From NCBI GenBank assembly GCA_044347205.1, contig JBIIXT010000001.1, positions 12,988 to 76,987 of the forward strand: a stretch of DNA of 64,000 bases, written 5' to 3'. The position numbers and the translations under genes were made by a program. The notes under the pieces were generated by a model. That model had not been told where the DNA came from and made no database searches. It saw only the letters and a list, made by a program, of their open reading frames with translations. How positions within the stretch are numbered: the first letter of the stretch is position 1; each line of letters begins with the position of its first letter. This DNA is from Candidatus Nanopelagicus sp. Lineage in GTDB: Bacteria > Actinomycetota > Actinomycetes > Nanopelagicales > Nanopelagicaceae. Below are positions 1-64,000 of this stretch, piece by piece.

Positions 1-1
1 A

Positions 2-271
2 GATGGTGAACAAGAATTAGAGATTAAAGAGGCAACCAACAGTGGTGCAACTGTTACCTTAAAAGGATTAGGTGTGACAAAGCTTCGCGGCGGCGGACGA
101 GGGGATTTAATTGCCCATATTGAGGTTCAGACTCCAAGTAAGTTAAATAAAGAGCAAACAGAATTGTTAAAGAAATTTGCCCAGTTGCGCGGTGATTCAC
201 CAGATAAGGTTTTGGTGCACACACATAAAGATGAAGGCTTCTTTGGACGTGTGCGAAATGCCTTCCGCTGA
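2..271 (+). CDS. dnaJ: Chaperone DnaJ, C-terminal part (gene runs in from before the window)
   Basis: Frame is open from base 2 (DGEQELEIKEATNSGATVTLKGLGVTKLRGGGRGDLIAHIEVQTP...GFFGRVRNAF), typical DnaJ C-terminus; followed by rsmE. Confidence 0.9.
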   Translation, partial: DGEQELEIKEATNSGATVTLKGLGVTKLRGGGRGDLIAHIEVQTPSKLNKEQTELLKKFAQLRGDSPDKVLVHTHKDEGFFGRVRNAFR

Positions 272-987
272 TGCTCTCCCTATTTTTCGTAGATAAGCTA
301 GCAACTGGTCAAACACAGGAGCTAAGTGGGGATGAGGGTCATCACGCAGTTTCAGTAATGCGTATGAAAGTTGGTGAGCAGATAAAGATCGCCGATAACT
401 CTGGTAATTGGGTTAGTGGCGCTATAACTGAGGTTAATAAGAAAAGTTTGAAAATAGATGTAAGCACTCGAGGTAGCACGCAGCTGCAAACACCTGAGCT
501 GATTGTGGTTCAAGCTCTTACAAAGGCTGATCGAAATAAGGAAATGCTTGAGCTGCTTACAGTGGCTGGTGCTGATCAGATAATCCCTTGGCAAGCAGAG
601 CGCTGCATTAGTAAATGGCAGAGTGATTCAGCTAGTAAATGGTTGGTAGCAATTAAAGAAGCTGCTAAACAATCTCGTAGGGTTAAATTACCACTTCTAA
701 GTGATGGACTTTCAACTAATCAGTTGCTTAAGTTATTTGATTCAGATGATCAAGTTATTATTCTGCATGAGGCTGCCCAAGCCAAGATCTCAAGTTTAAA
801 ATTGCGTGCTGAAACAAAGCGAATTTTTATTATTATTGGTCCAGAGGGTGGAATTAGTGATGATGAAATTGCGCAGTTTGAATCTGCCAATGGCGCGGCG
901 CTGCAATTGGGTGAGAATGTATTACGGTCTGCCCATGCTGGCTTTGCCGCACTTTCTGCGATTGCTGTAATAATCGGGCGTTGGTAA
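271..987 (+). CDS. rsmE: 16S rRNA m3U1498 methyltransferase
   Basis: HHAVSVMR, EAAKQSRR, IIGPEGG, LGENVLRSAHAG SPOUT motifs; lies after dnaJ. Confidence 0.95.
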   Translation: MLSLFFVDKLATGQTQELSGDEGHHAVSVMRMKVGEQIKIADNSGNWVSGAITEVNKKSLKIDVSTRGSTQLQTPELIVVQALTKADRNKEMLELLTVAGADQIIPWQAERCISKWQSDSASKWLVAIKEAAKQSRRVKLPLLSDGLSTNQLLKLFDSDDQVIILHEAAQAKISSLKLRAETKRIFIIIGPEGGISDDEIAQFESANGAALQLGENVLRSAHAGFAALSAIAVIIGRW

Positions 988-989
988 TC

Positions 990-1334
990 ATGATTGATCA
1001 AAATTGTTTATTTTGCAAAATAGTTTCTGGCCAGATACCAGCAACAATTATTGAAAAAACTGATCGCGTAACTGCCTTTAATGACATCATGCCACAGGCA
1101 CCAGTACACATATTGATCATTCCAAATCAACACCTCGTAACGATGGCGCAGGTAGCCGAGAATGACCTAAAGCTTGTTGGTGAGATTATTGAGATGGCAG
1201 ATAAGCTGGCAAAGCAGCTAGGGGTGCAAAGTTATCGAACCAATATAAATACCGGAGCAGATGCGGGGCAATCGGTCTTTCACGCTCATTTACATCTTCT
1301 TGGTGGGCGCGCTTTCGCATGGCCGCCCGGTTAA
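990..1334 (+). CDS. HIT family nucleotide-binding protein
   Basis: CLFCKI N-terminus, AGQSVFHAHLHLLGG histidine triad, WPPG end; ATG at 990 chosen. Confidence 0.95.
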   Translation: MIDQNCLFCKIVSGQIPATIIEKTDRVTAFNDIMPQAPVHILIIPNQHLVTMAQVAENDLKLVGEIIEMADKLAKQLGVQSYRTNINTGADAGQSVFHAHLHLLGGRAFAWPPG

Positions 1335-1351
1335 ATATAGAATTATCTGCA

Positions 1352-2344
1352 ATGGACCCCAGAGTTATTAAATTACCAGCCGCCTTTTCCATGGTGGCAT
1401 TAGTCGGCCCAAATGATTCTTACTTTCGAATTCTAGAAAATCGTTTTCCAGATCTTGCAATTACCATCCGAGGTAATGAGATTTATGTAAAGGGTGAAGA
1501 GTCACAGAGTAAGCAATTTAGTGAGTTGGTAGAAGAGCTAATTGCAATCTTACGTGGTGGTCAAAATTTGAGTGAGGATATGGTTACTCGTTCAGTCTCA
1601 ATGATTAAACATGATCCAGCCCAACATCCAGCAGAGGTTTTAACCTTAAACATTTTGAGCAATCGTGGCAAAACAATTAGGCCAAAGACTGCAAATCAAA
1701 AGAAATATGTAGATGCAATAGATTTAAACACTATTACTTTTGGAATTGGTCCAGCTGGATCTGGAAAAACATATTTAGCGATGGCTAAGGCGATTCAAGC
1801 GTTGCAATCTAAGCAAGTAAATAGAATCATTTTAACTAGGCCAGCCGTTGAAGCGGGCGAGCATCTAGGCTTCTTACCTGGATCGCTAAATGAAAAAATT
1901 GATCCATACCTTCGTCCATTATTTGATGCGTTGCATGACATGCTTGATCAAGATGCTATTCCAAGATTGATGAGCACCGGTGTGATTGAAGTAGCCCCAC
2001 TTGCTTATATGCGCGGTCGAACCTTAAATGATGCATTCATTATTTTAGATGAGGCTCAAAATACGACACCAGAGCAGATGAAGATGTTTTTAACCAGACT
2101 TGGATTTGGTTCGAAGATGGTAGTTACTGGTGATACAACTCAGGTAGATCTTCCAAATCATGCCAAGTCGGGTTTAAAAGTAGTCCAGGATATTTTGGCA
2201 GATGTTGAAGATATCTCCTTTATGCATTTAACAGCAGAGGATGTAGTTCGAAATAGATTAGTTGGAGACATTGTTACCGCTTATGGTGCCTGGGATGAGA
2301 ATCTTGCTAAGACCACCTTTCCAATTCGTAGTGAGAAGCGGTGA
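1352..2344 (+). CDS. phoH: PhoH family ATPase
   Basis: GPAGSGKT Walker A, LGFLPG, YMRGRTL, DEAQN; ATG at 1352 chosen to avoid overlap with the HIT gene. Confidence 0.95.
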   Translation: MDPRVIKLPAAFSMVALVGPNDSYFRILENRFPDLAITIRGNEIYVKGEESQSKQFSELVEELIAILRGGQNLSEDMVTRSVSMIKHDPAQHPAEVLTLNILSNRGKTIRPKTANQKKYVDAIDLNTITFGIGPAGSGKTYLAMAKAIQALQSKQVNRIILTRPAVEAGEHLGFLPGSLNEKIDPYLRPLFDALHDMLDQDAIPRLMSTGVIEVAPLAYMRGRTLNDAFIILDEAQNTTPEQMKMFLTRLGFGSKMVVTGDTTQVDLPNHAKSGLKVVQDILADVEDISFMHLTAEDVVRNRLVGDIVTAYGAWDENLAKTTFPIRSEKR

Positions 2345-2350
2345 TCTGCA

Positions 2351-2788
2351 ATAAAAATTGAATTAGAAAATATTTCTGATTACAAATGCGATGAGACCGG
2401 CTTGATATCTGTAGCAGATTTCACGCTTAACAAAATGGGTGTACACCCAGATTGTGAGTTAAATATTCGCTTAGTAAATGAGGCCGAAATTACGGAACTG
2501 CATATCAAATGGATGGATCTATCTGGCCCTACTGATGTGCTCTCATTTCCAATGGATGAAGTAAAACCAAATTCAAAGGCGGATGGACCAGCAATTGTGG
2601 GCGACATTGTTTTGTGTCCGGCCTTTGCTGAAAAAAATGAGAAACAATCATTAGCTAAAGAGCTAGAACTTCTTACCGTGCATGGAGTTCTTCATTTGTT
2701 AGGTTTTGATCATGCCGATTTAGATCAAGAGCAGGCGATGTTTGAGCTGCAAGAGGATCTTCTAAGTAAGTGGCGGGCTAGCGCATGA
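2351..2788 (+). CDS. ybeY: rRNA maturation endoribonuclease YbeY (start uncertain, see findings)
   Basis: PTDVLSFP, GDIVLC, HGVLHLLGFDH metal motif; YbeY-like N-terminal sequence extends in frame upstream of the TTG at 2402. Confidence 0.9.
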   Translation: MKIELENISDYKCDETGLISVADFTLNKMGVHPDCELNIRLVNEAEITELHIKWMDLSGPTDVLSFPMDEVKPNSKADGPAIVGDIVLCPAFAEKNEKQSLAKELELLTVHGVLHLLGFDHADLDQEQAMFELQEDLLSKWRASA

Positions 2789-4080
2789 CACTAATTAATT
2801 TACTTCTTATTATCTCTCTATTGCTCTTTGCTGGCTTCTTAGCTGGAAGTGAGTCAGCATTAACCTCCCTATCTCGGGTATTAATTGAGGAAATTGTTGA
2901 AAGCAAACCCAGATATGCAAAACGTTTTCAGCGTCTATTAGAAAACCCAGCCAGGTACTTAAATGTTTTGCTACTGGTTCGAAAAGGTTGTGAGTTAACT
3001 GCAACGGTTTTAGTAGCAGATTATGCAATTACCGGTGAAGATAGTAACTTCCTAGTTTTGGCTAGCGTGGTATTAATAATGCTTGCTATTTCATATGTAG
3101 TAGTTGGAGTTGGCCCACGCACTTTAGGAAAGCAGCATGCATTAAGTTGGGCAAGGCCTGCTGTTCTAACTGCTGATTTACTAGCTAAATTACTTGGCCC
3201 ATTAACCAATCTATTGATATCAATTGGAAATGCGCTCACACCTGGACGTGGCTTTAAGTCTGGCCCATTTGCAAGTGAAGCTGAGTTTCGCGATCTAGTT
3301 GATCAAGCAAGTGAAAGTGGCTTTGTCGAAGAATCAGAGCGCGAGATGATCCACTCCGTCTTTGATTTAGGTGAAACTTTAGTTCGTGAATTAATGGTGC
3401 CGCGCACTGAAATGGTTTGGATTGAATCTGGTAAAACTTTGCGTCAAGGTTTATCACTTGCATTGCGATCTGGCTTTACTCGAATTCCAGTAATCTCAGA
3501 AAATCTCGACAATGTGATTGGTATTGCCTACGTTAAAGATTTAGCCAAGCGCGTTCATGAGCACCACGAGGCAGAGCAAAATGAGAATGTTGAAGAGCAT
3601 TTACGTAAGGCAACCTTTGTGCCAGAAACGAAAACGGCTGCAGATTTATTAAAAGAGATGCAATCAGATCAAATCCATATGGCGATTGTGGTTGATGAGT
3701 ACGGTGGAACTGCTGGCTTGATTACGATCGAAGATATTTTAGAGGAGATCGTGGGTGAAATTGCTGATGAATATGACGATGATGAAACTGAGGAGATTGA
3801 GTGGCTCTCTGAAGATCGAGCACGTATCTCAACTCGATTACATGTAGAGGATTTTGCGCAGGAGTTTAAGAGTGAGTTTTCATCGGAAGAGGTTGCAGAT
3901 GTTGACACCATTGGTGGCTTAATCGCTAAACATCTTGGCCGAGTACCAATTCCGGGCAGCACAATTACCGTGCCGGGCTGGAAGTTAACAGCGGAGCGAC
4001 CAGCTGGCAGAAGGCACCGAATAATTACCGTCTTAGCGGAGCGAGTTACGCAGGTAAGTGAAGTGAGCGATCACTTATAG
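2785..4080 (+). CDS. Hemolysin/CorC family CNNM-CBS-CorC domain membrane protein
   Basis: N-terminal TM region with ESAL, MVPRTEM, VVDEYGGTAGLITIEDILEEIVGEIADEYD. Confidence 0.93.
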   Translation: MTLINLLLIISLLLFAGFLAGSESALTSLSRVLIEEIVESKPRYAKRFQRLLENPARYLNVLLLVRKGCELTATVLVADYAITGEDSNFLVLASVVLIMLAISYVVVGVGPRTLGKQHALSWARPAVLTADLLAKLLGPLTNLLISIGNALTPGRGFKSGPFASEAEFRDLVDQASESGFVEESEREMIHSVFDLGETLVRELMVPRTEMVWIESGKTLRQGLSLALRSGFTRIPVISENLDNVIGIAYVKDLAKRVHEHHEAEQNENVEEHLRKATFVPETKTAADLLKEMQSDQIHMAIVVDEYGGTAGLITIEDILEEIVGEIADEYDDDETEEIEWLSEDRARISTRLHVEDFAQEFKSEFSSEEVADVDTIGGLIAKHLGRVPIPGSTITVPGWKLTAERPAGRRHRIITVLAERVTQVSEVSDHL

Positions 4081-4089
4081 AATTAATGC

Positions 4090-4878
4090 ATGCGCATAGT
4101 TAGATTCTCCGCTCCGCCTGAATTAGGAGTGGGAAGTGATCCCTTATTTGGCCTACTAAATGAGTCAGATTCAATTTTAATTTTAAAAGGTGATCCAATT
4201 TACGCTGGAATTGCGCCAATTGATAAGACTCTAAATTTGGCTGATGTGCGATTGCTGGCACCTGTAATTCCGCGCAGCAAGGTTGTTTGTATTGGCAAAA
4301 ATTATGCCGATCACGCCGCTGAAATGGATTCGGTTGTGCCAGATGAACCAATAATTTTTATTAAACCAAATACGGCAGTAATTGGACCCAATGATGTTAT
4401 TCAATGGCCCAGAATGAGTGAGCGAGTAGATTTTGAGGCAGAGCTAGCAATTGTGATTGGTCGAATTTGTAAAGAGGTGCCAGCTGCAAAGGCAAATGAT
4501 GTTATTTTTGGTTATACCTTAGCTAATGATGTGACGGCTCGTGATCTACAGAAAAAGGATGGTCAGTGGAGTAGAGCAAAAGGCTTTGATACTTTTTGCC
4601 CACTTGGTCCTTGGATTGAAACAGAGTTCACACCGGGTGCACAACAAATAACTGCAACCTTAAATGGTGAGATTAAACAATCTGCAACGTTAGATCTAAT
4701 GATCTTTAAAATTCCACAGATCATCGAATTTGTAACCAATGTAATGACCTTGCTGCCTGGAGATGTAATTCTTACCGGCACGCCCGCTGGAATTGCGCCA
4801 ATGCCAGCGGGATCAACTATTACCGTGGCGATAGATGGACTTGGAGCATTAACGAATAAGGTTTCATCCCGTGGCTAA
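4090..4878 (+). CDS. Fumarylacetoacetate hydrolase family protein
   Basis: KVVCIGKNYADHA, FEAELAIVIG, NDVTARDLQ, AKGFDTFCPLGP, GDVILTGTP; conserved position before gltX. Confidence 0.93.
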   Translation: MRIVRFSAPPELGVGSDPLFGLLNESDSILILKGDPIYAGIAPIDKTLNLADVRLLAPVIPRSKVVCIGKNYADHAAEMDSVVPDEPIIFIKPNTAVIGPNDVIQWPRMSERVDFEAELAIVIGRICKEVPAAKANDVIFGYTLANDVTARDLQKKDGQWSRAKGFDTFCPLGPWIETEFTPGAQQITATLNGEIKQSATLDLMIFKIPQIIEFVTNVMTLLPGDVILTGTPAGIAPMPAGSTITVAIDGLGALTNKVSSRG

Positions 4879-6343
4879 TCTAAATAATCAAAAACAGGTA
4901 CGAGTGCGCTTTGCACCCTCGCCAACTGGTGATCTGCATGTTGGAAATATTCGTACTGCCTTATTTGATTGGGCATATGCTCGCCATACAAATGGAAAAC
5001 TAATTTTTAGAATAGAAGACACTGATCGAGAGCGCGTTACAGATGAGTACATTCAAGCAGCCATTGATACTCTAAAGTGGCTTGGTTTAAATTGGGATGA
5101 GGGTCCAGAAGTTGGCGGCGAATTCGGACCGTATCTACAATCGCAGCGACTTGATATTTACGCCGAATGGGCGCAAAAGTTTTTAGATAACGGTGATGCT
5201 TATCATTGTTACTGCAGTGGGGAAGAGCTCGAAGAGCGCAGACAAGTGCAGATGAAAAATAATCAAGCACCTGGTTATGATGGAAAGTGCAGAGATCTTT
5301 CAAATACTCAAATTGATGAGTACAAGGCTCAGGCAAGAAAACCAGTTGTACGTATGCGAATGCCACAAGGTGAAACTGTTTTTACAGATGCAATTCGCGG
5401 CGAAGTTAAGTTTGAGCATTTATACGTACCAGATTTTGTATTAGCGCGCGCCGATGGTTCACCACTTTATACATTGGCAGTTGCCGTAGATGATGTCTTG
5501 ATGAAGATAACTCATGTATTACGTGGTGAGGATTTACTTTCTTCAACGCCAAGGCAGATTAGGGTTTACCAAGCCATGGGTGTTTCAGAAAATGATTACC
5601 CAATTTTTGCCCACCTACCATTTGTAATGGGTCAAGATAATGCCAAGCTATCTAAGCGAAATGGTGAGGTTTCAATTGCTTGGTATCGAGAGCGTGGGTT
5701 TTTACCTGAGGCAATCTGTAATTATCTAGCTCTTCTTGGCTGGTCACCTGGGGATGATAAAGAAAATATTACGATGCAAGAACTAGTTGATCTATTTACA
5801 GTTGAGCGAGTAAATAGCAGTCCAGCAAGATTTGATATGAAAAAGCTAGAGGCAATTAACGGTGACAAAATTCGCGCATTAACGCCAGATCAATTCTTGC
5901 AGTGGGCGATGCCATTTTTAACGCAGGCGAAGGTAATTACTGGAACGGCGCAGGAGATTGAACTTGTTAAAGCGGCATTGCCAATAATTCAAGAGCGGAT
6001 TGTGACACTTGCTGAAATTCCAGCGATGCTTAATTTCTTATTTGTAAAAGAGTTTAAAGTAGATGAAGCAGAGCAACCTAAATTAGCTGAAGAAGCTTCA
6101 CAGCAGATTCTTAAGCGCTCATTGGCAGAGCTTGAATCATTAGCCACTTGGGATCACGCCAGCATTGAAGCGATTTTGCGAAAGGTGTTAATTGAGGAGT
6201 TGGGACTGAAGCCACGTATTGCCTTTAGCGCGCTTCGAATAGCAGTTACTGGCTCGCATATCTCACCGCCATTATTTGAATCTATGGAGTTACTTGGCAA
6301 GGTGGGATCAATTAGTAGAATTAAATCCGCTATTCGCGCATAA
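4871..6343 (+). CDS. gltX: Glutamate--tRNA ligase
   Basis: RVRFAPSPTG, HVGN (HIGH-like), RIEDTD, KLSKR. Confidence 0.97.
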   Translation: MANLNNQKQVRVRFAPSPTGDLHVGNIRTALFDWAYARHTNGKLIFRIEDTDRERVTDEYIQAAIDTLKWLGLNWDEGPEVGGEFGPYLQSQRLDIYAEWAQKFLDNGDAYHCYCSGEELEERRQVQMKNNQAPGYDGKCRDLSNTQIDEYKAQARKPVVRMRMPQGETVFTDAIRGEVKFEHLYVPDFVLARADGSPLYTLAVAVDDVLMKITHVLRGEDLLSSTPRQIRVYQAMGVSENDYPIFAHLPFVMGQDNAKLSKRNGEVSIAWYRERGFLPEAICNYLALLGWSPGDDKENITMQELVDLFTVERVNSSPARFDMKKLEAINGDKIRALTPDQFLQWAMPFLTQAKVITGTAQEIELVKAALPIIQERIVTLAEIPAMLNFLFVKEFKVDEAEQPKLAEEASQQILKRSLAELESLATWDHASIEAILRKVLIEELGLKPRIAFSALRIAVTGSHISPPLFESMELLGKVGSISRIKSAIRA

Positions 6344-6398
6344 GATTTCTACTTAAATACTTGGTCGGGTATTCTTTCCCAGGTATTAAACAAATTAT

Positions 6399-6470
6399 TG
6401 GGGTATGGGGTAATTGGCAGCCCAGCTGATTCTGGTTCAGCTTGTCTAGGTTCGAGTCCTGGTACCCCAG
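6399..6470 (+). tRNA. tRNA-Gln (anticodon CTG)
   Basis: Acceptor stem TGGGGTA/TACCCCA, anticodon arm GCTGA-TTCTGGT-TCAGC, T-loop GTTCGAGTC; CCA not encoded. Confidence 0.95.
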
Positions 6471-6490
6471 CGAAAAAACTTAATATGCAC

Positions 6491-6563
6491 GGCTCCGTCG
6501 TCTAGTGGCCTAGGACTCTGGCTTCTCAAGCCAGCTACGAGGGTTCGAATCCCTTCGGAGCTA
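6491..6563 (+). tRNA. tRNA-Glu (anticodon CTC)
   Basis: Acceptor stem GGCTCCG/CGGAGCT, anticodon arm CTGGC-TTCTCAA-GCCAG, T-loop GTTCGAATC; CCA not encoded. Confidence 0.95.
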
Positions 6564-6587
6564 CAACTTTTGCTTTTTAGTTAATAG

Positions 6588-7304
6588 CTATTTGATAGCT
6601 AAAGATTTAGATAACTTATTTGCAGTTGCAACTACAGATGCTGCATGCATTCGACCTGGTTGGCGACTTAATCGCTCAATTGGTCCACTGATACTTACTG
6701 CTGCAATAACTTTATTGTTTGGTCCACGAACTGGCGCTGAAACAGATGCAACTCCAGCTTCGCGTTCACCAATTGATTGTGCCCAGCCGCGACGACGAAT
6801 TGCGGCAAGATTAACTGCGTTAAATTTTGCGCCAACTAAACCACGATGTAATTTATCTGGCTCCTCCCATGCCATCAGGATTTGCGCACCAGAGCCAGCT
6901 GCCATTGTTAATGTTGTTCCAACTGGAACAGAATCGCGTAATCCACTTAGGCGCTCAGCGATTGCAACACAGATCCGAGAATCTCCTTGCCGGCGATATA
7001 ACTGGGCACTTTCACCAGTTGCATCTCGAAGTGCAATTAATGCTGGCGCTGCCAAAACTAATAATCTATCTTCACCAGCAGCTGTTGCTAACTCACCAGA
7101 GCGAGCACCTAATATAAATCGACCTGAAAAATCTCGGCTAACTAATCTATGAAACTCAAGTGCCACCGCTAACCGGTGCGCAGTGGGGCGTGCGATACCA
7201 GTTGCCGAAACTAATTCACTAAGTGATCTTGGTCCCGCCTCTAGCGCAGCCATAATGGATAGCGCTTTGTCTAAGACGCCAACCCCGCTATTCTTTCTGT
7301 CCAC
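6588..7304 (-). CDS. IclR family regulator (NdgR/LtbR-like)
   Basis: SGVGVLDKA N-terminus, HTH ARPTAHRLAVALE, RRRGWAQSIGEREAGVASVSAP; divergent from leuC; GTG at 7304 taken as start. Confidence 0.93.
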   Translation of the reverse strand: MDRKNSGVGVLDKALSIMAALEAGPRSLSELVSATGIARPTAHRLAVALEFHRLVSRDFSGRFILGARSGELATAAGEDRLLVLAAPALIALRDATGESAQLYRRQGDSRICVAIAERLSGLRDSVPVGTTLTMAAGSGAQILMAWEEPDKLHRGLVGAKFNAVNLAAIRRRGWAQSIGEREAGVASVSAPVRGPNNKVIAAVSISGPIERLSRQPGRMHAASVVATANKLSKSLAIK

Positions 7305-7319
7305 ACTCTGATAATGCCA

Positions 7320-7334
7320 TCTCACTTAGTGAGA
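7320..7334. promoter_or_regulatory. 15-bp palindrome, probable operator of the IclR regulator
   Basis: TCTCACT-T-AGTGAGA perfect inverted repeat in the IclR/leuC divergent intergenic region. Confidence 0.65.
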
Positions 7335-7392
7335 AGCAAATTTCAGTGAGTATTATCAAAGTTCTTGATTAGTGAAGGAGTAAGTTAAGTAA

Positions 7393-8790
7393 ATGGGAAA
7401 GACATTAGCGGAAAAAATTTGGGCCGAGCATATTGTCTCTGCCACTGCCAATGAACCTGATTTACTTTATATTGATCTTCATCTAATCCACGAGGTAACA
7501 AGCCCGCAGGCATTTGATGGACTTCGCTTAGCTAATCGCAAAGTTCGTCGCCCAGATTTAACTATTGCAACTGAAGATCACAATGTGCCGACATTAAATA
7601 TTGATAAACCAATTGCAGATCCAGTATCTAAATTACAGGTGGATACCCTACGTAAGAACTGTGCTGAGTTTGGGGTGCGCCTGCATTCATTAGGTGATAT
7701 CGACCAAGGAATTGTTCATGTTGTTGGTCCGCAACTTGGGATTACCCAGCCTGGCATGACAATTGTTTGCGGAGACTCCCATACTTCAACTCATGGCGCC
7801 TTTGGTGCATTAGCTTTTGGAATTGGCACCAGCGAGGTAGAGCATGTGTTAGCAACACAAACCTTGCCACTTGTTCGACCAAAAACTATGGCAATAAATG
7901 TTGAAGGAAGTTTAAAGCCGGGAGTAACTAGCAAAGATATTATTTTGGCAGTTATTGCAAAGATTGGTACAGGCGGTGGCCAAGGTTATATTTTGGAGTA
8001 CCGTGGAAGTGCAATTCGCGCCCTATCAATGGAAGGCCGAATGACTATTTGTAACATGTCAATTGAGGCTGGTGCTCGCGCAGGTTTAATTGCGCCAGAT
8101 CAAACCACTTTTGATTATGTTAAAGGCAAAGCACATGCACCAGAAGGTGCTGATTGGGATGCAGCTTTGGCTTATTGGAAAACTTTAACAACGGATGCTG
8201 ATGCAAAATTTGATGTAGAGGTTAATTTAAATGCTGATGAGTTAGCACCATTTGTAACATGGGGAACTAACCCTGGGCAAGGTTTACCGCTATCGGCATC
8301 AGTTCCAAATCCAGCAGATATTGCTAATGCCGAAGATCGCGGCGCAGCAGAGCGAGCACTTGAGTACATGGGCTTAACAGCTGGCACACCACTTAAAGAT
8401 ATTAAGGTGGACACCGTATTTTTAGGCTCTTGCACAAATGGTCGAATTGAAGATCTACGCTCTGCCGCAGATGTTTTAAAGGGTAAGAAAATTGCCAGCT
8501 CACTTAGATTATTAGTTGTTCCTGGATCAGCTCGCGTTAGATTACAAGCTGAGGCTGAAGGGCTAGATAAAGTATTTTTAGATGCTGGCGCCGAATGGCG
8601 AAGTGCTGGCTGCTCAATGTGTTTAGGTATGAATCCAGATCAATTAACTGTGGGTGAGCGCGCAGCATCAACTAGCAATAGAAACTTTGAAGGCCGTCAA
8701 GGCAAGGGCGGTCGAACACATTTAGTAAGTCCATTAGTTGCAGCGGCGACTGCGATTAAGGGCACCTTAGCTTCGCCGGCGGATTTATAA
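7393..8790 (+). CDS. leuC: 3-isopropylmalate dehydratase large subunit
   Basis: [54 protein letters not shown]. Confidence 0.98.
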
Positions 8791-9387
8791 ATGGATAAGT
8801 TCATAAAGCATTCAGGTAGCGGCCTGCCGCTTCGCCGCAGCAATGTTGATACCGACCAGATCATTCCAGCGGTATATCTAAAGCGAATCACCAAAAGTGG
8901 CTTTGAAGACGGGCTATTTGGTGCTTGGCGCAATGACCCCGAGTTTGTTTTAAACCAGCCACAATATAAGGGAGCAACAATCTTGGTTGCAGGCCCAGAT
9001 TTTGGTACTGGCTCATCTAGAGAGCATGCGGTTTGGGCGCTACAAAATTATGGATTTAAGGTTGTCTTATCTAGCCGCTTTGCCGATATCTTCCGAGGCA
9101 ACTCCCAAAAAGCTGGGCTATTAACGGTGATTTTGCCGCAGGATGAGATTGAAAAGATTTGGCAGATCATTGAAACAAAGCCACAGACTCAAATAACTGC
9201 TGACCTTGAGAGCAAAACTATCTCCTATGCAGGTGCGACTCTAAATTTTGAGATCGATGATTACACCCGCTGGCGCTTAATCGAGGGGCTAGATGACATC
9301 GGATTAACCTTTACTAAAATTGATAAGGTCACTGAGTTTGAATCAAAAAGAGCGATTTTTAAGCCTAAAACACTGCCAATCAAGTAG
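8791..9387 (+). CDS. leuD: 3-isopropylmalate dehydratase small subunit
   Basis: [28 protein letters not shown]. Confidence 0.98.
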
Positions 9388-9593
9388 CACCAACTCTAAA
9401 GTAATTATTTAGAGTTTTTAAAAAGTTAATGATTGTTCGTTAAAACCCTTAATTTTCAATACTTTTAAGCGGTATGCATCAATATTTTAACTGCGACACA
9501 CCGATTTGGATGTCCACCAAATTTTTGCTCACCCCTTAGATTAACCCTCAGTTAAGCAAATGCTTAATTTTTACACGTAAATAAGGGGATTTC

Positions 9594-10022
9594 ATGAACA
9601 AAGCCCAGTTCATTGCTTACTTGGCACCACAATTTGGTGACAGTAAGAAAGAAGCTGCTCGCGCAGTTGAAGTTGTATTTGATGCGATCGTTCGCAACAT
9701 CTCAAAAGGTGAAGATGTAATGATCAATGATTTCGGTAAGTTTAAGAAGGTTGACCGTCCAGCACGTAAGGGCCGTAACCCATTTACCGGCGAAACAATT
9801 CAAATTAAAGCAAGCAAGAAGGTTCGCTTCCTTGCAGCAAAAGGTTTGAAAGATGTTATTTCTGGTGCAAGGAAGTTAGGCGCAGCACCTGTTGCACCTG
9901 CTAAAGCTGCTCCAGCAAAAGCGACTAAAGCAAGCAAGCCTGCAAAGGCTAAGAAGGGCAGCAGATTAAAGAAGGCTGTTAAGAAAGCAAAGCCAGCTAA
10001 GAAAGCGAAGAAGCGTCGCTAA
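9594..10022 (+). CDS. hup: HU family DNA-binding protein with Lys/Ala/Pro-rich tail (HupB-like)
   Basis: MNKAQ, FGKF, ARKGRNPFTGETIQI; C-terminal PAKA/KKA repeats. Confidence 0.93.
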   Translation: MNKAQFIAYLAPQFGDSKKEAARAVEVVFDAIVRNISKGEDVMINDFGKFKKVDRPARKGRNPFTGETIQIKASKKVRFLAAKGLKDVISGARKLGAAPVAPAKAAPAKATKASKPAKAKKGSRLKKAVKKAKPAKKAKKRR

Positions 10023-10040
10023 AAAGAAAGTAAGTAATTT

Positions 10041-10072
10041 AAACGGGGTCTCATGAAGAGGCCCCGTTTTTT
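10041..10072 (+). terminator. Intrinsic terminator after hup
   Basis: AAACGGGGTCTC-ATGAA-GAGGCCCCGTTT hairpin followed by a T tract. Confidence 0.85.
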
Positions 10073-10127
10073 ACGCTTAAAATCCATGCTTTTATGATGA
10101 TGCAAGTATCCGTCGTAGAATTAGGCA

Positions 10128-10910
10128 GTGTCCACGGCGATGAAGATTTCCTATGATCCACCGACAGGCAAACCACTTGGCGTAACGAGTTGGTTTAAAT
10201 TTGGTGCAAATGTAGTGCGCCCATTTCTTAATTTAATTGCTAAACGTGATTGGCACGGAGCGCAAAATCTGCCAAAGAGTGGGGCAGCAATTGCAGTCTG
10301 TAATCACATCTCTCATGTTGATCCTCTGGTATTTACCCACTTCCTTTATAACAATGGGCGCGCGGTTAGATACCTAGGCAAGGCTTCTATTTTTAAAGTT
10401 CCAATAATTGGTCGAGTGCTATTAGGGGCTGGGCAAATTCCAGTAGAGCGTGAGAGTGCAAACGCATCGGACGCATTGCAACATGCTGTGGCCTTTTTAA
10501 ATGCGGGTCATTTACTTGGTGTTTATCCAGAAGGAACCTTGACTCGGGATGAAAAATATTGGCCAATGAAGGCAAAAACTGGGATTGCTCGTTTGGCAAT
10601 TATGTCTAAAGTTCCAGTCATTCCATGTGCGCAGTGGGGTGCGCAGAGAATTTTGCCAGCATATAGTAAAAAGTTAAGAATTTTTCCCAGAACAAAGGTG
10701 ACTGTCATAGCTGGTACACCATTAGATTTTTCTAAGTGGTATGGCAAAGAAAATGATCCAGCAGCACTTGAAGAGGCAACCGCCTTTGTGATGAGTGCAA
10801 TTACCAAATTGCTGGAAGAAATTCGTGGCGAGAAAGCACCAGTCGAAATTTTTGATCCAAAGAAATCTAATTTGCCGCGAATTGGAAATTTTAAGAGGGG
10901 CCAGTCATGA
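10128..10910 (+). CDS. plsC: 1-acyl-sn-glycerol-3-phosphate acyltransferase family protein
   Basis: NHISHVD (HX4D), YPEGT, IPCAQWG; conserved position before gpsA. Confidence 0.88.
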   Translation: MSTAMKISYDPPTGKPLGVTSWFKFGANVVRPFLNLIAKRDWHGAQNLPKSGAAIAVCNHISHVDPLVFTHFLYNNGRAVRYLGKASIFKVPIIGRVLLGAGQIPVERESANASDALQHAVAFLNAGHLLGVYPEGTLTRDEKYWPMKAKTGIARLAIMSKVPVIPCAQWGAQRILPAYSKKLRIFPRTKVTVIAGTPLDFSKWYGKENDPAALEEATAFVMSAITKLLEEIRGEKAPVEIFDPKKSNLPRIGNFKRGQS

Positions 10911-11905
10911 AGAAGGTAGCAGTCCTTGGATCAGGTGCATGGGGAACAACTCTGGGCCAGGTCATGTGTGACTCTGGGCAACAGGTTTTAATTTGGGGAA
11001 GAAATAAAAAAGTAGTACGGGAAATTAACCGCCGAAATTCAAACCGAAGATTTTTAAAGGGAATTGATCTGCCGCCACAATTAAAGGCAACTACCGATAT
11101 TAAAGCGGCCCTTGAATTTGCCGATGTAATCCTGCTTGCGATCCCAGCTCAAACTCTTCGTGAGAATTTAGAATCTTGGAAAGCTTTTTTCCCGAGCAAT
11201 GTTCCAGTTATAAGTACATTAAAGGGTATTGAGGTTGCAACTCAGTTTAGAATGACAGAGGTTGCCCAAGAAGTACTTGGAATTGAGAAATCACGGCTTG
11301 GATTAATTACTGGACCTAATCTTGCAAATGAGATTATCGCTCGCCAACCAGCTGGAGCAGTAGCTGCCTCTGAAAACCCACAATTAATTGCACTAATGGA
11401 GAAGTTATTTACAACTGAGTACTTCCGAATTTATCCATCGGATGATCTAGTTGGTTGCGAGTTTGCAGGAGCCGCAAAGAGTGTGATTGCCCTCGCCGTT
11501 GGTATGGCAGTTGGTATGAATTACGGTGAGAACACCCAAGGCTTAATGATTACTCGCGGGCTTTCAGAAGTTGCCAGATTAGGTGGTGCCTATGGTGCTA
11601 ATCCACTTACCTTCTTAGGTCTTGCTGGAATTGGAGATTTGGTTGCAAGTGCGCAATCACCACTTTCTCGAAATAGAAGTTTTGGTGAGATTCTTGGAAA
11701 ATCTGGGTCGATGGCAAAGGCCAGACAACAAAGTGTGAAGACAGTTGAAGGTGTGCCATCTGCGGGTGCGATGCTAGAACTTGCTCACCGTGTTGGAATT
11801 GAAGTGCCAATTATTGAAGCAGTCTCAGATGTTGTAGCCGGCACATTAACGCCAAAGGGTGCAATGAATAGATTGATGACGATCTCAATTAAGGCAGAGA
11901 TTTAA
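10907..11905 (+). CDS. gpsA: NAD(P)H-dependent glycerol-3-phosphate dehydrogenase
   Basis: GSGAWGT, KGIE, GPNLA, GLAGIGDL, SRNR. Confidence 0.96.
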   Translation: MKKVAVLGSGAWGTTLGQVMCDSGQQVLIWGRNKKVVREINRRNSNRRFLKGIDLPPQLKATTDIKAALEFADVILLAIPAQTLRENLESWKAFFPSNVPVISTLKGIEVATQFRMTEVAQEVLGIEKSRLGLITGPNLANEIIARQPAGAVAASENPQLIALMEKLFTTEYFRIYPSDDLVGCEFAGAAKSVIALAVGMAVGMNYGENTQGLMITRGLSEVARLGGAYGANPLTFLGLAGIGDLVASAQSPLSRNRSFGEILGKSGSMAKARQQSVKTVEGVPSAGAMLELAHRVGIEVPIIEAVSDVVAGTLTPKGAMNRLMTISIKAEI

Positions 11906-12948
11906 TGGCTAAAAAACGGGTTGCCATTATTTGTGGTGGCAAAAGCAGTGAACATGAAATTTCATGCGTCTCAGCTGGTGGAGTTTTATCCTCTATTGAT
12001 ACAAGTAAATTTGAAATAGTTTTAATCGGAATTACCAAAAATGGAAAATGGTTGTTATTGCCATCAGATACAAACTTTACAATCACAAACGGTGCGCTAC
12101 CTCAAGTTCCAGAAAGTGGTATCGAAGTGCAAGTAACGGCTAACTCATTACAAGCCGGCGGTAAGGACTTGGCAATTGATGTGGTCTTCCCAGTCTTACA
12201 TGGTCCCTATGGTGAAGATGGCACGATTCAAGGTTTACTTGAAATGATAAACCTTCGATATGTCGGTTCAGGTGTATTGGCAAGTGCAGTAAGCATGGAT
12301 AAATCATTTGCTAAACCAATTTTTGCAGCCGCTGGATTAAAGGTTGCACCAGGAATGGTTGTCACTTCAAGCACTTTTTCACTTTCAGATAACTTAACTT
12401 ATCCGTTATTTGTTAAGCCTGCGCGTAGTGGATCAAGTCGCGGCACAACAAAGGTAAAAGATGAGGCACAGTTAAAGAACGCAGTGGCATTTGCTCTTGA
12501 ATTTGATACCAAAGTATTAATTGAATCAGCGATCATTGGGCGAGAGATTGAGTGCGCAGTTTTACAAGTAGATGGCAAAACAATCGCCTCCCCAGTAGGC
12601 CAAATTGTTATTGATGCCAAGTATGAGTTTTACGATTTCACTGCCAAGTATCTGGATAACTCAATGCAGTTAGTTTTCCCAACCGATCTGCCAAGTGATG
12701 TTGAAGTTAAAATTCAAGCCAGTGCTATCAAGGCATTTAATGCAGCAGGTTGTGAAGGTTTGGCTCGAGTTGATTTCTTTTATTCTAACGAGGGTGAAGT
12801 AATCATTAATGAGATCAACACCATGCCTGGCTTTACGCCACTATCGGTGTATCCAAAACTGATCGAAAGATATGGAATTTCCTATCAGGGTTTGATTACC
12901 AATTTAATAACAACTGCGCTTACTCGTTCTGCAAATATCACCCGCTGA
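11905..12948 (+). CDS. ddl: D-alanine--D-alanine ligase
   Basis: GGKSSEHEIS, LHGPYGEDGTIQG, KPARSGSS, NEINTMPGFT. Confidence 0.97.
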   Translation: MAKKRVAIICGGKSSEHEISCVSAGGVLSSIDTSKFEIVLIGITKNGKWLLLPSDTNFTITNGALPQVPESGIEVQVTANSLQAGGKDLAIDVVFPVLHGPYGEDGTIQGLLEMINLRYVGSGVLASAVSMDKSFAKPIFAAAGLKVAPGMVVTSSTFSLSDNLTYPLFVKPARSGSSRGTTKVKDEAQLKNAVAFALEFDTKVLIESAIIGREIECAVLQVDGKTIASPVGQIVIDAKYEFYDFTAKYLDNSMQLVFPTDLPSDVEVKIQASAIKAFNAAGCEGLARVDFFYSNEGEVIINEINTMPGFTPLSVYPKLIERYGISYQGLITNLITTALTRSANITR

Positions 12949-12950
12949 TA

Positions 12951-13436
12951 ATGGATGGTGTCTTAGAAAAGGCAGCAGTAAAACGTGTTGCACAGGCATT
13001 ACTGGATCATCAAATGGCCGGTCAGATCAAGGTGCTAACTGATTCAGCAAGAAGTGCGGCGGAGGCGGCATCTGCCTTAGGAATTGAAGTAGGACAGATT
13101 GCATCATCAATTCTCTTTAAGATGCCAGATGATTCACCTTTGTTAGTTATAACTTCAGGCCGGCATCGAGTGAACACTGAGTTAGTTGCAAGAAATCTCA
13201 GTCTTGCCGAGCTGCACCGAGTAGATGCTGATTATGTTAAAGAGAGATCGGGATTCTCAATTGGCGGTGTAGCACCAATTGGTTGGTTAAATCCAGCAAC
13301 CATAATTATTGATGAAGCATTAAATGATTATGACGTGGTGTGGGCTGCCGCCGGACACCCACATGCGGTTTTTCCAACAACTTATTCTGAGCTAGCAAAA
13401 ATTACAAAAGCTCAGTCAATGGTGGTTGCAGAGTAA
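12951..13436 (+). CDS. YbaK/EbsC family aminoacyl-tRNA deacylase
   Basis: AAEAASALG, GFSIGGVAPIG, WAAAGHPHAVF. Confidence 0.9.
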   Translation: MDGVLEKAAVKRVAQALLDHQMAGQIKVLTDSARSAAEAASALGIEVGQIASSILFKMPDDSPLLVITSGRHRVNTELVARNLSLAELHRVDADYVKERSGFSIGGVAPIGWLNPATIIIDEALNDYDVVWAAAGHPHAVFPTTYSELAKITKAQSMVVAE

Positions 13437-13443
13437 GAAGTGA

Positions 13444-13680
13444 TTAAAAGGTTGTAACTGGACAGGTAAGAGTTCTGGTTATGCCAGCAACTGCTTGTAC
13501 CTTTGCCAAAATTGTACGACCTAAATCTTCCATGCTTGGCGCCTCAGCGCGCATGATTACATCATATGGACCAGTAACACCCTCGGCTAAAGTTACGCCA
13601 GAGATTGCAGAGACTGATTTAGCAACACTTGATGCCTTACCAACCTCAGTTTGAATAAGAATGTATGCCTGTACTGACAT
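13444..13680 (-). CDS. Lrp/AsnC ligand-binding-domain-only protein
   Basis: VQAYILIQTEVGKA...VTGPYDVI...GITRTLTCPV; conserved divergent neighbour of thiL. Confidence 0.9.
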   Translation of the reverse strand: MSVQAYILIQTEVGKASSVAKSVSAISGVTLAEGVTGPYDVIMRAEAPSMEDLGRTILAKVQAVAGITRTLTCPVTTF

Positions 13681-13783
13681 TTCTTGCCTTTCCTTAATTT
13701 AAATTTCTTGCTAACTAGGTTCATCGATGAACCAGTTACGTAATTAAGGGTAGCCTATAGCGAAGCAAATGGGGAGAGGTAAT

Positions 13784-14713
13784 TTGAGCGCATCAGAGGA
13801 GCAGATAATCGAGCAATTGCAGCGGTTATTTGCCACCAATTTTCCGGCAGACATTGAGGTAGGCATCGGTGATGATGCTGCCGTCTTGCTTGGAATTAAA
13901 AACAAGTTAGTGGCAACTACAGATATGGCTGTTGAAGATGTGCACTTTAATCTGAACTGGTCGAGCCCTTTTCAAATCGGCGCCAAACTAACTACGGCAA
14001 ACCTTGCAGACCTATTTGCAATGGGCGCTACGCCTAAATACTTACTTGTAGCAGCAGCCTTACCGAATGAGATAAGTGAAAATTTTGTATCAGAGCTCGC
14101 AAATGGAATTAGGTCTGTGGCAGATCAATTTAATGTGGCGGTAGTAGGTGGTGACTTAAGTAGGTCTGCAAAGGTTGCTTTAACAATTACTGCATTTGGA
14201 GATCTAGCAGGTACTGCGATTACCAGAGATGGTGCAAAGGTTGGCGATCAGATTTATGTAAGTGAGTTACCTGGCTTATCCGCTGCTGGTTATGCGATCC
14301 TAAATCGAGGCTTAGATCGACCTCGCTATGTTGTGCAGGCCCACCTAAATCCAAAGTTAATCCCACCAACTCAATTAATTAAAGTAGCAACTGCGCTATG
14401 CGATATTAGCGATGGAATCTCCATTGATGGCTCAAATATTGCAAAAGCATCAAAGGTGAATTTTTCACTAGATAAAGAGTTGATTCGCGTAGCTAATGGA
14501 TTTAGTGATTTAGCGGAGTTGGCAACTGAGTTAAATGAAGATGTTTTTGATTGGATTTTAAATGGTGGAGAGGATCATTTCTTCTTAGCTGCAGTAAATC
14601 CTGAAAATATTTCAGGCCTATCAGCCATCAAGATAGGTGAGGTTGTTGCAGGTAATGGAAAGGTTTTACTAGATGGTCAAGAAATTAAAAGAGCCGGGTA
14701 TCAGCACTTTTAG
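13784..14713 (+). CDS. thiL: Thiamine-monophosphate kinase
   Basis: GIGDDAA, NLADLFAMG, GGD, DISDG, GGED, GYQHF; TTG at 13784 follows a GGAGAGG SD. Confidence 0.94.
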   Translation: MSASEEQIIEQLQRLFATNFPADIEVGIGDDAAVLLGIKNKLVATTDMAVEDVHFNLNWSSPFQIGAKLTTANLADLFAMGATPKYLLVAAALPNEISENFVSELANGIRSVADQFNVAVVGGDLSRSAKVALTITAFGDLAGTAITRDGAKVGDQIYVSELPGLSAAGYAILNRGLDRPRYVVQAHLNPKLIPPTQLIKVATALCDISDGISIDGSNIAKASKVNFSLDKELIRVANGFSDLAELATELNEDVFDWILNGGEDHFFLAAVNPENISGLSAIKIGEVVAGNGKVLLDGQEIKRAGYQHF

Positions 14714-14719
14714 TATTTA

Positions 14720-14905
14720 TTAACGAACCGCTTTGCCAGCCTTTAAGCATGATGCACAAACATTTTGGCGACGTGATTGGCCATTAATAAAGGTGCGAAT
14801 CTTTTGAATGTTTGGATTCCAGCGACGACGTGTTGCGCGCTTTGAGTGGGATACATTGTTTCCAAAGCTTGGGCTCTTGCCACATAGATCGCAGATTGAA
14901 GACAC
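14720..14905 (-). CDS. rpmB: 50S ribosomal protein L28 (Zn-ribbon form)
   Basis: CDLCGK, FGNNVSHS, TRRRWNPNIQ, VCASCLKAGK. Confidence 0.97.
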   Translation of the reverse strand: MSSICDLCGKSPSFGNNVSHSKRATRRRWNPNIQKIRTFINGQSRRQNVCASCLKAGKAVR

Positions 14906-15029
14906 TTTTTCTTACTCCCTTAAAATTAAATCTTATTTGAAGGCGAAAGATTACCTTGCAGGCGCATTAATTGGCTAATCGGGTGGGTATTTACGCGAGG
15001 ATTACCTTGCTTCATTAGATACTTCCTCT

Positions 15030-17216
15030 ATGGCAACCCTAGAAACTCGAATCCTAAATATCCTCGGGGATCGCACGGCTGCAGTTCTAGAAAAATCCTT
15101 TGGTATCACAACCGTAAAAGAGTTATTGCGCCATTACCCACGAAGGTATGAGGTGCGCGGTGAATTAACAGACATCTCAAAATTATTAGCTGATGATGAG
15201 GTAACCATCTTGGCGCAAATTGAAAGAGTTAGTTTGCGAAGGGCCAATGGCAAAAATATATTAGAGGTGATTGTTACTGATGGAAGTGCAAATTTATCCC
15301 TCACCTTCTTTAATCAGGCTTGGCGCGAGAAAGAGCTAAAGGCCGGTCGAGTTGGATTATTTGCGGGCAAGGTTGGCGTTTTTAAGGGAAAGCGTCAGCT
15401 ATCACACCCTGATTATCAGATGGTGCCAGATGGTGATGATGTTGATGCAGCGGTGGCAGAGTTTGCTGGAAAGTTTTTACCAGTTTACCCAGCAACGGCA
15501 AAGCTACCTTCATGGAAAGTTATGCAATGCATGAAATTAGTTACTGATTCATTAGATGAAATAGCAGATTACTTACCGGATGAATTAATTGCTAAGTATA
15601 AATATCCATCCTTAAAGCAAGCATTTATCGATATTCATCAGCCAAAAGAGTTAATCAATGCCGAACAAGCCAGGGCACGTTTAACCTTTGATGAAGCGCT
15701 GTTGCTGCAATTGTTATTAGGACAGCGCCGTGCTGAAATAATTAAGATAAGCACGAAGAGTCGAACGCCAAACACACCAGTCTTAGTCAAAGCCTTTGAG
15801 GATAAATTACCCTTTAAATATACGCCTGGCCAGGAATTAGTAAATGCTGAGATTGAAAAAGATCTCTCCAATAAGTACCCAATGCATCGTTTACTACAAG
15901 GTGAGGTGGGATCAGGTAAAACTGTTGTTGCCTTGCGCGCCATGTTATCGGTAGTTGATTCTGGTGGTCAGGCAGCTATGTTGGCACCGACTGAAGTTCT
16001 AGCGCAACAACATTTTAGAACAATAAAAAAATTACTAGGTGAGTTATCTGACTCCGGCACCTTACAAGCAGGTGAGATCGCAACCTCAGTTGAGTTGTTA
16101 ACTGGATCAATGACTGCGGCGGCAAAACGAGAGGTACATGCAAAGTTGGCCAGTGGCACAACTGCAATTGTGATTGGCACGCATGCCCTAATTTCTGATG
16201 GTGTTGCATTTGATGACTTAGGTTTAGTTGTTGTTGATGAACAACACCGCTTTGGCGTTGAGCAGCGAGATGCGCTGCGAATGAAGGCAAAGCAACCACC
16301 ACATCTTTTAGTTATGACTGCAACACCAATTCCTAGAACTGTGGCGATGACAGTTTTTGGTGATTTAGATATCTCAACCTTACGAGAGCTACCTGGTGGG
16401 CGAACTCCGATTCAGACACATTTAATTCCAGTATTAGAAAAACCGCACTACCTAGAACGAGCTTGGCAAAGAGTTCGCGAAGAGGTAGGTAAAGGACACC
16501 AGGTTTATATAGTTGCACCACGAATTATTAATCCAGATAAGAAATTAACTGAGCGCGAAATTCGCGCAGCACAAATGTTAGGTGAGGAGTATTTAGATAA
16601 TCAGAACATGACCGCTGTTGAAGAACTAGCACCTGAACTTGCTGGCGGGGCGTTAAAAGGTTTAAAGATTGCTTTGTTGCATGGACGCCAAAGCAGTGAA
16701 GAGAAGGACCAAACAATGGCGGCATTTTCAAATGGGCAAATCGATGTTCTAGTTGCTACAACTGTAATTGAGGTCGGAGTTGATGTGCCAAATGCTTCAA
16801 TGATGGTAATTATGGATGCAGAGCGCTTTGGTGTATCCCAACTTCATCAACTTCGTGGCCGAGTTGGACGTGGAAGTGTGCCTGGACTTTGCTTGCTGGT
16901 TAGCGCTGCGGCAGAGCAAACGCAAAGCATGGAGCGTTTAATTGCAATTTCTCAAACCTTAGATGGATTTGAATTAGCCAGAATAGATTTAGAACAACGC
17001 AAAGAAGGAGATGTTTTGGGTTCAGCTCAATCTGGTGGAAAATCCCATTTAAGATTGCTGCGCGTCTTGCGCGATGAAGACTTAATTGAAAAATCTAGGG
17101 CGGATGCATTAGCGTTGTTAAAGTCAGATCCCTTACTTACAAATCATCCAGAGTTAATGCAAGAAGTTGCCAAATTAAAAGATCAAGACTCATCGGCCTT
17201 TATGGATAAATCATGA
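15030..17216 (+). CDS. recG: ATP-dependent DNA helicase RecG
   Basis: LLQGEVGSGKT, DEQHRFGV, MTATPIPRT, QLHQLRGRVGRG. Confidence 0.97.
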   Translation: MATLETRILNILGDRTAAVLEKSFGITTVKELLRHYPRRYEVRGELTDISKLLADDEVTILAQIERVSLRRANGKNILEVIVTDGSANLSLTFFNQAWREKELKAGRVGLFAGKVGVFKGKRQLSHPDYQMVPDGDDVDAAVAEFAGKFLPVYPATAKLPSWKVMQCMKLVTDSLDEIADYLPDELIAKYKYPSLKQAFIDIHQPKELINAEQARARLTFDEALLLQLLLGQRRAEIIKISTKSRTPNTPVLVKAFEDKLPFKYTPGQELVNAEIEKDLSNKYPMHRLLQGEVGSGKTVVALRAMLSVVDSGGQAAMLAPTEVLAQQHFRTIKKLLGELSDSGTLQAGEIATSVELLTGSMTAAAKREVHAKLASGTTAIVIGTHALISDGVAFDDLGLVVVDEQHRFGVEQRDALRMKAKQPPHLLVMTATPIPRTVAMTVFGDLDISTLRELPGGRTPIQTHLIPVLEKPHYLERAWQRVREEVGKGHQVYIVAPRIINPDKKLTEREIRAAQMLGEEYLDNQNMTAVEELAPELAGGALKGLKIALLHGRQSSEEKDQTMAAFSNGQIDVLVATTVIEVGVDVPNASMMVIMDAERFGVSQLHQLRGRVGRGSVPGLCLLVSAAAEQTQSMERLIAISQTLDGFELARIDLEQRKEGDVLGSAQSGGKSHLRLLRVLRDEDLIEKSRADALALLKSDPLLTNHPELMQEVAKLKDQDSSAFMDKS

Positions 17217-17788
17217 GTATGCGAATAATTGCCGGCTCCGGCAAGGGGAGAAAATTGTTTTCACCGCCATCAATTACTAGGCCAACATCTGATCGGGCTA
17301 GAGAAGGATTGTTTTCATCTCTTATTTCTACATTTGGCACCTTAGATGGCCTGCACTTTTTAGATCTCTTCGCAGGCTCTGGCGCAGTTGGTGTTGAAGC
17401 GTTATCTCGCGGCGCCGGCTTGGTTGAATCAGTTGAAAGCAACTCAGAAAGTGCCCAGGTTTGTGAAAAAAACTTTGGGCTTTTATTAAATCAACCAAAT
17501 CTTGGAAAATTTAAGGTTCATGAAACATCTACCTTTGAATACATAAATCATTTAGCAAACAAGCAGTTTGAAATTATTTTCTTAGACCCACCATATGAAG
17601 TTGCAAATATTGAGATTGAGAAGATATTAAGGAAGATACTCAGCGGAAATTTGCTGGGAAAGTTTGGCGTAATTGCAATCGAGCGAGATGCCAAGGCCGC
17701 TGCATTCACCTGGCCAGATGGTTTGCAAGAGGTGAAGGTGCGTTCATATGGACAAGGCGCAATTCACTACGGCACACATAGTCAATAA
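17213..17788 (+). CDS. rsmD: 16S rRNA m2G966 methyltransferase
   Basis: MRIIAG, TRPTSDRARE, LDLFAGSG, FLDPPY. Confidence 0.95.
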   Translation: MSMRIIAGSGKGRKLFSPPSITRPTSDRAREGLFSSLISTFGTLDGLHFLDLFAGSGAVGVEALSRGAGLVESVESNSESAQVCEKNFGLLLNQPNLGKFKVHETSTFEYINHLANKQFEIIFLDPPYEVANIEIEKILRKILSGNLLGKFGVIAIERDAKAAAFTWPDGLQEVKVRSYGQGAIHYGTHSQ

Positions 17789-17844
17789 TTTAGATTTGTG
17801 AGCGAGAATGGCGATCTTGCCAATTACTTGCTAGCGTTTAACTT

Positions 17845-18327
17845 ATGAAACGAGTTGTGTGTCCAGGATCCTTTGATCCAATCACAAATGGCCACCTAGA
17901 TATCATTGCCAGAGCAAGTTCATTATTTGATGAGGTAGTAATTGCTGTATTAGTAAATCAAACTAAAAGCTCATTATTCACAGTTGCTGAGAGAATTGAA
18001 ATGATCAAAGAGGTAACTGGAAAGTTTGCAAATGTTTCTGTGGATTCTTGGAGCGGTTTGTTAGTTGATTACTGTAAATCTAATCAGATTAAGACCATCG
18101 TGAAGGGATTACGGGCGGTCAGTGATTTTGATTATGAACTACAGATGAGCCAGATTAATTTGCAATTGCAGGGGGTTGAAACTCTGTTTATGGCCACAGC
18201 GCCATCACACTCATTTTTATCCTCATCCCTTGTGAAGGAGATCGCAAGTAATGGTGGGGATGTTTCAGCCTATATACCAGCAGCTATTGTTAGTAAGTTA
18301 AAATCTAGAGTTATAAAGAACGCTTAA
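17845..18327 (+). CDS. coaD: Phosphopantetheine adenylyltransferase
   Basis: PGSFDPITNGHLDII, KGLRAVSDFDYE, SSSLVKE. Confidence 0.97.
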   Translation: MKRVVCPGSFDPITNGHLDIIARASSLFDEVVIAVLVNQTKSSLFTVAERIEMIKEVTGKFANVSVDSWSGLLVDYCKSNQIKTIVKGLRAVSDFDYELQMSQINLQLQGVETLFMATAPSHSFLSSSLVKEIASNGGDVSAYIPAAIVSKLKSRVIKNA

Positions 18328-18356
18328 CTGGTTTTGCTACTTAAAGGGGAGAGATC

Positions 18357-18836
18357 ATGGATGTAATTGAGAATATCGAGGCAGCAATTGCTGCCATTGA
18401 AGAGGCTCGTTCCGTTCCGCTATCGGCTTCTTGCGTAGTTCATCGTGGTGAGATGCTGGATTTATTAGAGGGAGTTAAGGCTTCTTTTCCAAATGATTTA
18501 GCAAAGGCAATCACAATCTTGCGCCAGCAATCTGAAATTATTGAGAGCGCTAATCAACAGGCGGATTCAATTATTGCCCAGGCCCGTGATGAGGTTTCTC
18601 GACTAGTTGAGCAAACTGCAATTGTCACAGCGGCTAAGAAAGAGTCAGCCAAAATTGTTGCAGATGCAACTGCAGAAGGAAAGAAAGATAAAGAGGAGAT
18701 TGAGGCTTACATCGACTCCCGATTAGCTAATTTGGAAGTTATCTTGAATAAAACTTTGGATGTCATCAGTCGTGGTCGGGAAAAACTTGCTGGCGCTGAC
18801 CCAAAGCAAGCTTTATCTGATCTAAAAGATCGGTAA
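18357..18836 (+). CDS. Coiled-coil DivIVA-related protein (SepIVA-like)
   Basis: EEARSVPLSASCVVHRGEML motif and conserved coaD-X-DUF177-rpmF context. Confidence 0.8.
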   Translation: MDVIENIEAAIAAIEEARSVPLSASCVVHRGEMLDLLEGVKASFPNDLAKAITILRQQSEIIESANQQADSIIAQARDEVSRLVEQTAIVTAAKKESAKIVADATAEGKKDKEEIEAYIDSRLANLEVILNKTLDVISRGREKLAGADPKQALSDLKDR

Positions 18837-18840
18837 GTAA

Positions 18841-19428
18841 ATGGCCAGATCGGTCTTTATCTTTAATACCCATGACTTACCGCATCGCGCCGGTGAAATG
18901 CGTGAGCACCAGTTATCACTTTTACTTTCTGAGCCATTGGGTGTTGATTTACTTGCGATCAAACCAGGTGAGAGCATCGAAGTTGAGCTTCGCATAACCT
19001 CAGTTGATGAGGGAGTGCTTGCAACTGGTGAGATCACTGCAGTGGCAACTGGTGAGTGTGGGCGCTGCCTAGATCCTATTACTTGGCCAATTGATGAAGC
19101 ATTCACTGAGCTTTTTTATTATGAAACTGCAGCAAGTAGGGCAGCTGAGAAAGGCAAGAAGGGAGCTAAAAGTATTTCAAAGCGTGAAGAGAAAAAAGAT
19201 ATTGATTTAGAAGCTGATGAGTTAACTTTTATGATTGGTGATGAGATTGATTTAGAGTTACCAATTAGAGATGCCGTAATATTAAATTTGCCGGTAAATC
19301 CATTGTGTAGTGATGAATGTCCTGGGCTTTGCCAAGGATGCGGTGAGAAGTGGATTAATTTGCCAGCAGATCATGCCCATAACCCAGAGGATCCAAGATG
19401 GGCCGCACTTAAAGGTTTAAATCTCTAG
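18841..19428 (+). CDS. yceD: DUF177/YceD family protein
   Basis: ECGRCL, CSDECPGLCQGCG, DPRWAAL; upstream of rpmF. Confidence 0.9.
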   Translation: MARSVFIFNTHDLPHRAGEMREHQLSLLLSEPLGVDLLAIKPGESIEVELRITSVDEGVLATGEITAVATGECGRCLDPITWPIDEAFTELFYYETAASRAAEKGKKGAKSISKREEKKDIDLEADELTFMIGDEIDLELPIRDAVILNLPVNPLCSDECPGLCQGCGEKWINLPADHAHNPEDPRWAALKGLNL

Positions 19429-19544
19429 ATTTACGCAGGCAGAGAGGCACGTTTTTACAAGATCGCATTTTTCCTAGATAATTCTCACCTGCTGCTTGAA
19501 GTTTGAGTGGCTACTAAAAAACTTTCTTTAAAGGAGTCCTGATC

Positions 19545-19718
19545 ATGCCAGTACCAAAGCGAAAAATGTCGCGAGCCCGCACTCGCTCACGTCGAAGCAT
19601 GTGGAAGACAACTCCAGCGAATTTAGCAACATGTGAACAGTGTCAGTCACCAAAGTTGCAGCACACTGCTTGCCCAACTTGTGGAACATATAACCGTCGC
19701 CAAGTTCTAGAGGTTTAA
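19545..19718 (+). CDS. rpmF: 50S ribosomal protein L32 (57 aa; absent from the supplied ORF track)
   Basis: Own translation: MPVPKRKMSRARTRSRRSMWKTTPANLATCEQCQSPKLQHTACPTCGTYNRRQVLEV; AAGGAG SD upstream. Confidence 0.96.
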   Translation: MPVPKRKMSRARTRSRRSMWKTTPANLATCEQCQSPKLQHTACPTCGTYNRRQVLEV

Positions 19719-19719
19719 T

Positions 19720-20400
19720 CTGTACTCTCGCCTGACCGAGCAACTCGGAATTTCGGTTAAGGATGAGTTGTTACAACTTGCACTAACTCACCGCTCATTT
19801 TCATATGAAGCTGGTGGCTTACCTACCAATGAACGCATGGAGTTTCTTGGGGATGCCGTTCTTGGCCTAGTTGTTACCGATGAACTTTATGAAAAATTTC
19901 CTGAATTAGATGAAAGTCGATTAAGTCCGCTTCGATCCGGTGTTGTAAATATGCGCGCCCTTGCTCAAGTAGCACGCGAAATTAATTTAGGTGAGTATTT
20001 AAGAATTGGTAAAGGTGAAGAATCAACAAATGGCCGAGATAAGAATTCAATCTTGGCTGACTCACTTGAAGCATTGGTGGGCGCAATTTATCTAGAGCAT
20101 GGATATTTAAAGAGCGCAGAGGTTATTTTAAGATTACTTGGTCCATTAATTGATGCTGCTCAAACTTCTGGGGCAGCACTTGATGGCAAAACTGCATTGC
20201 AAGAGTTAGCTGCATCAATTGGTCTATCTGCACCAGAGTATGAAATTGGTGAGTCAGGCCCAGATCATGATAAAAGTTTTACCGCAATCGCAATTTTAAG
20301 CGGTGAGCGGTTTCCGCAAGGTTTGGGCAAGAGCAAGCGAGAAGCGGAGCAGGCAGCAGCAAAATTAGCGCATGATGTGTTAGCAAGCCGCAGTAAGTAG
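19720..20400 (+). CDS. rnc: Ribonuclease III (probable CTG start)
   Basis: ALTHRS, NERMEFLGDAVLG signature, dsRBD with GPDHDKSF; frame opens at CTG 19720. Confidence 0.95.
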   Translation: MYSRLTEQLGISVKDELLQLALTHRSFSYEAGGLPTNERMEFLGDAVLGLVVTDELYEKFPELDESRLSPLRSGVVNMRALAQVAREINLGEYLRIGKGEESTNGRDKNSILADSLEALVGAIYLEHGYLKSAEVILRLLGPLIDAAQTSGAALDGKTALQELAASIGLSAPEYEIGESGPDHDKSFTAIAILSGERFPQGLGKSKREAEQAAAKLAHDVLASRSK

Positions 20401-20409
20401 AGATTTCAC

Positions 20410-21249
20410 ATGCCGGAGTTACCAGAAGTTGAAACGGTAAGAGCTGGGCTAGCTAAGTATGTAATTGGCAAAAAGATTTTAAGTGCAGCCACCCTTCATC
20501 CCAGAGCGCTAAAGCCAGCATCAATTGCACCAGTTTCAGCCTTAATTGGCAGCAAGATTCTGGATGTTAATCGGCGCGGGAAATTTCTCTGGCTTAAATT
20601 AGATCGCCCAATCTGCCTAGTTGTTCACCTTGGAATGAGCGGACAATTATTGGTGGCACCAACTACGACAGCGCCCCATAAACACATGCGAGCGCAATTT
20701 AATTTATCAGCTGCAAAGTTTGCTAAGCCGGGCAATCAGATTAGATTTGTTGATCAACGCACCTTTGGTTGGGTCAGTGTTGAAGAGTATGTGGGTGATG
20801 TTCCAAGCTCGGTATCGCATATTGCACTAGATCCCTTTGAAGATAACTTTGATATTGATGCAGTAGTTACCAAGATTAAAAAGCGAAAATCTGCGATTAA
20901 GCCAGCTCTATTAAATCAGGAGATTGTTAGTGGGGTTGGAAATATTTATGCCGATGAGGCGCTATGGCGCAGCAAGATTCACCCGGAGATAATTTGTGAA
21001 GATTTGAGTAAGAAGGAGATCAAGGCGGTTATTAATTGCGCAGTGGATGTAATGCGGGAGGCGATTTCAGCCGGTGGCACCTCATTTGATGAGCAGTATA
21101 AAAATGTTAATGGTGAGAGTGGCTACTTTGAAAGATCACTAGCTGTGTATGGCCAGGAGGGTGAGCCATGCCCTAGATGTGGCAATACGATCGCCAGAAT
21201 TGCCTTTGCTAATCGCTCCTCACATCTTTGCCAGCGTTGCCAGCCGTAA
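20410..21249 (+). CDS. mutM: Formamidopyrimidine-DNA glycosylase
   Basis: MPELPEVETV, RRGKFL, HLGMSG, GVGNIYADE, C-terminal zinc finger. Confidence 0.97.
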   Translation: MPELPEVETVRAGLAKYVIGKKILSAATLHPRALKPASIAPVSALIGSKILDVNRRGKFLWLKLDRPICLVVHLGMSGQLLVAPTTTAPHKHMRAQFNLSAAKFAKPGNQIRFVDQRTFGWVSVEEYVGDVPSSVSHIALDPFEDNFDIDAVVTKIKKRKSAIKPALLNQEIVSGVGNIYADEALWRSKIHPEIICEDLSKKEIKAVINCAVDVMREAISAGGTSFDEQYKNVNGESGYFERSLAVYGQEGEPCPRCGNTIARIAFANRSSHLCQRCQP

Positions 21250-21289
21250 GTAGCGGTAATTTCGAGCAGTTTTTGGATAGGTTGCGCCT

Positions 21290-24200
21290 ATGTATTTGAA
21301 GAGTATGAACCTTAAGGGATTCAAATCCTTTGCCTCTTCTACCACCTTAAATTTTGAACCTGGCATCACCTGTGTGGTTGGTCCAAATGGTTCCGGAAAA
21401 TCAAATGTGGTCGATGCCCTCTCTTGGGTAATGGGAGAGCAGGGCGCTAAATCATTACGAGGCGGAAAAATGGAGGATGTTATTTTCGCCGGCACCAGTG
21501 GCCGTGCTCCACTTGGTCGCGCTGAGGTTTCAGTAACAATTGATAACGCCGATGGCGTTCTACCAATTGATTTTGCAGAAGTAACAATTACTCGTGTGTT
21601 ATTTCGCAATGGCTCATCGGAGTATCAATTAAATGGTGAGACAACGAGATTACTTGATATTCAAGAGTTGCTTAGTGATAGCGGTATTGGCCGGGAGATG
21701 CATGTAATCGTTGGTCAAGGCCAGCTCGATGCAATCTTGCTTGCAAACCCCGAGGAGCGCAGAGCTTTTATTGAAGAGGCAGCGGGAGTACTTAAGCATC
21801 GAAAGCGTAAAGAGAAGGCAATTCGCAAATTAGACTCAATGCAAACCAATTTGGCACGTATTCAAGATCTAACAGTTGAATTACGCAGGCAATTAAAACC
21901 ACTTGGCAAACAAGCCGAAGTTGCTCGCAAAGCATCAGTAATTCAATCTGATGTGCGTGATGCAAAGCTGCGGTTATTAGCTGATGATTTAATAACTTTA
22001 AAGAACTCCTTCAGCGTGGATGAGGCGGATGAGAACTCATTACGCGCTCGCAAAGAATCAGTTGAAGCTGAGTTAGAGGCTATGAGGTTGCGGGAGGAAG
22101 AGTTAGATCGAAACTCAGCAACTGAGAACCCACTTCTAGTTAAAGCACAAGAGAATTTTTATCGATTAACTGCCCAACGCGAGAAGTTTCGTGGCGTGCA
22201 GAATTTATCTTCAGAGCGTGCAAGATTTTTATCAGAGGAGGCGGAGGAGGCTAGATCTGCCGGCCGCGATCCAGAGGCATTAGATAGTGAAGCAAAAATT
22301 CTGCGTGAGCAGCAACAAGGATTTGAACGTGAATTAAATGCAGCAAAATCGCAATTATCTCTTGATACAACAGCGTTAGAAGAGATTGAAGAAAACTTAT
22401 CATTAGAAGAGAGTTCTGTATCAGCATCACTACGAGCAATTGCAGATCAGCGCGAAGGAACTGCTCGACAAGAGGGACACATAAATGGATTAAAGGCGAG
22501 AATTGATGCAACTAATGCAGAGGTAACTCGATTAACTACCTCACTTAATCAAGCTAACTCCAGATTAAAAGGGTATCAAGAAGATTTTGCATTACTTGAA
22601 ACTCAGATTGCAAGTGTTGGTGCGTCAGAGCCTGGCTTGGACTCTCAATTTGAAAATGCAAAAAATGAGTTAGCAAGTGCACAAAAGTTTTTTGACCAAG
22701 TTAAGGAGCGACGAGATGCGGCTGAAAAATTACGTGCCGGCTCACTTGGTCGCCTATCAGCTTTTAAAGAGATTATTGAGCTAGTTCGCAGTTCAGCTAA
22801 TGCCGAACTAATTGCAAAGATTCAATCTCTAACTACTGATTCTGAAGGTGAAGCTAGTAAATTATCCGCTGATTGTGACCGGATTAAATTTGAAATTACC
22901 TCTGCCCAAGATCAAATTGCGCAAAATCAATCTCATTATGATCAGGTTCTGGCGAAACTAAATGAGTCTGATGCACGGATGAATGGCCTAGCTGAGCAGA
23001 TGGCAGTTGCTGGTCAAAACGTTAAGAGTGCGCAAGGTGAAATAGAGCGGCTTGCTTCATCAATTACTGAGGCAACTACTCAACGCACCTCAGATGAGCG
23101 AGATTTAACTGCAGCGATTTCACAATTTGAATCACAAAGTGAACCACGGGAACCAGATTTAACTCACCTTGAAGATTTGCGAACAAAAGTTTCAAATGCG
23201 CGCTCCAAAGAGGTTGAATCTAGATTACATCTGCGCACAGTTGAAGAGAGAATCACTGCAATTTCACAACGTGCCCAAGCACTAGAAGATGCCGCGCAAA
23301 GTGAGCGAGATTCAGCAAGCAAGGCGGTCTCTCGAAGAGATGCTCGCGCAAAGGCGGCAATTACAGCGCAACAAATTGCAGATGCCGCATATGAAGCATT
23401 AATCCAAATCGAATCCTCGATCTTAAGAGCGGGCGCTGAACGCGAGCGATTAGAGCAAGCCAGAGCCGAGCGTGAGGGTGAAATATTAAGTATTCGTGGC
23501 AGCAGTCGAGAGTTAGCAACTGAACTTGAGCGGTTAACTTCTAGTGTTCATAAAGATGAGATTGCTCGCGCAGAACAGCGACTTCGTATTGAACAATTAG
23601 AGATTAAAACGGTGGAGGAGCTTGGCGTGGATGTGGTCACCCTTGTTTCTGAGTATGGGCCAAGTAATGATGTGCCAACATTTATTGAAAATGAAGAGGG
23701 AGAGTTTGTTCCTGGTGAGTTAATTCCATACCGCCGAGATCAACAAGAGAAACGATTAGCCCAAGCAGAGCGTTCATTGACCTTACTTGGCAAGATTAAT
23801 CCGCTAGCACTTGAGGAGTACTCCTCACTTGAAGAGCGACTACGTTACTTAGCTGAGCAGCTAGAGGATTTGAAAAAGACTAAGCGAGATTTACTTGAGA
23901 TCATCAAAGAGGTTGATGATCGAGTGCAGCAGATATTTACCCAAGCATATGAAGATACCGCCCGTGAGTTTGAGCTAGTTTTTGCAAGATTATTCCCAGG
24001 TGGTGATGGTCGATTAATTTTAACTAATCCATCCGATATGTTGACATCTGGAGTTGATGTTGAAGCACGACCACCAGGAAAGCGCGTAAAGCGGTTATCA
24101 CTTCTATCAGGTGGTGAGCGATCATTAGTTGCAGTTGCATTGTTAATCGCAATTTTCAAAGCCAGACCTTCACCATTTTACGTAATGGATGAGGTTGAAG

Positions 24201-24397
24201 CAGCACTTGATGATACAAACCTGGGTAGATTACTTGGCGTATTTGAAGAGCTACGAGAGAAATCTCAATTAATTATTATTACCCACCAAAAGCGAACAAT
24301 GGAGATTGCCGATGCACTTTACGGAGTAACCATGCGCGGTGATGGCGTATCAGAGGTTATCTCCCAACGTATTCGCGAAGTTGATGCAGTTTCTTAA
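21290..24397 (+). CDS. smc: Chromosome segregation protein SMC (apparently hinge-less)
   Basis: GFKSFA, GPNGSGKSN Walker A, GQGQ Q-loop, LSGGE signature, VMDEVEAALD Walker B/D-loop, ITHQKRTM; mutM-smc-ftsY context. Confidence 0.95.
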   Translation: MYLKSMNLKGFKSFASSTTLNFEPGITCVVGPNGSGKSNVVDALSWVMGEQGAKSLRGGKMEDVIFAGTSGRAPLGRAEVSVTIDNADGVLPIDFAEVTITRVLFRNGSSEYQLNGETTRLLDIQELLSDSGIGREMHVIVGQGQLDAILLANPEERRAFIEEAAGVLKHRKRKEKAIRKLDSMQTNLARIQDLTVELRRQLKPLGKQAEVARKASVIQSDVRDAKLRLLADDLITLKNSFSVDEADENSLRARKESVEAELEAMRLREEELDRNSATENPLLVKAQENFYRLTAQREKFRGVQNLSSERARFLSEEAEEARSAGRDPEALDSEAKILREQQQGFERELNAAKSQLSLDTTALEEIEENLSLEESSVSASLRAIADQREGTARQEGHINGLKARIDATNAEVTRLTTSLNQANSRLKGYQEDFALLETQIASVGASEPGLDSQFENAKNELASAQKFFDQVKERRDAAEKLRAGSLGRLSAFKEIIELVRSSANAELIAKIQSLTTDSEGEASKLSADCDRIKFEITSAQDQIAQNQSHYDQVLAKLNESDARMNGLAEQMAVAGQNVKSAQGEIERLASSITEATTQRTSDERDLTAAISQFESQSEPREPDLTHLEDLRTKVSNARSKEVESRLHLRTVEERITAISQRAQALEDAAQSERDSASKAVSRRDARAKAAITAQQIADAAYEALIQIESSILRAGAERERLEQARAEREGEILSIRGSSRELATELERLTSSVHKDEIARAEQRLRIEQLEIKTVEELGVDVVTLVSEYGPSNDVPTFIENEEGEFVPGELIPYRRDQQEKRLAQAERSLTLLGKINPLALEEYSSLEERLRYLAEQLEDLKKTKRDLLEIIKEVDDRVQQIFTQAYEDTAREFELVFARLFPGGDGRLILTNPSDMLTSGVDVEARPPGKRVKRLSLLSGGERSLVAVALLIAIFKARPSPFYVMDEVEAALDDTNLGRLLGVFEELREKSQLIIITHQKRTMEIADALYGVTMRGDGVSEVISQRIREVDAVS

Positions 24398-24407
24398 AGT
24401 TTTATAG

Positions 24408-25244
24408 ATGAGTTTGTTTAAGCGTTTATTTAACGCAGTTAAAAGTGGAACACTTACCCAAGCAGATTGGGATGAAATCCGTAGTAATTTAATTGACTCA
24501 GATCTGGGCGTTAAATTAGTTGATGAAGTCATTGCCATCGCCAAGGCCAGTAAACCAGATGATGCCCAGCGCGCGATCTCTGATGAAATCAGGAGTTGGC
24601 TAAGTGCAAAATCTAGAGAGATTGCTGCGCCAAGTGATAGTTTAACTCCGATTTTATTAGTTGGCGTTAATGGAGTTGGTAAAACAACAACTTGTGCAAA
24701 AATAGCAAATTTATTACAAAAAAATAATTACAGCGTTAAGTTAGCCGCAGCAGATACATTCAGGGCCGCAGCAGTTGAACAGTTGCAAAGCTGGGGGCAG
24801 CGCTTAAATATTGAGGTGGTTTCTGGCAAAGCCAATAGTGATCCAGCCTCAGTTGTATTTGAGGCTACAACCTCGGCCATTGCAGCAAATTGTGATTACC
24901 TAATCATTGATACTGCCGGAAGATTACATACCAAGCAGGGATTAATGGATGAGCTGGGTAAAGTAATTCGAGTGGTCGAAAAACAACAGCCGGTTAAAGA
25001 GATTTTATTGGTAATTGATGCAACAACTGGTCAAAATGGAATTAATCAGGCACTTACATTCATTGAAGCGGTGAATGTGACTGGTTTTATTATCACTAAA
25101 TTAGATGGCAGCGCTAAAGGCGCGATTGCATTGGCAATTGAGCGAAGGAGCGGGTTACCCATTAAATTCATTGGAACCGGGGAGCAGGTAGGGGACTTGC
25201 AAGCATTTGATCCCGAGCAGTTCATCGGCTCACTTTTTACGTAA
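24408..25244 (+). CDS. ftsY: SRP receptor FtsY (NG domain only)
   Basis: GVNGVGKTTT, DTFRAAA, DTAGR, TKLDGSAKG. Confidence 0.95.
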   Translation: MSLFKRLFNAVKSGTLTQADWDEIRSNLIDSDLGVKLVDEVIAIAKASKPDDAQRAISDEIRSWLSAKSREIAAPSDSLTPILLVGVNGVGKTTTCAKIANLLQKNNYSVKLAAADTFRAAAVEQLQSWGQRLNIEVVSGKANSDPASVVFEATTSAIAANCDYLIIDTAGRLHTKQGLMDELGKVIRVVEKQQPVKEILLVIDATTGQNGINQALTFIEAVNVTGFIITKLDGSAKGAIALAIERRSGLPIKFIGTGEQVGDLQAFDPEQFIGSLFT

Positions 25245-25287
25245 CAAGAAATTAACACAACCCAGCCTTTTGTCACCTGATCGAAAT
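25241..25287 (+). promoter_or_regulatory. Putative GlnR boxes upstream of amtB
   Basis: GTAAC-N6-TTAAC (25241-25256) and GTCAC-N6-GAAAT (25272-25287) resemble the actinobacterial GTnAC-n6-GAAAC site. Confidence 0.6.
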
Positions 25288-25379
25288 CATTTAAGCCAGA
25301 GGTTGTAATCCACTAAAGCCAAAATTTGCCCTATCTCAATGAGGAGAGATTTCTAGAAATTGGATTAGGTGGAAATTTC

Positions 25380-27019
<1,640 letters not shown>

Positions 27020-27038
27020 CTTAAGTAAGATACCGACC

Positions 27039-28469
27039 ATGTTTGAATCGCTAGGTCAGAAACTCTCGAAAGTATTTTCTGGCCTACGCGGCAAAGTAAA
27101 TGAAACAGATTTAAAGAATTTTGCAGCTGAGATCAAAGTAGCATTACTAGAATCTGATGTAGCCCAATCGGTGGCAGATAATTTTGCCAATCAAATCTTA
27201 AAAATTGCGCAAGAGCGATCTGATGAGATAAATAAATCAACAAATCCGGCGCAGAAAATATTTGAAATTGTTAATGCTCAATTAACTCAAACCTTGGGTG
27301 GTTCAGCCAGGCGCTTGCGCCATGCTAAAACTGGGCCAACGGTTATTTTACTTACCGGTTTACAGGGAGCTGGAAAAACCTCACTAGCTGGAAAATTAGC
27401 GAAGTATTTAAAGGATCAAGGAAATACACCATTACTAGTTGCATCTGATCTACAGCGATTAAATGCAGTTACACAATTACAAATTGTCGGACAATCAATC
27501 TCTGTCCCGGTATTTGCACCTGAACCAGGCAATGGTGTTGGTGATCCCGTTAAAGTGGCGAAGACGGGTGTGCAATTTGCTAAGGATAAAGTACACAACT
27601 TTGTAATTGTTGATACCGCCGGTCGGACAGGTATTGATCAAGAGTTAATGCAACAGGCGATCAAGGTCCGAGATGCCATTTCACCAGATGAAACTCTCTT
27701 TGTAGTTGATGCAATGATTGGTCAAGATGCAGTCAGAACCGCACAAGCCTTCTCCGAAGGCGTTGGCTTTGATGCAATAGTTTTAACGAAATTAGATGGT
27801 GATGCACGAGGTGGCGCCGCACTTTCCATCGTTGAGTTAACTGGTAAACCAATAATTTTCGTAGCAACGGGTGAGAAAGTTTCTGAGTTTGATCTTTTCT
27901 ACCCAGATCGCATGGCTTCTCGAATTTTGGGTATGGGAGATGTTGCCTCCTTAGCTGAACAAGCAAAGCGCTCAATGTCTAGTGATACAGCGGCAAAGCT
28001 AGAGCAGAAATTTGCTAGTGGTGATGATTTCACCTTTGAAGATTTTCTATCTCAACTTGAGGCGATGAAGAGCATGGGAAGTATGAGCAAGTTAATGGGC
28101 TTACTGCCGGGCTCTGGTGCGATGAAGAAGCAAATGGAAAATTTTGATGAGAGTGAATTAGTTAAAACAAGGGCAATTATTGAATCAATGACGCCACTTG
28201 AAAGAGCAGATCCAAAAGTTTTAAATGGTTCTAGGCGAGCAAGAATTTCACGGGGTAGCGGTAGAGCAATTAGTGAGATCAATTCATTAGTTGAAAGATT
28301 TAGTGGAGCGCAAAAAATGATGAAACAGATGCGAAATGGTGGGATGCCAGCCATGGGCGGCATGGGTGGATTAGGAAGTATGCCAAAAGCGATAAAAAAT
28401 AATCCACCGCCAAAGAAGAAATCCAGATCTGGAAATCCAGCAAAGCGGGCAGCAGAGGAAGGTAGCTGA
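27039..28469 (+). CDS. ffh: Signal recognition particle protein
   Basis: MFESL start, GLQGAGKT, DTAGR, TKLDGDARGGAALS, Met-rich M domain. Confidence 0.97.
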   Translation: MFESLGQKLSKVFSGLRGKVNETDLKNFAAEIKVALLESDVAQSVADNFANQILKIAQERSDEINKSTNPAQKIFEIVNAQLTQTLGGSARRLRHAKTGPTVILLTGLQGAGKTSLAGKLAKYLKDQGNTPLLVASDLQRLNAVTQLQIVGQSISVPVFAPEPGNGVGDPVKVAKTGVQFAKDKVHNFVIVDTAGRTGIDQELMQQAIKVRDAISPDETLFVVDAMIGQDAVRTAQAFSEGVGFDAIVLTKLDGDARGGAALSIVELTGKPIIFVATGEKVSEFDLFYPDRMASRILGMGDVASLAEQAKRSMSSDTAAKLEQKFASGDDFTFEDFLSQLEAMKSMGSMSKLMGLLPGSGAMKKQMENFDESELVKTRAIIESMTPLERADPKVLNGSRRARISRGSGRAISEINSLVERFSGAQKMMKQMRNGGMPAMGGMGGLGSMPKAIKNNPPPKKKSRSGNPAKRAAEEGS

Positions 28470-28515
28470 GCCTGCAATTTTGGAATATCCAGTGGTGCTG
28501 GCAAGATTAGCCTCC

Positions 28516-28606
28516 TGCTAATGGGACCCTCTAACCCATAGCAATATTTATCCGCAGGTCGTATTAATTTGTAAACGCCCCCGCTGTTTACATATAAATC
28601 ACAACC
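28516..28606 (+). promoter_or_regulatory. Structured 5' leader of rpsP (two hairpins with C-rich loops)
   Basis: TGCTA(A)TGGG/CCCATAGCA at 28516-28543 and TGTAAAC/GTTTACA at 28570-28592. Confidence 0.5.
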
Positions 28607-28629
28607 GATTATTTTTTACAGGGAGCTTT

Positions 28630-29166
28630 GTGTCAGTAAAGATCAAATTGATGCGTCTTGGAAAGATTCGCACACCGCACTACCGAATTGTGATTGCAGA
28701 TTCTCGTTCTGCCCGTAACTCAAAGGCGATCGAAGAGGTTGGTCGTTACTCACCAGCATCTGAACCATCTTTAATTGAAGTTAACTCAGATCGCATTCAA
28801 TATTGGATGGGTGTTGGTGCACAACCAACTGAGGCAGTGACTGCACTTCTAAAAATTACTGGAGATTACCAAAAGGCACATGATCTACCAGGCAAAGAGG
28901 GAACTTTAAAAGCTCTGCCAGTGCGAATTGAAAAGCGAGTTGCTTATGAAGCTGCTGTTAAAGAGGCGATGAATGAGCCAGCTGATGGTGCTACAACATT
29001 AAAGAAGAAGGCTGCTGAGAAGTTAGCGGCTAAAGCTGCGCCAGTTGTTGAAGCTGCAGTAGAAACACCAGCAGAAGTTGTTGCAGAAGCACCAGCAGAA
29101 GTTGTTGCAGAAGCACCAGCAGAAGTTGTTGCAGAAGCACCAGCTGAAGAAAAAGCTGCTGAGTAA
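28630..29166 (+). CDS. rpsP: 30S ribosomal protein S16 with long acidic C-terminal extension
   Basis: VKIKLMRLGK, YRIVIADSR, IEEVGRY, GAQPT. Confidence 0.97.
   Translation: MSVKIKLMRLGKIRTPHYRIVIADSRSARNSKAIEEVGRYSPASEPSLIEVNSDRIQYWMGVGAQPTEAVTALLKITGDYQKAHDLPGKEGTLKALPVRIEKRVAYEAAVKEAMNEPADGATTLKKKAAEKLAAKAAPVVEAAVETPAEVVAEAPAEVVAEAPAEVVAEAPAEEKAAE
29067..29138 (+). repeat. In-frame tandem repeat, 3 x 24 bp (PAEVVAEA), inside rpsP
   Basis: ACCAGCAGAAGTTGTTGCAGAAGC at 29067, 29091 and 29115, then a partial fourth copy. Confidence 0.95.
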
Positions 29167-29168
29167 TT

Positions 29169-29408
29169 ATGATTGACGAAGCACTTGAGCATTTAGTAAA
29201 AGGAATTGTCGATAACCCACAAGAGGTTGTAATTAGCGAGAAGAATCATCGCGGCGGTACAACTCTTGAGGTTCGCGTGCATCCAGAAGATATTGGCAAG
29301 GTAATTGGTCGCAATGGTCGAACAGCGCGTGCACTTCGCACAGTTGTAAGTGCTATCGCTGGACGATCAGTTCGTGTTGATTTAATCGAGGCGGACGAGG
29401 GTCGTTAA
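29169..29408 (+). CDS. khpA: KH-domain RNA-binding protein
   Basis: DIGKVIGRNGRTARALRTV; located between rpsP and rimM. Confidence 0.93.
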   Translation: MIDEALEHLVKGIVDNPQEVVISEKNHRGGTTLEVRVHPEDIGKVIGRNGRTARALRTVVSAIAGRSVRVDLIEADEGR

Positions 29409-29409
29409 T

Positions 29410-29910
29410 TTGCAACTTGTCGTAGGTCGTATTGGCCGCGCACATGGTGTTCAAGGCGAGGCAACTGTTGAAGTTAGAACAGATGATCCAGATCAACGTT
29501 TTGCAATAGGTGCAACACTTACCATTGAAAATAATCGCGTCCTTACAATTACCAATTCTCGCTGGCACAACCAAATACTTCTTCTAACCTTTGCTGGCAT
29601 TACCAATCGAGATCAAATCGAAAGCCTTCGGGATCAACTTTTACATTCTGAGGTAGATACTGAGGACAACTCACCTGGTGAGTACCACTTCCAGCAATTA
29701 ATTGGTTGTGCGGTTAAATTAGAAAACATGAAAGAGTTAGGTTTAGTTCGTGAAATCATCCAACTTCCTGGCCAGGACTTGCTGGCAATTGACACCCCAA
29801 ATGGTGAAGTTTTAATACCTATGGTTAAGCAAATAATTATCTCAGTAGATATCAGTGCAAAATTAATTGTAGTAAACCCACCAGAGGGGTTATTAGATGT
29901 TAAAAATTAA
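29410..29910 (+). CDS. rimM: Ribosome maturation factor RimM
   Basis: VGRIGRAHGVQGE, EVLIP, PPEGLL. Confidence 0.95.
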   Translation: MQLVVGRIGRAHGVQGEATVEVRTDDPDQRFAIGATLTIENNRVLTITNSRWHNQILLLTFAGITNRDQIESLRDQLLHSEVDTEDNSPGEYHFQQLIGCAVKLENMKELGLVREIIQLPGQDLLAIDTPNGEVLIPMVKQIIISVDISAKLIVVNPPEGLLDVKN

Positions 29911-30595
29911 TATCATTTCGATCTTTCCAGAGTATTTAAAGCCACTTGAATTATCCCTACTTGGCAAAGCTCAAGAAAAAGGTTTAATCTCAATTGATAT
30001 CCATGATCTTCGCAAGCACACAACCGATCCTCACCATTCAGTTGATGACACACCATATGGTGGTGGCGCCGGCATGGTGATGTCAGCTGAACCTTGGGGA
30101 CTTGCAATTGATGAAGTTAGTAAGAGTGAAGAGGAGTTTGATCTAATTGTTTTAACACCAGCTGGTAAAAAATTTGATCAGCAAATGGCGCTAAGTTTTT
30201 CAACAAAAACTAATTTAATCTTTGCCTGCGGTCGTTATGAGGGCATTGATGCTCGAGTTTCTAAGTATTATGCTGAAAAAAGAAATTTTAAGGTTCATGA
30301 AGTATCTATTGGAGATTATGTATTAGGTGGTGGTGAGGTGGCAACGATGGTGATCGTTGAGGCAACTGCAAGATTAATTCCAGGAGTATTGGGTAATCCA
30401 CAATCATTAAAAGAGGAAAGTCACACACTGACTAATAAAGATGGATCATTAGTTGAGTATCCAAACTACACAAAGCCAGCTAATTGGCGCGGCCTAGAAG
30501 TTCCTGAGATTTTGTTATCTGGAAATCACGGTGAGATTGAAAAATGGCGCATTAAAGAGGCTGAGCGCCGAACGCAAGCATTAGACAAGGAATAA
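29897..30595 (+). CDS. trmD: tRNA m1G37 methyltransferase
   Basis: DDTPYGGGAGMV, CGRYEGID, SIGDYVLGGGE, LLSGNH. Confidence 0.97.
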   Translation: MLKINIISIFPEYLKPLELSLLGKAQEKGLISIDIHDLRKHTTDPHHSVDDTPYGGGAGMVMSAEPWGLAIDEVSKSEEEFDLIVLTPAGKKFDQQMALSFSTKTNLIFACGRYEGIDARVSKYYAEKRNFKVHEVSIGDYVLGGGEVATMVIVEATARLIPGVLGNPQSLKEESHTLTNKDGSLVEYPNYTKPANWRGLEVPEILLSGNHGEIEKWRIKEAERRTQALDKE

Positions 30596-30705
30596 TCGCG
30601 ACACGCCTACGGTTGATTAGGTACTGACCCTACTTTTAGGGGATTATCCGCCCAAGTTAGAGCATTACTTAATGCTCAGATAAAGATGTAAAGGGAGGTG
30701 CAAAA

Positions 30706-31002
30706 ATGGCAACCGATTATGACACCCCCAGAAAAACCGATGAAGAGTTACATGAAGAATCACTTGAAGAGCTAAAGGCTAGACGTGCCGATGCGCAATC
30801 AGGTCAAGTTGATATTGATGAGGAAGAGGCGGCTGAAAGTTTAGAGCTACCCGGAGCTGATTTATCTGGTGAAGAGTTGGCGCTAAAGGTTGTGCCACGT
30901 CAAGAAGATGAATTTACTTGTAATAAATGTTTCCTAGTTAAACACATAAACCAAAAAGCTCGTGGTGAGGGTGCGAAGGCGATCTGTAAAGATTGTGAGT
31001 AG
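30706..31002 (+). CDS. DUF4193 family protein
   Basis: MATDYDTPRK, ELPGADLSGEEL, EFTCNKCFLVKH...CKDC. Confidence 0.88.
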   Translation: MATDYDTPRKTDEELHEESLEELKARRADAQSGQVDIDEEEAAESLELPGADLSGEELALKVVPRQEDEFTCNKCFLVKHINQKARGEGAKAICKDCE

Positions 31003-31018
31003 ATCACTCACCTTTTAA

Positions 31019-31468
31019 TCAGGAGAGTGCTTTGACTAGTTTTTTTGGATTTCTAGAGGAGATTAACCAGTAAGGCGTTGGATCTTTTTTGTCATTTAGT
31101 TCAACCTTAACGCCACTTTTTATCCAAAAATTAATTGCTAAAAATGCGGCTGGATCAGCGGCAACCCCGATCATTTTTTTGTATTCAAGCGGTGTTAAAG
31201 CAGTTGCTGATTTTATATATTTCAGATCAATCTTGGCTTTATTAACATGCAGTATTTGATTAGTAACACAGATTGTTGTTCGCATCTTGAGTGATAGTGC
31301 ATAAGCTGCGCAGAGTGCGATTGTGGTAATTATTATTGCCGCCAGGTTGCCCAACGGCGCCCAAATTGAAAGATAGATCGAAACACAAAGCATGGCGATA
31401 AAGGACCAGACCCCAATACCCCAGGATAATTGTTCAGAGAATTTTATACTTTTTGATTTATCATTCAT
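31019..31468 (-). CDS. DUF3093 family membrane protein
   Basis: Two TM helices, DPAAF, DPTPYWLISSRNP; divergent from the dut operon. Confidence 0.85.
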   Translation of the reverse strand: MNDKSKSIKFSEQLSWGIGVWSFIAMLCVSIYLSIWAPLGNLAAIIITTIALCAAYALSLKMRTTICVTNQILHVNKAKIDLKYIKSATALTPLEYKKMIGVAADPAAFLAINFWIKSGVKVELNDKKDPTPYWLISSRNPKKLVKALS

Positions 31469-31493
31469 ATCTAGGAAAGGATACGCTTACTTC

Positions 31494-32078
31494 ATGAGTC
31501 GCATTGCAAGCACAACACCGCCGGCTGATGCAGTAATGCCAGATCGCCACCCGAAGGCGCCTGAGATCGGCTCCCAAATTCCATCCCACTTTGGCCATTG
31601 CTTTGGATGTGGTGAATTACATAAAACCGGATTGCACTTCACAGCAATCGCCGGTGAAGGTTTAGATTTAACTGGCAGCTTTAAAGTTACAGAAAATCAT
31701 CAAGGTGCACCGGGATTAGCACACGGTGGATTGCTCTCACTTGCCTTCGATGAAGCGATGGGAAAGTTAATGTGGTTAATTCGAACTCCTGCAGTTACTG
31801 GCCGACTTGAAACAGATTTCTTAATGCCAGTGCCCATGGGTCGCACATTATTTATAAATGCGAGAATTACTGGTCAATCTGGCAGAAAAGTATATGTTGA
31901 AGCAGAAGGTCGATTAGATTCAGTAACGGGTGACATTGCTGTAAGGGCAGCTGCTATTTTTATCGCGGTACCAATGCAACATTTTATTGATAATTTAACT
32001 ATTGATTATAAAGAGCACTTAAAAAAGCATCCTGGCTTAATGGCCTTTGTCGATCCTGATTTTGATATAAATCCATGA
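31494..32078 (+). CDS. PaaI family (hotdog-fold) thioesterase
   Basis: CFGCG, HQGAPGLAHGG, DE; start moved to ATG 31494. Confidence 0.88.
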   Translation: MSRIASTTPPADAVMPDRHPKAPEIGSQIPSHFGHCFGCGELHKTGLHFTAIAGEGLDLTGSFKVTENHQGAPGLAHGGLLSLAFDEAMGKLMWLIRTPAVTGRLETDFLMPVPMGRTLFINARITGQSGRKVYVEAEGRLDSVTGDIAVRAAAIFIAVPMQHFIDNLTIDYKEHLKKHPGLMAFVDPDFDINP

Positions 32079-32515
32079 GTGAGTTAGAGGTTTTAATTAA
32101 GAGATTAGATGATTCAGTGCCAATGCCGACATATGCAAAGGGTGGGGACGCGGGTGCGGATTTATGCACAACTATTGATTTCACAATCGCACCTGGTGAG
32201 CGCAAATTAATCCCAACAGGAATAAGCATGGCATTGCCTAATGGATATGCAGCTTTTGTTCACCCTCGCTCAGGCTTAGCAATTAAAAGTGGCGTTTCAA
32301 TGGTAAATACACCCGGCACAGTTGATGCTGGCTATCGCGGTGAGTTGCAGGTAATTCTAATTAATCATGATTTAACTCAAGCGGTCTCATTTAAAAAAGG
32401 TGATCGTATTGCGCAATTGGTAATTCAAAAGGTTGAGCATGCCCAATTTGTTGAGGTTGCCCAGCTACCAGGATCAGAGCGAGCCGCCGGCGGATTTGGA
32501 TCAACTGGCTTATGA
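32075..32515 (+). CDS. dut: dUTP diphosphatase
   Basis: GDAGADL, PRSGLA, GTVDAGYRGE, DRIAQL, RAAGGFGSTG. Confidence 0.98.
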   Translation: MSELEVLIKRLDDSVPMPTYAKGGDAGADLCTTIDFTIAPGERKLIPTGISMALPNGYAAFVHPRSGLAIKSGVSMVNTPGTVDAGYRGELQVILINHDLTQAVSFKKGDRIAQLVIQKVEHAQFVEVAQLPGSERAAGGFGSTGL

Positions 32516-33153
32516 GTTATGAAGGTCATTCGCAGGACAAAGATAAAATTATGTCAGCCCTTGGTGGCAAGCGAGGGTTAATTGATTCCGGTTTACCAGC
32601 AATAATCTTTCTCATTGTCTTTAATCTTTCCGGTAAAGAGATTAATGTAGCTATTTGGTCAGCTTTAACTCTCTCGATTTGCTTAACTATTTACCGATTA
32701 ATTAATCGACAAACACTACAACATGCCTTTTCGGGTTTAATTGGTGTCGCAATTTGTGCCTTAATATCTCGCCGAAGTGGAAATGCTGCAGATTTTTATC
32801 TGCCTGGTTTATGGATTAATGCTGGGTACGGCAGCCTTTATGCACTTACGAATTTAATTAAGTGGCCAATTTTAGGTGTCTTACTTGGTCCAATTTTGGG
32901 CGAGAATTTACTTTGGCGCAAAGATCCAAAGCGACTTCGTGCTTATATTAATGCAGGCTGGTTATGGGTTGCTCTTTTTGTTTCAAGATTAGTCGTTCAG
33001 TATCCACTTTATGAAAGTGGCAATATTAATGCTTTAGGAACAGCTCGATTACTAATGGGTTATCCGCTATTTATATTAACAGCTTGGGGAACTTGGTTAA
33101 TTTTAAAGAAGGTTCCAACAACTCCAGGTGCTCAAGATTTAAGTAAGAGTTAA
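32512..33153 (+). CDS. DUF3159 family membrane protein
   Basis: ALGGKRGLIDS, FYLPG, KWPILG, ARLLMGYPL; multiple TM helices. Confidence 0.85.
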   Translation: MSYEGHSQDKDKIMSALGGKRGLIDSGLPAIIFLIVFNLSGKEINVAIWSALTLSICLTIYRLINRQTLQHAFSGLIGVAICALISRRSGNAADFYLPGLWINAGYGSLYALTNLIKWPILGVLLGPILGENLLWRKDPKRLRAYINAGWLWVALFVSRLVVQYPLYESGNINALGTARLLMGYPLFILTAWGTWLILKKVPTTPGAQDLSKS

Positions 33154-33809
33154 ACTCCGATAAAGCAAGCTTTTAACTCATTTTCCGCTTTTGCAGAGGC
33201 AACGAAAAGTAACTCATCTCCGGCTGAAAGTAGATCATGCTCCTGTGGTGCGATCACTCGACCATCTCGCACAATTGCTGCAAGTGAGGAGTCCTGCGGT
33301 AGCTCTATTTCGCCAACAGTCTTTCCGCAGCATTTTGCGTTATCGGGCAATGTAATTTCAACTAAGTTTGCTTCACCTTTTCTAAATGAGAATAATCTAA
33401 CAACATCACCAACACTTACCGCCTCTTCTACTAAGGCAGAGATAATTCTTGGTGTTGAAACTGCAACATCAACGCCCCATGAGGAGTCAAACATCCACTC
33501 ATTTTTAGGGTGATTAACTCGGGCTACTACGCGTGGCACTCCATACTCAGTTTTTCCAAGTAGTGATGCAACCAAATTAACTTTGTCATCACCGGTTGCA
33601 GCAACTAGTACTTGGCAACCATCTAATTTAGCGAGATCTAGTGAGGTAATTTCACATGCATCGGCCAGAAGCCACTCTGCAGTTGGCACCGAATCCATCT
33701 TTAAAGCCTTTGGATCCCGGTCGATCAATAAAACTTGGTGGCCATTTTCTAGTAGCTCACGAGCAATCGCACGTCCTACATTTCCGGCACCAGCAATAGC
33801 GATTCTCAT
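33150..33809 (-). CDS. trkA: TrkA family K+ transport regulatory subunit (CeoC-like)
   Basis: GAGNVG Rossmann fold, ATGDDKVNL, VARVN, C-terminal RCK domain. Confidence 0.92.
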   Translation of the reverse strand: MRIAIAGAGNVGRAIARELLENGHQVLLIDRDPKALKMDSVPTAEWLLADACEITSLDLAKLDGCQVLVAATGDDKVNLVASLLGKTEYGVPRVVARVNHPKNEWMFDSSWGVDVAVSTPRIISALVEEAVSVGDVVRLFSFRKGEANLVEITLPDNAKCCGKTVGEIELPQDSSLAAIVRDGRVIAPQEHDLLSAGDELLFVASAKAENELKACFIGV

Positions 33810-33810
33810 A

Positions 33811-34473
33811 TTAATTTCCATCCGGTGATTTAGCTAAGGTTTTCTCAATATTTACAATCTCTTTATCACTTGCTATTACATGCACCAGATCGCCCTCTTG
33901 TAATACGGTGTGCTGATCTGGAATCAATGCTTCACCTAATCTAGTTATAAAGGCAACGCGGGCATTGGTGTTTTTTTCAATCAGAGTTACAGCTTCACCA
34001 TACCAACTAGCATGCAGATGGACTTCGATAAGTTGCACAGTTCCAGTCGCATCTCGCCACTCTGATTTAGATCCAGTTGGCGTTAAGCGGCGCATAATTT
34101 GATCAGTAGTCCATAACACCGTTGCCACAGTTGGAATACCTAGGCGTTGGTAGATTTCAGCTCTACCTGGATCATAAATTCGAGCAACTACATTGCCAAT
34201 TCCAAAAGTTTCGCGTGCAACACGGGCAGCTAAAATATTTGAATTATCACCATTTGAAACTGCAGCAAAAGCATCAGCTTTTTCAATTCCGGCTTCAAGC
34301 AAGGTGTCTCGATCAAAGCCAACACCTGCAATTGTTCGTCCGTTGAAATCTGCGCCTAATCGACGAAAAGCTTCACGATTTTGATCAATAACAGCGACGG
34401 TATGGCCAGCTTTTTCTAAATCTATCGCTAAAGTAGATCCGACTCGACCGCAACCCATGATTACAACGTGCAC
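33811..34473 (-). CDS. trkA: TrkA family K+ transport regulatory subunit (CeoB-like)
   Basis: VHVVIMGCGRVG, GDNSNI, VARIYDP; GTG start at 34473. Confidence 0.92.
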   Translation of the reverse strand: MHVVIMGCGRVGSTLAIDLEKAGHTVAVIDQNREAFRRLGADFNGRTIAGVGFDRDTLLEAGIEKADAFAAVSNGDNSNILAARVARETFGIGNVVARIYDPGRAEIYQRLGIPTVATVLWTTDQIMRRLTPTGSKSEWRDATGTVQLIEVHLHASWYGEAVTLIEKNTNARVAFITRLGEALIPDQHTVLQEGDLVHVIASDKEIVNIEKTLAKSPDGN

Positions 34474-34505
34474 GGAGTACAACTTACACCCGTACTCTAC
34501 GACTT

Positions 34506-35711
34506 GTGGAATTAGACGCTGGCGAACGGTTAAAAGTAGGCGAAATTCTCGAGGTTGAAATTGGTCCGGTTGCTCATGGAGGACATTTTGTTGCCAAACA
34601 CAATGGCCAGGTTATTTTCGTTAGACATGTGGTTACGGGCGAGCGAGCGAAGATAAAAATCACTGCAGTAAATTCAAAAATTGCTCACGCAGATCTATTT
34701 GAACTAATTACCCCAGCAGCCGAACGTATTTCAGCTCCATGTAAATACGCCGGCACATGTGGTGGCTGCGATTTCCAACATATTTCATTGAGTGCGCAAG
34801 TTAATTTCAAGCGAGCCATTGTTTTGGAACAGTTCTTACGTATTGGAAAAATAGATTTAATTGCTGAAGGTTTTGAATTACCTATGCATCAGTTAACACC
34901 AAATGATGGTTTGCATTGGCGCACCAGAATGGATTTTGCAGTTTCACCACAAGGCAAAATTGGTTTCTTCGGCGCCCGCACTAACTCAGTAGTTGAAATC
35001 GATGATTGCTTGATCGCCGATGAGCGCATGAAGGTAGCTGATTTGGTAGGTAGAAATTGGAAATCAGATGCTCGAGTTGAGGTTGCAGTTTCAAGTACTT
35101 CAGAGATTTCAGTAATGCGATCTGGTCGAAGCATTAGTGGTCCAACACAATTAACCGAACAAGTAGATGGAAACTCATTTCGAATCTCACCTGTTGCATT
35201 TTGGCAAAGCCATCGAAATGCGCCAAGTACATTGGTAAAGGCCGCACTTACCCAACTATCTGCTAAACCTGGGGATTGGATTTGTGATCTTTACTCTGGA
35301 GTTGGTTTATTTGCAGCCCAAATTTTGCATCAAGTTGGTAAGCAGGGTGTAGTCACATTAATTGAGAGTGATAAAACTGCGATTGCTGATGCTAGAAAGA
35401 TATTTGCCAAGCATGAGAATGTAAATATTTATGCTGGTTTGGTAGATCAACAGCTGGTGCAAGTAAAGCGAGCGAATGCAATTTTGCTTGATCCACCTCG
35501 CACAGGTGCTGGTGAATCGGTGATCAAACAAATGGTAAAACTTAGACCACGCAAAATTGTTTATGTTGCATGTGATCCGGCAGCACTTGCAAGAGATGCT
35601 AAATATTTAAAAGAGAGCGGTTATAAGTTAGATCACATAGAAGGCTTTGACTTATTTCCAATGACTCAGCACATGGAATGCGTGGCTGGATTTTCACCAG
35701 CAAACCAGTAA
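34506..35711 (+). CDS. TRAM-domain RNA m5U methyltransferase (RlmD/TrmA family)
   Basis: AHGG TRAM domain, CKYAGTCGGCDFQH Fe-S motif, FWQ, DLYSGVG, DPPRTG, YVACDP. Confidence 0.92.
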   Translation: MELDAGERLKVGEILEVEIGPVAHGGHFVAKHNGQVIFVRHVVTGERAKIKITAVNSKIAHADLFELITPAAERISAPCKYAGTCGGCDFQHISLSAQVNFKRAIVLEQFLRIGKIDLIAEGFELPMHQLTPNDGLHWRTRMDFAVSPQGKIGFFGARTNSVVEIDDCLIADERMKVADLVGRNWKSDARVEVAVSSTSEISVMRSGRSISGPTQLTEQVDGNSFRISPVAFWQSHRNAPSTLVKAALTQLSAKPGDWICDLYSGVGLFAAQILHQVGKQGVVTLIESDKTAIADARKIFAKHENVNIYAGLVDQQLVQVKRANAILLDPPRTGAGESVIKQMVKLRPRKIVYVACDPAALARDAKYLKESGYKLDHIEGFDLFPMTQHMECVAGFSPANQ

Positions 35712-35750
35712 GATTTAGGTATTCCTTAAACAAAGATTAGGTGGTGGCGA

Positions 35751-38408
35751 ATGAGTAAAAACTCCTTTAACGCCAAGACCACCCTAGAAGTTTCCGGTAA
35801 GACATATGAAATATTTGATATCACTACTTTGGCCCAAGCCAAGGACTTGCCCTTCTCTTTAAAAGTTTTACTAGAGAACTTACTTCGCTCTGAAGATGGT
35901 GCAAATATCACAGCTGATCAGATCAAAGCACTAGCTGCTTGGGATCCTGCCGCAGAGCCTGATACTGAAATCCAATTTACGCCAGCACGTGTGATCATGC
36001 AGGATTTCACTGGCGTTCCTTGCATAGTTGATTTAGCGACGATGCGAGAGGCAATTGTTGAGTTAGGTGGAGATCCTGCAAAGGTAAATCCACTTTCACC
36101 AGCAGAGTTAGTAATTGATCACTCAGTTATTGCAGATAAATTTGGAACTGCTGATTCATTTGAACAAAATACCGATATTGAGTACCAACGAAATCAAGAG
36201 CGCTACCGTTTCTTGCGTTGGGGTCAGAGCGCATTCGATGAGTTTAAGGTTGTCCCGCCAGGAACTGGCATTGTTCATCAAGTAAATATTGAGTACCTAG
36301 CCCGTGTGATTATGACTCGCACCGTTAATGGAACTTTACGTGCTTATCCAGACACTGTAGTTGGAACCGATTCTCACACCACCATGGTTAATGGTTTAGG
36401 TGTTCTGGGTTGGGGAGTTGGTGGCATAGAGGCAGAGGCGGCGCTACTTGGGCAACCAGTGTCGATGTTAATTCCAAAGGTGGTTGGCTTTAAATTAAAT
36501 GGTCAATTACCAACCGGCGCAACCGCTACCGATCTTGTTTTAACAATTACTGAGATGCTACGTAAACATGGTGTTGTTGGAAAATTTGTTGAATTTTATG
36601 GTCCAGGTGTATCAGCACTACCAATGGCTAATCGAGTAACAATTGGAAATATGTCACCAGAGTATGGGTCAACGGTTGCTATTTTTCCTATTGATGAAGA
36701 GAGCATTAGATACTTAAAATTTACTGGACGAAGCGCAGAACAAATAGAGCTAGTTGAAAAGTATGCAAGAGTAAACGGCTTGTGGCATGATCCATCAGCA
36801 GAGCCTAGATTCTCAGAAAAATTAGAGTTAGATCTAGCTGCAATTGTTCCTTCAATCGCAGGTCCAAAGCGACCACAGGATCGAATTGCATTAGTTGATG
36901 CTAAATCTGCCTATGAAAAAATTTCACCTACTTACTTTTCGGAGAAAACAAGCAAGAGCAAGATTGATGTGAATGTAAATGGCAAAGCAACCTCTGTCAG
37001 CAATGGTGATGTTGTAATCGCTTCAATTACTTCATGCACAAATACTTCAAATCCATCTGTAATGATTGGAGCTGCACTACTTGCCAAGAAAGCGGTAGAA
37101 AAAGGATTAACTTCAAAGCCATGGGTAAAGACCACATTAGCGCCAGGCTCAAAGGTTGTTACTGGTTACTACGATCGCTCCGGACTTACGCCATACATGG
37201 AGAAATTAGGTTTTAACCTAGTTGGATATGGTTGCGTAACATGTATTGGTAACTCTGGTCCGCTACCAATAGAGATTAGTAAAGCAATAAATGACAATGA
37301 CCTAGCGGTGTCAGCGGTGCTATCTGGAAATCGAAATTTTGAGGGCCGAATCTCACCAGATGTAAAGATGAATTACTTAGCCTCCCCACCATTAGTAGTT
37401 GCTTATGCTTTAACTGGATCGATGAATCATGATTTTGAGAAAGAGCCAATTGGTGAAGGAAATGATGGCAAGCCAGTATTCCTGCGTGATATCTGGCCAA
37501 CTCAACTGGAGATTCAATCTGTAATTGACTCAGCTATTTCATCAGAGATGTTCACCAAGGATTACGCATCAGTCTTTGATGGCGATCACAGATGGAAGTC
37601 ATTGGCCACACCAACTGGAAAAACATTTGAATGGGATGCTAAATCAACTTATGTTCGAAAGCCGCCGTACTTTGAAAACATGCCACGAGATCCAAAACCA
37701 GTTACAAATATTTCTGGTGCCAGAGTGATGGCGATTTTGGGAGATTCAGTCACAACTGATCACATATCACCAGCTGGAAACATTAAAGCTGATTCACCTG
37801 CCGGCAAGTATTTAGCGCAGAATGGTATCGATCGAGCAGATTTTAATTCTTATGGTTCAAGGCGTGGAAATCATGAAGTAATGATTAGAGGCACCTTCGC
37901 AAATATTCGATTAAAAAACTTACTTCTAAATGGGGTTGAAGGTGGTTTCACTAAAAACTTCTTAGCAAATGGAGAACAAGCCACAATCTATGATGCTTCG
38001 ATGGCCTACCAAGCAGCTGGTATTCCGCTGGTGATTTTGGCTGGCAAAGAGTATGGCTCTGGTTCCTCACGCGATTGGGCTGCAAAGGGAACAGCGCTGC
38101 TTGGAGTTCGCGCAGTTATTGCAGAATCCTTTGAGCGAATTCATCGTTCTAATTTAATTGGTATGGGAGTTTTGCCGTTGCAATTTGTCGATGGTGAAAA
38201 TGCTAAATCACTTGGAATTACCGGCGATGAAGTTTTTGAAATAGCTGGGGTAGAGGAACTAAACACTGGCCCTGCACCAAAGCTAGTCACTGTCACCGCT
38301 GGTACAAAGAGTTTTAAAGCCAAACTTCGTATCGATACACCTGGTGAGGCAGATTACTACCGCCATGGCGGCATCATGCAGTACGTACTACGCTCACTTT
38401 TAAAGTAA
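35751..38408 (+). CDS. acnA: Aconitate hydratase A
   Basis: [52 protein letters not shown]. Confidence 0.98.
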
Positions 38409-38444
38409 ATCGCTAAATCATTAGTACGGGTTTAAACTTGCCCC

Positions 38445-40373
38445 ATGCTTGAATCAATTAAATCCCCCGCTGATCTGCAAGGATTAGATGAGGATCAATT
38501 AGCGCTACTTAGCGAAGAGATTCGCTCCTTCTTAATTGAAAAGGTTTCTAAATCAGGCGGCCATTTAGGGCCAAATCTAGGAGTTGTTGAATTAACAATT
38601 GCAATACATCGAAGCTTTGAATCGCCAAAGGATGTCATTATTTTTGACACCGGACATCAAAGTTACGTTCACAAATTACTTACAGGTCGCTTAAGTGGTT
38701 TTGATAAGTTAAGACAGCGCGGTGGTTTAGCGGGTTATCCAAATCGGAGCGAGAGCGAACATGATGTTGTTGAGAACTCACACGCATCCACCTCTCTTTC
38801 TTGGAGTGATGGCATTGCAAAGGGATTTAAGCTAACCAATCAAAGTGATCGCACAGTTGTTTGTGTAGTCGGAGATGGCTCATTAACTGGCGGTATGGCG
38901 TGGGAGGCTTTAAATAATATTGCGGCTAGCACTGATGAGAAACTAGTAATAGTAGTAAATGATAATGAACGTTCTTATTCTCCAACTATTGGCGGTGTTG
39001 CTACCTACCTTTCAACACTTCGCACAACTAAAGGCTATGAGAAATTTTTAGATTGGGGCAAGGGTGTTTTAGAGAAGACTCCAGTAGTTGGTCATCCAAT
39101 CTATGAAACATTACATGGAATGAAAAAAGGCATAAAAGATATTATTGCACCGCAAGGAATGTTTGAAGATTTAGGTTTGAAGTACTTTGGTCCAATTGAT
39201 GGTCATGATATTTCAGCGATGGAAAAGGCGCTTAAGATCGCAAAAGATTTCGGCGGTCCGGTTTTGGTTCATATAATTACTGAAAAAGGTAAGGGCCACG
39301 CACCAGCAATAAATGATGAAGCGGAGAAGTTTCATGCAGTTGGTGTTGTTGATCCTGAAACTGGGCAGCCATTAAATAAAACTGGTAAATCCTGGACCTC
39401 TGTCTTCTCTGATGAGTTAGTAAAGATCGGTAGTGAGCGAAGTGATGTAGTTGCAATTACTGCTGCCATGATGGGCCCAACTGGGCTAGATAAATTTGAG
39501 AAAAGTTTTCCAGAACGTACTTTTGATGTTGGAATCGCTGAACAGCATGCAACAACCGCTGCGGCGGGCATGGCATTTGCTGGTCTGCATCCAGTTGTGG
39601 CTGTTTACAGTACATTTTTAAATAGAGCTTTCGATCAATTACTACTTGATGTGGCACTACACAAAGCTGGTGTTACCTTTGTTTTAGATCGGGCCGGTGT
39701 AACTGGTGATGATGGTCCATCACATAATGGAATTTGGGATTTAGCTTTAACTGGAATTGTGCCAACACTTCATGTAGCGGCGCCAAGAGATGGTGCCAGA
39801 GTTCGTGAAACTCTGCGCGAGGCGATAGATATCGCTGATGCACCAACATTGCTCCGCTTTCCAAAGGGAGCTGTAAATGAGGATATTCCAGCATTCGAAC
39901 GCCGAGATGGAATAGATGTTTTATATCGCGGTGAGAGCGCCGATATTTTATTAGTGAGCATTGGAGCTTTTGCAGCGATGGCTGTTGAAGCCGCTGGTCA
40001 GGCTTATCGCGAAGGTGTTGGTGTAACTGTGATCGATCCACGCTGGGTGAAGCCACTTCCTAAATCACTAATTACGATGGCACAAAGATATAAGAGTGTT
40101 GTAGTTCTTGAAGATGGTATTAAACATGGTGGTATCGCAAGCACAGTCAGTGAATTATTTCGAGATGCAGGTTTAAATGTGCCGGTTCATTCAATAGGAG
40201 TTCCATTGGTATTTATTGAACATTCAAAACGAGCTGAGGTACTAGCGGATCTTGGAATTACAGTTCAAAATATAACTAGATCCTTAGTTAGCTGGAGTGC
40301 AAGTCAATTAGCTGTTAAGGAAGAGATGCAACTGCCGCAGGATGAAAACGCGAGCCGCAAACCGCTTCACTAA
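38445..40373 (+). CDS. dxs: 1-deoxy-D-xylulose-5-phosphate synthase
   Basis: [50 protein letters not shown]. Confidence 0.97.
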
Positions 40374-42423
40374 TTCCTTCACGATCTAAGTAAGGCAAGA
40401 TGCCACCTAGATGCATCGGCCAACCGGAACCAAGCAACATACAAATATCTATTTCAGCTGCGGTTGCAACAACTCCTTCATCTAGCATCATCTTCGCCTC
40501 AGTTGCGATCGCTTTCAAGGCTCGCTCGCGTACTTGATCAGCCGTTGATGGCGAGTTACCTTTTTCAAGCAATGCTAGCGCCGCTGGATTAATCTGATTT
40601 ATACCCTTCTCGTCCTTGATGTAAAAGGTTCGCACACCCTCTTTTACAAACCGCTCCATCGTAGGTGAGATTTTGTATCTGGCTCCAAGATTTTTATTTA
40701 ATGTTTGTGCAACATGAAGTGCCACCCCTGGACCAACTAGTCCAAGTAGTTCAAGTGAGCTCATTGGAAAACCCAATGGCTTCATTGCAGCATCTGCTAC
40801 CTCATAAGGTGTTCCCTCATCCATTGCATCAGTTACTTCACCCATAAAACGGGTAAGTAGTCGATTAACAACAAAGGCAGGTGCGTCCTTAACGATGACC
40901 ATAGTTTTCTTTAAATCTTTACCGATATTAATTACGGTAGCTGTAGTTGCATCATCAGTTTTAGTAGTTCTGGCCACCTCTAGTAATGGCATCACTGCAA
41001 CTGGATTAAAGAAGTGGAAGCCGACTACTCGCTCGGGGTTTGCTAATCCCTCTGCCATTGCTTCAACTGAAAGAGATGAGGTATTTGTGGCCAGGATACA
41101 TTCTGGTGAAATGATCTTCTCAAGATCCTTAAACAGCTTTTGCTTTAGTGATAACTCTTCAAATATTGCTTCAAGTATGAAATCAGCGCTAGCAAATACT
41201 TTTTGATCAACTGATCCAGAGATATTTCCAAGCAGGCGAGCAGCACCTTCTGGTGATAAGCGCTTCTTCTCAACTAATTTAGCGATCTCACCATTGATCC
41301 ATGCCAAACCTTTATCAACGCGCTCTTGATCTAAATCAGTAATAACTACTGGCACCTTTAAGTTGCGCAGCATAAGCAGGGCTAATTGGGAGGCCATTAG
41401 GCCAGCTCCGACTACACCAACCTTTGAAATCTTTCGTGCTAGCGCAGGCTTAGGTGCACCCTCCACCTTTTTGCGCTTTTTCTGAATTAAGTTAAATGAA
41501 TACAGCGAGGCGCGCAGCGCATCTGTCATTACTAACTCTGCTAGTACTTGATCTTCAGCATCAAAGCCCTGTGACAATGTATTTGTTTGTGCTGCTGCTA
41601 TTAATTCAAGTGCTTTAAGTGGGGAAGGGATCTCAGCTCCGCCATACTTTTTCGCAACCGCTGCCTTACCAGTAGCAGTAGCTTTCTTGAATCCTTCTGA
41701 ATCTTGGCTGAAGTCAGCTCGCTCTATTTTTTTACTGCCACTAATAACCGAAGCTGCAAATTTAATTGAGTTTTCTAGAAAATCAGATGGTTCATAAACT
41801 GCATCTACGACCCCTAAACCAAGTGCATCCTTAGCCTTTAGCATGGTGTTGTTGTTTAGTGCATTTAAGATAATTACTTGCACAGCTTTTTCTGGACCAA
41901 TTAACTTAGGCAAAATTGTGGCACCGCCCCAACCAGGCACTAATCCTAGGAAACACTCCGGCAACCCAATAAATGCGGTACTAGCCAGACTTCGATAGTG
42001 ACAGTGCAGTCCAACTTCTAAACCGCCACCAAGTGCTAATCCATTTATAAAAGCGAAAGTTGGCTTCTTGCTTTCGCCAAGCTTTCTAAATACATCATGG
42101 CCTAATTTTCCAATAGCAAGTGCTTGGGATTTATCAGATAAAAATGAGAGACCAGAAAGATCAGCACCAGCTGCGAAGATAAATGGTTTGCCGGTGATTG
42201 CAATTGCTACTGAGTCAGATGAAAGTGCTGCATCAATTGCAGTACGCAGGGATTCAAGGCCACCCGCGCCAAAGGTGTTTGGTCGGTTGTGGTCCATTCC
42301 ATTATCTAAGGTAATTAATGAGATAGTGCCAGATGTGCCAAATGGTGCAAGGGAGACTTCGCGCAGAATAGCTTTTGTTACAACCTCTTCGGGAGCGCCT
42401 TCGGGTAATTTAACTTCACTCAT
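40315..42423 (-). CDS. fadB: Fatty acid oxidation multifunctional enzyme (enoyl-CoA hydratase / 3-hydroxyacyl-CoA dehydrogenase)
   Basis: FAAGADL, GGGLE, PGWGG hydratase motifs; GAGLMA, TNTSSL, GFHFFNP, FVVNR dehydrogenase motifs. Confidence 0.93.
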
Positions 42424-43629
42424 TTACTTAGCTCCTTTAAAGTTTGGATTTTCCCAAATAATTGTGCCGCCCATACCAAGTCCAATACACATAGTGGTAA
42501 TGCCATAGCGAACCTCTGGGTGTTCTTTAAAGCCATTTGCTAAATTAAGAATTAATCGAACACCAGATGAAGCCAGGGGATGGCCCACTGCAATCGCGCC
42601 ACCATATATGTTTACGCGCTTATCATCATCGGCAATTCCAAAGTGATCTAAAAATGAGAGAACTTGAATCGCAAACGCTTCATTTACTTCAAATAAACCA
42701 ATGTCAGTAATATCTAAGCCAGCCTTAGCTAGAGCTTTAATGGTGCTAGGAACTGGTCCATAACCCATAATCTCTGGCTCTACGCCAGCAAATGCAAATG
42801 AGACAAGTTTTGCTTTAATTGGCAGATTTAACTCTTTCGCTTTTGTTTCAGAGGCCAAAATTGCAGCGGTTGCACCATCATTTAAGCCAGCAGCATTTCC
42901 AGCAGTTACGCGACCACCGGCCCTAAATGGAGTCTTTAAAGCTTGTAGTGCATCTAATGTTGTTTGAGGACGTGGTGGTTCATCAACTGTGGCCATACCC
43001 CAACCAAGTTCATCGGTTCGGATTGCAACTGGAATTAAATCTGGTTGAATTTTATTTGCCGCATATGCTGCAGCTGTTTTTTGTTGCGAGGCAAGTGCGT
43101 AATTATCTGCTCGAACTTTGGTTAAATGAGGAAATTTGTCATGCAAGCGCTCTGCAGTAGCGCCCATTTGCAACGCATCCATTTCAACTATTTTCTCTGC
43201 TAAATACCTTGGGTTTGGATCCATTCCATCACCCATCGGATGATTTCCCATATGCTCAACACCGCCAGCGATTGCTAAATCATATGCACCCATATTAATT
43301 CCACCAGCAATTGTGGTTACTGCAGTTAATGCACCGGCGCACCAACGATCAATTGAATAACCAGGAACTGTCTTTGGGATTCCGGCAAGAATTGAAACAG
43401 AGCGACCAATATTCATTCCTTGATCACCAGTTTGTGTTGCAGCTGCTATTGCAACCTCATCGATTTGTGCAAGTGGAACACTAGGATTTCGCTCCAGCAA
43501 ACCACGAATGCAACGCACCATAATGTCATCGGCGCGAGTTTGGGCATAAAGTGAACCAGCTTTACCAAAAGGAGTTCGCACTGCGTCTACTAAAACAACA
43601 TTTGTTTTGGTTTTGGCATCTTTACTCAT
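42424..43629 (-). CDS. fadA: Acetyl-CoA acyltransferase (thiolase)
   Basis: VRTPFGK, DRWCAG, NEAFA, GHPLASSG, MCIGLGMG. Confidence 0.95.
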   Translation of the reverse strand: MSKDAKTKTNVVLVDAVRTPFGKAGSLYAQTRADDIMVRCIRGLLERNPSVPLAQIDEVAIAAATQTGDQGMNIGRSVSILAGIPKTVPGYSIDRWCAGALTAVTTIAGGINMGAYDLAIAGGVEHMGNHPMGDGMDPNPRYLAEKIVEMDALQMGATAERLHDKFPHLTKVRADNYALASQQKTAAAYAANKIQPDLIPVAIRTDELGWGMATVDEPPRPQTTLDALQALKTPFRAGGRVTAGNAAGLNDGATAAILASETKAKELNLPIKAKLVSFAFAGVEPEIMGYGPVPSTIKALAKAGLDITDIGLFEVNEAFAIQVLSFLDHFGIADDDKRVNIYGGAIAVGHPLASSGVRLILNLANGFKEHPEVRYGITTMCIGLGMGGTIIWENPNFKGAK

Positions 43630-43689
43630 ATCACTCCTAATTAAGCACTGTATTACTACAGATGGATTTTTACTCTTACTAGGAGATAG

Positions 43690-43705
43690 GTTACTGGTCA
43701 GTAGC
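43690..43705. promoter_or_regulatory. Imperfect palindrome upstream of fadA, candidate fatty-acid regulon operator
   Basis: GTTACT-GGTC-AGTAGC; a similar site lies at 56334-56349. Confidence 0.5.
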
Positions 43706-43725
43706 AGAAATTGGTAGCGCGAAAT

Positions 43726-44796
43726 TTAGATATTTAGCTCTTGGACGCCTGAAGATATCCATCTGATGGGGCCACGATGCGAAACAGAAACGGTGTCTCC
43801 CTCTTGAAAGTTGGATGGACCAGTGATCCTAGCCCGCACGCCCTGCAAGGATTGGCCTACCTTTAATTCAAATAAAGCATCATGACCGTAGTAATTAATT
43901 TTGGCAATCGTCGCGGTTACAGAGCCCTCTGTTATTTGCTCACTGATGGAAATTTCTTCTGGCCTAATCAAAATCTGACCTAGATTTGCTGAAGATTGAT
44001 TACCTAAATCAAAGTTCACTTGGTTCAATGCGGTTACATATTGAGAATTTGCTAATTTGATAGCAGGGATAACATCGATATCACCAGTGCTAAGTGCAAC
44101 CTCAGCTGTAATTGGATTTAAATACACTTGCGCAGGGGTACCGGATTGAACAACTGTTCCTCCTCGCATTAAAGCAATTACATCAGCGCTTACCAGCGCA
44201 TCCTCACGATCATGCGTCACCATAATTGATGTGGTTCCACTTTTTTTAAGTAGCGCTACAACCTCTTGGCTGATATCAACCCGTAATGCTTGATCAAGAG
44301 CTGCGAAGGGTTCATCGAGTAGGACCATGGCAGGCTTCATGGCTAGAGCTCTAGCAAGAGCGATTCGAGTTTGTTGCCCACCACTTAACTCTTGCGGGGA
44401 GCGATTATTGAAACCTTTCATACCAACTAATTCGAGCATTTCATTCACGACCTGATCCTTCTCGTTACTAGAAATTTTTCGCGACAATGAAAAACTCACA
44501 TTTTCGGCTACAGAAAGATGAGGAAACAAGCCACCTTCTTGCGGGACATAACCAATATTTCTTTTGTGTGGAGGTAGCACCAGAGAGGAAACGCTGACCA
44601 GTTGTTTTCCAAATCTAATTGCGCCACCACTTGGCGTAATCAATCCAGCGATGCTTCTGAGTAAAGTTGTTTTTCCACATCCAGAGGGGCCAAGAATTGC
44701 TGCAAAGGATCCACTTGGAATCTGCAGATTCAGCCCATTGAGTACTCGTCTTGAGTTTAAGTCAACTGACAGATCCTTAATTTCAAGAGATGTCAT
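43726..44796 (-). CDS. fbpC: Fe3+ ABC transporter ATP-binding subunit
   Basis: GPSGCGKT, LSGGQQ, LLDEPF, C-terminal TOBE-like region; in operon with Fe3+ permease and binding protein. Confidence 0.88.
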   Translation of the reverse strand: MTSLEIKDLSVDLNSRRVLNGLNLQIPSGSFAAILGPSGCGKTTLLRSIAGLITPSGGAIRFGKQLVSVSSLVLPPHKRNIGYVPQEGGLFPHLSVAENVSFSLSRKISSNEKDQVVNEMLELVGMKGFNNRSPQELSGGQQTRIALARALAMKPAMVLLDEPFAALDQALRVDISQEVVALLKKSGTTSIMVTHDREDALVSADVIALMRGGTVVQSGTPAQVYLNPITAEVALSTGDIDVIPAIKLANSQYVTALNQVNFDLGNQSSANLGQILIRPEEISISEQITEGSVTATIAKINYYGHDALFELKVGQSLQGVRARITGPSNFQEGDTVSVSHRGPIRWISSGVQELNI

Positions 44797-46367
44797 GAGA
44801 TGTTAACTCCTGATTCCTCACTCTTGTCAGGCCGATTAATTAAGAATGCTGGGATGGCGGCTATGAGAACTAAGAGTAACGCGTAAGGTGCTGCTTCATT
44901 AAATTCCAGGATTGCAGTAGCGCTCCACATTTCAGTGGCAAGTGTTTCAAATCCAGTCGGGCGCAACATCAGTGTTGCTGGCAACTCCTTCATCGCTGAT
45001 AGAAAAACTAGCAAGGTTGCGGTAAGCAACCCCGGTGTGGCTAAAGGAATCATAACTCGGCGAATACTTTGAGTCTTGCTTTGATTTAGTGTTGAAGATA
45101 TCTCCATTAAATTCTTTGGTACCCGCAGAAAACTAGTTCTAACGAAGCCAACCGCTTTTGCCATAAATAGCAGAGCGTATGAAAATGCAAGCAATGCCAC
45201 CGTTTGATAAACAATTGGAAGTTCAGAACCAAAGGCAACGAGTGATAATCCCATAACAATTCCAGGCAGTGCATGAACAATTAATAAACTTTTATCCGTG
45301 AGGCTACCAATCTTTGATGCCTGAGAAGATAGTAAGCCAACTGGAAGAGCAAGCGTTAGTGCGATGATTGATCCGAGCAAAGATGCAAATATGGTTGAAA
45401 CTGCTGCTTTGCCTAGATTTGAGTAATCAATTTCTGGCAAAGCTGAAATAAATCTAAGCAACAATTGCATTAGAGGAATAATCAAAGCCAGTAGGAGGTA
45501 AACACCTATCAGGGCAGATGCTAATAATCTGGTACGACCCGATTTACTTTCTGCGATAACAGGCATTACTCTATTAGAACTAGAAACCACCTTCGATCGT
45601 TGCCTCGTATTTGATTCAATGGTTATCAAAATTGCTGAAATAGAGACTAGAACTAGAGCCAAAATTGCAGCAGCGCCACGGTCAAAGCTGCCTCGATAAA
45701 GGTTTTCGATAGCTCTCGTGAAGGTGTCAACACCCAACAATGAAACCGCACCAAAATCACTTAATACATAAAGTGCGACTAGCAAGGTGCCAGCAGAAAC
45801 GGTATTTCGAATCTGTGGCCAAGTGATTAAATAGAAGCAGCGCCATTTACTTAATCCAAGGGTCTGGGCAACTTCTAATTGGGCTTGATCACTTCTTCGA
45901 AGTGCAGCTAATGCGGCCAGCGTTATATAGGGGGTCGTGGTTAGAATCAAAATAAAAACCGCAGCAATAAACCCTCGTAAATTGGGAATGATAGACATCC
46001 AACTGTATGTGTATACATAGCTTGGTATTGCAATCGGCAAAATTACTAAGGCAGCTATCAGTGAATTAGAGCGCAAATTAACGTTATGCAAGCACCAAGC
46101 CAGGCTGACTCCGAGAAATGTCGAAGCGACGGCTACGCAACTCATCAAAGCGATGGTTGTTGCAAAAATCTCTAAGCTTTTTTCACGCAACAAAACAGTT
46201 CTAACCAAATCTATTTCCCCAGAAAAGGCGCCCTTAATCAGGTAAAAAAAGGGGATAGCTGCAAATAGCAAGGCAAGAAAACTTAGAAAAACAAGAAGTT
46301 TACTTTCACTATCTCGCTGATTAATTGACTCTAGTTGAGTATATTCATTGAAGGTTTTAGTCTTCAA
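44793..46367 (-). CDS. fbpB: Fe3+ ABC transporter permease
   Basis: Duplicated permease halves, LSDFGAV, MKELPATLMLRPTGFETLA. Confidence 0.88.
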   Translation of the reverse strand: MKTKTFNEYTQLESINQRDSESKLLVFLSFLALLFAAIPFFYLIKGAFSGEIDLVRTVLLREKSLEIFATTIALMSCVAVASTFLGVSLAWCLHNVNLRSNSLIAALVILPIAIPSYVYTYSWMSIIPNLRGFIAAVFILILTTTPYITLAALAALRRSDQAQLEVAQTLGLSKWRCFYLITWPQIRNTVSAGTLLVALYVLSDFGAVSLLGVDTFTRAIENLYRGSFDRGAAAILALVLVSISAILITIESNTRQRSKVVSSSNRVMPVIAESKSGRTRLLASALIGVYLLLALIIPLMQLLLRFISALPEIDYSNLGKAAVSTIFASLLGSIIALTLALPVGLLSSQASKIGSLTDKSLLIVHALPGIVMGLSLVAFGSELPIVYQTVALLAFSYALLFMAKAVGFVRTSFLRVPKNLMEISSTLNQSKTQSIRRVMIPLATPGLLTATLLVFLSAMKELPATLMLRPTGFETLATEMWSATAILEFNEAAPYALLLVLIAAIPAFLINRPDKSEESGVNIS

Positions 46368-46368
46368 G

Positions 46369-47376
46369 TTAAATCAAACCTAACTTGATCAGCAGTTTTT
46401 GAGTTTGGCTTATGTCAGAAAGTTTAGAAAGATCAACGGCTGGTGCATTGATATCAGCAAAAGACGGTAATCCCTCTGGCCTTGCATCAACTAGAACCAG
46501 TGAGTACTCGTGAGTGTCAGTAACAAATTTTTGTTGTGCTAAATCAGAAAGCAGATATTTGATTAACTTACCTGCCGATTCTTTATTTTTTGATTGATTC
46601 AGGATTGCAATACCAGATATATTAATTAGATTTCCTAGGTCCCCAGATTTAAAAAATCCATTTTTTACATTAATCTGACGATTTAAACTCTTACTTACTT
46701 CCCATAAGTAATAGTGATTGACTAGTCCAAGATCGATGACACCAGAGTCAATAGCAGTAACAATCTGACTATTTTTTTCAAATAACTTCACATTATTTTC
46801 AACCATTTTTTGTAGCCATATTTCAGTAGCGGCTAAACCTTGGTATTGAATTAAAGTTGTGACGAATGCTTGAAAAGAAGCGTTTGTTGGTGCGATACCA
46901 ACCTTACCCTTGTACTGACTTTCGACTAGAGATTGATACGATGTGGGCAATTTAGTTACTCGATCTGGCGCGTATGCAAAAACTCGCGCACGTCCCGTTA
47001 AGCCAACCCAATCGTCATTTGTTGATTTGAAAGAATTTCCCACCCGTTCTAACAGGGGATCTTCTATCTTTGAAAAAAGTCCAGAAATACTAACTGCGCC
47101 TAGGGAACCAGCATCTTGGGAGATAAATAGATCAGCTGGTGAATTCTTTCCCTCCTCTAAAATTTGCGCAGCAAGTGCAGAAGAGTCGCCATATCGAATA
47201 TTTAAAGTAATTCCGTTTTGGTTAGTGAACTCTTCAAAAAATGGTGCAATAAAGTTCTCGCTTCGCCCTGAATAGATAGTGAGTGATTGCGCTTTATCGG
47301 AAGCGGAGCAGCCGTTTAATACAGCCACGAAAAGAATTGCAACGAGGGCAGCCGTAAAATTTTTTTTAATCCGCAT
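46369..47376 (-). CDS. fbpA: Fe3+ ABC transporter substrate-binding lipoprotein (FbpA/FutA type)
   Basis: Lipobox LNGC, IYSGR, SPADLF, LVNHYY tandem-Tyr iron ligands. Confidence 0.88.
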   Translation of the reverse strand: MRIKKNFTAALVAILFVAVLNGCSASDKAQSLTIYSGRSENFIAPFFEEFTNQNGITLNIRYGDSSALAAQILEEGKNSPADLFISQDAGSLGAVSISGLFSKIEDPLLERVGNSFKSTNDDWVGLTGRARVFAYAPDRVTKLPTSYQSLVESQYKGKVGIAPTNASFQAFVTTLIQYQGLAATEIWLQKMVENNVKLFEKNSQIVTAIDSGVIDLGLVNHYYLWEVSKSLNRQINVKNGFFKSGDLGNLINISGIAILNQSKNKESAGKLIKYLLSDLAQQKFVTDTHEYSLVLVDARPEGLPSFADINAPAVDLSKLSDISQTQKLLIKLGLI

Positions 47377-47438
47377 TCTTGGCACTTTTACATCCCTCAT
47401 GGGTTATCTAAAGGTTAATGTCTGAAATCTATTACAGA

Positions 47439-47478
47439 GTTATGAATTACGCAACATTTATGTTGCGTAATTCATAAC
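47439..47478. repeat. Perfect 19-bp inverted repeat with 2-nt centre
   Basis: GTTATGAATTACGCAACAT-TT-ATGTTGCGTAATTCATAAC. Confidence 0.97.
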
Positions 47479-47517
47479 ACAACTTTTGGTGTCCTACTTC
47501 TTCTCTCCCGACCAGCT

Positions 47518-48825
47518 TTAGGTCTGTGGTACGTCGGTTTCGTTTTGTTCTCCAACATCTGCCTCTATGACAACCGGCTCGGTTTCGGGCAGGGCTTGGG
47601 CAATGAGTGGGCCTACTTGGTCAATCTGCCAAGGACGTGCACCCAGCATCTGCAACTGCTGACTCACATACTCTTCATAACTACCGGAAGCAACACCCAT
47701 TTGGCTTGCAGGTAGCTCCCAGCATAATTTTCGAACCAACTCTGGCGTCAAGAGATTTTCTACCGGAACATCAATCTCACTTGATAGCGCTGCGATCTTC
47801 GCCCTGGCGTGTGTGAGTCTTGCATAGCCCAGTGGGTTGCGCTCCTTCCAAATTTTAATCGGTGGTAAAGCATTTGATTGAACTCGAAGTTCAACCTGCT
47901 CCTCAATAGGAGTTAAAAGTGAACGTTTTAATTCAGAAAGCCAGCGAGTGAATGGTGGTGAATCCATTTTGGTTCGCCATCCAATTACTTTCGCCATTGC
48001 CTCTGCAGTTTCTGGCCGCTTTGTCGCAATGGCGATAATGGCTTCATCATTTAAAATTCGACCAGCTGCAATATCTAGCTCCTGTGCTAATTTATCTCGA
48101 TCAATCCATAGATTTCTAATAATTGTCATGGTTAATCGATCACGGACCTTGTGCATACCAGATGTTCTGCGCCATCGATCAGCTTTGGGTGGATCACTTT
48201 GTTTAGCTTTAAAATTAATTAAAATTGCTTTGAAATCCTGATTGGCCCAACTCAATTTCTTTTTTTCCAAAAGTAGCTCTTCTACCTTGGCCCTAATATC
48301 AAGCAGCACATCAACATCAATTGCGGCGTAATTTAACCATTCAGGTTTTAGTGGCCGGATTGACCAATCAACTGCAGAGTGCTCTTTTGCTAATTGCAGC
48401 TCGAGCAATGATTCAGCTAGTGCGCCTAAGCCAACTCTGGGATAGCCAGCAATTCTGGCTCCAAGCTCTGTATCAAAGAGTATTTGGGGATCTAAGCCAA
48501 TCTCTAATAGGCAAGGTAAATCCTGTGTGCTGGCATGAATTACCCATTCATATTTTGAAAACTCTTGATTGAATTTCTGCCATAGCGATTTATTAGTGAT
48601 TGCAATTGGATCAATTAAGTGCAAGCCACCATCTTTTCGAAAAAGTTGAATTAAATAAGCTCTTTGGCTGTATTTATAGCCTGATGCTCGCTCAGCATCG
48701 ATGGCAATCGGGCCTTCACCATCTAAGAGTTTTTCAATCATTAACTCAAAAGCTGATTCAGTTGTTATTAATTCGGGAACTCCAGCGCGAGGCAGAAGTA
48801 ACGGAGTTAATTCAGGTGTGGTCAT
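47518..48825 (-). CDS. rnd: Ribonuclease D / HRDC-domain 3'-5' exonuclease
   Basis: AIDAERASG, HASTQDL, FDTEL, DWSIRPL, YAAIDV; C-terminal HRDC; ATG at 48825 chosen. Confidence 0.92.
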   Translation of the reverse strand: MTTPELTPLLLPRAGVPELITTESAFELMIEKLLDGEGPIAIDAERASGYKYSQRAYLIQLFRKDGGLHLIDPIAITNKSLWQKFNQEFSKYEWVIHASTQDLPCLLEIGLDPQILFDTELGARIAGYPRVGLGALAESLLELQLAKEHSAVDWSIRPLKPEWLNYAAIDVDVLLDIRAKVEELLLEKKKLSWANQDFKAILINFKAKQSDPPKADRWRRTSGMHKVRDRLTMTIIRNLWIDRDKLAQELDIAAGRILNDEAIIAIATKRPETAEAMAKVIGWRTKMDSPPFTRWLSELKRSLLTPIEEQVELRVQSNALPPIKIWKERNPLGYARLTHARAKIAALSSEIDVPVENLLTPELVRKLCWELPASQMGVASGSYEEYVSQQLQMLGARPWQIDQVGPLIAQALPETEPVVIEADVGEQNETDVPQT

Positions 48826-48847
48826 ACTTTCTTGAGTGTAATTTAAA

Positions 48848-49387
48848 TTAAACGCTACGAGAAATTGAGGTAACACCTTCTGGAATTGGCGCTAATCCAG
48901 CAGTTGTTGCGAGTAGTTCGATCCAAGCATTTACATGTGAAAGTAAATCCGCACCAGATGTTGGCGTCCAAGATGCCCTAATCTCCATCTCAGAGTCCTC
49001 ATCACGGCCAGCTAGTGAACCAAAGGACGCGCTTGCCACTCGAGTGACAGTTCCACTAGGTGCCAGAAATTCACAATTATTTTTCTTAAGCGATTCCATT
49101 AGCCAAGCCCAGCCAATCTCTGGCAACAATGGATCATTAGCCATTTCTAAGTCGATCGCAGCTCGTGCAAAAGTGACACATCTAAACTCACCAGACCAAC
49201 CTTCTTGCCCTGCTGGATCATGAAGTAAAACAAATCGACCAGTTGCTGCATCCTCTAAAACATCAGCGGTCATTGCGATTGCAAATGGCGCTAATTTTTG
49301 AGGCGCTGGCACCATCTCTAGCAAAATTTCAGATCTTGGTTTTAATGAGAGTATCGGCGCTACCAGTTGTTCAAAGCTCGCCTTCAT
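48848..49387 (-). CDS. DUF3000 family protein
   Basis: PAPQKLAPF, GRFVLLHDPAGQEGW, EIRASWTP; conserved neighbour of rnd. Confidence 0.88.
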   Translation of the reverse strand: MKASFEQLVAPILSLKPRSEILLEMVPAPQKLAPFAIAMTADVLEDAATGRFVLLHDPAGQEGWSGEFRCVTFARAAIDLEMANDPLLPEIGWAWLMESLKKNNCEFLAPSGTVTRVASASFGSLAGRDEDSEMEIRASWTPTSGADLLSHVNAWIELLATTAGLAPIPEGVTSISRSV

Positions 49388-49447
49388 AGGTAAAGGATAA
49401 ATTGCTTAATGAGCAATCATCAGATGCCACGCATGTAGGCTTGTTAG

Positions 49448-50287
49448 GTGATTGCATTCCTAGCCTTGTTTTCTAGCCTGCTTTGGGGAGCGGCTGATTT
49501 TTTTGGTGGCAATCTGAGTAAGAAATATAAAGCGGTTGCGGTAACTGCAGCCTCTCAATCTTTTGGATTGTTAGTTGGAATTTGTGTAATTCTTGCAACC
49601 TCATCTTGGCAATCTCCAACTTTTAGTCAAGACGGATATTTTATCTTCGGTGTATTTGCAGGCTTACTTGGCTTTGTCGGATTAATGGCTTTTTATGCTG
49701 GACTGGCAACTGGTCGCATGGGTGTTGTTTCACCAATTAGTTCACTCAGTGCATTTATTCCATTAACTGTTGCAATTGTTGGCGGTGAGCGGTTGACCAC
49801 CCTACAAATTATCGGAATCTCTGTCGCTTTAGTGGGCGCTTTTTGTGCAAGTGGTCCAGAGATTAAAGGCGGATTATCTGCAAAGCCAATTCTCTTGGCA
49901 GTGATTGCAGCCTTTGGATTTGGTGGCGCAATAACATTTATGGTCAGGGGCTCTGAATCAAGTCCAATTATGACAATGACAACGATGCGTTTTACTACAT
50001 TTATAATTGCCTGTCTTTTGGTTATTAGGTTTAGAACTGCTGGTGGATTTTCAAAAAAAGATTTGCCGCTTTTGTTTGCTATCGGCGCCTTTGATTTCTT
50101 CGGAAATTTATTGCTGGGAATTGCTTCGACTAAAGGCTTAGTTTCACTAGCAGTCGTACTTGGATCACTATTTCCGATCGTGACCTCTTTGTTGGCATTT
50201 AAAGTTTTACATGAGCGCCTTCACAAAGTTCAGTACTTAGGGATAGCCCTTGCAATCTCTGGCGTTGTTGTCATATCACTTGGATAA
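49448..50287 (+). CDS. EamA/DMT family transporter
   Basis: About 10 hydrophobic segments, WGAADFFGG, GRMGVVSPI, LHERL. Confidence 0.88.
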   Translation: MIAFLALFSSLLWGAADFFGGNLSKKYKAVAVTAASQSFGLLVGICVILATSSWQSPTFSQDGYFIFGVFAGLLGFVGLMAFYAGLATGRMGVVSPISSLSAFIPLTVAIVGGERLTTLQIIGISVALVGAFCASGPEIKGGLSAKPILLAVIAAFGFGGAITFMVRGSESSPIMTMTTMRFTTFIIACLLVIRFRTAGGFSKKDLPLLFAIGAFDFFGNLLLGIASTKGLVSLAVVLGSLFPIVTSLLAFKVLHERLHKVQYLGIALAISGVVVISLG

Positions 50288-50797
50288 TTGGAAAACCTTA
50301 AACTCACAACCTTCTACTTGCTCACTCTGAATCAATTCAAAATTAGAAAGCAAAGAAGGTAAATCAATCCTATTTTCACCCGTTACAGTTAGATTAATTG
50401 TCAGGTAGAGCTTCTGTACTAAATTAAGATTAATTAACTCTTGCAGTAATTTTGGTCCCGCCTCAACTAGTAGCTGCGAATTAGGTAGATCATTAAAGTC
50501 GGTGAAAATACTTTCCATTGCAGAAGCTGGCGGGCGATTAATCTGTTTGGCTAATTGATTTTTTGGTTGTAATCGAAGATTAGAGTGGGTAATTATGTAG
50601 AGAGGTATTGAGGTCTTTTTGTACGGCTCTCGCCTGGCAGTATTGCCGCCAATAATGATGGCCGCAGATTGGCTGCGAAGCTGATGAAAGAGTTTTCGGT
50701 CAGCAGGTGTTGATAGGCCAATGGATGAGCCCGCTTTTGAGGTGGATCCATCAGCGCCAACAATTAGATTGGCGATCACATAAGGCGGATTAATCAT
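50276..50797 (-). CDS. RibD C-terminal / dihydrofolate reductase-like protein
   Basis: ADGS, DRKLFHQLR, IIIGGNTAR, LLVEAGP. Confidence 0.8.
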   Translation of the reverse strand: MINPPYVIANLIVGADGSTSKAGSSIGLSTPADRKLFHQLRSQSAAIIIGGNTARREPYKKTSIPLYIITHSNLRLQPKNQLAKQINRPPASAMESIFTDFNDLPNSQLLVEAGPKLLQELINLNLVQKLYLTINLTVTGENRIDLPSLLSNFELIQSEQVEGCEFKVFQLSK

Positions 50798-50814
50798 GGG
50801 CCAAGGCTAGGGGC

Positions 50815-50836
50815 TGTCAGTGGCTTGGCCTACCTT
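50815..50836 (+). promoter_or_regulatory. RecA-NDp / PafBC-type DNA-damage promoter
   Basis: TGTCAGTG-N8-TACCTT, 6 nt before ATG 50843. Confidence 0.7.
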
Positions 50837-50842
50837 TTAACC

Positions 50843-51049
50843 ATGATCATTGATTGCAATAGTTGCGTGATGCGCCAGATTAGCTGCGCCGATTGTGTTG
50901 TAACAGTTTTGCTAAATATTGGTAGCAGTAGCCCAGCCAAGGGTGAAGGCTCTAAAAAGAACTTAACTAAATTAAGCAAAAATCAGGAGAGTGCGATAAA
51001 TAATCTCGCCTCTGCCGGTTTAGTACCTCCACTGAGATTTGCTAAATAA
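50843..51049 (+). CDS. Small Cys-rich hypothetical protein (CxxC...CxxC)
   Basis: MIIDCNSCVMRQISCADCVVTVLL...LASAGLVPPLRF; leaderless start after a -10 box. Confidence 0.8.
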   Translation: MIIDCNSCVMRQISCADCVVTVLLNIGSSSPAKGEGSKKNLTKLSKNQESAINNLASAGLVPPLRFAK

Positions 51050-51162
51050 TCTAAAAAATCTTGTTTGGTTTAAGCGTAAATTTTGAAATAAGCGCAAAAT
51101 TCTCAGCATCCTATGCTCGATTCAGTTTGAGATCATTCACCATCCTTGGCTAACCTCTCCGA

Positions 51163-52191
51163 ATGGTTAAGTTGCTCTCAGCTGGCATTAGAAGCGGGCG
51201 AACGGCTGTATTTTTTTGCATAACGCTAATTGCTTCCCTTATTTCAACTGCACCTGCAAATGCTGCGCCATCCTTGCTTGAAGTTCAAGCAAAAGTTAGA
51301 GATTTGCAAGAGCAGGCGACAACTGCGGCCGAGGGTGCACAAGAAGCTAAAGTTGAACTTGGAAAATTGCAGAAAATGTTAGCCACTGTTCAACAACAAG
51401 CTAGCCAACAAGGTGCATCGGTCAACGCTTTATCTAGCTCAATTGGGGCAATAGCTGCGCAACAGTATAAATCTGGCCCACTAAGTCAAAGTTTAGAATT
51501 ACTTTTCTCATCAGATCCAGCACTTTATCTTTCCACGGCTGGCTCACTGGAATCAGTTACTCGAAAGAAAACTGCAGATTTGCGGAAATTCTCAGTGGCT
51601 ACCCAACGCCTAACAGCCACATCATTAACGGTCAATGACAAACTAGCTTTAGTAAAGGCAGCTCAGGCAAGATTTAACAAACAACTTGCGATTGCTAATT
51701 CAAAATTAAAAGAGGCAGAAGCTTTATTGGCAAAACTCACTGCTGCTGAGCGAGAGAGATTAGCAAAATTAAATGATGATGAAGAGGATGCTGATCAGCA
51801 AAAATCTCTAGCGGATGCTTCAAAGTATGGAACCGTATCTGGCAGAGGCGGAACGGCAATTAAGTACGCACTGCAGCAAATTGGAGATAAGTATGTTTTC
51901 GGAGCAGATGGCACTACCTATTGGGATTGCTCCGGCCTCACTATGCGCGCCTTCCAAGCAGCTGGTGTTTCATTGCCGCACTCATCGAGAGCGCAGTACG
52001 GCTACGGAAAATCCGTTGCCCGCAAAGATCTACAACCTGGAGATTTAGTATTTTTTGGAAAGCCAATTTCCCATGTTGGAATTTACTTAGGTGGAAATAG
52101 AATGCTGCATGCACCTCGAAAAGGCAGCAGAGTTAAGATTGCTGAATTTAGCCTTGGTAAGAAACCATATATTGGAGCCCGTAGACTTTAA
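51163..52191 (+). CDS. Secreted NlpC/P60 peptidoglycan endopeptidase
   Basis: Signal peptide ending APANA, coiled coil, WDCSGL, LQPGDLVFF, HVGIY. Confidence 0.93.
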   Translation: MVKLLSAGIRSGRTAVFFCITLIASLISTAPANAAPSLLEVQAKVRDLQEQATTAAEGAQEAKVELGKLQKMLATVQQQASQQGASVNALSSSIGAIAAQQYKSGPLSQSLELLFSSDPALYLSTAGSLESVTRKKTADLRKFSVATQRLTATSLTVNDKLALVKAAQARFNKQLAIANSKLKEAEALLAKLTAAERERLAKLNDDEEDADQQKSLADASKYGTVSGRGGTAIKYALQQIGDKYVFGADGTTYWDCSGLTMRAFQAAGVSLPHSSRAQYGYGKSVARKDLQPGDLVFFGKPISHVGIYLGGNRMLHAPRKGSRVKIAEFSLGKKPYIGARRL

Positions 52192-52194
52192 TTA

Positions 52195-53340
52195 ATGAAT
52201 ACCCCAAGCCGGAAAATTTTATTGGTCACAAATGATTTAGGGCCAAGGGCTGGTGGGATTGAATCCTTTATTTTAGGTTTACTTGCCCGCTTGCCACAGC
52301 AAAGCGTGGTGATCTATACATCTACTCAAGATAATTCAATTAATTTCGATAGTGAACTATTGACCAAGTATGGGGCAATTGTAATTCGAGATCGCGCAAA
52401 GATACTGTTGCCAACGCCTCGGATAACTAATCGCGCAATATCAATAATGAAAAGCTATGACGCAAAAATAATTTGGTTTGGCGCCGCTGCACCTCTTGCT
52501 CTGATGGCAGCAAATCTGCGAAAAAATGGTGCCACGCGCATTATTGCTCTTACTCATGGACATGAGGTTTGGTGGGCAAAACTTCCAATATTTCGGCAGT
52601 TACTAAACAAAATTTCAAAAGATGTTGATCAACTTACCTACCTTGGTGATTTTACTAAAAAAGCCATGCAGCCCGCTATCTCTGATGTGCGCAAATTAGT
52701 AAAAATTGCGCCAGGTATAGATGTTGAGCACTTCATGCCAGCTGATAAATCCACTCAGTTAATAGAAAAATATAAATTAGATAACCGCCAAGTTATTGTA
52801 AGCGTTGGCAGATTAGTTCATCGCAAAGGCCAAGATAAGTTAATTGTCGCAATGGCTCAGGTAGTAAAGAAATTTCCGAATGCAACCTTGCTAATAGTGG
52901 GTAAGGGGCCAATTAGAAATATGCTGCAAAAACTAGTTCACCACCACTCTTTAGAGAAGAATGTAATCTTTACTGGCCGAGTTCAATTAGATGATCTGCC
53001 AAAGTACATTCAATTAGCTGATGTGTTTGCCATGCCAGCGCGAGATCGTTTTTTTGGTTTAGAGGTTGAAGGATTAGGAATTGTTTACCTTGAGGCCAGT
53101 GCTTGTGGTGTTCCAGTAATTGTTGGCAGTTCCGGTGGTGCACCCGATGCGGTAATTCCTGATGTCACAGGGCTAATCGTGGATGGCACTAAACCCGATG
53201 AGATTGCTGATGCAGTGATTAAAGTTCTAGCAGACCCAGAGTTAGCTAAAAAATATGCTGATGCTGGCCGGGATTGGATTGTAAGCGAGTGGCGCTGGGA
53301 AATTTGGTCAGAACGTTTTAATAAATTACTGCTTGATTAA
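52195..53340 (+). CDS. GT4 glycosyltransferase (PimB'-like mannosyltransferase)
   Basis: VTNDLGPRAGGIE, THGHE, RKGQD, EGLGIVYLEASA; follows the NlpC gene as in other actinobacteria. Confidence 0.88.
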   Translation: MNTPSRKILLVTNDLGPRAGGIESFILGLLARLPQQSVVIYTSTQDNSINFDSELLTKYGAIVIRDRAKILLPTPRITNRAISIMKSYDAKIIWFGAAAPLALMAANLRKNGATRIIALTHGHEVWWAKLPIFRQLLNKISKDVDQLTYLGDFTKKAMQPAISDVRKLVKIAPGIDVEHFMPADKSTQLIEKYKLDNRQVIVSVGRLVHRKGQDKLIVAMAQVVKKFPNATLLIVGKGPIRNMLQKLVHHHSLEKNVIFTGRVQLDDLPKYIQLADVFAMPARDRFFGLEVEGLGIVYLEASACGVPVIVGSSGGAPDAVIPDVTGLIVDGTKPDEIADAVIKVLADPELAKKYADAGRDWIVSEWRWEIWSERFNKLLLD

Positions 53341-53937
53341 GTTATTTTCAATGGCGATGCTAAGTGCCTGCGTTCGATTACTGGCATTTAATTTTCGATA
53401 GATAGCCGCTAAGTGAGTCTTAATTGTTGCTTCGGTTAAAAATAACTTAGCCCCCATGGCCGCTGCAGTACTGCCATCACCGAGTGATTGCAGAATCTGA
53501 TTTTCTCTGGGGGTTAAATCAAAGTTTATAACGATGGGCTTAGGTAGAACTTTTCCAACAACTCTAAATTTTGCAGGATTTTTGCTCAGCTCAATTAAAG
53601 TATTTAGCAGACTATCAATCGGTGCACTCTTCAGGATAAAGGAGTCTGCCCCCGAGGCTTTTGCTAGCTCTAAGCTTTGATTTTCATCATCCATGGTCAG
53701 TATTACAAATTTCGTTTTTGGTAGCAGGTGCTTTACCTCTGCGATTAAATCACTACCTAGGCCATCACCTAAATTTAAATCTACAATACAAAAATCGGGA
53801 GATATATTATTTAGAACTGCCAGCGCCTCAGCTTTAGATGCAGCCTGCCCGATTATGCTGTAATCAGCCTTTGATAAAGCTTGTGCAATTCCGGACCTAA
53901 TTAATGCATGATCATCAACGATTACAATAGTTTTCAT
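53326..53937 (-). CDS. NarL/LuxR family response regulator
   Basis: IVDDH, VDL phospho-acceptor, ILT, FILK, LTPRE...TIKTHL HTH. Confidence 0.92.
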   Translation of the reverse strand: MKTIVIVDDHALIRSGIAQALSKADYSIIGQAASKAEALAVLNNISPDFCIVDLNLGDGLGSDLIAEVKHLLPKTKFVILTMDDENQSLELAKASGADSFILKSAPIDSLLNTLIELSKNPAKFRVVGKVLPKPIVINFDLTPRENQILQSLGDGSTAAAMGAKLFLTEATIKTHLAAIYRKLNASNRTQALSIAIENNLIKQ

Positions 53938-54506
53938 TTCAGCGTTATTTCATATTTATAATTCTCAGCCGATACCTGAAAGCCTATTTTTTCTAATCTT
54001 TCAAATAAGCCAGTTAATCCATAGGAGATTCGAATCCGCTCATGTTCTAGCGTGGGCGCAAAAATTCCATCATCCTCATATTTGATCCCTGAATCACTTA
54101 ATTCAATTGTGATTTTGCTGCAGCCAGAGTGCGTTCGAGAATTTAGTACTAACTCACGAATGCAACGGGTAATTTCATATTTATACTGTGAAGCAATAGC
54201 GAACTGTCCATTTACCTCAAAAGTGATTTCAGTATTACTTAGCAAAATGCCTGTCTGCTGTTGGATAATCTCGGCGAGGCCACGAGGATCCTTATTTCTA
54301 AGATTATAGATTTCTTCACGAACTTGATCTGTCACGCCAGAGATGTTCAGCCTTACCTTACGTAGATCTTGCCGAGATTGCTGGCTAATTAATTCATCAC
54401 CAATTAGCGCATCTATTTGATAACCAATTGCAGATAATTCTTGGGCCAATCCATCGTGCAGCTCTCGCGCTAGGCGAGAGCGTTCTGAATTAGGCGAAAA
54501 GTTCAT
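53934..54506 (-). CDS. HisKA_3 histidine kinase with no sensor or TM domain
   Basis: ERSRLARELHDGLAQEL H-box, ELVLNSRTHS N-box, DDG, GLTGLFER. Confidence 0.8.
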   Translation of the reverse strand: MNFSPNSERSRLARELHDGLAQELSAIGYQIDALIGDELISQQSRQDLRKVRLNISGVTDQVREEIYNLRNKDPRGLAEIIQQQTGILLSNTEITFEVNGQFAIASQYKYEITRCIRELVLNSRTHSGCSKITIELSDSGIKYEDDGIFAPTLEHERIRISYGLTGLFERLEKIGFQVSAENYKYEITLK

Positions 54507-56274
54507 CTATCTCGCTAGCGAATTGTTGTCCAACAACATGTCGCTTAACGGATAGTTTGGCGGTTAGCTGGCCACCAGCAATTGTGAAATCCACTGGAAG
54601 TACTGTGAATTTTCTAATTGATTCTGCCCGACTTACTGCCTTATTAGTTTCATCAACTGCGCTTTGAATTACTGAAAGTAGCGCTGGATCTTTTGCTAAC
54701 TCGGCAATTGTCGCCCCTTCTTTTTTGTTAGCAACCATCCATGGCTTAATTGAATCTGGATCTAGCGTAATTAGCGCCGCAATAAATGGTTTGTTATCGC
54801 CAACAACCATGCACTGTGAAATTAGGGGATGTGAACGCAGGCGATCTTCAAGGACGGCAGGTGCAACGTTTTTTCCACCAGCGGTAACAATTAACTCTTT
54901 CTTGCGACCTACGATGTATAGGAAACCTGCATCATCAATTCTTCCAAGATCTCCTGTTTTAAAGAATCGATCAGATGTAAATACTTCGGCGTTAGCAGCA
55001 TCGTTCTGCCAGTAACCCTTCATAACGATTGGGCCCTTGATTAAAACTTCGCCATCTTCAGCAATCTTGATGGTGTTACCAGGAATTGGTTTTCCAACGG
55101 AACCAACTTCGTGCGCCCAAGTTAAATTCAAGGTTGCACCAGCTGTAGTTTCAGTTAAACCGTATCCCTCGAGTACACGAATTCCGGCGCCGCGATAGAA
55201 ATGGCCTAGTCGCTCACCAAGAGGAGCGCCTCCGGAGATAGCCGCTTCAACTCTGCCACCCATTCCAGCGCGAATCTTTGAATAAACCAATTTATCAAAT
55301 AAGCCATGTTGAATTCGAAGCATCGGTGAGATTTTTTTAGTATCTAAACCTTGGCTGTATGCAATTGCAACTGCAGCAGCCTTTGCGAAAATCTTTCCTT
55401 TACCGGCAGCCTCTGCCTTTGCTTCACCACCGTTGTAGATTTTTTCAAAAATTCTAGGTACGGCTAGTACGAAGGTTGGTTTAAAGCTGGCTAAATCTGC
55501 TGGCAATCTTGTGATGTCACCACAGTGAGCCAAGTGAAGTCCAGCGGTGATGGCACCGATCTGCACCATGCGACCAAATACGTGAGCAACTGGCAGGAAC
55601 AATAAAGTTGAACCACCAGGCTTTAGAAATAGATCACTTGCTCCGTTAACTACGTTGCCACACTCAGAAAGAAAGTTGGCATGAGTTAGTTGAACACCTT
55701 TAGGTTTGCCAGTAGTACCTGATGTGTAAATCAAAGTAGCTAGTGATTCTGGCGTAAGTGAGTTTCTGCGCTGTGTTACTACATCATCAGAAATTGATTT
55801 TCCAGCTTCAGTTAATGTCGAAAGTGCGTTATCGGTGATACTCCAAATAAGTTTACAAGCAGCTGGCATTACTGGCTTTACTACCTCTGCCAAGACTGAA
55901 GTTTCTACAATAATTGCAACCGCGCCAGAGTCACTTAAGATCCAATCGACTTGTTCGGCACTTGATGTTTCATAGATTGGGACTGGAACCGCGCCGCTGT
56001 ACCAAATGGCAAAATCTAAAATCGTCCATTCATATCGTGTACGTGCCATGATCGCTACGCGATCACCCTCATTAATGCCTGATGCGATTAATCCTTTAGC
56101 AACAGCGCGAATTTCATCTTCAAACTCTTTAGCTGTTACAGGTTGCCAGTTATCGCCAAATGGTCTTGATGCCACAATGCGCTCTGGTTCAAACCAGGCG
56201 CGCTCTGAAATTAAATTAGTTAAATTACCGGCCGCCGCTGGCGGAATTATTGCTGGGATTGATATCTCATTCAT
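54490..56274 (-). CDS. fadD: Long-chain fatty acyl-CoA synthetase (FadD15-like)
   Basis: YTSGTTGKPKG, EGYGLTET, FKTGDLG, GRKKELIVTAGGKNV. Confidence 0.93.
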   Translation of the reverse strand: MNEISIPAIIPPAAAGNLTNLISERAWFEPERIVASRPFGDNWQPVTAKEFEDEIRAVAKGLIASGINEGDRVAIMARTRYEWTILDFAIWYSGAVPVPIYETSSAEQVDWILSDSGAVAIIVETSVLAEVVKPVMPAACKLIWSITDNALSTLTEAGKSISDDVVTQRRNSLTPESLATLIYTSGTTGKPKGVQLTHANFLSECGNVVNGASDLFLKPGGSTLLFLPVAHVFGRMVQIGAITAGLHLAHCGDITRLPADLASFKPTFVLAVPRIFEKIYNGGEAKAEAAGKGKIFAKAAAVAIAYSQGLDTKKISPMLRIQHGLFDKLVYSKIRAGMGGRVEAAISGGAPLGERLGHFYRGAGIRVLEGYGLTETTAGATLNLTWAHEVGSVGKPIPGNTIKIAEDGEVLIKGPIVMKGYWQNDAANAEVFTSDRFFKTGDLGRIDDAGFLYIVGRKKELIVTAGGKNVAPAVLEDRLRSHPLISQCMVVGDNKPFIAALITLDPDSIKPWMVANKKEGATIAELAKDPALLSVIQSAVDETNKAVSRAESIRKFTVLPVDFTIAGGQLTAKLSVKRHVVGQQFASEIDELFA

Positions 56275-56333
56275 GGCGCCAACGCTATCGCCTACTGGGG
56301 GCCAAAGGCCAGAGTCGGTCTGTAACGATTTGA

Positions 56334-56349
56334 TCTACTAAGCGGTAAC
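56334..56349. promoter_or_regulatory. Candidate fatty-acid regulon operator between fadD and the SRPBCC gene
   Basis: Reverse complement GTTACCGCTTAGTAGA matches the fadA site at 12/16 positions and overlaps the TAACCT -10 box. Confidence 0.45.
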
Positions 56350-56358
56350 CTTGGGCTC

Positions 56359-56796
56359 ATGTCCGATATATCAACCTCCACCGTAACGATCCAAGCCGCC
56401 GCTAGTGACATTCAGGAAATTCTCACCGATCTTCCTACCTATCCAACCTGGTCAACTTCAATTAAATCTGTAAACGTAATTAGTAAGGATGACCAAGGTC
56501 GCGCCACTCAGGTACAAGTATCAGTTGATGCTGGCGCTCTTAAAGATAAGCCAACTTTAAATTACGACTGGAGCAAAACTCCGGGCCGAATTGAGTTCTC
56601 ACTCGAAGATGCTGATCTCTTAACAGAGATGACGGGTGCCTACATAATTAAAGATAATGGTGATGAAACAACAGATGTTACTTATGAATTAACAGTTGGA
56701 TTATCAATGCCAGTTCCAGCAGTGATGCGACAAAAAGCCGAAAAAGCCACAATTGATCTTGCTTTAAAACAATTAAAGGAAAAACTGGAAAATTAA
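56359..56796 (+). CDS. SRPBCC (polyketide cyclase/START-like) family protein
   Basis: DLPTYPTW, GAY, VTYEL, KAEK..ID.AL..LK; conserved divergent neighbour of fadD15. Confidence 0.87.
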   Translation: MSDISTSTVTIQAAASDIQEILTDLPTYPTWSTSIKSVNVISKDDQGRATQVQVSVDAGALKDKPTLNYDWSKTPGRIEFSLEDADLLTEMTGAYIIKDNGDETTDVTYELTVGLSMPVPAVMRQKAEKATIDLALKQLKEKLEN

Positions 56797-57762
56797 TTGA
56801 TTTTATCAAGTGCGGCTGTTGGCTTAACTGTTGGTATTGATATTGGTGGCACCAAGGTTCTTGGCGGAGTAGTAAATGACAAAGGTGAAGTCTTAGAGAG
56901 CATTCGTAAAGACACACCTAAATCTGGTGGTCAAGATTTAATCAATGTAGTAATTGAGATCGTTAAGTCTCTTCAACTTAACCACAAAATTGTTGGAATC
57001 GGCGTAAGTAACGCCGGTATTGTCTCCTCTGATCGCAGAACAATTGTTGCTGCTGGAAATATTTCTAACTGGAACAACATCTCACTAGCTGATGCACTAC
57101 AGGCTGAGTTTAATTTGCCTGCTGTTGTTGAAAATGATGCCAATGCAGCGATTTGGGCTGAATACAAATTTGGCAATGCGCAAGGTTTAAATCCAGTGAT
57201 GTTTTTTATAATTGGAACTGGAATGGGCGGCGGTTTAATTGTTGATGGCAAGTTATATCGTGGCGCAAATGGCATTGGCGCTGAATTCGGTCACATGATG
57301 GTCAATCTAGATGGTGAAAAATGCGGATGTGGTGCAATTGGTTGTATTGAAACATACGCATCTGGCAGTGCATTAATGCGTTATGCGCATGAGGGGATTA
57401 ATGCAGATCCCCAAGCAGGTAAAACTTTGCTGCAATTTGGTGATGGATCACTTGCAGGATTTACTGGAAAAGATTTAACTAAAGCGGCCCAAGCGGGAAA
57501 TCCAATTGCCTTATCAGCCTTTGCAAAACAATCTGATTGGGTAGGTTCTGCTATCGCCTCTTACACAATGCTGCTAGACCCAGAAGCAATTGTCATCGGT
57601 GGAGGCGTAATCGATGCCGGTGATTTGTTTTTAAAGCCAGCCATTGCTGCTGCTCAAAAATATATGCCATTTGCCGGCAAGCACCCACTACCTAAAATTA
57701 TTGCTGCAAAATTTGGAAATGAAGCTGGCTTAATTGGGGCGGCAGATTTAGTTAGAGAGTAG
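56797..57762 (+). CDS. glk: ROK family glucokinase
   Basis: GIDIGGTK, ENDANAA, GTGMGGG, EFGH, CGCGAIGCIE. Confidence 0.92.
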   Translation: MILSSAAVGLTVGIDIGGTKVLGGVVNDKGEVLESIRKDTPKSGGQDLINVVIEIVKSLQLNHKIVGIGVSNAGIVSSDRRTIVAAGNISNWNNISLADALQAEFNLPAVVENDANAAIWAEYKFGNAQGLNPVMFFIIGTGMGGGLIVDGKLYRGANGIGAEFGHMMVNLDGEKCGCGAIGCIETYASGSALMRYAHEGINADPQAGKTLLQFGDGSLAGFTGKDLTKAAQAGNPIALSAFAKQSDWVGSAIASYTMLLDPEAIVIGGGVIDAGDLFLKPAIAAAQKYMPFAGKHPLPKIIAAKFGNEAGLIGAADLVRE

Positions 57763-58864
57763 CGCCTTCATCAAAATCATCATTTGGTTTAGCGGTTCGC
57801 CAAATTAATGATGCTACGCCGCCGCAGATAGAAAGTAAGCCGGGCCAAACACCGAAAATATCAAAATCTGTAAATTGGTTTGCAATTAGGTAAATGAGGC
57901 CACCACCAATTGCAATAAAGCTTGCCCGCTGGATTTGATCAAAGATCGGCCACTTTGGATTTGGCGGTATGAAGGAATCTGCCTCATTATTTCTAGATAG
58001 TTCATCCAAATAGGTGTTTGGTGTGGATTCATCTAATGATAAGCCAGAGACAATTGAATCAAACTCGGCATCGATTAACTCCCGTTGACTGTAATCATCA
58101 TCGCGGCTTATCTGCCCGCTTAGCACCTCTTGAATAAATAATTGTGATTGTTCATTTAATAAATCACAGTCATAATCAAGTGCCACGTTGTGGAAGGATT
58201 TTTCAAAGATAACTTCTCGGATATCAACTGAGTAAATTCCTTCAATTACGGTATCTGAATTACTTGGGTCAACGACATGATCATTAATTGAGTAACCAAT
58301 CATTACTGGAAGATCAATTAGATATAAATCTCGTTCAACTAAGCGCCATAGTTTTCGCAGTGAATCCAGCGCCTTTAGTGGCGTGCGTCCGTAGCTATGC
58401 TTTGGTGGGTTCGCTTTTGCAACATCACTTAGGGCTCGCCCTTTAATTGATGGAATAAAATATTTAATTAGGGGAGTAAACTTTAAAGCAAATCTGCGGT
58501 CATGAATTGATGGATTTACTAATAACAAACCTTCAATTTCACTTCCTCGAATCTGACAAAGTTTTAAGGCAAGCGCCCCACCCATAGAAAAGCCAGCAAC
58601 AAATACCCGATCACATTTATCTTTAAGTGCTAGGTATGAATCCTCAACGCATGTGTACCAATCTGGCCAACTGGTTTCATTCATTTCTTGCCAATTACTT
58701 CCATGGCCAGGTAAGCGTGGTGCATGAACTGTGTAACCCTGTTGATTTAAATACTTAGCCCAAGGCGCTATTGAAACTGGAGAACCGGTGAATCCGTGGA
58801 TTACTAAGATGCCGATTTTGCTGCCGGGAAGGACCAAACCTTCGGAGTTTGGAATGGTATTCAC
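57752..58864 (-). CDS. Alpha/beta hydrolase (carboxylesterase/lipase) with C-terminal two-TM extension
   Basis: HGFTGSP, LPGHG, GFSMGG nucleophile elbow, DHVV, SFH; about 110 extra C-terminal residues with 2 TM helices. Confidence 0.88.
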   Translation of the reverse strand: MNTIPNSEGLVLPGSKIGILVIHGFTGSPVSIAPWAKYLNQQGYTVHAPRLPGHGSNWQEMNETSWPDWYTCVEDSYLALKDKCDRVFVAGFSMGGALALKLCQIRGSEIEGLLLVNPSIHDRRFALKFTPLIKYFIPSIKGRALSDVAKANPPKHSYGRTPLKALDSLRKLWRLVERDLYLIDLPVMIGYSINDHVVDPSNSDTVIEGIYSVDIREVIFEKSFHNVALDYDCDLLNEQSQLFIQEVLSGQISRDDDYSQRELIDAEFDSIVSGLSLDESTPNTYLDELSRNNEADSFIPPNPKWPIFDQIQRASFIAIGGGLIYLIANQFTDFDIFGVWPGLLSICGGVASLIWRTAKPNDDFDEGATL

Positions 58865-58908
58865 GCTCAGATGGTGGCATACATTGCCAGAAGCCCTAAA
58901 TTACTCCT

Positions 58909-59610
58909 GTGGCCTATCGAATTTTAAAATCCTTCTTGGTGCCGTTATTAATGTTGTTATTTCGACCAAAGGTAACTGGTTTGCGCCATGTGCCATCGAC
59001 TGGTCCGGTGATCATTGCATCAAATCATCTCTCCTTTAGCGATTCAATTTTTATGCCACTTGTAGTCCCTCGCAAAGTTACTTTTTTAGCCAAGAGCGAG
59101 TACTTCACCTCTCCAGGGTTAAAAGGATTTATTAAGAAGTTAACCTTTATTGCATTAGGCCAGGTGCCGGTAGATCGCTCTGGTGGAAAACGCAGTGAGG
59201 CTGCGCTACTAACAGGACTGCGAGTATTAAATGAGGGCAGTTGCATTGGTATCTACCCCGAGGGCACACGATCACCAGATGGTCGCCTATATAAAGGTCG
59301 AACCGGAATTGCTCGAATGGCGATTGAATCTGGCGCAGCAGTTGTTCCAGTTGCGATGTTTAATACCGCTGAGATTCAACCAACTGGGCAGGTTGTACCA
59401 AACTTGCGAAGAGTAGAGATGATCTTTGCTGAACCGATGTACTTCACCGGGGATTCAACTGATCAGGCGGTGCTTCGAGAGGCAACAAATAAAATTATGG
59501 ATGTAATAGCTGGGATTTCTGGCCAAGTTTATGTGCCGAATATGTACGCATCAGAGGCCAAAGATGCGATTGCAAAAAGTAAAGCTGAAAATGCTGGAGA
59601 CTTTGAATAG
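58909..59610 (+). CDS. plsC: 1-acyl-sn-glycerol-3-phosphate acyltransferase
   Basis: SNHLSFSD, FLAKSEYF, YPEGTRSPDGRLYKG. Confidence 0.92.
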   Translation: MAYRILKSFLVPLLMLLFRPKVTGLRHVPSTGPVIIASNHLSFSDSIFMPLVVPRKVTFLAKSEYFTSPGLKGFIKKLTFIALGQVPVDRSGGKRSEAALLTGLRVLNEGSCIGIYPEGTRSPDGRLYKGRTGIARMAIESGAAVVPVAMFNTAEIQPTGQVVPNLRRVEMIFAEPMYFTGDSTDQAVLREATNKIMDVIAGISGQVYVPNMYASEAKDAIAKSKAENAGDFE

Positions 59611-59613
59611 CAC

Positions 59614-60306
59614 TTATTCAGCGCCGACAAACTCTTTTCTTGATTGCAAGTAATTACACATATCGCATAACGCTTTTGCGGTCGGCATCTTGGCATCTAC
59701 AACAGTTATGAAATCAGTTAAGCGCTCCTGTAGCGCCGCAGGATTTCGAGCAATTGGGCGCCAAGTGTGTTTTAACTTTAAACCAAAACCCTTAGTTACA
59801 TCACCAGCTGGTTCAAGCAGTGACCAAACTAGTAATCCCATAAGGGAGACTTTCTTAGCTTCACCAGTTGCCGGATTTTCTAGTGCAAATGCGTAAGCCT
59901 CAAGTTGTGGCTGGTATAGATCAGTTTTATCTGAATCTTTTGCTTGAAATTTGCAATCAATAATTCCGTAGGTGCCATCGGCAAACTCAATTAGCAAGTC
60001 ATACTTTCCACGAATTGCATACTTAGATGCTGCGCCATTAACTGGAATTAAAGATGATTTAACCCAACCACCTAGATCTAAAACTTTACCGGCCGGAAGT
60101 ACTGGTGCGATATCAGATGTATTTTTTCCTGCAAAGTAATTCTCTTGCATCGTAGCTAGGTCACCAACTAGTGGCATGAAGCCTGGAGTTCGAAGACCAT
60201 GGTTGTAGCTAAGCCATAGGCAGCGATGACAGCCACCCCATGAAAATGTTAAATCTGAGGGTGAGATAAATTCGCGAGCTTTTCCGACTGCAGTTGATGA
60301 GGCCAT
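59614..60306 (-). CDS. PD-(D/E)XK nuclease, RecB/Cas4-like, with split 4-Cys motif
   Basis: SPSDL, CHRC, GKYD, IIDCK, QLEAY, CDMC; ATG at 60306 follows a -10-like box. Confidence 0.82.
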   Translation of the reverse strand: MASSTAVGKAREFISPSDLTFSWGGCHRCLWLSYNHGLRTPGFMPLVGDLATMQENYFAGKNTSDIAPVLPAGKVLDLGGWVKSSLIPVNGAASKYAIRGKYDLLIEFADGTYGIIDCKFQAKDSDKTDLYQPQLEAYAFALENPATGEAKKVSLMGLLVWSLLEPAGDVTKGFGLKLKHTWRPIARNPAALQERLTDFITVVDAKMPTAKALCDMCNYLQSRKEFVGAE

Positions 60307-60312
60307 TTGCGA

Positions 60313-60334
60313 ATTCTGCCGATCAGCACTGACA
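60313..60334 (-). promoter_or_regulatory. RecA-NDp / PafBC-type DNA-damage promoter
   Basis: Minus strand reads TGTCAGTG-CTGATCGG-CAGAAT-N6-ATG. Confidence 0.65.
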
Positions 60335-60395
60335 TTGGCTGGTTTCGCCACGCAATTATTGAATTTAAGCCAGGAAAGTTAAGTGGTTGCAAGAG

Positions 60396-61049
60396 TTAAA
60401 GAAGGTAGATTGAGGCGATCGTAAAAAGACCTAAGGCGATCATCACAAAGCCACCAAAACGGCGCATGAAAATCAATCTATTGATATCACCGGCGAGCCA
60501 CTCACGGGCAGTTCCTGCTAATAAGCCATAGGTAGAATCAGATATAAATCCAATAACGCAGAAGATAAATCCCAGCAAAAGTAATTGCGCAGTTACATTA
60601 TTTTTTTCCTGATCAACAAAGGCTGGCAAGATCGCTGCAAAGAAAACGATTGATTTTGGGTTTAAAACTCCTACCCAGAAACCATTCTTAGCTGAAACCA
60701 ATAAGCTCGGTTTTAATCCTTCATTTTGTGCAAGCCCGGCCGCGTCTAATCTGCTTGCCTTAATTGCTATGTAACCCAGATAGATTAAATACAGGCCACC
60801 GCCCCATTGAACCGCGTGGTAGAAAAGTTCTGATCGTTGCAGCAGGGGACCAAGACCTACGGCCACAAGTACGGAGACGATAAACATGCCAAGAGTGTTT
60901 CCAGCCACGGTTGCAACCGCACTGGCTCGGCCCCATGCGATCGCCCTGGCAATGGTGAATAGCACCGAGGGTCCAGGGGCCAGAATGATCAAAATCGTGG
61001 CTATTAGGTACTCCCAGAGGCGTGAAGGGAGCAGATCTGAGTTGAACAC
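60396..61049 (-). CDS. LysE/RhtB family amino acid exporter
   Basis: APGPS, GGLYLIYLG, LNPKSIVFF. Confidence 0.92.
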   Translation of the reverse strand: MFNSDLLPSRLWEYLIATILIILAPGPSVLFTIARAIAWGRASAVATVAGNTLGMFIVSVLVAVGLGPLLQRSELFYHAVQWGGGLYLIYLGYIAIKASRLDAAGLAQNEGLKPSLLVSAKNGFWVGVLNPKSIVFFAAILPAFVDQEKNNVTAQLLLLGFIFCVIGFISDSTYGLLAGTAREWLAGDINRLIFMRRFGGFVMIALGLFTIASIYLL

Positions 61050-61111
61050 GCCCTAACCCTATGCCCAACAGGCTTGCCTTGACCCTGTTCAAATGCCTAT
61101 TATCCTTCCAT

Positions 61112-61144
61112 TCGATAGTATCGATTCGATATATCCAATAGATA
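61112..61144. promoter_or_regulatory. Array of alternating TCGATA/TATCGA half-sites, probable PadR operator
   Basis: TCGATA-G-TATCGA-T-TCGATA-TATCCA-A-TAGATA just upstream of padR. Confidence 0.6.
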
Positions 61145-61169
61145 TTCAACTAGCTTGAGGAAGGACCAA

Positions 61170-61712
61170 ATGCGCTCACGTGCTGAATCACTTGAATTCG
61201 CTCTCCTTGGGCTTTTATCTCAAGGCCCTCTTCATGGCTATGAATTAAGAAAACGTATGAGCGCAGTTTACGGACCATTTCGAGTTCTAAGTTTTTCAGT
61301 TCTCTATCCGCAGCTTCGAAAAATGTCGGAGGCTAATTTAATCGCTGAAACAATTAAAGAATCAGGCGGTTTATCTCGGCGCTCGCGAATTGTTTATGAA
61401 TTAACACCAAAGGGTGAGCAGAAGTTTGCAGATTTAATTGAGAGTTCAACACCAGATAATTTTGAGGATGAAGGTTTTGAGGTTCGGTTCGCATTTTTTG
61501 GCCCAACCCCAAAGAGCAGCAGAGTGCGAATTCTAGAAGGACGCCATCGTCGCTTACTAGAAAAGGCGGAGATCATTCGCCGTGAACTAACAAAGATTCC
61601 AGAAGGTATTGATACCTATTTGGTTGAGTGGCGCCGTCACTCATTGGAATCAGCTGAGCGAGAGATCACTTGGCTGGAAGAGATGTTAAAAACCGAAAGG
61701 AAGAGCAAGTGA
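61170..61712 (+). CDS. PadR family transcriptional regulator
   Basis: [27 protein letters not shown]; conserved position upstream of ino1. Confidence 0.92.
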
Positions 61713-62803
61713 CCATAGAAGATAAAGGTGAAATCAGAGTAGCCATTGTTGGAGTAGGAAACTGCGCTAACTCATTAGTACAAGGCATTACTTACTATAA
61801 AGATGCCACTAACGACAGTGAGATTCCTGGTTTGATGCATCCAGTTCTTGGCGGCTATCACATCAAGAATATCAATTTCGTCCTGGCACTAGATGTCGAT
61901 GCAAAAAAAGTTGGCTTAGATTTAGCTGATGCAATATGGGCTAGTGAGAACAACACCATTAAATTCGCTACCGTTGCACAAACTGGCGTTAAGGTAAAAC
62001 GCGGTGTAACACTTGATGGCTTGGGTCGCTATTACAAAGAGACCATCACTGAATCAACTGAAAAGCCGGTAGATGTTGTAGCTGAGTTAAAAGCTGCAAA
62101 AATTGATGTATTAATTTGCTACCTGCCTGTTGGTTCAGAGGAAGCAGCTAAGTTCTATGCCCAAGCTTCCATTGATGCCGGTTGCGCATTTGTTAATGCA
62201 TTGCCGGTCTTTATCGCCTCAGATCCAGAATGGGCAGATAAATTCACAAAGGCTGGAATTCCAATTGTTGGCGATGACATTAAATCTCAGGTTGGTGCAA
62301 CTATTACGCACCGAATCATGGCTAAGTTATTCCAAGACCGTGGAGTTCATTTAGATCGCACCTACCAGTTAAATGTTGGTGGAAATATGGACTTTAAAAA
62401 CATGCTTGAGCGTGATCGGTTAGAGTCGAAGAAAATCTCAAAGACTCAATCAGTTACCTCACAACTTGATTACGATCTAGGTAAGAAGAATGTGCACATC
62501 GGACCATCGGATTACATTCCATGGCTAGATGATCGCAAGTGGGCCTATGTTCGCCTGGAAGGCCGTGCTTTTGGTGATGTGCCGCTAAATCTTGAATACA
62601 AGCTAGAGGTTTGGGATTCACCAAACTCAGCAGGTGTAATCATTGACGCACTTCGCTGCGCAAAGATTGCATTAGATCGCAAGATTGGTGGACCACTACT
62701 TTCACCATCTAGTTACTTCATGAAATCTCCGCCAATTCAATACACAGATGAACAAGCATTTAATAAGGTAGAAGAGTTCATCAAAGGAAGTATCGAGAGA
62801 TAA
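61709..62803 (+). CDS. ino1: myo-inositol-1-phosphate synthase
   Basis: [42 protein letters not shown]. Confidence 0.97.
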
Positions 62804-62834
62804 CAATAAGCGCGTGAAGTAGTTTAGAAATTGT

Positions 62835-62870
62835 AAAAGCCCCTAGAGATTTGATTCCCTAGGGGCTTTT
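62835..62870. terminator. Bidirectional intrinsic terminator between convergent genes
   Basis: AAAAGCCCCTAG...CTAGGGGCTTTT. Confidence 0.88.
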
Positions 62871-62891
62871 CCCTCTTGGAGAGTGAGGGCG

Positions 62892-63488
62892 TTAAATCGT
62901 CGCGTCAGCTTCTACGCGACGAATGTGCGCAAAGCCCATGATTGCTAGGATCAACATGAGCACTCCGCCAACTGCAGCTACATAAGCTGCATACATGGCA
63001 ATTTGTCCTAACTGCCAGAATGCGTAAGCAGTCAGTAACACACCACGAAGTGTTTCTCCCATAAATAAAGTAGTGCGTTGTCCCATTAGTGCGCCAGCTT
63101 TTGCAGCAAGTGCGGCATCATTTGGTGCAGCCTTTGATGCTGCAGATGCAGCAAGAGCCTCTCCACTAACCTCAGAATAAACTTTGCCACCGGCTATACC
63201 TTTTAAGTGGGAACCAATATAAAAATCGGCGTATGCCTGAGCTTGCTTACCAGTTGTAAGTGGCATTGCATCAAATGGATACAACGCTGTTTGAGCTTCT
63301 TGTGATAAAGCTCTAAAGCCTGCGCTATCTACTACTGGCATTGTAATTCTTTGTTGCTCTAACTGTAGTTTAACTGTGTCGTTAGCAAATGTGGCACCCC
63401 AGTTTAGTAAACCAGCAGCAACCAGTAATAGAACCGAAAGTCCTAAACCAACAAAGCTGACGATTCGATCGAAGGTTCGACGTTTCAT
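62892..63488 (-). CDS. Hypothetical membrane protein (N-terminal TM, extracytoplasmic domain, C-terminal TM region)
   Basis: MKRRTFDRIV start after GGAGAG SD; AQAYAD, GGKVYSE, GETLRG motifs; function unknown. Confidence 0.8.
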   Translation of the reverse strand: MKRRTFDRIVSFVGLGLSVLLLVAAGLLNWGATFANDTVKLQLEQQRITMPVVDSAGFRALSQEAQTALYPFDAMPLTTGKQAQAYADFYIGSHLKGIAGGKVYSEVSGEALAASAASKAAPNDAALAAKAGALMGQRTTLFMGETLRGVLLTAYAFWQLGQIAMYAAYVAAVGGVLMLILAIMGFAHIRRVEADATI

Positions 63489-63667
63489 TTTATTCTCTCC
63501 AGAATCTCTTATCATTAATTCGAGAAGCTCTCTACTTCTCATTGCTATGGATACTCTCCTAAGACAGGCAAGTTAAGAGAATAGGCGAGTGCTACCACTG
63601 CGCAGAGTGTGATTAAAAAGATCTGTGATGTTAGAGATACAAATTAAGGTGCAAAAACTTTGAAAAA

Positions 63668-63982
63668 TTAATCAGTATGTTTTGTGCAAATTTGTTGACC
63701 ATTTGCATCAACGCTCATATGTGCACAAGTAACCCCTAATTTATCAAAGGCTTTATCGCCAAAATGTGCCCGATACGCAAGTGCCAATAAAACGCGAACA
63801 TTTACATTTCCATCGGATCTAATTGAGAAGGCTTTTGAAACTCTGGAAACGGTATTTTCAATAACTTTTTCGCTATGGGCTGTCTGGGATGCAATTGCTG
63901 AGTTAGTAAAGCCTTCACAAAGATGCTCGCAGACTAATTGCTCAAACGGGGTCAACTCCCGCGTTAGTATATTTAGCTCCAA
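63668..63982 (-). CDS. Stand-alone LuxR-type HTH protein with Cys/His tail
   Basis: LTPFEQLVCEHLCEGFTNSAIA...SEKVIENTVSRV; TTG start after GGAGAG SD. Confidence 0.7.
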   Translation of the reverse strand: MELNILTRELTPFEQLVCEHLCEGFTNSAIASQTAHSEKVIENTVSRVSKAFSIRSDGNVNVRVLLALAYRAHFGDKAFDKLGVTCAHMSVDANGQQICTKHTD

Positions 63983-64000
63983 AACACACTCTCCAATGGG

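What the first reader, a model, noticed from the sequence alone, without database searches (positions are those of the whole stretch)
21290..24397. SMC that appears to have lost its entire hinge domain
Seen: all ATPase head motifs are intact and the gene sits in the usual mutM-smc-ftsY locus, but it is only 1035 aa. At the midpoint (about aa 480-530, nt 22730-22880) the coiled coil runs ...AEKLRAGSLGRLSAFKEIIELVRSSANAELIAKIQSLTTDSEGEASKLSADC... and resumes heptad-like sequence. There is no globular alpha/beta segment, no Gly-rich hinge motif (the only GG pairs are in the head regions) and no CxxC zinc hook. The two arms are of similar length around this point. Known: bacterial SMCs are about 1150-1200 aa and dimerise through a roughly 150-aa central hinge with a GX6GX3GG-type motif, needed to close the ring; the shortfall here matches one hinge. 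Inference: this is a naturally hinge-less condensin that either dimerises through the coiled-coil apex (as RecN does) or works as an open, head-joined complex. That would be a minimal SMC and a natural test of hinge-dependent loop-extrusion models. Best candidate for an undescribed system in this window.
Basis: partly seen in the sequence, partly recalled or inferred. Interest (0 to 1): 0.9.

Follow-up and report, generated by a model that had tools for sequence, protein, structure and literature searches.

The report
Hinge-less SMC of freshwater Nanopelagicus
The chromosome-organising SMC protein of this tiny freshwater actinobacterium (Candidatus Nanopelagicus) has truly lost its central hinge while keeping full-length arms, working ATPase heads and its partner proteins. 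Close relatives still carry the hinge, so the pair is a well-matched natural test of what the hinge is for, although hinge-less SMCs as such were already reported in 2025.

Summary
Observation confirmed. The ORF at 21290-24397 is an intact 1035-aa Smc orthologue. It scores 777 bits on TIGR02168 (cut-off 567) and sits in rnc-mutM-smc-ftsY. All ATPase motifs are present, and there is no SMC_hinge match, no CxxC and no Gly-rich motif. About 147 residues, exactly the hinge, are missing.

It is not an assembly artefact. Every genome searched in the genus that held the gene, three of them closed, and a second genus carry the same gapless 1035-aa form. So do about 970 proteins from independent metagenome assemblies. 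Sixteen other genera of Nanopelagicaceae keep the hinge. In the gene tree the hinge-less sequences form one nested clade, which fits a single loss.

The gene is under strong purifying selection (dN/dS 0.02-0.09). ScpA, ScpB and ParB are present, and no separate hinge gene was found.

The apex is modelled as a plain helical hairpin. A 21-residue segment beside it (aa 479-499) is nearly invariant only in the hinge-less clade. A homodimer model places it on the two-fold axis (ipSAE 0.56, best control 0.36).

Novelty is limited. A 2025 paper (PMC12153180) described hinge-less actinobacterial SMCs. I found more in other Actinomycetota families, and this scan noted them earlier in CPR, DPANN and SAR86 DNA.

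The parts
21290..24397 (+). smc: intact 1035-aa hinge-less Smc orthologue (stop codon included)
   Evidence: ORF. (SMC_N 1.5e-70, no PF06470). (TIGR02168 777 bits, cut-off 567, in two stretches). (nested in the Nanopelagicaceae Smc tree).
21290..21784 (+). N-terminal half of the ATPase head (aa 1-165), with Walker A at aa 31-38 (nt 21380-21403) and the Q-loop at aa 142
   Evidence: motifs. (almost every residue invariant in 28 sequences). (dN/dS about 0.015).
21785..22786 (+). N-terminal arm helix (aa 166-499)
   Evidence: helices up to 499, pLDDT 75-92 for aa 330-499. (no indels in 28 sequences).
22724..22786 (+). Conserved apex segment, aa 479-499 (EKLRAGSLGRLSAFKEIIELV), with the small-residue ridge A483/G484/G487/A491
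   Evidence: pairwise identity 0.85 in the hinge-less clade against 0.42 in hinge-bearing kin; flanks 0.42-0.53. (lowest-error homodimer contacts 483:483, 487:487, 491:491).
22772..22816 (+). Junction where the hinge used to be: aa 495-509, all that lies between the two arm segments that align to hinge-bearing Smc. The modelled turn is aa 500-504 (nt 22787-22801).
   Evidence: gap of about 146-149 residues around these 15 aa. (loop 500-504 between H450-499 and H505-614). (loop poorly conserved, 0.47).
22802..23869 (+). C-terminal arm helix (aa 505-860), with a second conserved patch at aa 528-536 (DCDRIKFEI, nt 22871-22897)
   Evidence: (0.86 against 0.51 in hinge-bearing kin).
23870..24394 (+). 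C-terminal half of the ATPase head (aa 861-1035): signature LSGGE at aa 939 (nt 24104-24118), Walker B at aa 963-968 (nt 24176-24193), D-loop, H-loop
20410..21249 (+). mutM (Fpg), upstream neighbour; rnc lies at 19768-20400
24408..25244 (+). ftsY (short, 278 aa), downstream neighbour: the usual smc-ftsY arrangement

Best explanation
Shown: this is the orthologous Smc of the Smc-ScpAB condensin of Candidatus Nanopelagicus. In the common ancestor of this genus and one neighbouring genus the roughly 147-residue hinge domain was removed. What remains is two full-length arm helices joined by a five-residue turn. The gene has since been kept under strong purifying selection, with heads, arm length, ScpA, ScpB and ParB all intact.

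Inferred: the complex still works as a chromosome-organising, ParB-loaded Smc-ScpAB. The hinge's one indispensable job, holding two Smc together at the far end of the arms, has passed to direct packing of the two coiled-coil tips. The N-helix segment 479-499 carries an Ala/Gly ridge (A483, G484, G487, A491) and new Leu at 481 and 486. It pairs in parallel, in register, with the same segment of the second subunit. Together with the returning C-helices (aa 510-518) this makes a four-helix bundle that extends the usual arm-to-arm 'rod' contacts. ScpA then bridges the two heads as in ordinary Smc.

The apex joint would be non-covalent and possibly weaker than a hinge, so it may open more easily. 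Whether that matters for DNA entrapment is unknown.
For: Real and fixed:
- Identical gapless 1035-aa architecture in 17 other genomes of the genus plus genus g25, three of them closed genomes.
- About 970 independent database proteins share the apex, and none of the 120 listed has PF06470.
- In the family scan the hinge is present in 16 of 18 genera. It was found in 0 of 13 genomes of genus g1 (0 of 14 with the window's own genome) and 0 of 2 of g25.
- The hinge-less sequences form one clade (SH-aLRT 100), nested among hinge-bearing genera.

Functional:
- dN/dS is 0.02-0.09 overall, about 0.015 in the heads and 0.03-0.15 in the arms.
- There is no indel in 28 sequences down to 73% identity.
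- All ATPase motifs are intact.
- ScpA, ScpB and ParB are present.
- No hinge is encoded elsewhere in the three closed genomes.

Apex:
- AlphaFold2 gives a helix, a 5-residue loop and a helix with pLDDT 83-92, and no globular domain.
- Segment 479-499 is a conserved island only in the hinge-less clade (0.85 against 0.42). Residues that differ from the usual ones of hinge-bearing kin and are uniform in the clade are E481L, N/S483A, A/S484G, E486L, S487G and L492F.
- The homodimer model of aa 380-620 scores 0.56 against a best control of 0.36. That mark was reached by 20 of 30 proteins solved as pairs of one chain and by 1 of 23 solved as single chains. The runs agree in at least 97% of contacts and the partner's pLDDT is at least 86. 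The lowest-error contacts are 483:483, 487:487, 491:491, 484:484 and 488:488.

Literature:
- The B. subtilis hinge can be replaced by an unrelated dimerisation domain, the Rad50 zinc hook (PMC5344682).
- Arm-arm contacts contribute to dimerisation of hinge-less Smc (PMC5526789).
Against: No experiment exists, so dimerisation rests on one structure-prediction job.
- Its margin over the best control is exactly the minimum (+0.20).
- It used my own shallow alignment of 23 rows.
- Its result may partly reflect the predictor's memory of solved SMC rod fragments. Truncated coiled coils also tend to be laid side by side.

In B. subtilis, abolishing hinge dimerisation gives non-functional Smc (PMC5344682). 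A purely coiled-coil joint therefore has to be shown to be strong enough.

Positions 487 and 491 are already small in hinge-bearing relatives, so part of the motif predates the loss.

The full-length AlphaFold2 model is poor outside the apex (mean pLDDT 62, heads below 50).

Function in chromosome organisation is inferred from conservation and partners, not observed.
Confidence: 0.55

Rival explanations
1. Head-joined, open-ended complex. The two Smc are held together only by ATP-engaged heads and the ScpA bridge. The arm tips do not bind each other stably, so the Smc compartment is open at the far end and the complex acts as a clamp or translocase using only the kleisin compartment.
For: ScpA and ScpB are retained and could in principle bridge two heads. 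The margin of the dimer model is minimal. The hairpin loop itself is poorly conserved.
Against: This does not explain why aa 479-499 and 528-536 became nearly invariant only after hinge loss, or why arm length is indel-free. Loss of hinge dimerisation inactivates B. subtilis Smc (PMC5344682). The model's most confident contacts are at the tip.
Confidence: 0.25
2. A different protein supplies the closure in trans. An unrecognised partner binds the conserved apex segment and links two arms, or links the arm to something else.
For: The conserved island at 479-499 and 528-536 would equally fit a partner-binding site.
Against: No PF06470 domain occurs anywhere in the three closed genomes or in the family-scan genomes of the two genera. 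These genomes are about 1.2 Mb and streamlined. No candidate was identified, and no clade-specific gene search was done.
Confidence: 0.08
3. Repurposed or weakened Smc. The protein is retained for a reduced or different role and no longer extrudes loops or aligns chromosome arms. A 1.2-Mb chromosome in a slow-growing cell might need little condensin activity.
For: The hinge-less clade has the smallest genomes of the family: 1.2 Mb closed, against 1.3-1.5 Mb in sister genera. By earlier notes of this scan, hinge loss recurs in other small-genome lineages.
Against: Heads, arms and partners are under purifying selection as strong as expected for a working machine. Other genera with 1.2-1.3 Mb genomes keep the hinge.
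Confidence: 0.1
4. Assembly or binning artefact: about 450 bp missing from this assembly only.
For: None found. The genome is a 92-contig draft.
Against: The same form is in three closed genomes, 14 further draft genomes of the genus, a second genus and about 970 independent database proteins. Divergence runs from 73 to 93% and there are no frame disruptions.
Confidence: 0.01

Closest known systems
Canonical bacterial Smc of Smc-ScpAB (B. subtilis type; NCBIfam TIGR02168), and in particular the hinge-bearing Smc of sister Nanopelagicaceae genera (about 1180 aa)
   Same: Orthologous by tree and synteny. It is 73-82% identical to the sister genus in the flanks. It has the same head motifs, the same arm length, and the same partners ScpA, ScpB and ParB.
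   Different: The whole hinge of about 147 aa, including the Gly-rich dimerisation motif, is absent. The hinge-proximal coiled coil has become nearly invariant and carries new Leu, Ala and Gly residues.
'Hinge-less' SMC cluster from ocean metagenomes, assigned to Actinobacteria (Environ Microbiome 2025, PMC12153180)
   Same: [quoted passage not shown] It is actinobacterial, abundant in plankton, and not co-encoded with a regular Smc.
   Different: That cluster is marine, branches near the base of the actinobacterial sequences, and its host lineage was left unresolved. The present one is freshwater and nested deep inside a hinge-bearing family, so it most likely represents a separate loss. I could not compare the sequences directly because none are held in the supplements.
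Hinge-less Smc orthologues of other Actinomycetota families found here (unnamed family f22, 1019-1027 aa; Candidatus Humimicrobiaceae/Humimicrobiia, 747-885 aa; others 792-935 aa)
   Same: They pass the TIGR02168 cut-off, have no PF06470, and the profile's hinge positions are skipped. The f22 form has the same overall length and is collinear with this protein at 39-40% identity.
   Different: They belong to other classes of the phylum, and most have shortened arms as well. They are only 37-53% identical to this protein, against 60-82% for hinge-bearing members of the family, so this loss is independent of theirs.
Engineered B. subtilis Smc(Zh), hinge replaced by the Rad50 zinc hook (Burmann et al. 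2017, PMC5344682)
   Same: It shows that the hinge fold itself is dispensable if the arm tips are still joined.
   Different: Here no foreign dimerisation domain was inserted and there is no Cys pair. Any joint must be made by the coiled coil itself.
RecN and Rad50/SbcC (SMC-like proteins without a hinge)
   Same: ABC-type heads plus an antiparallel coiled coil ending without a hinge domain.
   Different: RecN scores 55.9 bits against a cut-off of 408, and the Rad50 models fall far below their cut-offs. A separate RecN exists in this genome. There is no zinc hook. The predicted pairing is parallel and side by side. My recollection that RecN pairs end to end through its coiled coil was not tested here.

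Membership tests
Bacterial Smc of Smc-ScpAB (TIGR02168 / Pfam SMC_N + SMC_hinge) | ABC-type ATPase head with Walker A, Q-loop, signature LSGGE, Walker B, D-loop and H-loop | tested here: met
   (all motifs). (SMC_N 1.5e-70).
Bacterial Smc of Smc-ScpAB (TIGR02168 / Pfam SMC_N + SMC_hinge) | Whole-protein score above the curated equivalog cut-off | tested here: met
   777 bits against a cut-off of 567.35, in two stretches that skip profile positions from about 505 to 668.
Bacterial Smc of Smc-ScpAB (TIGR02168 / Pfam SMC_N + SMC_hinge) | Long intramolecular antiparallel coiled-coil arm of about 330-350 residues per strand | tested here: met
   (helices 154-499 and 505-901 with the usual breaks). 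(arms align end to end with those of hinge-bearing kin).
Bacterial Smc of Smc-ScpAB (TIGR02168 / Pfam SMC_N + SMC_hinge) | Central globular hinge domain (PF06470) with a Gly-rich dimerisation motif | tested here: not met
   (no hit at E<=1). (gap of about 147 aa). (a 5-residue loop). (no solved hinge matched), with positive control.
Bacterial Smc of Smc-ScpAB (TIGR02168 / Pfam SMC_N + SMC_hinge) | Orthology: position in the Smc tree and the conserved smc-ftsY neighbourhood | tested here: met
   (nested in Nanopelagicaceae Smc). (rnc-mutM-smc-ftsY).
Bacterial Smc of Smc-ScpAB (TIGR02168 / Pfam SMC_N + SMC_hinge) | Kleisin ScpA and kite ScpB encoded in the genome, and the ParB loader present | tested here: met
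   (own genome). (closed genomes of the genus and g25).
Bacterial Smc of Smc-ScpAB (TIGR02168 / Pfam SMC_N + SMC_hinge) | Forms a homodimer closed at the end of the arms and entraps or extrudes DNA | not testable with these tools
   There is only a model: ipSAE 0.56 against a best control of 0.36.
Hinge-less SMC as described in PMC12153180 | SMC-type heads and coiled coil, no hinge, no CxxC zinc hook, the only Smc in its genome, actinobacterial | tested here: met
   single Smc per genome; the other SMC_N protein is RecN; organism.
Hinge-less SMC as described in PMC12153180 | Belongs to the same monophyletic (marine) clade | not testable with these tools
   The paper's sequences are not held. 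Nesting inside freshwater Nanopelagicaceae argues for a separate origin.
RecN | Score above the TIGR00634 cut-off; short coiled coil; about 550 aa | tested here: not met
   (55.9 bits against 407.85). A separate 573-aa RecN-like gene lies next to pyrG.
Rad50/SbcC | CxxC zinc hook at the coiled-coil apex | tested here: not met
   (Cys only at 28 and 529). (Rad50 models far below their cut-offs).

The most novel reading that the evidence does not exclude
After the hinge was lost, the arm tip of Nanopelagicus Smc evolved into a dimerisation device of its own: an Ala/Gly-ridge four-helix bundle made only of coiled coil. That would be a third natural way, besides the hinge and the zinc hook, to close an SMC dimer. 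Hinge-bearing orthologues with 73-82% identical flanks exist in sister genera. The pair would therefore allow clean swap experiments on whether a hinge is needed for loading, entrapment and loop extrusion.
Probability: 0.4. Interest if true: 0.75.

Novelty: new member of a known kind. Interest (0 to 1): 0.58.

Why it matters
The hinge is treated as a defining and essential part of SMC complexes. It is held to give constitutive dimerisation, DNA binding and, in some models, a DNA gate.

Here a very abundant freshwater bacterium has done without it for a long time. Synonymous sites are saturated between the deep branches of the clade, while arms, heads and partners stayed unchanged. Its nearest relatives keep the hinge. 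That gives a closely matched natural hinge-plus and hinge-minus pair, which the deep-branching or half-length hinge-less SMCs of other lineages do not offer.

It also shows that hinge loss is recurrent in Actinomycetota: 87 of the 401 genomes sampled had no hinge domain. This deserves a systematic survey.

In practice these proteins are often annotated only as 'AAA family ATPase' or even 'RecF'.

Tried and rejected
- Assembly artefact: rejected.
- Separately encoded hinge: searched with PF06470 in the window's own genome, three closed genomes and the family. None was found in the two hinge-less genera.
- Second condensin: the only other SMC_N protein seen is a 573-aa RecN next to pyrG. I did not search specifically for MksB or MukB.
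- Remnant of the hinge: MAFFT places the 15 residues 495-509 against a mid-hinge helix of relatives. The segment is short and poorly conserved, and I did not test the match against shuffles, so I do not claim homology.
- Sequence search of the central 331 aa against solved structures: only generic coiled coils.
- Full-length AlphaFold2 model: heads came out below pLDDT 50 with the shallow 28-row alignment. I used it for the apex only and ran no fold search on it.
- Mapping the predicted contact residues onto the B. subtilis cross-linking site T495C, which is listed in the strain table of PMC5344682: not done, because no B. subtilis arm sequence was in hand.
- Identifying the host of the published marine cluster: the paper and its supplements give no lineage or sequences. 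NCBI places Candidatus Actinomarina in class Actinomycetes, which makes it a candidate host only.
- Literature: no paper holds both 'Nanopelagicus' and 'SMC'.
- Unpublished genomes: tallies include genomes flagged as unpublished (G024, G276, G322, G362, G580, G598). The f22 count of 0 of 26 and the 1027-aa example rest partly on G276 and G322. The 1019-aa f22 example (G366) and all Nanopelagicaceae claims do not.
Full report
**Observation.** The ORF at 21290-24397 (+) is uninterrupted and encodes 1035 aa. The neighbours are rnc and mutM upstream and a short ftsY downstream.

Pfam finds one SMC_N match spanning aa 2-1021 and no SMC_hinge (PF06470), even at E<=1. NCBIfam's Smc equivalog TIGR02168 scores 777 bits (cut-off 567) in two stretches. 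The first covers aa 2-501 against profile positions 1-505, and the second resumes near profile position 668.

All head motifs are present. There are only two cysteines (28, 529), no CxxC, and GG pairs only in the heads.

**Organism.** The window lies in a 1.05-Mb, 92-contig, 86.7%-complete genome with about 44% G+C. Record titles and source names of the closest relatives identify it as Candidatus Nanopelagicus, family Nanopelagicaceae.

**The gap is real and old.**
- Of the 18 other genomes of the genus first searched, 17 hold a collinear full-length match to aa 1-1035 at 78-93% identity, in open frames of 1036-1047 codons; in the 18th the gene is split over contigs. Three of them are single-contig genomes of 1.2 Mb.
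- A second genus of the family (g25) has the same 1035-aa protein at 73% identity.
- Twenty-eight such sequences align without a single gap.
- About 970 proteins in the 5.8-billion-cluster collection share this apex. They come from ENA, JGI, NCBI and Logan assemblies and are about 1030-1035 aa long. None of the 120 listed carries PF06470.
- In a family scan, the hinge HMM hit 131 of 150 other genomes and 16 of 18 genera. It hit 0 of 13 other genomes of this genus and 0 of 2 of g25. The few other misses are draft genomes of genera that otherwise have the hinge.
- The order-level scan gave the same picture: single collinear matches only in these two genera and split matches in about 1180-aa frames everywhere else.

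**What exactly is missing.** I aligned the protein to ten hinge-bearing Smc from ten other genera of the family (1178-1183 aa). The gap of about 146-149 residues lies between aa 494 and about 510 and removes the complete hinge, including the RDGD...RGGS glycine motif. The coiled-coil strands on both sides align residue for residue, so arm length is unchanged.

As a positive control, the central region of the sister genus's Smc matches solved hinge structures (5h69, 4rsj, 4rsi, 1gxl). The central 331 aa of this protein match only generic coiled coils.

**One loss.** I built a maximum-likelihood tree of 35 Smc sequences with the hinge columns removed. The eight hinge-less sequences form one clade (SH-aLRT 100). 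It is nested inside hinge-bearing Nanopelagicaceae, next to genus g28, which includes actinobacterium SCGC AAA044-D11. One change of state suffices. This is a gene tree from a quick search, and g25 falls within or beside g1 with weak support.

**Still a working gene.**
- Pairwise dN/dS is 0.02-0.09 for the whole gene, about 0.015 for both head halves and 0.03-0.15 for the arms.
- dS is at or near saturation between the deep branches of the clade, so the hinge-less state has persisted for a long time.
- ScpA and ScpB are adjacent on contig C14 of the same genome, and ParB is present.
- ScpA and ScpB are also in the three closed genomes and in g25.
- No hinge domain is encoded anywhere else in those closed genomes.
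- The only other SMC_N protein seen is a 573-aa RecN next to pyrG.

**The apex.**
- *Monomer model.* The full-length AlphaFold2 model is poor for the heads (mean pLDDT 62) but confident for aa 330-610 (block means 75-93). It shows helix 450-499, a loop at 500-504 and helix 505-614. This is a plain helical hairpin with no globular element.
- *Conservation.* The loop is variable, but the segment just before it is not. Mean pairwise identity in aa 479-499 is 0.85 in the hinge-less clade against 0.42-0.53 in its flanks. In hinge-bearing relatives the same columns score 0.42, no better than their flanks. A second patch at aa 528-536 behaves the same way (0.86 against 0.51).
- *Substitutions.* Residues that are uniform in the clade and differ from the commonest ones of hinge-bearing kin are E481L, N/S483A, A/S484G, L485S, E486L, S487G and L492F. 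The constraint on this segment is therefore specific to the hinge-less clade.
- *Homodimer model.* A prediction for two copies of aa 380-620 reached the tool's mark with a score of 0.56 against a best control of 0.36. That mark was reached by 20 of 30 proteins solved as pairs of one chain and by 1 of 23 solved as single chains. The runs agree in at least 97% of contacts and pLDDT is 87. The lowest-error contacts are 483:483, 487:487, 491:491, 484:484 and 488:488. That pattern means parallel, in-register packing of the two N-helices on the two-fold axis, with the C-helix (510-518) alongside and further contacts down the arms (385-421, 565-598).
- *Caveats.* The margin is the minimum allowed, the alignment was my own, and solved SMC rod fragments may have been memorised. 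This supports binding but does not show it.

**Mechanism.** My best reading is a normal ParB-loaded Smc-ScpAB. In it the far-end closure is made by a coiled-coil four-helix bundle at the tips, extending the arm-to-arm rod contacts of ordinary Smc.

Published work makes this plausible. In B. subtilis, loss of hinge dimerisation inactivates Smc, but the hinge can be replaced by the unrelated Rad50 zinc hook (PMC5344682). Arm contacts contribute to dimerisation of hinge-less Smc (PMC5526789).

The main rival is a complex joined only at the heads. It does not explain the new constraint at the tip. A trans-acting apex partner and a reduced or changed function cannot be excluded.

**Comparison with what is known.** The finding is not the first of its kind.
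- A 2025 paper described an abundant 'hinge-less' SMC cluster from ocean metagenomes. It was assigned to Actinobacteria, has no CxxC, and its host lineage was left unresolved (PMC12153180).
- In a sample of 401 Actinomycetota genomes, 87 had no hinge match.
- Spot checks in six such families found Smc orthologues of 747-1027 aa. The five I scanned pass the TIGR02168 cut-off and lack PF06470. Among the families are Candidatus Humimicrobiaceae/Humimicrobiia and an unnamed family with a collinear 1019-1027-aa form.
- Earlier notes of this scan report hinge-less Smc in Patescibacteria, DPANN archaea (with zinc hooks) and SAR86. I did not test those.
- The Nanopelagicus case is a separate loss. Its flanks are 60-82% identical to hinge-bearing family members and only 37-53% identical to the other hinge-less forms.

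Three things are particular to it. The arms are full length, the excision removed the hinge alone, and closely related hinge-bearing orthologues exist. I found no paper that mentions SMC together with Nanopelagicus.

**Verdict.** It is a new member of a recently described kind, of moderate to high interest as a matched natural experiment.

Noticed in passing
phylum scan, (loci L135-L141): 87 of 401 sampled Actinomycetota genomes have no SMC_hinge match. Whole families lack it: f22 0 of 26, f33 (Candidatus Humimicrobiaceae) 0 of 29, f41 0 of 3. Spot checks found Smc orthologues of 747-1027 aa; the five I scanned pass the TIGR02168 cut-off. Hinge loss, often with arm shortening, looks recurrent in the phylum.
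   Followed up: partly
window 24408-25244: FtsY is only 278 aa, with an SRP54 GTPase domain and a truncated N domain (Pfam SRP54_N matched only over aa 3-46). It has no acidic A domain, another sign of streamlining beside the shortened smc.
   Followed up: no
window 25326-28469: amt-glnB(PII)-ffh are contiguous. The ffh start (GTG 26994) overlaps the end of glnB by 26 nt, and no glnD lies between them, unlike the amtB-glnK-glnD arrangement I recall from many actinobacteria.
   Followed up: no
(database names of the hinge-less proteins): The same hinge-less Smc is variously named 'chromosome segregation SMC family protein', 'AAA family ATPase' and 'recombination protein RecF' by the sources. 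Automatic annotation is inconsistent for this form.
   Followed up: no
L139 (G366:C1), protein P0125, aa about 478-505: The hinge-less Smc of the unrelated family f22 has a similar segment just before its hairpin (QRAAADARVEAFEQVEALF). It shares R482, A483, R488, A491, F492 and L498 with the Nanopelagicus apex. This may be the ancestral hinge-proximal coiled coil or convergence.
   Followed up: no
G000:C87 (L126 917-2638): A 573-aa SMC_N protein (RecN-like) lies immediately upstream of pyrG (CTP synthase). It is the only other SMC-type ATPase seen in this genome.
   Followed up: partly
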